A program made the translations under genes and the position numbers. The notes under the pieces were generated by a model. That model searched no databases, was not told the origin of the DNA, and saw only the letters and a list, made by a program, of their open reading frames with translations. From the NCBI GenBank assembly GCA_050125095.1, contig JASFEA010000105.1:1-10861 (forward strand): a stretch of DNA of 10,861 nt. The letters are read 5' to 3'. This stretch comes from a bacterium (GTDB lineage Bacteria > Arandabacterota > Arandabacteria > Arandabacterales > JALGWA01). Shown in pieces: positions 1 through 10,861 of the stretch; position 1 is the stretch's first letter; every line of letters starts with the position of its first letter.

Positions 1-330
1 GAACCCATGACCTACGCCTATTACCACCAGGTAAAGAAGGGCAAGACGCCGGAAAGAGCGGCGACTTACATAAAGGGAGAGGCGTCCTCTGGCGGGGGCG
101 CCGAAGCCAAGGAGGCCGGCGAAGCCGAGCCCGGCAGCGAAGCCAAGCCGGCCACGGAGGGTAGCGGAATGAAGAAGTATGTATGCCAGGTATGCGGTTA
201 CATTTATGACCCCGGGAAGGGCGACGCCGACTCGGGTATCGAACCGGGGACGGCTTTTCAGGACCTGCCTGACGACTGGGTGTGCCCGGTCTGCGGCGCG
301 GGCAAGGACCAGTTCAGCCCGCAGGAGTAG
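1..330 (+). CDS. Flavin reductase-like/rubredoxin fusion (high-molecular-weight rubredoxin, Hrb-like), 5'-truncated by the window
   Basis: The frame is open from base 1. [23 protein letters not shown] matches the C-terminal motif of the flavin-reductase domain of Hrb-type proteins. It is followed by an Ala/Glu/Gly linker and a canonical rubredoxin (169-330) with CQVCGYIYD...[12 protein letters not shown] (two CxxC). It lies upstream of fprA. Confidence 0.88.
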
Positions 331-466
331 CGCAGCAGGTACGAACGCAAACCGATTGAGACCCTGCCGCCGGCGCGCGTGCGGGTTCAAATCAGACTGG
401 TTGGTCTGAAGTCACGGCACTGCTTCAGACATATAGTTGCTCCAGACACGCAGGGGAGGGAGTAGA

Positions 467-1651
467 ATGGTAGTGGAGATCAGGCCGAACGTACACTACG
501 TCGGCGTCATGGACTGGGACCGCAGGCTCTTCGATTCGCTGATTCCCCTGCCCGAGGGGACGAGCTACAACTCATACATAATAAGGGGCAGCGAGAAGAC
601 CGCGCTCATCGACACCGTAGAGCCCATGAAACTTCAAGAGTTCCTGGTGAACCTCGAAAACCTCGGCGTCGAGAAAATCGACTACATCATCACGAATCAC
701 ACAGAGCAGGATCACTCCGGCTCCATCCAGGCCATGCTTCTCCGGAACCCCGAAGCCAAGGTGGTTACCAATGCCAAGTGCCTTCAGCTTTCAAAAGACC
801 ACCTGGGCCTCGACGAGGAGAGCTTTATCGTCGTAAAGGACGGGGAGACTCTCTCACTGGGCGACAAGACGCTCGAATTCATTGTCGCGCCCTGGGTGCA
901 CTGGCCCGAAACCCAGTTCACCTACCTTAAGGAAGACAAGATCCTGTTCTCCTGCGATTTCCTGGGGTCGCATATCGCCACAACCCGGGTGCTGGCCGAG
1001 GACATCAAGGAGTTCTACGCCAGCGCCAAGAGGTACTTCGCCGAGATAATGATGCCGTTCAGGAACAATGTGATTAAGCACCTGGACCGGCTCAAGGACT
1101 ATGAGATAGAGATCGTCGGGCCGAGCCACGGCCCGATCCATATGAATCCGCACCTCATAATGGACGCCTACCGCAGGTGGTCGTCGGATGACGTCAAGAA
1201 CGAAGTGCTCATCCCCTGGGTGTCCATGCACGGCAGCACCGAGAGAATGGTGCACCACCTGACCGATAAGCTCGTGGAGCGCGGCATACACGTCAAGCCC
1301 TACAACCTCGTCGTAACCGACCCCGGCGATGTGGCCATGGCGTTGGTTGACGCGGCCACCATAGTCGTGGCTGCATCCACAGTGCTCGTCGGCCCGCATC
1401 CGGCCGCGGTCAACATAACCTATCTGGCCAATGCGCTCAGGCCCAAGACGCGTTTCTTAGGCATAATCGGGTCGTACGGCTGGGGATCGAGGATGGTGGA
1501 GACGCTGTCGGCGATGATCACCAACCTGAAGGTTGAAATGCTGCCCACGGTTATAGTAAAAGGTTATCCGGACGACGAGGCCCTCAAAGCGCTTGAGGAC
1601 CTCGCAGACGAGATACTCAAGAAACACAAGGAAGCCAACCTTATCTCTTAA
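467..1651 (+). CDS. fprA: Flavodiiron protein (FprA / A-type flavoprotein; O2/NO reductase)
   Basis: Metallo-beta-lactamase domain with diiron ligand motifs NHTEQDHSG, PWVHWPE, SCDFLG and PSHG, plus GTSYNSY. C-terminal flavodoxin domain (SMHGSTERM, GSYGWG). ATG at 467 follows a GGGAGGGAG RBS, so it is preferred over the TTG at 437. Confidence 0.95.
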   Translation: MVVEIRPNVHYVGVMDWDRRLFDSLIPLPEGTSYNSYIIRGSEKTALIDTVEPMKLQEFLVNLENLGVEKIDYIITNHTEQDHSGSIQAMLLRNPEAKVVTNAKCLQLSKDHLGLDEESFIVVKDGETLSLGDKTLEFIVAPWVHWPETQFTYLKEDKILFSCDFLGSHIATTRVLAEDIKEFYASAKRYFAEIMMPFRNNVIKHLDRLKDYEIEIVGPSHGPIHMNPHLIMDAYRRWSSDDVKNEVLIPWVSMHGSTERMVHHLTDKLVERGIHVKPYNLVVTDPGDVAMALVDAATIVVAASTVLVGPHPAAVNITYLANALRPKTRFLGIIGSYGWGSRMVETLSAMITNLKVEMLPTVIVKGYPDDEALKALEDLADEILKKHKEANLIS

Positions 1652-1663
1652 AGGAGGATTGCC

Positions 1664-2140
1664 ATGGCAACGGGTTTCAACGCAAGCGAGATATTCGAAA
1701 TCGCCATACAGATAGAAAAGCACGGCGAGAAGTTCTACCGCCACGCCGTGACGATCTGCGATGACCCCAAGATCAAGAAGATGTTCGGAGACCTTGCGGA
1801 TGAGGAAGTCGTACACCGCAAGACCATCGACGGCCTGCTATCGAAGATAGATCATTATGAGCCGCCGGAGAAGTACCCGGGCGAGTACTGCCAGTATCTC
1901 ACGGCCTACTCGGAGAACCTGGTCTTCTCCGAAGAGGAGTTCGAGAAAGAGATGAAGGGCATCGACACCGTGGCCGACGCGCTGGAGTTCGCCATCGAGA
2001 AGGAGCTGCAGTCGATTCTCTATTATCTCGAGATGCGCAACCTCGTGCCCGAGGGCCCGCAGCGCAAGGAGATCGACAAGCTCGTCGAAGAGGAGCGCCG
2101 GCACTACCTCAAGCTCAACGAAGTCAAGAAAACTATGTAA
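1664..2140 (+). CDS. Rubrerythrin-family / ferritin-like diiron four-helix-bundle protein (no rubredoxin domain)
   Basis: Duplicated E...ExxH motifs: AIQIEKHGEKFY...EEVVH and AIEKELQSILYY...EERRH. AAGGAGG RBS just after the fprA stop codon. Confidence 0.9.
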   Translation: MATGFNASEIFEIAIQIEKHGEKFYRHAVTICDDPKIKKMFGDLADEEVVHRKTIDGLLSKIDHYEPPEKYPGEYCQYLTAYSENLVFSEEEFEKEMKGIDTVADALEFAIEKELQSILYYLEMRNLVPEGPQRKEIDKLVEEERRHYLKLNEVKKTM

Positions 2141-2150
2141 TATCTTTATT

Positions 2151-2195
2151 GGGGTCAGGTCTGAAAATGCACAGTGCATTTTCAGACCTGACCCC
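2151..2195. repeat. Perfect inverted repeat with 22-bp arms (REP-like palindrome / possible terminator)
   Basis: GGGGTCAGGTCTGAAAATGCAC-A-GTGCATTTTCAGACCTGACCCC, followed by TGTTTT. It starts 10 nt after the rubrerythrin stop codon. Confidence 0.9.
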
Positions 2196-2212
2196 TGTTT
2201 TGCACAATCGCC

Positions 2213-2241
2213 TCGACATGCCCACCCCGCTGATATAGACT
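2213..2241 (+). promoter_or_regulatory. Putative sigma70-type promoter for ldh
   Basis: TCGACA (2213-2218), 17-nt spacer, TAGACT (2236-2241), upstream of a GGAG RBS and the ldh ATG at 2269. Motif match only. Confidence 0.4.
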
Positions 2242-2268
2242 CTAAGCGGACCCCACGGAGAATCGTCC

Positions 2269-3231
2269 ATGCCTGATACTGCACGTAAGGTATCCATCAT
2301 CGGCGCGGGCAACGTGGGCGTGAGATACGCCTACGCTCTCATGATAGAGAACACGGCCCGCGAGATAGTCCTGGTCGATGTCGCCCGGGACAGGCTCGAA
2401 GGCGAGGTAATGGACCTGTCGCACGGGGCCCCCTACATAAGGCCGGTGAAGGTGACGGCTGGCGACTACGCGGACATCAGGGGATCCGACCTCGTGGTAA
2501 TCACCGCCGGCGCCGGTCAGAAGCCCGGCCAGTCGCGCCTCGATCTCATCAAGGCAAACGTAGAACTTTACAGGAAGATAATCCCCGAGATAGAGAGACA
2601 TGCGCCCGCGGCTGTCTACCTTGTGGTCACAAATCCGGTGGACGCACTCTCTTACGCCGCCCACAGGCTGTCCTCGAAGCCGGCCCACGAGATAGTGGGA
2701 TCAGGTACGGTGCTCGACACGGCCAGATTTCGATATCTGCTCGGCAGACACTGCATGGTGGACTCCCGCAACGTGCATGCCTACGTACTTGGCGAGCACG
2801 GCGACAGCGAAGTTGCCATCTGGAGCCGCGTAATGATCGGCGGACTTCTGCTCGGCGACTACTGCCCGATATGCGACCGTTTCAAAGCCTGCGCGCGCGA
2901 GGAAGAGCTGGAGAGAGTATTCGTCGAGGTCCGGGACTCCGCATACGACATAATCGAGAGAAAGGGAGAAACGTCTTACGGCATCGGGCTGGCGCTAGTC
3001 CGGATCACTCGAGCCATTCTGAACGACGAAAACTCCATTCTCCCGGTTTCCTCGCTGATGCAGGGTTACCTGGGAATGGCGGACCTTTACTTGAGCATGC
3101 CGGCGATAGTCAACCGCAAGGGTGTCGAGAAAGTCCTTGAAATCAAGCTAAGCGGCCCTGAGGAGAAAGCCCTGAAGCACTCGGCCGAGGTCCTCAGAAA
3201 CGCGATCCGCCAGACCGGCATTGAGAGGTAG
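2269..3231 (+). CDS. ldh: NAD-dependent L-lactate dehydrogenase
   Basis: Rossmann motif IIGAGNVG. The substrate loop TAGAGQKPGQSRLDL has Gln (LDH) rather than Arg (MDH) at the specificity position. Also VTNPVD, GSGTVLDTARFR, catalytic LGEHGDS and IIERKGETSYGIG. Confidence 0.93.
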   Translation: MPDTARKVSIIGAGNVGVRYAYALMIENTAREIVLVDVARDRLEGEVMDLSHGAPYIRPVKVTAGDYADIRGSDLVVITAGAGQKPGQSRLDLIKANVELYRKIIPEIERHAPAAVYLVVTNPVDALSYAAHRLSSKPAHEIVGSGTVLDTARFRYLLGRHCMVDSRNVHAYVLGEHGDSEVAIWSRVMIGGLLLGDYCPICDRFKACAREEELERVFVEVRDSAYDIIERKGETSYGIGLALVRITRAILNDENSILPVSSLMQGYLGMADLYLSMPAIVNRKGVEKVLEIKLSGPEEKALKHSAEVLRNAIRQTGIER

Positions 3232-3236
3232 GAAAT

Positions 3237-3992
3237 ATGAATGTCTACCGGGATTTCGCCTATCTTTACATGAAGGGAGACTACCCTCGCTTCAGCGAAC
3301 GCATGGCGACGCTTCTGCCTCCCATCTTAAAGAAGTTCAAGGCCCGGCCGCGGACCGTCCTCGACCTGGCCTGCGGCGAGGGGAGCTTCGCGGTCGCCCT
3401 GGCCGGGCGCGGCTACGCCGTGACCGGCGTGGACAATTCCGAGGAAATGCTGAAGCTCGCCCGCGAAAAAGCCGCTCGCGCCGGCCACGACATGATCTTC
3501 TTGAAGCAGGACATGCGGGCGCTCTCGGTGGAATCGGGGTACGACCTGGTGACCTCCTGGTACGACAGCCTCAACTACCTGCTCAAGATGGAGGATCTCA
3601 AGGCATGCTACTCGGGCGTTCACAGGGCCCTGAACCCGGGCGGCCTGTTCATATTCGACATGAACACGGTCTATGGCCTGGGCGTCATATGGCAGCGACA
3701 GCCCTGCGAGGTCTGCCAGGACAATGAGGAGTTCTTCGAAATCCACCGCAAGGCATACGACTTCGAAACCAATATTGCCACTATGAGCATCACGGGTTTC
3801 ATAAAGACAGACGACACATTCATACGCGTCGACGAGACACATGAGGAGCGCGGCTACTCCCTGGAAGAGATACGCTCGGGTCTCAGGGGCTGCGGTTTTG
3901 AAGTGGCGGCCACCTGGGACAACCCCGCGACCATGTCGGAGCCCCAGCCGGAAAGCGGACGGGTCTGGGTCGTGGCCCGCAGGCCCTGCTGA
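3237..3992 (+). CDS. Class I SAM-dependent methyltransferase
   Basis: Motif I VLDLACGEG, VTGVDNSEEML, QDMR, DSLNYL, LNPGGLFIFD and C-terminal ETHEERGYS. It starts 5 nt after the ldh stop (probable operon) with a GAGG RBS. Confidence 0.9.
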   Translation: MNVYRDFAYLYMKGDYPRFSERMATLLPPILKKFKARPRTVLDLACGEGSFAVALAGRGYAVTGVDNSEEMLKLAREKAARAGHDMIFLKQDMRALSVESGYDLVTSWYDSLNYLLKMEDLKACYSGVHRALNPGGLFIFDMNTVYGLGVIWQRQPCEVCQDNEEFFEIHRKAYDFETNIATMSITGFIKTDDTFIRVDETHEERGYSLEEIRSGLRGCGFEVAATWDNPATMSEPQPESGRVWVVARRPC

Positions 3993-4059
3993 GCCAGCCG
4001 AGGTCGCCACGGCCGCCAAGACCGCCGCCGCCACTTTGGCCACTTCGCCCGCTTTGGCC

Positions 4060-4087
4060 TTGAGTTTCGGCCGCGATTCCCTATTAT
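4060..4087 (+). promoter_or_regulatory. Possible sigma70-type promoter for the membrane protein gene
   Basis: TTGAGT (4060-4065), 16-nt spacer, TATTAT (4082-4087), in an otherwise GC-rich intergenic region. Motif match only. Confidence 0.3.
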
Positions 4088-4130
4088 TGAACCCGGCCGG
4101 CGAACATGAACCCTTAGACGGCGGGACAGG

Positions 4131-5564
4131 ATGAACGCTGAAAATGCAGGTGGCGCCCTCCCGGGCTCGCGCTACAGGGCGCTGCTTAAGCCCGCAACCA
4201 TAATCGCGCTCATAGTCCTTTTCGCAATAGGCGCCTTCCACTGGGCCTGGTTCGTAAACTTCGGCGATGTGACCTTCAGGATCCACGACTGGGGGCAGGA
4301 GCATATCTACTACTCGGTGCTGAGACAGGCCGCCAACACGGGCAGCATACCCTTTCACATGTCGATGCGTTTTCACCAGACCGACAGGTTCATGTCCATC
4401 CCCGACACCAACTTCATGCCCTGGGTGCTCGTGCTGCCGGCGATGAGCGTGGGCAGGTTCATCATGCTGGACCTTCTCATCCTCTACGCCCTCGGATTCC
4501 TGGGATCGATTCTGCTCATGAGGAAGTACAACCTGTCCGTTCCCGCCTTCACCTTCTTCTTTCTAATATTCAACTTCAATGGCCACATCGTGGCGCATCT
4601 CGCAGTAGGCCATACGGCCTGGAGCGGCTACTTCCTTCTGCCGTTTCTCTTCCTCTTCCTACTGGAGATGCTCGAGGGCAAAGCCACATTTAAGACGTCG
4701 CTGAAGGTCGCCTTCATACTCTTCGCCATGATGCTCAAAGGCTCGTTCCACCTCTATACATGGTGCCTCATGTTTCTGGTCTTCCTCTTAATCTTCAACT
4801 GGAAGTACTCAAGGGCCGTGCTCGCGGCCATAGTCGGAAGCGCCTTGCTTTCGGCCTTCAAGCTCATACCCGCGGCCTACACGCTTCTCGGCCGCCACGA
4901 GAAGTTCATATGGTCCTACCCGACTTTCCGCGACCTCATCGACGCCCTCATTACGATAAGGGTGGAGTCGCCCGAGCGCCTTCGCTTCTGGGGCAACGCG
5001 GGCTGGTGGGAACTCGACATATACGTGGGACTCATCGGGCTCGCGCTTCTCGTCTACTTCGGCATTGTCCTCAGGTTCTCTCGCAGCGACGACCTCAGGG
5101 ACGTCAGATACGGGGCCCTCGATCTTCCCATACTCCTCATGGTGCTTTTCTCAATAAGCTACTTCCACGCATTCCTGACCAGGCTCCCTATTCCCCTCTT
5201 AAGGGGTGAGCGCGTCGCGACGAGGTTCGTGGTGCTTCCCGTACTCGCCCTGGCCCTGCTCGCCTCGTTCAGGATATCCCGGGTTCTCAGGAGGGTGGGA
5301 ATGAGCCTCAAGGCCTGGGTTCTCGGGATCGCGGTGCTTGCCGCAATGGCGCTCGGGTTCCTCGACCACTCCTTCCTGTGGTCGGTATCCCGCCTCGAGC
5401 GCGTAACGCAGCTTAAGGTCGAACCGCCCGTGCCCGGCCTTATCACGCGAGACGACGCCGGCTACAAGCTCATGGTTATCATCGGCATGTTGATAACGCT
5501 CGCCGGACTGATTGCCCTGGCCTACACCTTCATCAGGCCACGGCTCAAGAGGAATCCCGCCTGA
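4131..5564 (+). CDS. Polytopic integral membrane protein, YfhO-like / putative GT-C fold glycosyltransferase
   Basis: 477 aa with about 11-13 hydrophobic segments. The first TM is followed by a loop with an acidic residue (HDWGQE...GSIPF). FNFNGHIVAHLAVGH...LLP and a late RVATRF motif resemble YfhO-type membrane proteins. The CDS is secure but the function is inferred. Confidence 0.6.
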   Translation: MNAENAGGALPGSRYRALLKPATIIALIVLFAIGAFHWAWFVNFGDVTFRIHDWGQEHIYYSVLRQAANTGSIPFHMSMRFHQTDRFMSIPDTNFMPWVLVLPAMSVGRFIMLDLLILYALGFLGSILLMRKYNLSVPAFTFFFLIFNFNGHIVAHLAVGHTAWSGYFLLPFLFLFLLEMLEGKATFKTSLKVAFILFAMMLKGSFHLYTWCLMFLVFLLIFNWKYSRAVLAAIVGSALLSAFKLIPAAYTLLGRHEKFIWSYPTFRDLIDALITIRVESPERLRFWGNAGWWELDIYVGLIGLALLVYFGIVLRFSRSDDLRDVRYGALDLPILLMVLFSISYFHAFLTRLPIPLLRGERVATRFVVLPVLALALLASFRISRVLRRVGMSLKAWVLGIAVLAAMALGFLDHSFLWSVSRLERVTQLKVEPPVPGLITRDDAGYKLMVIIGMLITLAGLIALAYTFIRPRLKRNPA

Positions 5565-5576
5565 TACAGAGCAGCG

Positions 5577-6293
5577 CTATTCAGCCGGGACTTCGGCGGG
5601 CCTGGCCGTCGCGAACTCCCAGAAGTCGCGCAGGTACTCGTATCCGAGCGAGAGCAGGCGGCCCGCTTCGGGAACCCCCGCCTTCACAAACTCCCAGCCG
5701 CCCCGGTAGCCGCCCACGACGAAAGCGAAGATGAAACCGAACGCAAGCAGGCTCGCGAACAGGCAGAAGAAAAGCGAGAAGGCCCTGCCGCTTACCTTGA
5801 TATCACCCTGGTAGAACTTGAAGTCGATGATCTTCGACACCAGGTGGTAGCCCGTTATGAAACCCAGCACGGCGAAATAAACCGGGTATGCCGACTCCTT
5901 AAGAAGGGGGAATACCAGAAGCAATATGACGGAGAAGGTGGGGAAGTAATAAGGGGCGAGGTCCACGAGAAAGTTCTTGCCCCCGACCCGCACGTGGCCC
6001 CTGGTCGCGGTGGCGAAGAAAGCCTCGGGTTTCTGGAACATAAGAAGCCCCATTACGAGATGCGCGAACTCGTGCTCGAACACGCCGAAGAAACCCAGCT
6101 TCTTCCTGAATATCATCCAGAAGAGGGCCCCCGACGCGAAGCCTGTCGCCGCGATTCTCACATCGCCTATGTCGAGGAGGTCCCGCGCCATCATGGAGAC
6201 GATAACCGATGCATAGGCCCCGATCCCCACGGCCGATACGACCCCGACGATCACTTTGTGCCAGGCTGTCCCCGCCCTCTTATTATTTTTCAC
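5577..6293 (-). CDS. M50-like (Peptidase_M50B-type) membrane zinc metalloprotease
   Basis: HExxH motif (FEHEFAH, HEFAH at 6060-6074) inside a hydrophobic segment, then LAPYYFP, a downstream Asp (YQGDI) and several TM helices. The start is uncertain (GTG 6293 or ATG 6305). The ORF-track extension to 6404 is unlikely to be real. Confidence 0.7.
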   Translation of the reverse strand: MKNNKRAGTAWHKVIVGVVSAVGIGAYASVIVSMMARDLLDIGDVRIAATGFASGALFWMIFRKKLGFFGVFEHEFAHLVMGLLMFQKPEAFFATATRGHVRVGGKNFLVDLAPYYFPTFSVILLLVFPLLKESAYPVYFAVLGFITGYHLVSKIIDFKFYQGDIKVSGRAFSLFFCLFASLLAFGFIFAFVVGGYRGGWEFVKAGVPEAGRLLSLGYEYLRDFWEFATARPAEVPAE

Positions 6294-6303
6294 GATGCCT
6301 GAC

Positions 6304-6332
6304 ATTCTATACGCACAGGGGCCCGGTTTCAA
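6304..6332 (-). promoter_or_regulatory. Putative sigma70 promoter for the M50-like gene
   Basis: On the minus strand: TTGAAA (6332-6327), 17-nt spacer, TAGAAT (6309-6304). Each box matches consensus at 5/6 positions with ideal spacing. Confidence 0.55.
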
Positions 6333-6418
6333 CCACCGCAATCGCTGCAGGCCGACACCGACGGGCCTTAAAAGGGCCCCACCTTGCTGGCTTTTATGTA
6401 ACATGTTCCCCTATTTCC

Positions 6419-6448
6419 TTGATATTGGGGCTCTGCATGTGTTAAGAT
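6419..6448 (+). promoter_or_regulatory. Putative sigma70 promoter (extended -10) for the multiheme cytochrome gene
   Basis: TTGATA (6419-6424), 18-nt spacer ending in TGt, TAAGAT (6443-6448), in the AT-rich divergent intergenic region. Confidence 0.45.
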
Positions 6449-6561
6449 TGAGTTAATCGGGATGTACAGCGGGCTCTGTTAAGAGGCCAGGCCTACCAGA
6501 CGACTATCGGTTTATACCCAGGGGCGCTTCAAGGGGTAATTGTACCCAGGAGGGGATGTGA

Positions 6562-9219
6562 ATGAAAAGGAATAAAGCAGCTGTTGCTCTTGTCACCGTC
6601 CTGTCAGTCCTCATGCTCACGGTCAGTTCAGCCCGGGCCCGGAATCCCATCCGGAGAACCTTCTTCGACCAATACACTGTAGCCGAAAACACGCACCTGG
6701 ATGACCTCCCGAGCAATGCCGGCCACTGCGGTGTGTGCCACTTCGATTTCGACGGCGGCGGACCCAGGAACGCCTACGGTCTCGGAGTCGAGGTGGGGCT
6801 GGGGAACGGGCTCTCCAACCTTGACGCGATACTCGCCATTGAGAACGTCGACTCGGACGGGGACGGTTTTATCAACCTCATCGAGATTACAGACGTCATA
6901 AACTGGGACAATACGCCAACTTTCCCGGGGCTCTCGGCCGCGAATTACGGAAACGCGGTCAATGTCGACACTTCGGAGGTCGGCCCATACCTGACACCGG
7001 CGGGAGCAACGGATTCGATCCCGCCGGTCGTCACGGTGAGTTCCCCGAACGGCGGCGAGAATCTGATAGCCAACACCTACTATCCGATTTCCTACAGCGC
7101 GACCGATGAGGGAGGCGTCGCCTACGTAAACATCTACCTCTCGGAAGACAGCGGCGCCACCTTCAAGATCGTCGTCAAGAAAGCGGCGCCCGGCACCGGC
7201 TTCTCCTGGTTTGTGCCCCACAGGCCTGGAGCCGCGAGCCGCATCCGGGTCGAGGCCGTTGACGGCTCCGGCAATCCCGGCTATGACGACAGCGACGCCG
7301 ATTTCACCATCATCTCCACGGAGGCGGGGATAGTACCGACCACCTTAAGAGATATCGACATGACGGGAACGCAGCCCCTGGAGGGCGCCATACTGGATGA
7401 CCCCGATCATTCCTGCGCTACGTGTCACGGCAACTTCGACGAGGACGTCGAGCCGTGGTTCGTATGGCGCGGCTCCATGATGGCCCAGGCGGCGCGCGAT
7501 CCCTTCTTCTTCGCATGCATGGCTATCGCCGAACAGGACGCGCCGTCCGCGGGCGATGTGTGCATTCGCTGCCACTCGCCGGGCGGCTGGCAGGAAGGGC
7601 GCTCGGTCGATACCAGCGGCGGCCTTCTAAACGCCAAGGACCGGCACGGCGTGCACTGCGACTTCTGCCACCGCATGGTGGACTTCGATTACGTCGCCGG
7701 CGTGAGCCCGGCCATTGACGTTGCCGCCCTGGCCACGGTCGACCCGCTGCCGCTTCAGTACGGCAACGGGCAGTTCATAAACGACTTCAACCCCATCATG
7801 AGAGGGCCGTACTCTGACGCCGAGGCGAGCCACGCCTTCGTGGAATCGCCGTTTCACCGCTCGGCGGACCTTTGCGGCACGTGCCATGACGTCAGCAATC
7901 CGGTTTTCCTCCAGCCGGCACCGGGCGATTACGTGCCCAGCGCGTTCGACGCTCCGCATCCCGATATGTACGTACGCAACATGTTCCCGGTGGAGAGGAC
8001 ATACAGCGAGTGGTCGGCAAGCGAATACGCGGCCTCGGGGGTGTACGCTCCGCAGTTCGCCGGAAACAAGCCGGACGGCATGGTAAGTACATGCCAGGAC
8101 TGCCACATGCGCGACGTCACGGGCAAGGGCTGCAGCGAGTCAGGCGCGCCGACAAGAGACGACCTGCCGCTTCATGACATGATGGGCGGCAACATCTTCG
8201 TCGTCGACATTATCCAGAACTTCTATCCCGACGAGGTCGACGTCGCCCAGCTGCAGGCGGCCAAGGCACGGGCAGAACAGATGCTGGGACTCGCGGCGAC
8301 CCTGGATGTAACGCCCGAGGACTTCGGCGTGACGGTGCGCGTTACCAATGAGACGGGCCACAAGCTGCCCTCCGGGTATCCCGAGGGACGCAGAGTATGG
8401 CTCAACGTGAAGGGGCTCAACGCGGCCGACTCGCTTATCTATGAATCAGCCGCATACGACTTCGCAACCGCCGAGCTCGACGTCGAAGACCCTACGGCCA
8501 AGATCTACGAGGTGCATCCGGGATTCAGCCCCGGGCTGGCCTCGGCCCTGGGGATGCCGCCGGGCCCGTCTTTCCACTTCGTGCTGAGCGACACCGTATA
8601 TCACGACAATCGCATACCGCCGCGCGGTTTCACCAACGCCGGCTTCGAGGCCATACAGTCCCCGCCTGTGCACTGCTCGTATGAGGACGGGCAGTACTGG
8701 GACGACACCGAGTATTACATGCCGGCCGAGGTCGAGAGCGTGATAGTGACCCTCTATTACCAGTCCACCTCCAGGGAATACGTCGAGTTCCTGAGGGACG
8801 CCAACTACACCAACCAGACTGGCCAGAACCTCTATGACGCCTGGGTTGCCCAGGGCAAGGCGGCGCCGTTCACGATGGCCCAGGAGGCGGTGGGCGTCGC
8901 TGTAACTTCCGGCGTACCCGTCGACAGGCCCGACCAGACGCTTGTCTTCGCCATGAATCACAACGTACCCAACCCGTTCTCCTCCTCGACGGTGATATCC
9001 TATTCGGTCGCGAGCAGGGAACGTGTCAGGATATGCGCTTATGACGTTCAGGGCCGCGAGATATGCACGCTCATAGACGGCGTGCACGAGCCCGATCATT
9101 ACGAGATAAAGTGGGACGCAACCAACAACCGGGGAGAACCGCTGCCTTCTGGTATTTATTTCCTTCGGTACCAGGCCGGGTCGCATGTCTTTTCCAAGAA
9201 GGCAATGCTGATAAGGTAA
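6562..9219 (+). CDS. Secreted multiheme (6x CxxCH) cytochrome c with an Ig-like domain and a C-terminal FlgD-Ig/T9SS-sorting-like domain
   Basis: Sec signal peptide (MKRNKAAVALVTVLSVLMLTVSSARA). Heme motifs CGVCH (6727), CATCH (7414), CIRCH (7561), CDFCH (7657), CGTCH (7873) and CQDCH (8092). DSDGDG Ca-binding-like motif, PVVTVSSPNGGE Ig-like module and GHKLPSGYPEGRRVWL motif. C-terminal NVPNPF...YDVQGR...WDATNNRGEPLPSGIYFLR...KKAMLIR. GGAGGGG RBS. Confidence 0.92.
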   Translation: MKRNKAAVALVTVLSVLMLTVSSARARNPIRRTFFDQYTVAENTHLDDLPSNAGHCGVCHFDFDGGGPRNAYGLGVEVGLGNGLSNLDAILAIENVDSDGDGFINLIEITDVINWDNTPTFPGLSAANYGNAVNVDTSEVGPYLTPAGATDSIPPVVTVSSPNGGENLIANTYYPISYSATDEGGVAYVNIYLSEDSGATFKIVVKKAAPGTGFSWFVPHRPGAASRIRVEAVDGSGNPGYDDSDADFTIISTEAGIVPTTLRDIDMTGTQPLEGAILDDPDHSCATCHGNFDEDVEPWFVWRGSMMAQAARDPFFFACMAIAEQDAPSAGDVCIRCHSPGGWQEGRSVDTSGGLLNAKDRHGVHCDFCHRMVDFDYVAGVSPAIDVAALATVDPLPLQYGNGQFINDFNPIMRGPYSDAEASHAFVESPFHRSADLCGTCHDVSNPVFLQPAPGDYVPSAFDAPHPDMYVRNMFPVERTYSEWSASEYAASGVYAPQFAGNKPDGMVSTCQDCHMRDVTGKGCSESGAPTRDDLPLHDMMGGNIFVVDIIQNFYPDEVDVAQLQAAKARAEQMLGLAATLDVTPEDFGVTVRVTNETGHKLPSGYPEGRRVWLNVKGLNAADSLIYESAAYDFATAELDVEDPTAKIYEVHPGFSPGLASALGMPPGPSFHFVLSDTVYHDNRIPPRGFTNAGFEAIQSPPVHCSYEDGQYWDDTEYYMPAEVESVIVTLYYQSTSREYVEFLRDANYTNQTGQNLYDAWVAQGKAAPFTMAQEAVGVAVTSGVPVDRPDQTLVFAMNHNVPNPFSSSTVISYSVASRERVRICAYDVQGREICTLIDGVHEPDHYEIKWDATNNRGEPLPSGIYFLRYQAGSHVFSKKAMLIR

Positions 9220-9263
9220 TCGGACTGAAGGCAAAAGGGGTACTCGATCTTTCCAGGTTGAGG

Positions 9264-9309
9264 GAGAAGGGGCCTGGCCGAGCTCGCCTGGCCTCTTTCT
9301 CTATATATG
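9264..9309 (+). terminator. Putative intrinsic terminator / stem-loop after the cytochrome gene
   Basis: Imperfect GC-rich hairpin GAGAAGGGGCC...GGCCTCTTTCTC with a GAGCTC-centred inner palindrome, followed by an AT-rich tract (TATATATG). Confidence 0.45.
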
Positions 9310-9477
9310 TCCTACAAATTCGCTACGGCACCGCGGCAGCTCAGCGTTATTTTCAGTTTGCCACTTAACGATGAACGTCGCACATGGCATAGTTGACGCG
9401 GCAGGTCCGAAACCGGCATCTGCTTTGAGCTGCATCATTTTGACATCACCCTCTGCCGCTTGTGGAGATGATTGGCC

Positions 9478-9815
9478 ATGAGGGGCGCCTTGATTACGGG
9501 ACTCTCCCTGGCGCTTGCCCTCACCCCGATTCTGCCAGAGTCCGTGCGGGCTGAATGGGAGTACATGGAATTCGACGGCGACCTCGTCTGGGACAGCGCA
9601 TTCCGGCCGGGCCCGCGCCGGTCAGTCTGTGCGTCCGGGACACTTCAGGCAAGCTTGTCCGGCGGCTTCTGCAACTGCGAATAGCCACGCCCGAGTCCGG
9701 CATCACCTGGGACAGCAGGGCCGGTCCCGGGCGGCCGGTGGCTCCCGGTATATATTTCATTCAACTGGAGGCCGGCGCGGCGAGAGCCACCGGGCGGGTG
9801 GTCGTATTAAGATAG
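9478..9815 (+). pseudogene. Split remnant of a secreted protein: signal peptide in one frame, C-terminal sorting-like domain in another
   Basis: One frame (ATG 9478, GGAG RBS at 9464) gives MRGALITGLSLALALTPILPESVRA-EWEY..., a Sec signal peptide ending in VRA, and stops at 9684. An overlapping frame gives ...PVSLCVRDTSGKLVRRL...ITWDSRAGPGRPVAPGIYFIQLEAGAARATGRVVVLR*, a degenerate FlgD-Ig/T9SS-like tail lacking PNPF. Confidence 0.6.
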
Positions 9816-9878
9816 TCCGGCACAACCGAACCTGCCATAAGTTCAACAGGGAACTCCGCCGCCACATATGCGCGAACC

Positions 9879-10861
9879 TCAGCGCAACACCATGACCTTT
9901 CGCGTCGCGGAGAAATCGCCTGCCTTCATGCGTAAGAAATAGACGCCCGGCCCCACCTCGGCGCCCGATACGTCTCTGCCGTCCCAGGTCTCATGGTGCC
10001 TGTCCGCCGCCCTCGTCTCGTCGACAAGCTTATGCACCAATCTTCCGCCGACATCCAATATCTCGATCACGACATGCGACCGCTCGGGAAGATCGAAGCG
10101 AATCGAGGTCGACTCGGTGAAGGGGTTCGGAACATTGCGCCTCAGGGCGAAGGCCGCCGGGACACCTGCGTCAGGGACACCCGCGAAGTCGTTCTCAACG
10201 GTCGCCGGCTCGCCCTCATTGCCGGCAAAGTCCGTGGCCGTAACATGATAGAAGCCGTAGATCTCCCCCGCAACGTCCATATAGATGTCGATAGTGTATC
10301 CGATGAAGTCCGCCCCACCGAAATGGCCGTCATCCGAACCGTACACGGCGAAGTAGTCGAAGTCCTCCTCCGGCGCCTCCTCCCAGGCGATCTCGGTAGC
10401 CGAGGCCATGTGCAGGCCTTCGGGAGGGCCGGGGGCGAGGTTGTCCACCGAGTAGCCGCTGTCGGGACGGGAGTCGTAGTATACGGCAGGGGCCTCGCTC
10501 ATGGCCGAGACGAAGAAAACGGACCAGCATATACCGGCCGCGGTAGAATCGCAGAGCGTGGGCACGACGCAATTATAGATGGAGTCGCATCTTGCGGGCA
10601 CGCTGTAAACATAATCCCAGTCTCCCTGGGGAAGCCCGAGCCTCAGCAGCTCCTCTTCATGGAGCCGCGCCGCGCCGGACAAAGCCGTGTCGTCGATGCG
10701 GCGCCAGATGCCGTATCCGGTGACGGGGTCCGGACTCAGCACATCGTCGTAGTTGGAACGGTGCCAGGAGACCCTCACCTGCCTGCCCTGGTCGTTCCCC
10801 ACGTCGGCCACAGACTTAAGGATGGGCGAGCGTCCGATCGTCCTCGCCAGGCACGCGTCGA
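9879..10861 (-). CDS. Large secreted protein with a C-terminal FlgD-Ig/T9SS-sorting-like domain, 5'-truncated by the window
   Basis: The frame is open to the window edge (DACLARTIGRSPILKS-VADVGNDQGRQVRVSW...). It has FN3/Ig-like beta-rich modules (GYSVDNLAPGPP, YHVTATDFAGNEG) and the tail FALRRNVPNPFTEST...DVGGRLV...WDGRDVSGAEVGPGVYFLRM...TRKVMVLR*. Confidence 0.88.
   Translation of the reverse strand, partial: DACLARTIGRSPILKSVADVGNDQGRQVRVSWHRSNYDDVLSPDPVTGYGIWRRIDDTALSGAARLHEEELLRLGLPQGDWDYVYSVPARCDSIYNCVVPTLCDSTAAGICWSVFFVSAMSEAPAVYYDSRPDSGYSVDNLAPGPPEGLHMASATEIAWEEAPEEDFDYFAVYGSDDGHFGGADFIGYTIDIYMDVAGEIYGFYHVTATDFAGNEGEPATVENDFAGVPDAGVPAAFALRRNVPNPFTESTSIRFDLPERSHVVIEILDVGGRLVHKLVDETRAADRHHETWDGRDVSGAEVGPGVYFLRMKAGDFSATRKVMVLR

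Follow-up and report, generated by a model that had tools for sequence, protein, structure and literature searches.

A six-heme cytochrome with a pentaheme c552/MccSep-type core and a candidate type IX sorting tail in an uncultured bacterium

Introduction

Extracellular electron transfer is understood almost wholly from Shewanella- and Geobacter-type systems, and MtrC-type proteins use type II secretion. The known cargo of the type IX secretion system (T9SS) includes proteases, glycosidases, adhesins and gliding-motility proteins, and in our literature search we found no paper that links T9SS with multiheme cytochromes or names such a cargo.

The protein described here is related to a pentaheme (PHC) family whose only characterised member is MccSep/ExtKL of Geobacter sulfurreducens (9wt8). 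MccSep is described as a selenocysteine polysulfide reductase with a five-heme cap and an Ig-like stem, the active site being built from a loop of the Ig-like domain (10.1101/2025.11.18.688581); it is a periplasmic homotetramer, and 97% of its homologs are predicted to be periplasmic. The low-potential cytochrome c552 of Thermochromatium tepidum (5ZE8), a protein of about 400 aa, likewise joins a five-heme alpha-helical cap to a C-terminal Ig-like domain; a sulfur role has been suggested for it in work cited by PMC11976967. The same article describes a 'large PHC' group (Gsu2801 of G. sulfurreducens and the lPHC of cable bacteria), which resembles the present protein, by description only, in having a core larger than that of ExtKL or c552; the cable-bacteria lPHC are described there as carrying truncated hemoglobin domains and not a T9SS tail.

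Results

Gene and domain organisation

The window, by which we mean the whole stretch of 10,861 nucleotides analysed, holds one six-heme cytochrome gene, with the following features.

6548..6555, + strand: ribosome-binding site AGGAGGGG, 6 nt 5' of the ATG, read from the sequence
6562..9219, + strand: whole gene, stop codon included, for a predicted secreted hexaheme cytochrome of 885 aa; open ORF with ATG start
6562..6639, + strand: predicted Sec-type signal peptide, residues 1 to about 26, without a lipobox Cys
6643..7011, + strand: N-terminal monoheme domain, residues 28-150, with heme motif and acidic loop conserved in homologs
6727..6741, + strand: heme motif 1, C56-G-V-C-H60, from sequence and homolog conservation
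7012..7323, + strand: Ig/Fn3-like domain, residues 151-254, from a profile match below cut-off and a fold match of the model
7354..8286, + strand: PHC core, alpha-helical cap with its five hemes, residues about 265-575, from structure and profile matches to 5ZE8
7414-7428, + strand: core heme motif (CxxCH) at C285
7561-7575, + strand: core heme motif (CxxCH) at C334
7657-7671, + strand: core heme motif (CxxCH) at C366
7873-7887, + strand: core heme motif (CxxCH) at C438
8092-8106, + strand: core heme motif (CxxCH) at C511
8290..8898, + strand: PHC core, 'stem' formed by an Ig-like beta-sandwich, residues about 577-779, within the 5ZE8 match
8347..8394, + strand: most conserved loop, N596-E-T-G-H-K-L-P-S-G-Y-P-E-G-R-R611, from alignments to 9wt8 and c552
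8944..9216, + strand: candidate T9SS type-A C-terminal sorting domain, residues about 795-885, from TIGR04183, fold and motifs

The modules follow one another in the order monoheme/Ca-loop domain, Ig domain, pentaheme core and T9SS-type tail, and the AF2 model of the protein reached a pLDDT of 91.2. The Sec signal peptide named in the original prediction agrees with our reading of the N-terminus, which begins with MKRNK, continues as a hydrophobic stretch and ends in ...SSARA; in the model this end of the protein forms a helix, residues 2-37. A promoter-like site upstream of the gene (6419-6448) was not above chance expectation.

All six CxxCH motifs reported earlier were recovered, beginning at C56, C285, C334, C366, C438 and C511, and they are conserved among homologs, the five of the core being invariant or almost so across 95 aligned sequences. 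The whole genome has 12,344 six-frame ORFs with a length of 100 aa or more, and only 4 of them have three or more such motifs, so six in one protein lie far beyond chance. Forty-seven homologs possess the N-terminal domain, and 46-47 of them retain the first motif. This domain also carries an EF-hand-like DxDxDG...E loop (D97, D99, D101, G102 and E108), and conservation of H55, C56, C59, H60 and this acidic loop ranges over 43-47 of the same 47 homologs. It matched the GEGP diheme protein profile NF041762 (21 bits) and EF-hand chains (E 0.3-0.8) weakly. As a lead, its Atlas neighbours are small Temptin_C-type proteins. The Ig/Fn3-like domain scored 21.6 bits against Big_7, under the cut-off of 24.1, and its model matched Fn3/PKD-type domains over about 90 residues with Z 9-11.7 and rmsd of about 2.2-2.9 A.

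A pentaheme core of the c552/MccSep family

The core (model residues 275-779) superimposed on 5ZE8 with Z 24.2 and rmsd 2.7 A over 336 of 385 residues at 24% identity, the Foldseek E-value was 2.9e-15, and the cytochrome family profile matched 5ze8_A at E 3.8e-9. The core therefore belongs to the PHC family, that of MccSep/ExtKL and c552, and the six-heme cytochrome is no orphan. The beta strands of its stem span residues 579-778. The present protein shares with c552 the loop N-x-x-x-H-x-x-P-[ST]-G; c552, however, lacks the N-terminal monoheme domain, the extra Ig domain and the sorting tail, its core is about 130 residues smaller, and in the stretch W-x-G-S-M-H it has His where the present protein has Met307. 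Like the decahemes of the MtrC/OmcA type and the porin-cytochrome conduits, the protein is multiheme and probably faces outward, but it differs from them in having the PHC fold, in not being a lipoprotein and in having no adjacent porin or periplasmic partner. An assignment as an MtrC/OmcA outer-membrane cytochrome (PF22113; TIGR03507) was rejected: PF22113 matched residues 280-373 weakly (28.6 bits, cut-off 30), and the structural searches were led by 5ZE8 and listed no MtrC-type chain.

Apart from the motifs themselves, five conserved residues are candidate axial ligands for the five core hemes, assigned by conservation only: H424 (94 of 95 sequences), H538 and H600 (each 95 of 95), H672 (89 of 95) and M307 (91 of 95).

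The loop N596-R611 aligned with c552 in a profile alignment and with MccSep, in which the shared pattern is T-N-x-x-G-H-x-[IL]-P-x-G-[U/Y]-P. The alignment to 9wt8, itself weak (E 0.42), placed the selenocysteine (X) opposite Y606, making Tyr606 the counterpart of MccSep Sec325. N596, H600, G605 and R610 are present in all 95 sequences and E608 in 92, and the column equivalent to Sec325 holds Tyr in 84, Phe in 4, His in 4 and Met in 1, with 1 gap and 1 sequence unlisted; the five commonest letters given for this column include neither C nor U. We located no partner for Cys239, the distal ligand of heme 2 in MccSep, that region having yielded no alignment to 9wt8; the sole nearby cysteine outside the motifs, C524, is conserved in just 54 of the 95 sequences. 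The MccSep/ExtKL equivalog profile NF040886 reached 32.5 bits over residues 504-630 only, far under its cut-off of 250. As a tyrosine stands at the position of the catalytic selenocysteine, the protein is probably not a polysulfide reductase of the MccSep type. It also differs from the periplasmic MccSep in carrying a candidate export tail.

A large family with shuffled modules

Among 7999 scored sequences, at least 2379 were homologs at E<=0.001, near full length. A total of 915 cluster representatives were related at E<=1e-30. The best 120 homologs are 61-100% identical and almost all about 880 aa long. Named homologs include some from MAGs of Eisenbacteria and Krumholzibacteriota. In 30 representatives scanned, the core was fused to a PQQ-type GSDH (4), a plastocyanin-like Cu domain (1) or a lysyl oxidase (1), and to CBM96, malectin, dockerin and cadherin-like domains; catalytic and binding modules of these kinds are typically found in secreted proteins. 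The tail type switches at least 12 times on a tree of 94 cores, at least 7 of these being forced by supported branches, which fits an extracellular module that would have adopted the sorting tail of each lineage.

The C-terminal tail

The tail, preceded by a low-confidence linker (residues 783-791 of the AF2 model), contains the elements PNPF, DxxGR and GIYF and ends in ...MLIR. It had been proposed to score as a Por sorting domain, and this held in part: TIGR04183 gave 23.4 bits, a small margin over its cut-off of 23 (the six-frame search of the genome gave 27.3 bits for C105:8968-9201), and both PF18962 Por_Secre_tail (20.2 bits) and PF13860 FlgD_ig (20.6 bits) remained under their cut-off of 27. 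Many close homologs have precomputed matches to PF18962 or PF13860. The fold resembles the C-terminal domain of PorZ (5m11; Z 9.0 over 87 residues, rmsd 3.0 A), and FlgD (3osv, Z 8.8) and further beta-sandwiches reach similar scores, so that it fits a sorting domain without being specific for one; a match to PorU (6za2, Z 11.2) extends across two domains at rmsd 34.5 A.

Searched with a profile of 74 cytochrome-family tails, the genome yielded 171 matching ORFs, and the domain ends no more than 5 residues from the stop in 165 of the 167 of these that have a stop codon. Genome-wide, 146 of 150 scored TIGR04183 matches were above cut-off. The six-heme cytochrome is the sole ORF with heme motifs among the tail-bearing ORFs of the genome. 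The tail is kept in 75 of 95 aligned homologs, with the motif residues P803, P805, D828, G831, G864 and Y866. These features indicate that the tail is a sorting domain of the T9SS type-A class, an assignment that is marginal on TIGR04183. As in canonical Bacteroidota T9SS cargo with a type-A CTD, it forms a beta-sandwich of about 90 aa at the C-terminus, with PNPF/DxxG/GxY motifs, and SprA, PorU and PorV genes are present in the genome; the host differs from those of canonical cargo in not being one of the Bacteroidota and in that GldKLMN were not detected.

Secretion and heme maturation genes

Of the T9SS machinery expected from the original prediction, the translocon SprA, the sortase PorU and a PorV-family shuttle gene were recovered. 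SprA scored 501.2 bits (cut-off 200) and was found in all 18 phylum genomes, PorU scored 542 bits (cut-off 420), and an adjacent PorV-like gene scored 94 bits, under the NF033710 cut-off of 250; the homologs of the latter carry PF19572 and the NCBI name 'PorV/PorQ family protein'. The motor and ring genes GldK/L/M/N were not detected in the 91%-complete genome with TIGR03517, PF12081, PF19841 and TIGR03513, and the best TIGR03525 score was only 21.4 bits; the energising part of the canonical system is therefore unaccounted for. None of the 18 phylum genomes gave a match to GldM (PF12081). The GldM and GldN searches exceeded cut-off in no control genome either, two of these searches giving nothing in all 14; three additional genomes tried for GldM likewise gave no match, and the controls include no genome known to hold GldKLMN. 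The c-heme maturation genes that had also been anticipated are present as system II, with ResB and CcsA adjacent on contig C4.

Genomic context and possible electron routes

The cytochrome gene is flanked by a divergent gene for a membrane protein with a HEFAH motif and a convergent gene for a T9SS-tailed protein. In agreement with the absence of an adjacent porin partner noted before, no porin or second cytochrome gene was found in the window, which thus has no MtrCAB/Pcc-type conduit layout. A cluster of oxidative-stress genes (rubredoxin, flavodiiron protein and rubrerythrin) lies 4.4 kb upstream. In metatranscriptomes, 13 of 17 contigs from three runs mapped inside the cytochrome gene at 100% identity, a weak hint of its expression with a coverage that is biased because these runs were picked with the gene itself as query.

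The genome contains three multiheme ORFs besides the six-heme cytochrome. One is a five-heme PHC paralog on contig C108 (2523-3902, minus strand), which aligned with the six-heme cytochrome across all five motifs (E 8e-13). Directly downstream of it is an ORF of 398 aa that carries a single CxxCH close to its N-terminus and whose model has 16 beta strands and matches the 16-strand porins OmpU (E 1e-11), OprP, OprO and chitoporin. Judged from the porin fold and the single motif, it may be a Cyc2-like fused monoheme porin. Among the 18 phylum genomes, which include incomplete MAGs so that gene absence is not proven, 3 have the heme-porin, 7 the six-heme cytochrome and 2 (G000 and G016) both. No electron conduit across the outer membrane linked to the six-heme gene was found in the window or in the four multiheme ORFs of the genome, and the extracellular electron transfer role put forward originally gained no support from them.

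Discussion

The conserved six-heme protein is probably an outward-facing redox protein that would use a route undescribed for cytochromes. We give an even chance to the reading that it is exported with its hemes by a T9SS-type system and serves mainly as a multi-heme electron relay outside the cell. The pre-protein would reach the periplasm by Sec, where system II (ResB/CcsA) would attach six c-type hemes and the chain would fold into four modules; the type-A CTD would then be recognised by two components of a T9SS-like system, the PorV-family shuttle and the translocon SprA, the protein would cross the outer membrane in a folded state, and PorU would cut off the tail, so that the protein either stays on the surface or is set free. 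Outside, candidate partners for electron exchange, in whichever direction, include minerals, humics, sulfur species and further secreted redox proteins. Periplasmic heme maturation followed by folded T9SS export had been predicted at the outset, and the tail, the SprA/PorU/PorV genes, about 150-170 other tail ORFs and ResB/CcsA make it the most economical reading. The undetected GldKLMN and the marginal tail score count against it. That a T9SS-like system without a detectable GldKLMN motor carries the assembled cytochrome via SprA to the surface is put forward tentatively, at slightly under an even chance.

The relay is favoured over an enzyme with an open heme site because five candidate axial ligands are available and a tyrosine occupies the Sec position (84 of 95), and because the core is fused to modules of secreted proteins and switches its tail type. 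The same export could nevertheless deliver an extracellular or surface redox enzyme, with catalysis at heme 2 of the PHC core, Tyr606 and the cluster E608/R610/R611 replacing the Sec/Cys pair of MccSep, and a soluble sulfur, nitrogen or oxygen species as substrate. This we consider rather unlikely. The sole characterised family member is an enzyme whose active site comes from this very loop (10.1101/2025.11.18.688581), and the catalytic loop of MccSep corresponds to the most conserved stretch of the present protein; yet the conserved His and Met residues suffice for six-coordination of all five core hemes, heme ligation and propionate binding could by themselves account for the conserved His and Arg, and a counterpart of Cys239 was not located, the one nearby cysteine, C524, being present in just 54 of 95 sequences. 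The oxidative-stress cluster upstream would suit an enzyme, but its synteny with the cytochrome gene is confined to close relatives. It is improbable that the protein is a periplasmic cytochrome whose C-terminal beta-sandwich is a FlgD/Ig-like structural domain with no working export signal. MccSep and, by prediction, nearly all its homologs are periplasmic, GldKLMN were not found, two tail profiles are sub-cut-off with TIGR04183 just 0.4 bits over, and FlgD fits the tail about as well as the solved T9SS tails. Against this stand the occurrence of the tail class at the extreme C-terminus of 171 ORFs, the co-presence of SprA, PorU and PorV genes, the retention of tail and motifs in 75 of 95 homologs, and the surface-sorting or binding modules (dockerin, CBM96, cadherin-like) borne by relatives of the core.

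The heme-porin locus raises the thought that the cytochrome is the outermost link of a respiratory or iron-oxidising chain with the periplasmic PHC paralog and the Cyc2-like porin. Porin and paralog are paired in 3 of 3 phylum genomes having the porin, and Cyc2 homologs are reported from MAGs of Eisenbacteria, Krumholzibacteriota, KSB1 and Calditrichota in PMC9769843. We judge such a chain quite improbable, however, for the six-heme gene and the porin locus sit on different contigs, only 2 of the 7 phylum genomes with the six-heme gene also have the porin (among MAGs that are incomplete), G011 has the porin without the six-heme gene, and the tentative Cyc2 membership follows from likeness of fold and not from a Cyc2 profile. 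Least probable by far is an extracellular cytochrome filament like those of the archaeal AvECN nanowire subunits. According to PMC11976967, Baquero et al. 2023 proposed that c552 is evolutionarily related to AvECN, and the heme arrangement of the cable-bacteria sPHC, a structural homolog of c552, overlaps that of AvECN; the present protein, unlike the small nanowire subunits, is large and four-domained, with its own Ig domains and sorting tail, and no sequence feature suggests polymerisation.

If the relay with T9SS-type export is right, the substrate range of T9SS would extend to cofactor-bearing redox proteins, and uncultured FCB-related phyla would have their own way of placing cytochromes on the surface, and hence of exchanging electrons with the outside, distinct from the porin-cytochrome, lipoprotein/T2SS and nanowire routes known so far. 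The large, conserved and unstudied family of the six-heme cytochrome would then also be a marker of outward-facing redox chemistry in abundant uncultured bacteria of sediments and wetlands. The analysis further defines a Tyr-type branch within a pentaheme family in which the one member characterised so far is a selenoenzyme.

Gene, reading frame and expression

P0001, the cytochrome analysed here, joins two known kinds of protein, the pentaheme cytochrome (PHC) fold family and the cargo of type IX secretion (T9SS), an interesting combination whose export and function we infer. We found no paper tying type IX or Por secretion to multiheme cytochromes or to extracellular electron transfer, and among the papers listed for the candidate phyla none mentioning type IX secretion. 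Secreted multiheme cytochromes have been predicted in Bacteroidota MAGs, with T9SS going unmentioned in the part of that paper considered here (PMC11495043).

The genome comprises 3.35 Mb in 268 contigs (91% complete, 60% G+C), of which the window is one entire contig of 10,861 bp. The P0001 gene is an open frame at 6562-9219(+) with an ATG start, a AGGAGGGG site six bases 5' of it and a product of 885 aa whose N-terminus reads as signal-type sequence, basic then hydrophobic and free of a lipobox cysteine. The CxxCH motifs start at C56, C285, C334, C366, C438 and C511; the five of the core vary little or not at all across 95 aligned homologs, and 46-47 of the 47 homologs with the N-terminal domain retain the first (C56). 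Three or more such motifs occur in just 4 of the genome's 12,344 six-frame ORFs with a length of 100 aa or more. What the original prediction noticed in the sequence is real and far beyond chance.

Three wetland metatranscriptome runs from two studies contained short contigs identical to the window, 13 of 17 lying inside the P0001 gene, and one DNA run covered all 30 bins. This gives a weak hint of transcription, weak because the runs were found with the P0001 gene as query and the data are contigs; for the same reasons the RNA-free stretch 2179-6534 is not evidence of silence.

Genomic neighbourhood

The P0001 gene is on its own: its neighbours are a membrane-protein gene that diverges from it and a T9SS-tailed gene that converges on it. 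This bears out the earlier remark that no porin gene is adjacent. The other features of the window are:

1-330: rubredoxin-domain ORF, cut at the contig end
437-1651: flavodiiron protein, its flavorubredoxin-like score of 242 bits lying under the equivalog cut-off
1664-2140: rubrerythrin-like protein
2269-3231: malate/lactate dehydrogenase, after the rubrerythrin-like ORF
3237-3992: SAM methyltransferase, after the dehydrogenase
4131-5564 (+): polytopic membrane protein, no family match
5577-6404 (-): polytopic membrane protein with a HEFAH metalloprotease-like motif, no family match
9879-10859 (-): convergent T9SS-tailed neighbour, truncated by the contig end (TIGR04183, 31.3 bits)

The stretch 1-2140 is an oxygen/NO-defence cluster typical of anaerobes, and synteny of the two membrane-protein genes with that for the cytochrome is confined to close relatives. 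At loci of two relatives (L021, 2350-8137; L022, 9354-14654) the T9SS-tailed neighbour forms a tandem array of three paralogs of ~705-720 aa where complete, and a DNA contig of run X1 holds a divergent copy of it over 9897-10137. The ~660 bp between the convergent genes (9220-9878) contain no ORF but an Arg-rich one (9515-9895) that is probably spurious, and one RNA-library contig maps to 9340-9550. An Rfam search of the window returned no family, and promoter and terminator scans of it, hairpins at 9276-9293 and 9734-9749 included, gave nothing above chance.

Module architecture and fold

Through its structural model and searches, P0001 was resolved into four modules, all on the (+) strand:

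residues 28-150 (6643-7011): monoheme domain, with an EF-hand-like DxDxDG...E loop kept in 43-47 of 47 homologs
residues 151-254: Ig/Fn3-like domain, structural match Z 9-11.7
residues 275-779: pentaheme core, matching 5ZE8
residues ~795-885: sorting tail, by TIGR04183 and the model

The core was matched by Foldseek to the pentaheme cytochrome c552 of Thermochromatium tepidum (5ZE8, E 2.9e-15), and VIA-align superposed 336 of 385 residues at Z 24.2 and rmsd 2.7 A with 24% identity. The family profile also finds 5ZE8 by sequence (E 3.8e-9); a single-sequence search of PDB sequences with P0001 gave nothing significant. Cytochrome c552 is described as belonging to one fold family with the PHC proteins, which have a five-heme helical cap and an Ig-like stem (PMC11976967; 10.1101/2025.11.18.688581), and a weak NF040886 match (32.5 bits) fits the placement of P0001 among them. 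Free-standing proteins of 110-170 aa look similar to the monoheme/Ca-loop domain, but only as Atlas leads (scores 0.91-0.94); they come from Deinococcota, Latescibacterota and others, and some of the clusters are labelled Temptin_C or carry TSP3_bac.

Sorting tail and secretion machinery

The C-terminal domain, which had been taken for a type IX sorting signal, is recognised by TIGR04183, marginally (23.4 bits against a cut-off of 23; 27.3 bits in a six-frame genome search), and falls below the Pfam cut-offs of 27 for both PF18962 (20.2) and PF13860 (20.6). The assignment is firmer than this marginal score suggests because of three further results. When 74 tails of the P0001 cytochrome family are made into a profile, it matches 171 ORFs of the genome, ending at most 5 residues from the stop in 165 of the 167 that are stop-ended. 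TIGR04183 itself scores 150 places in the genome, 146 of them above its cut-off, and exceeds the cut-off in 0 of 14 control genomes. The AF2 model of P0001 (pLDDT 91.2) has a disordered linker (783-791) followed by a beta-sandwich tail, which matches the solved PorZ tail (5m11, Z 9.0), with FlgD about equal (Z 8.8). Tail-bearing ORFs number about 150-170 in the genome, and P0001 is the sole CxxCH-bearing ORF among the 171.

Contigs C2 and C39 of the genome encode parts of the secretion machinery:

C2:412-6450 (-): SprA translocon, 501 bits, in a 2025-aa frame
C39:13528-18531 (+): region of the PorU sortase and a PorV-family protein, by profile matches

PorU scores 542 bits, and the gene directly 3' of porU encodes a 335-aa PorV-family protein that reaches 94 bits, under the NF033710 cut-off, its homologs carrying PF19572 and the NCBI name PorV/PorQ family. 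SprA occurs in all 18 phylum genomes, scoring above the cut-off in 17. A lack of type IX machinery, named in the original prediction as refuting it, is not what the genome shows, though only the outer-membrane part was found, the motor and ring proteins GldK/L/M/N going undetected. GldM (two models), GldN and GldL had no match in this 91%-complete genome, the GldK model reached 21 bits at most, and GldM_1st matched 0 of 18 phylum genomes. As the GldM and GldN models exceeded their cut-offs in no control genome (GldM also in 0 of 3 extra genomes), so that there was no positive control, these proteins are to be called not detected in the lineage, as distinct from absent. The T9SS of this lineage may be a variant energised differently, or the Gld models may be too narrow. 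For heme maturation, a check that had been proposed alongside, the genes for ResB and CcsA (system II heme attachment) were found side by side.

Candidate electron partners

Gene order yielded no conserved partner, synteny being limited to close kin at 81-92% identity, and inspection of five loci with distant core homologs (L012-L016) showed no common neighbour. Besides P0001 there are three multiheme ORFs in the genome, among them a PHC paralog that is followed by a candidate heme-porin on contig C108:

C108 (L044):2523-3902 (-): PHC paralog of 459 aa lacking the tail, aligning over all five motifs (E 8e-13)
C108:1274-2470 (-): 398-aa heme-porin ORF directly downstream, with one CxxCH near its N-terminus

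The paralog has Ser at the position of the MccSep selenocysteine, gave no match to MccSep and was assigned to the periplasm. The 398-aa ORF has no Pfam or NCBIfam match; its model has 16 strands and matches the 16-strand porins OmpU (E 1e-11), OprP and OprO, by which it is predicted to be a Cyc2-like fused cytochrome-porin architecture. It has at least 4773 homologs, in Eisenbacteria, Krumholzibacteriota, KSB1, Latescibacteria and Calditrichia. All three phylum genomes with the porin retain the pair. As the porin is found in 3 of 18 phylum genomes and the six-heme gene in 7 (five full-length, two in pieces at contig ends), with an overlap of 2 genomes, the heme-porin could partner P0001 only occasionally, if it does so at all.

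Two tetraheme ORFs with c554-like spacing lie at C87:9413-10627(+) and C20:25487-26062(+), one of them behind a ~290-aa N-terminal non-heme region. A PQQ-dehydrogenase donor, suggested by fusions in the family, was rejected, GSDH being found in 0 of 3 genus genomes (the control gave matches in 6). An ExtI-like OprO/P porin was also considered, for which a Porin_O_P match exists at C1:57182-57670, but the region C1:49000-66000 around it contains no multiheme ORF. With no partner by gene order, an occasional porin and no GSDH in the genus, it is the electron path to a surface-exposed P0001 that most weakens the extracellular-electron-transfer reading.

Proposed role and alternatives

We give roughly even chances to the reading of P0001 as a PHC hexaheme cytochrome that would be exported by Sec and then loaded with heme by system II, would be moved across the outer membrane by a SprA/PorV/PorU-type system via its type-A tail, and would serve outside the cell as an electron relay. 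Among its rivals, a periplasmic resident seems improbable, a place for P0001 at the outer end of an electron chain that includes the Cyc2-like porin is slightly more so, and a filament subunit is highly improbable.

More weight, though still on the unlikely side, belongs to an extracellular PHC enzyme of a Tyr type. The family includes an enzyme, ExtKL/MccSep of Geobacter, a periplasmic, tetrameric, selenocysteine-dependent polysulfide reductase (10.1101/2025.11.18.688581). The P0001 loop T-N-E-T-G-H-K-L-P-S-G-Y-P aligns with the Sec325-bearing loop of MccSep (E 0.42, weak alone), and the same loop motif is aligned within the significant c552 match; where MccSep has Sec325, however, P0001 has Tyr606, kept in 84 of 95 homologs. 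No counterpart of the heme-ligating Cys239 of MccSep was located, residues 470-570 giving no MccSep alignment, and the sole cysteine near the expected position is kept in 54 of 95 sequences. Judged by sequence, P0001 is not a MccSep-type enzyme. Conserved non-motif candidate distal ligands, H424, H538, H600, H672 and M307, suffice for all five core hemes, c552 having His at the position held by M307. Since these five residues could ligate, six-coordinate, electron-transferring core hemes are favoured, a judgement made from conservation rather than from coordinates or hemes, and one in keeping with the relay reading.

Distribution and modularity of the family

P0001 has at least 2379 near-length homologs, the best 120 at 61-100% identity; those named at NCBI are called 'T9SS type A sorting domain-containing protein' and come from Eisenbacteria and Krumholzibacteriota MAGs. 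Distant core homologs (32-37% identity) occur in Actinomycetota, Planctomycetota, Ignavibacteriae and Deltaproteobacteria MAGs. Clustered at 50%, the matches at E<=1e-30 comprise 915 representatives. Among 93 representatives with at least 80% of the core, this tail is present in 21, the N-terminal monoheme domain in 9 and both in 3. In an IQ-TREE phylogeny of 94 cores (FastTree was also built), explaining the tail labels takes a minimum of 12 changes, no fewer than 7 of which supported branches make unavoidable, and P0001 is sister to a protein with a different tail (SH-aLRT 99).

A Pfam scan of 30 representatives found four in which the core is joined to PQQ-type GSDH, one with a plastocyanin-like domain and one with lysyl oxidase; other modules fused to it were of the CBM96, malectin, dockerin, cadherin-like and beta-helix types. 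In other lineages, the representatives P0131, P0167, P0169, P0201, P0135 and P0181 have the core fused to a PQQ-type glucose/sorbosone dehydrogenase, plastocyanin-like copper or lysyl-oxidase domain; such proteins would unite, by natural fusion, an extracellular oxidoreductase and a multi-heme relay. Fused to an oxidoreductase, the core looks like the electron-relay part, and the picture is that of an extracellular redox module acquiring each lineage's own sorting or anchoring tail.
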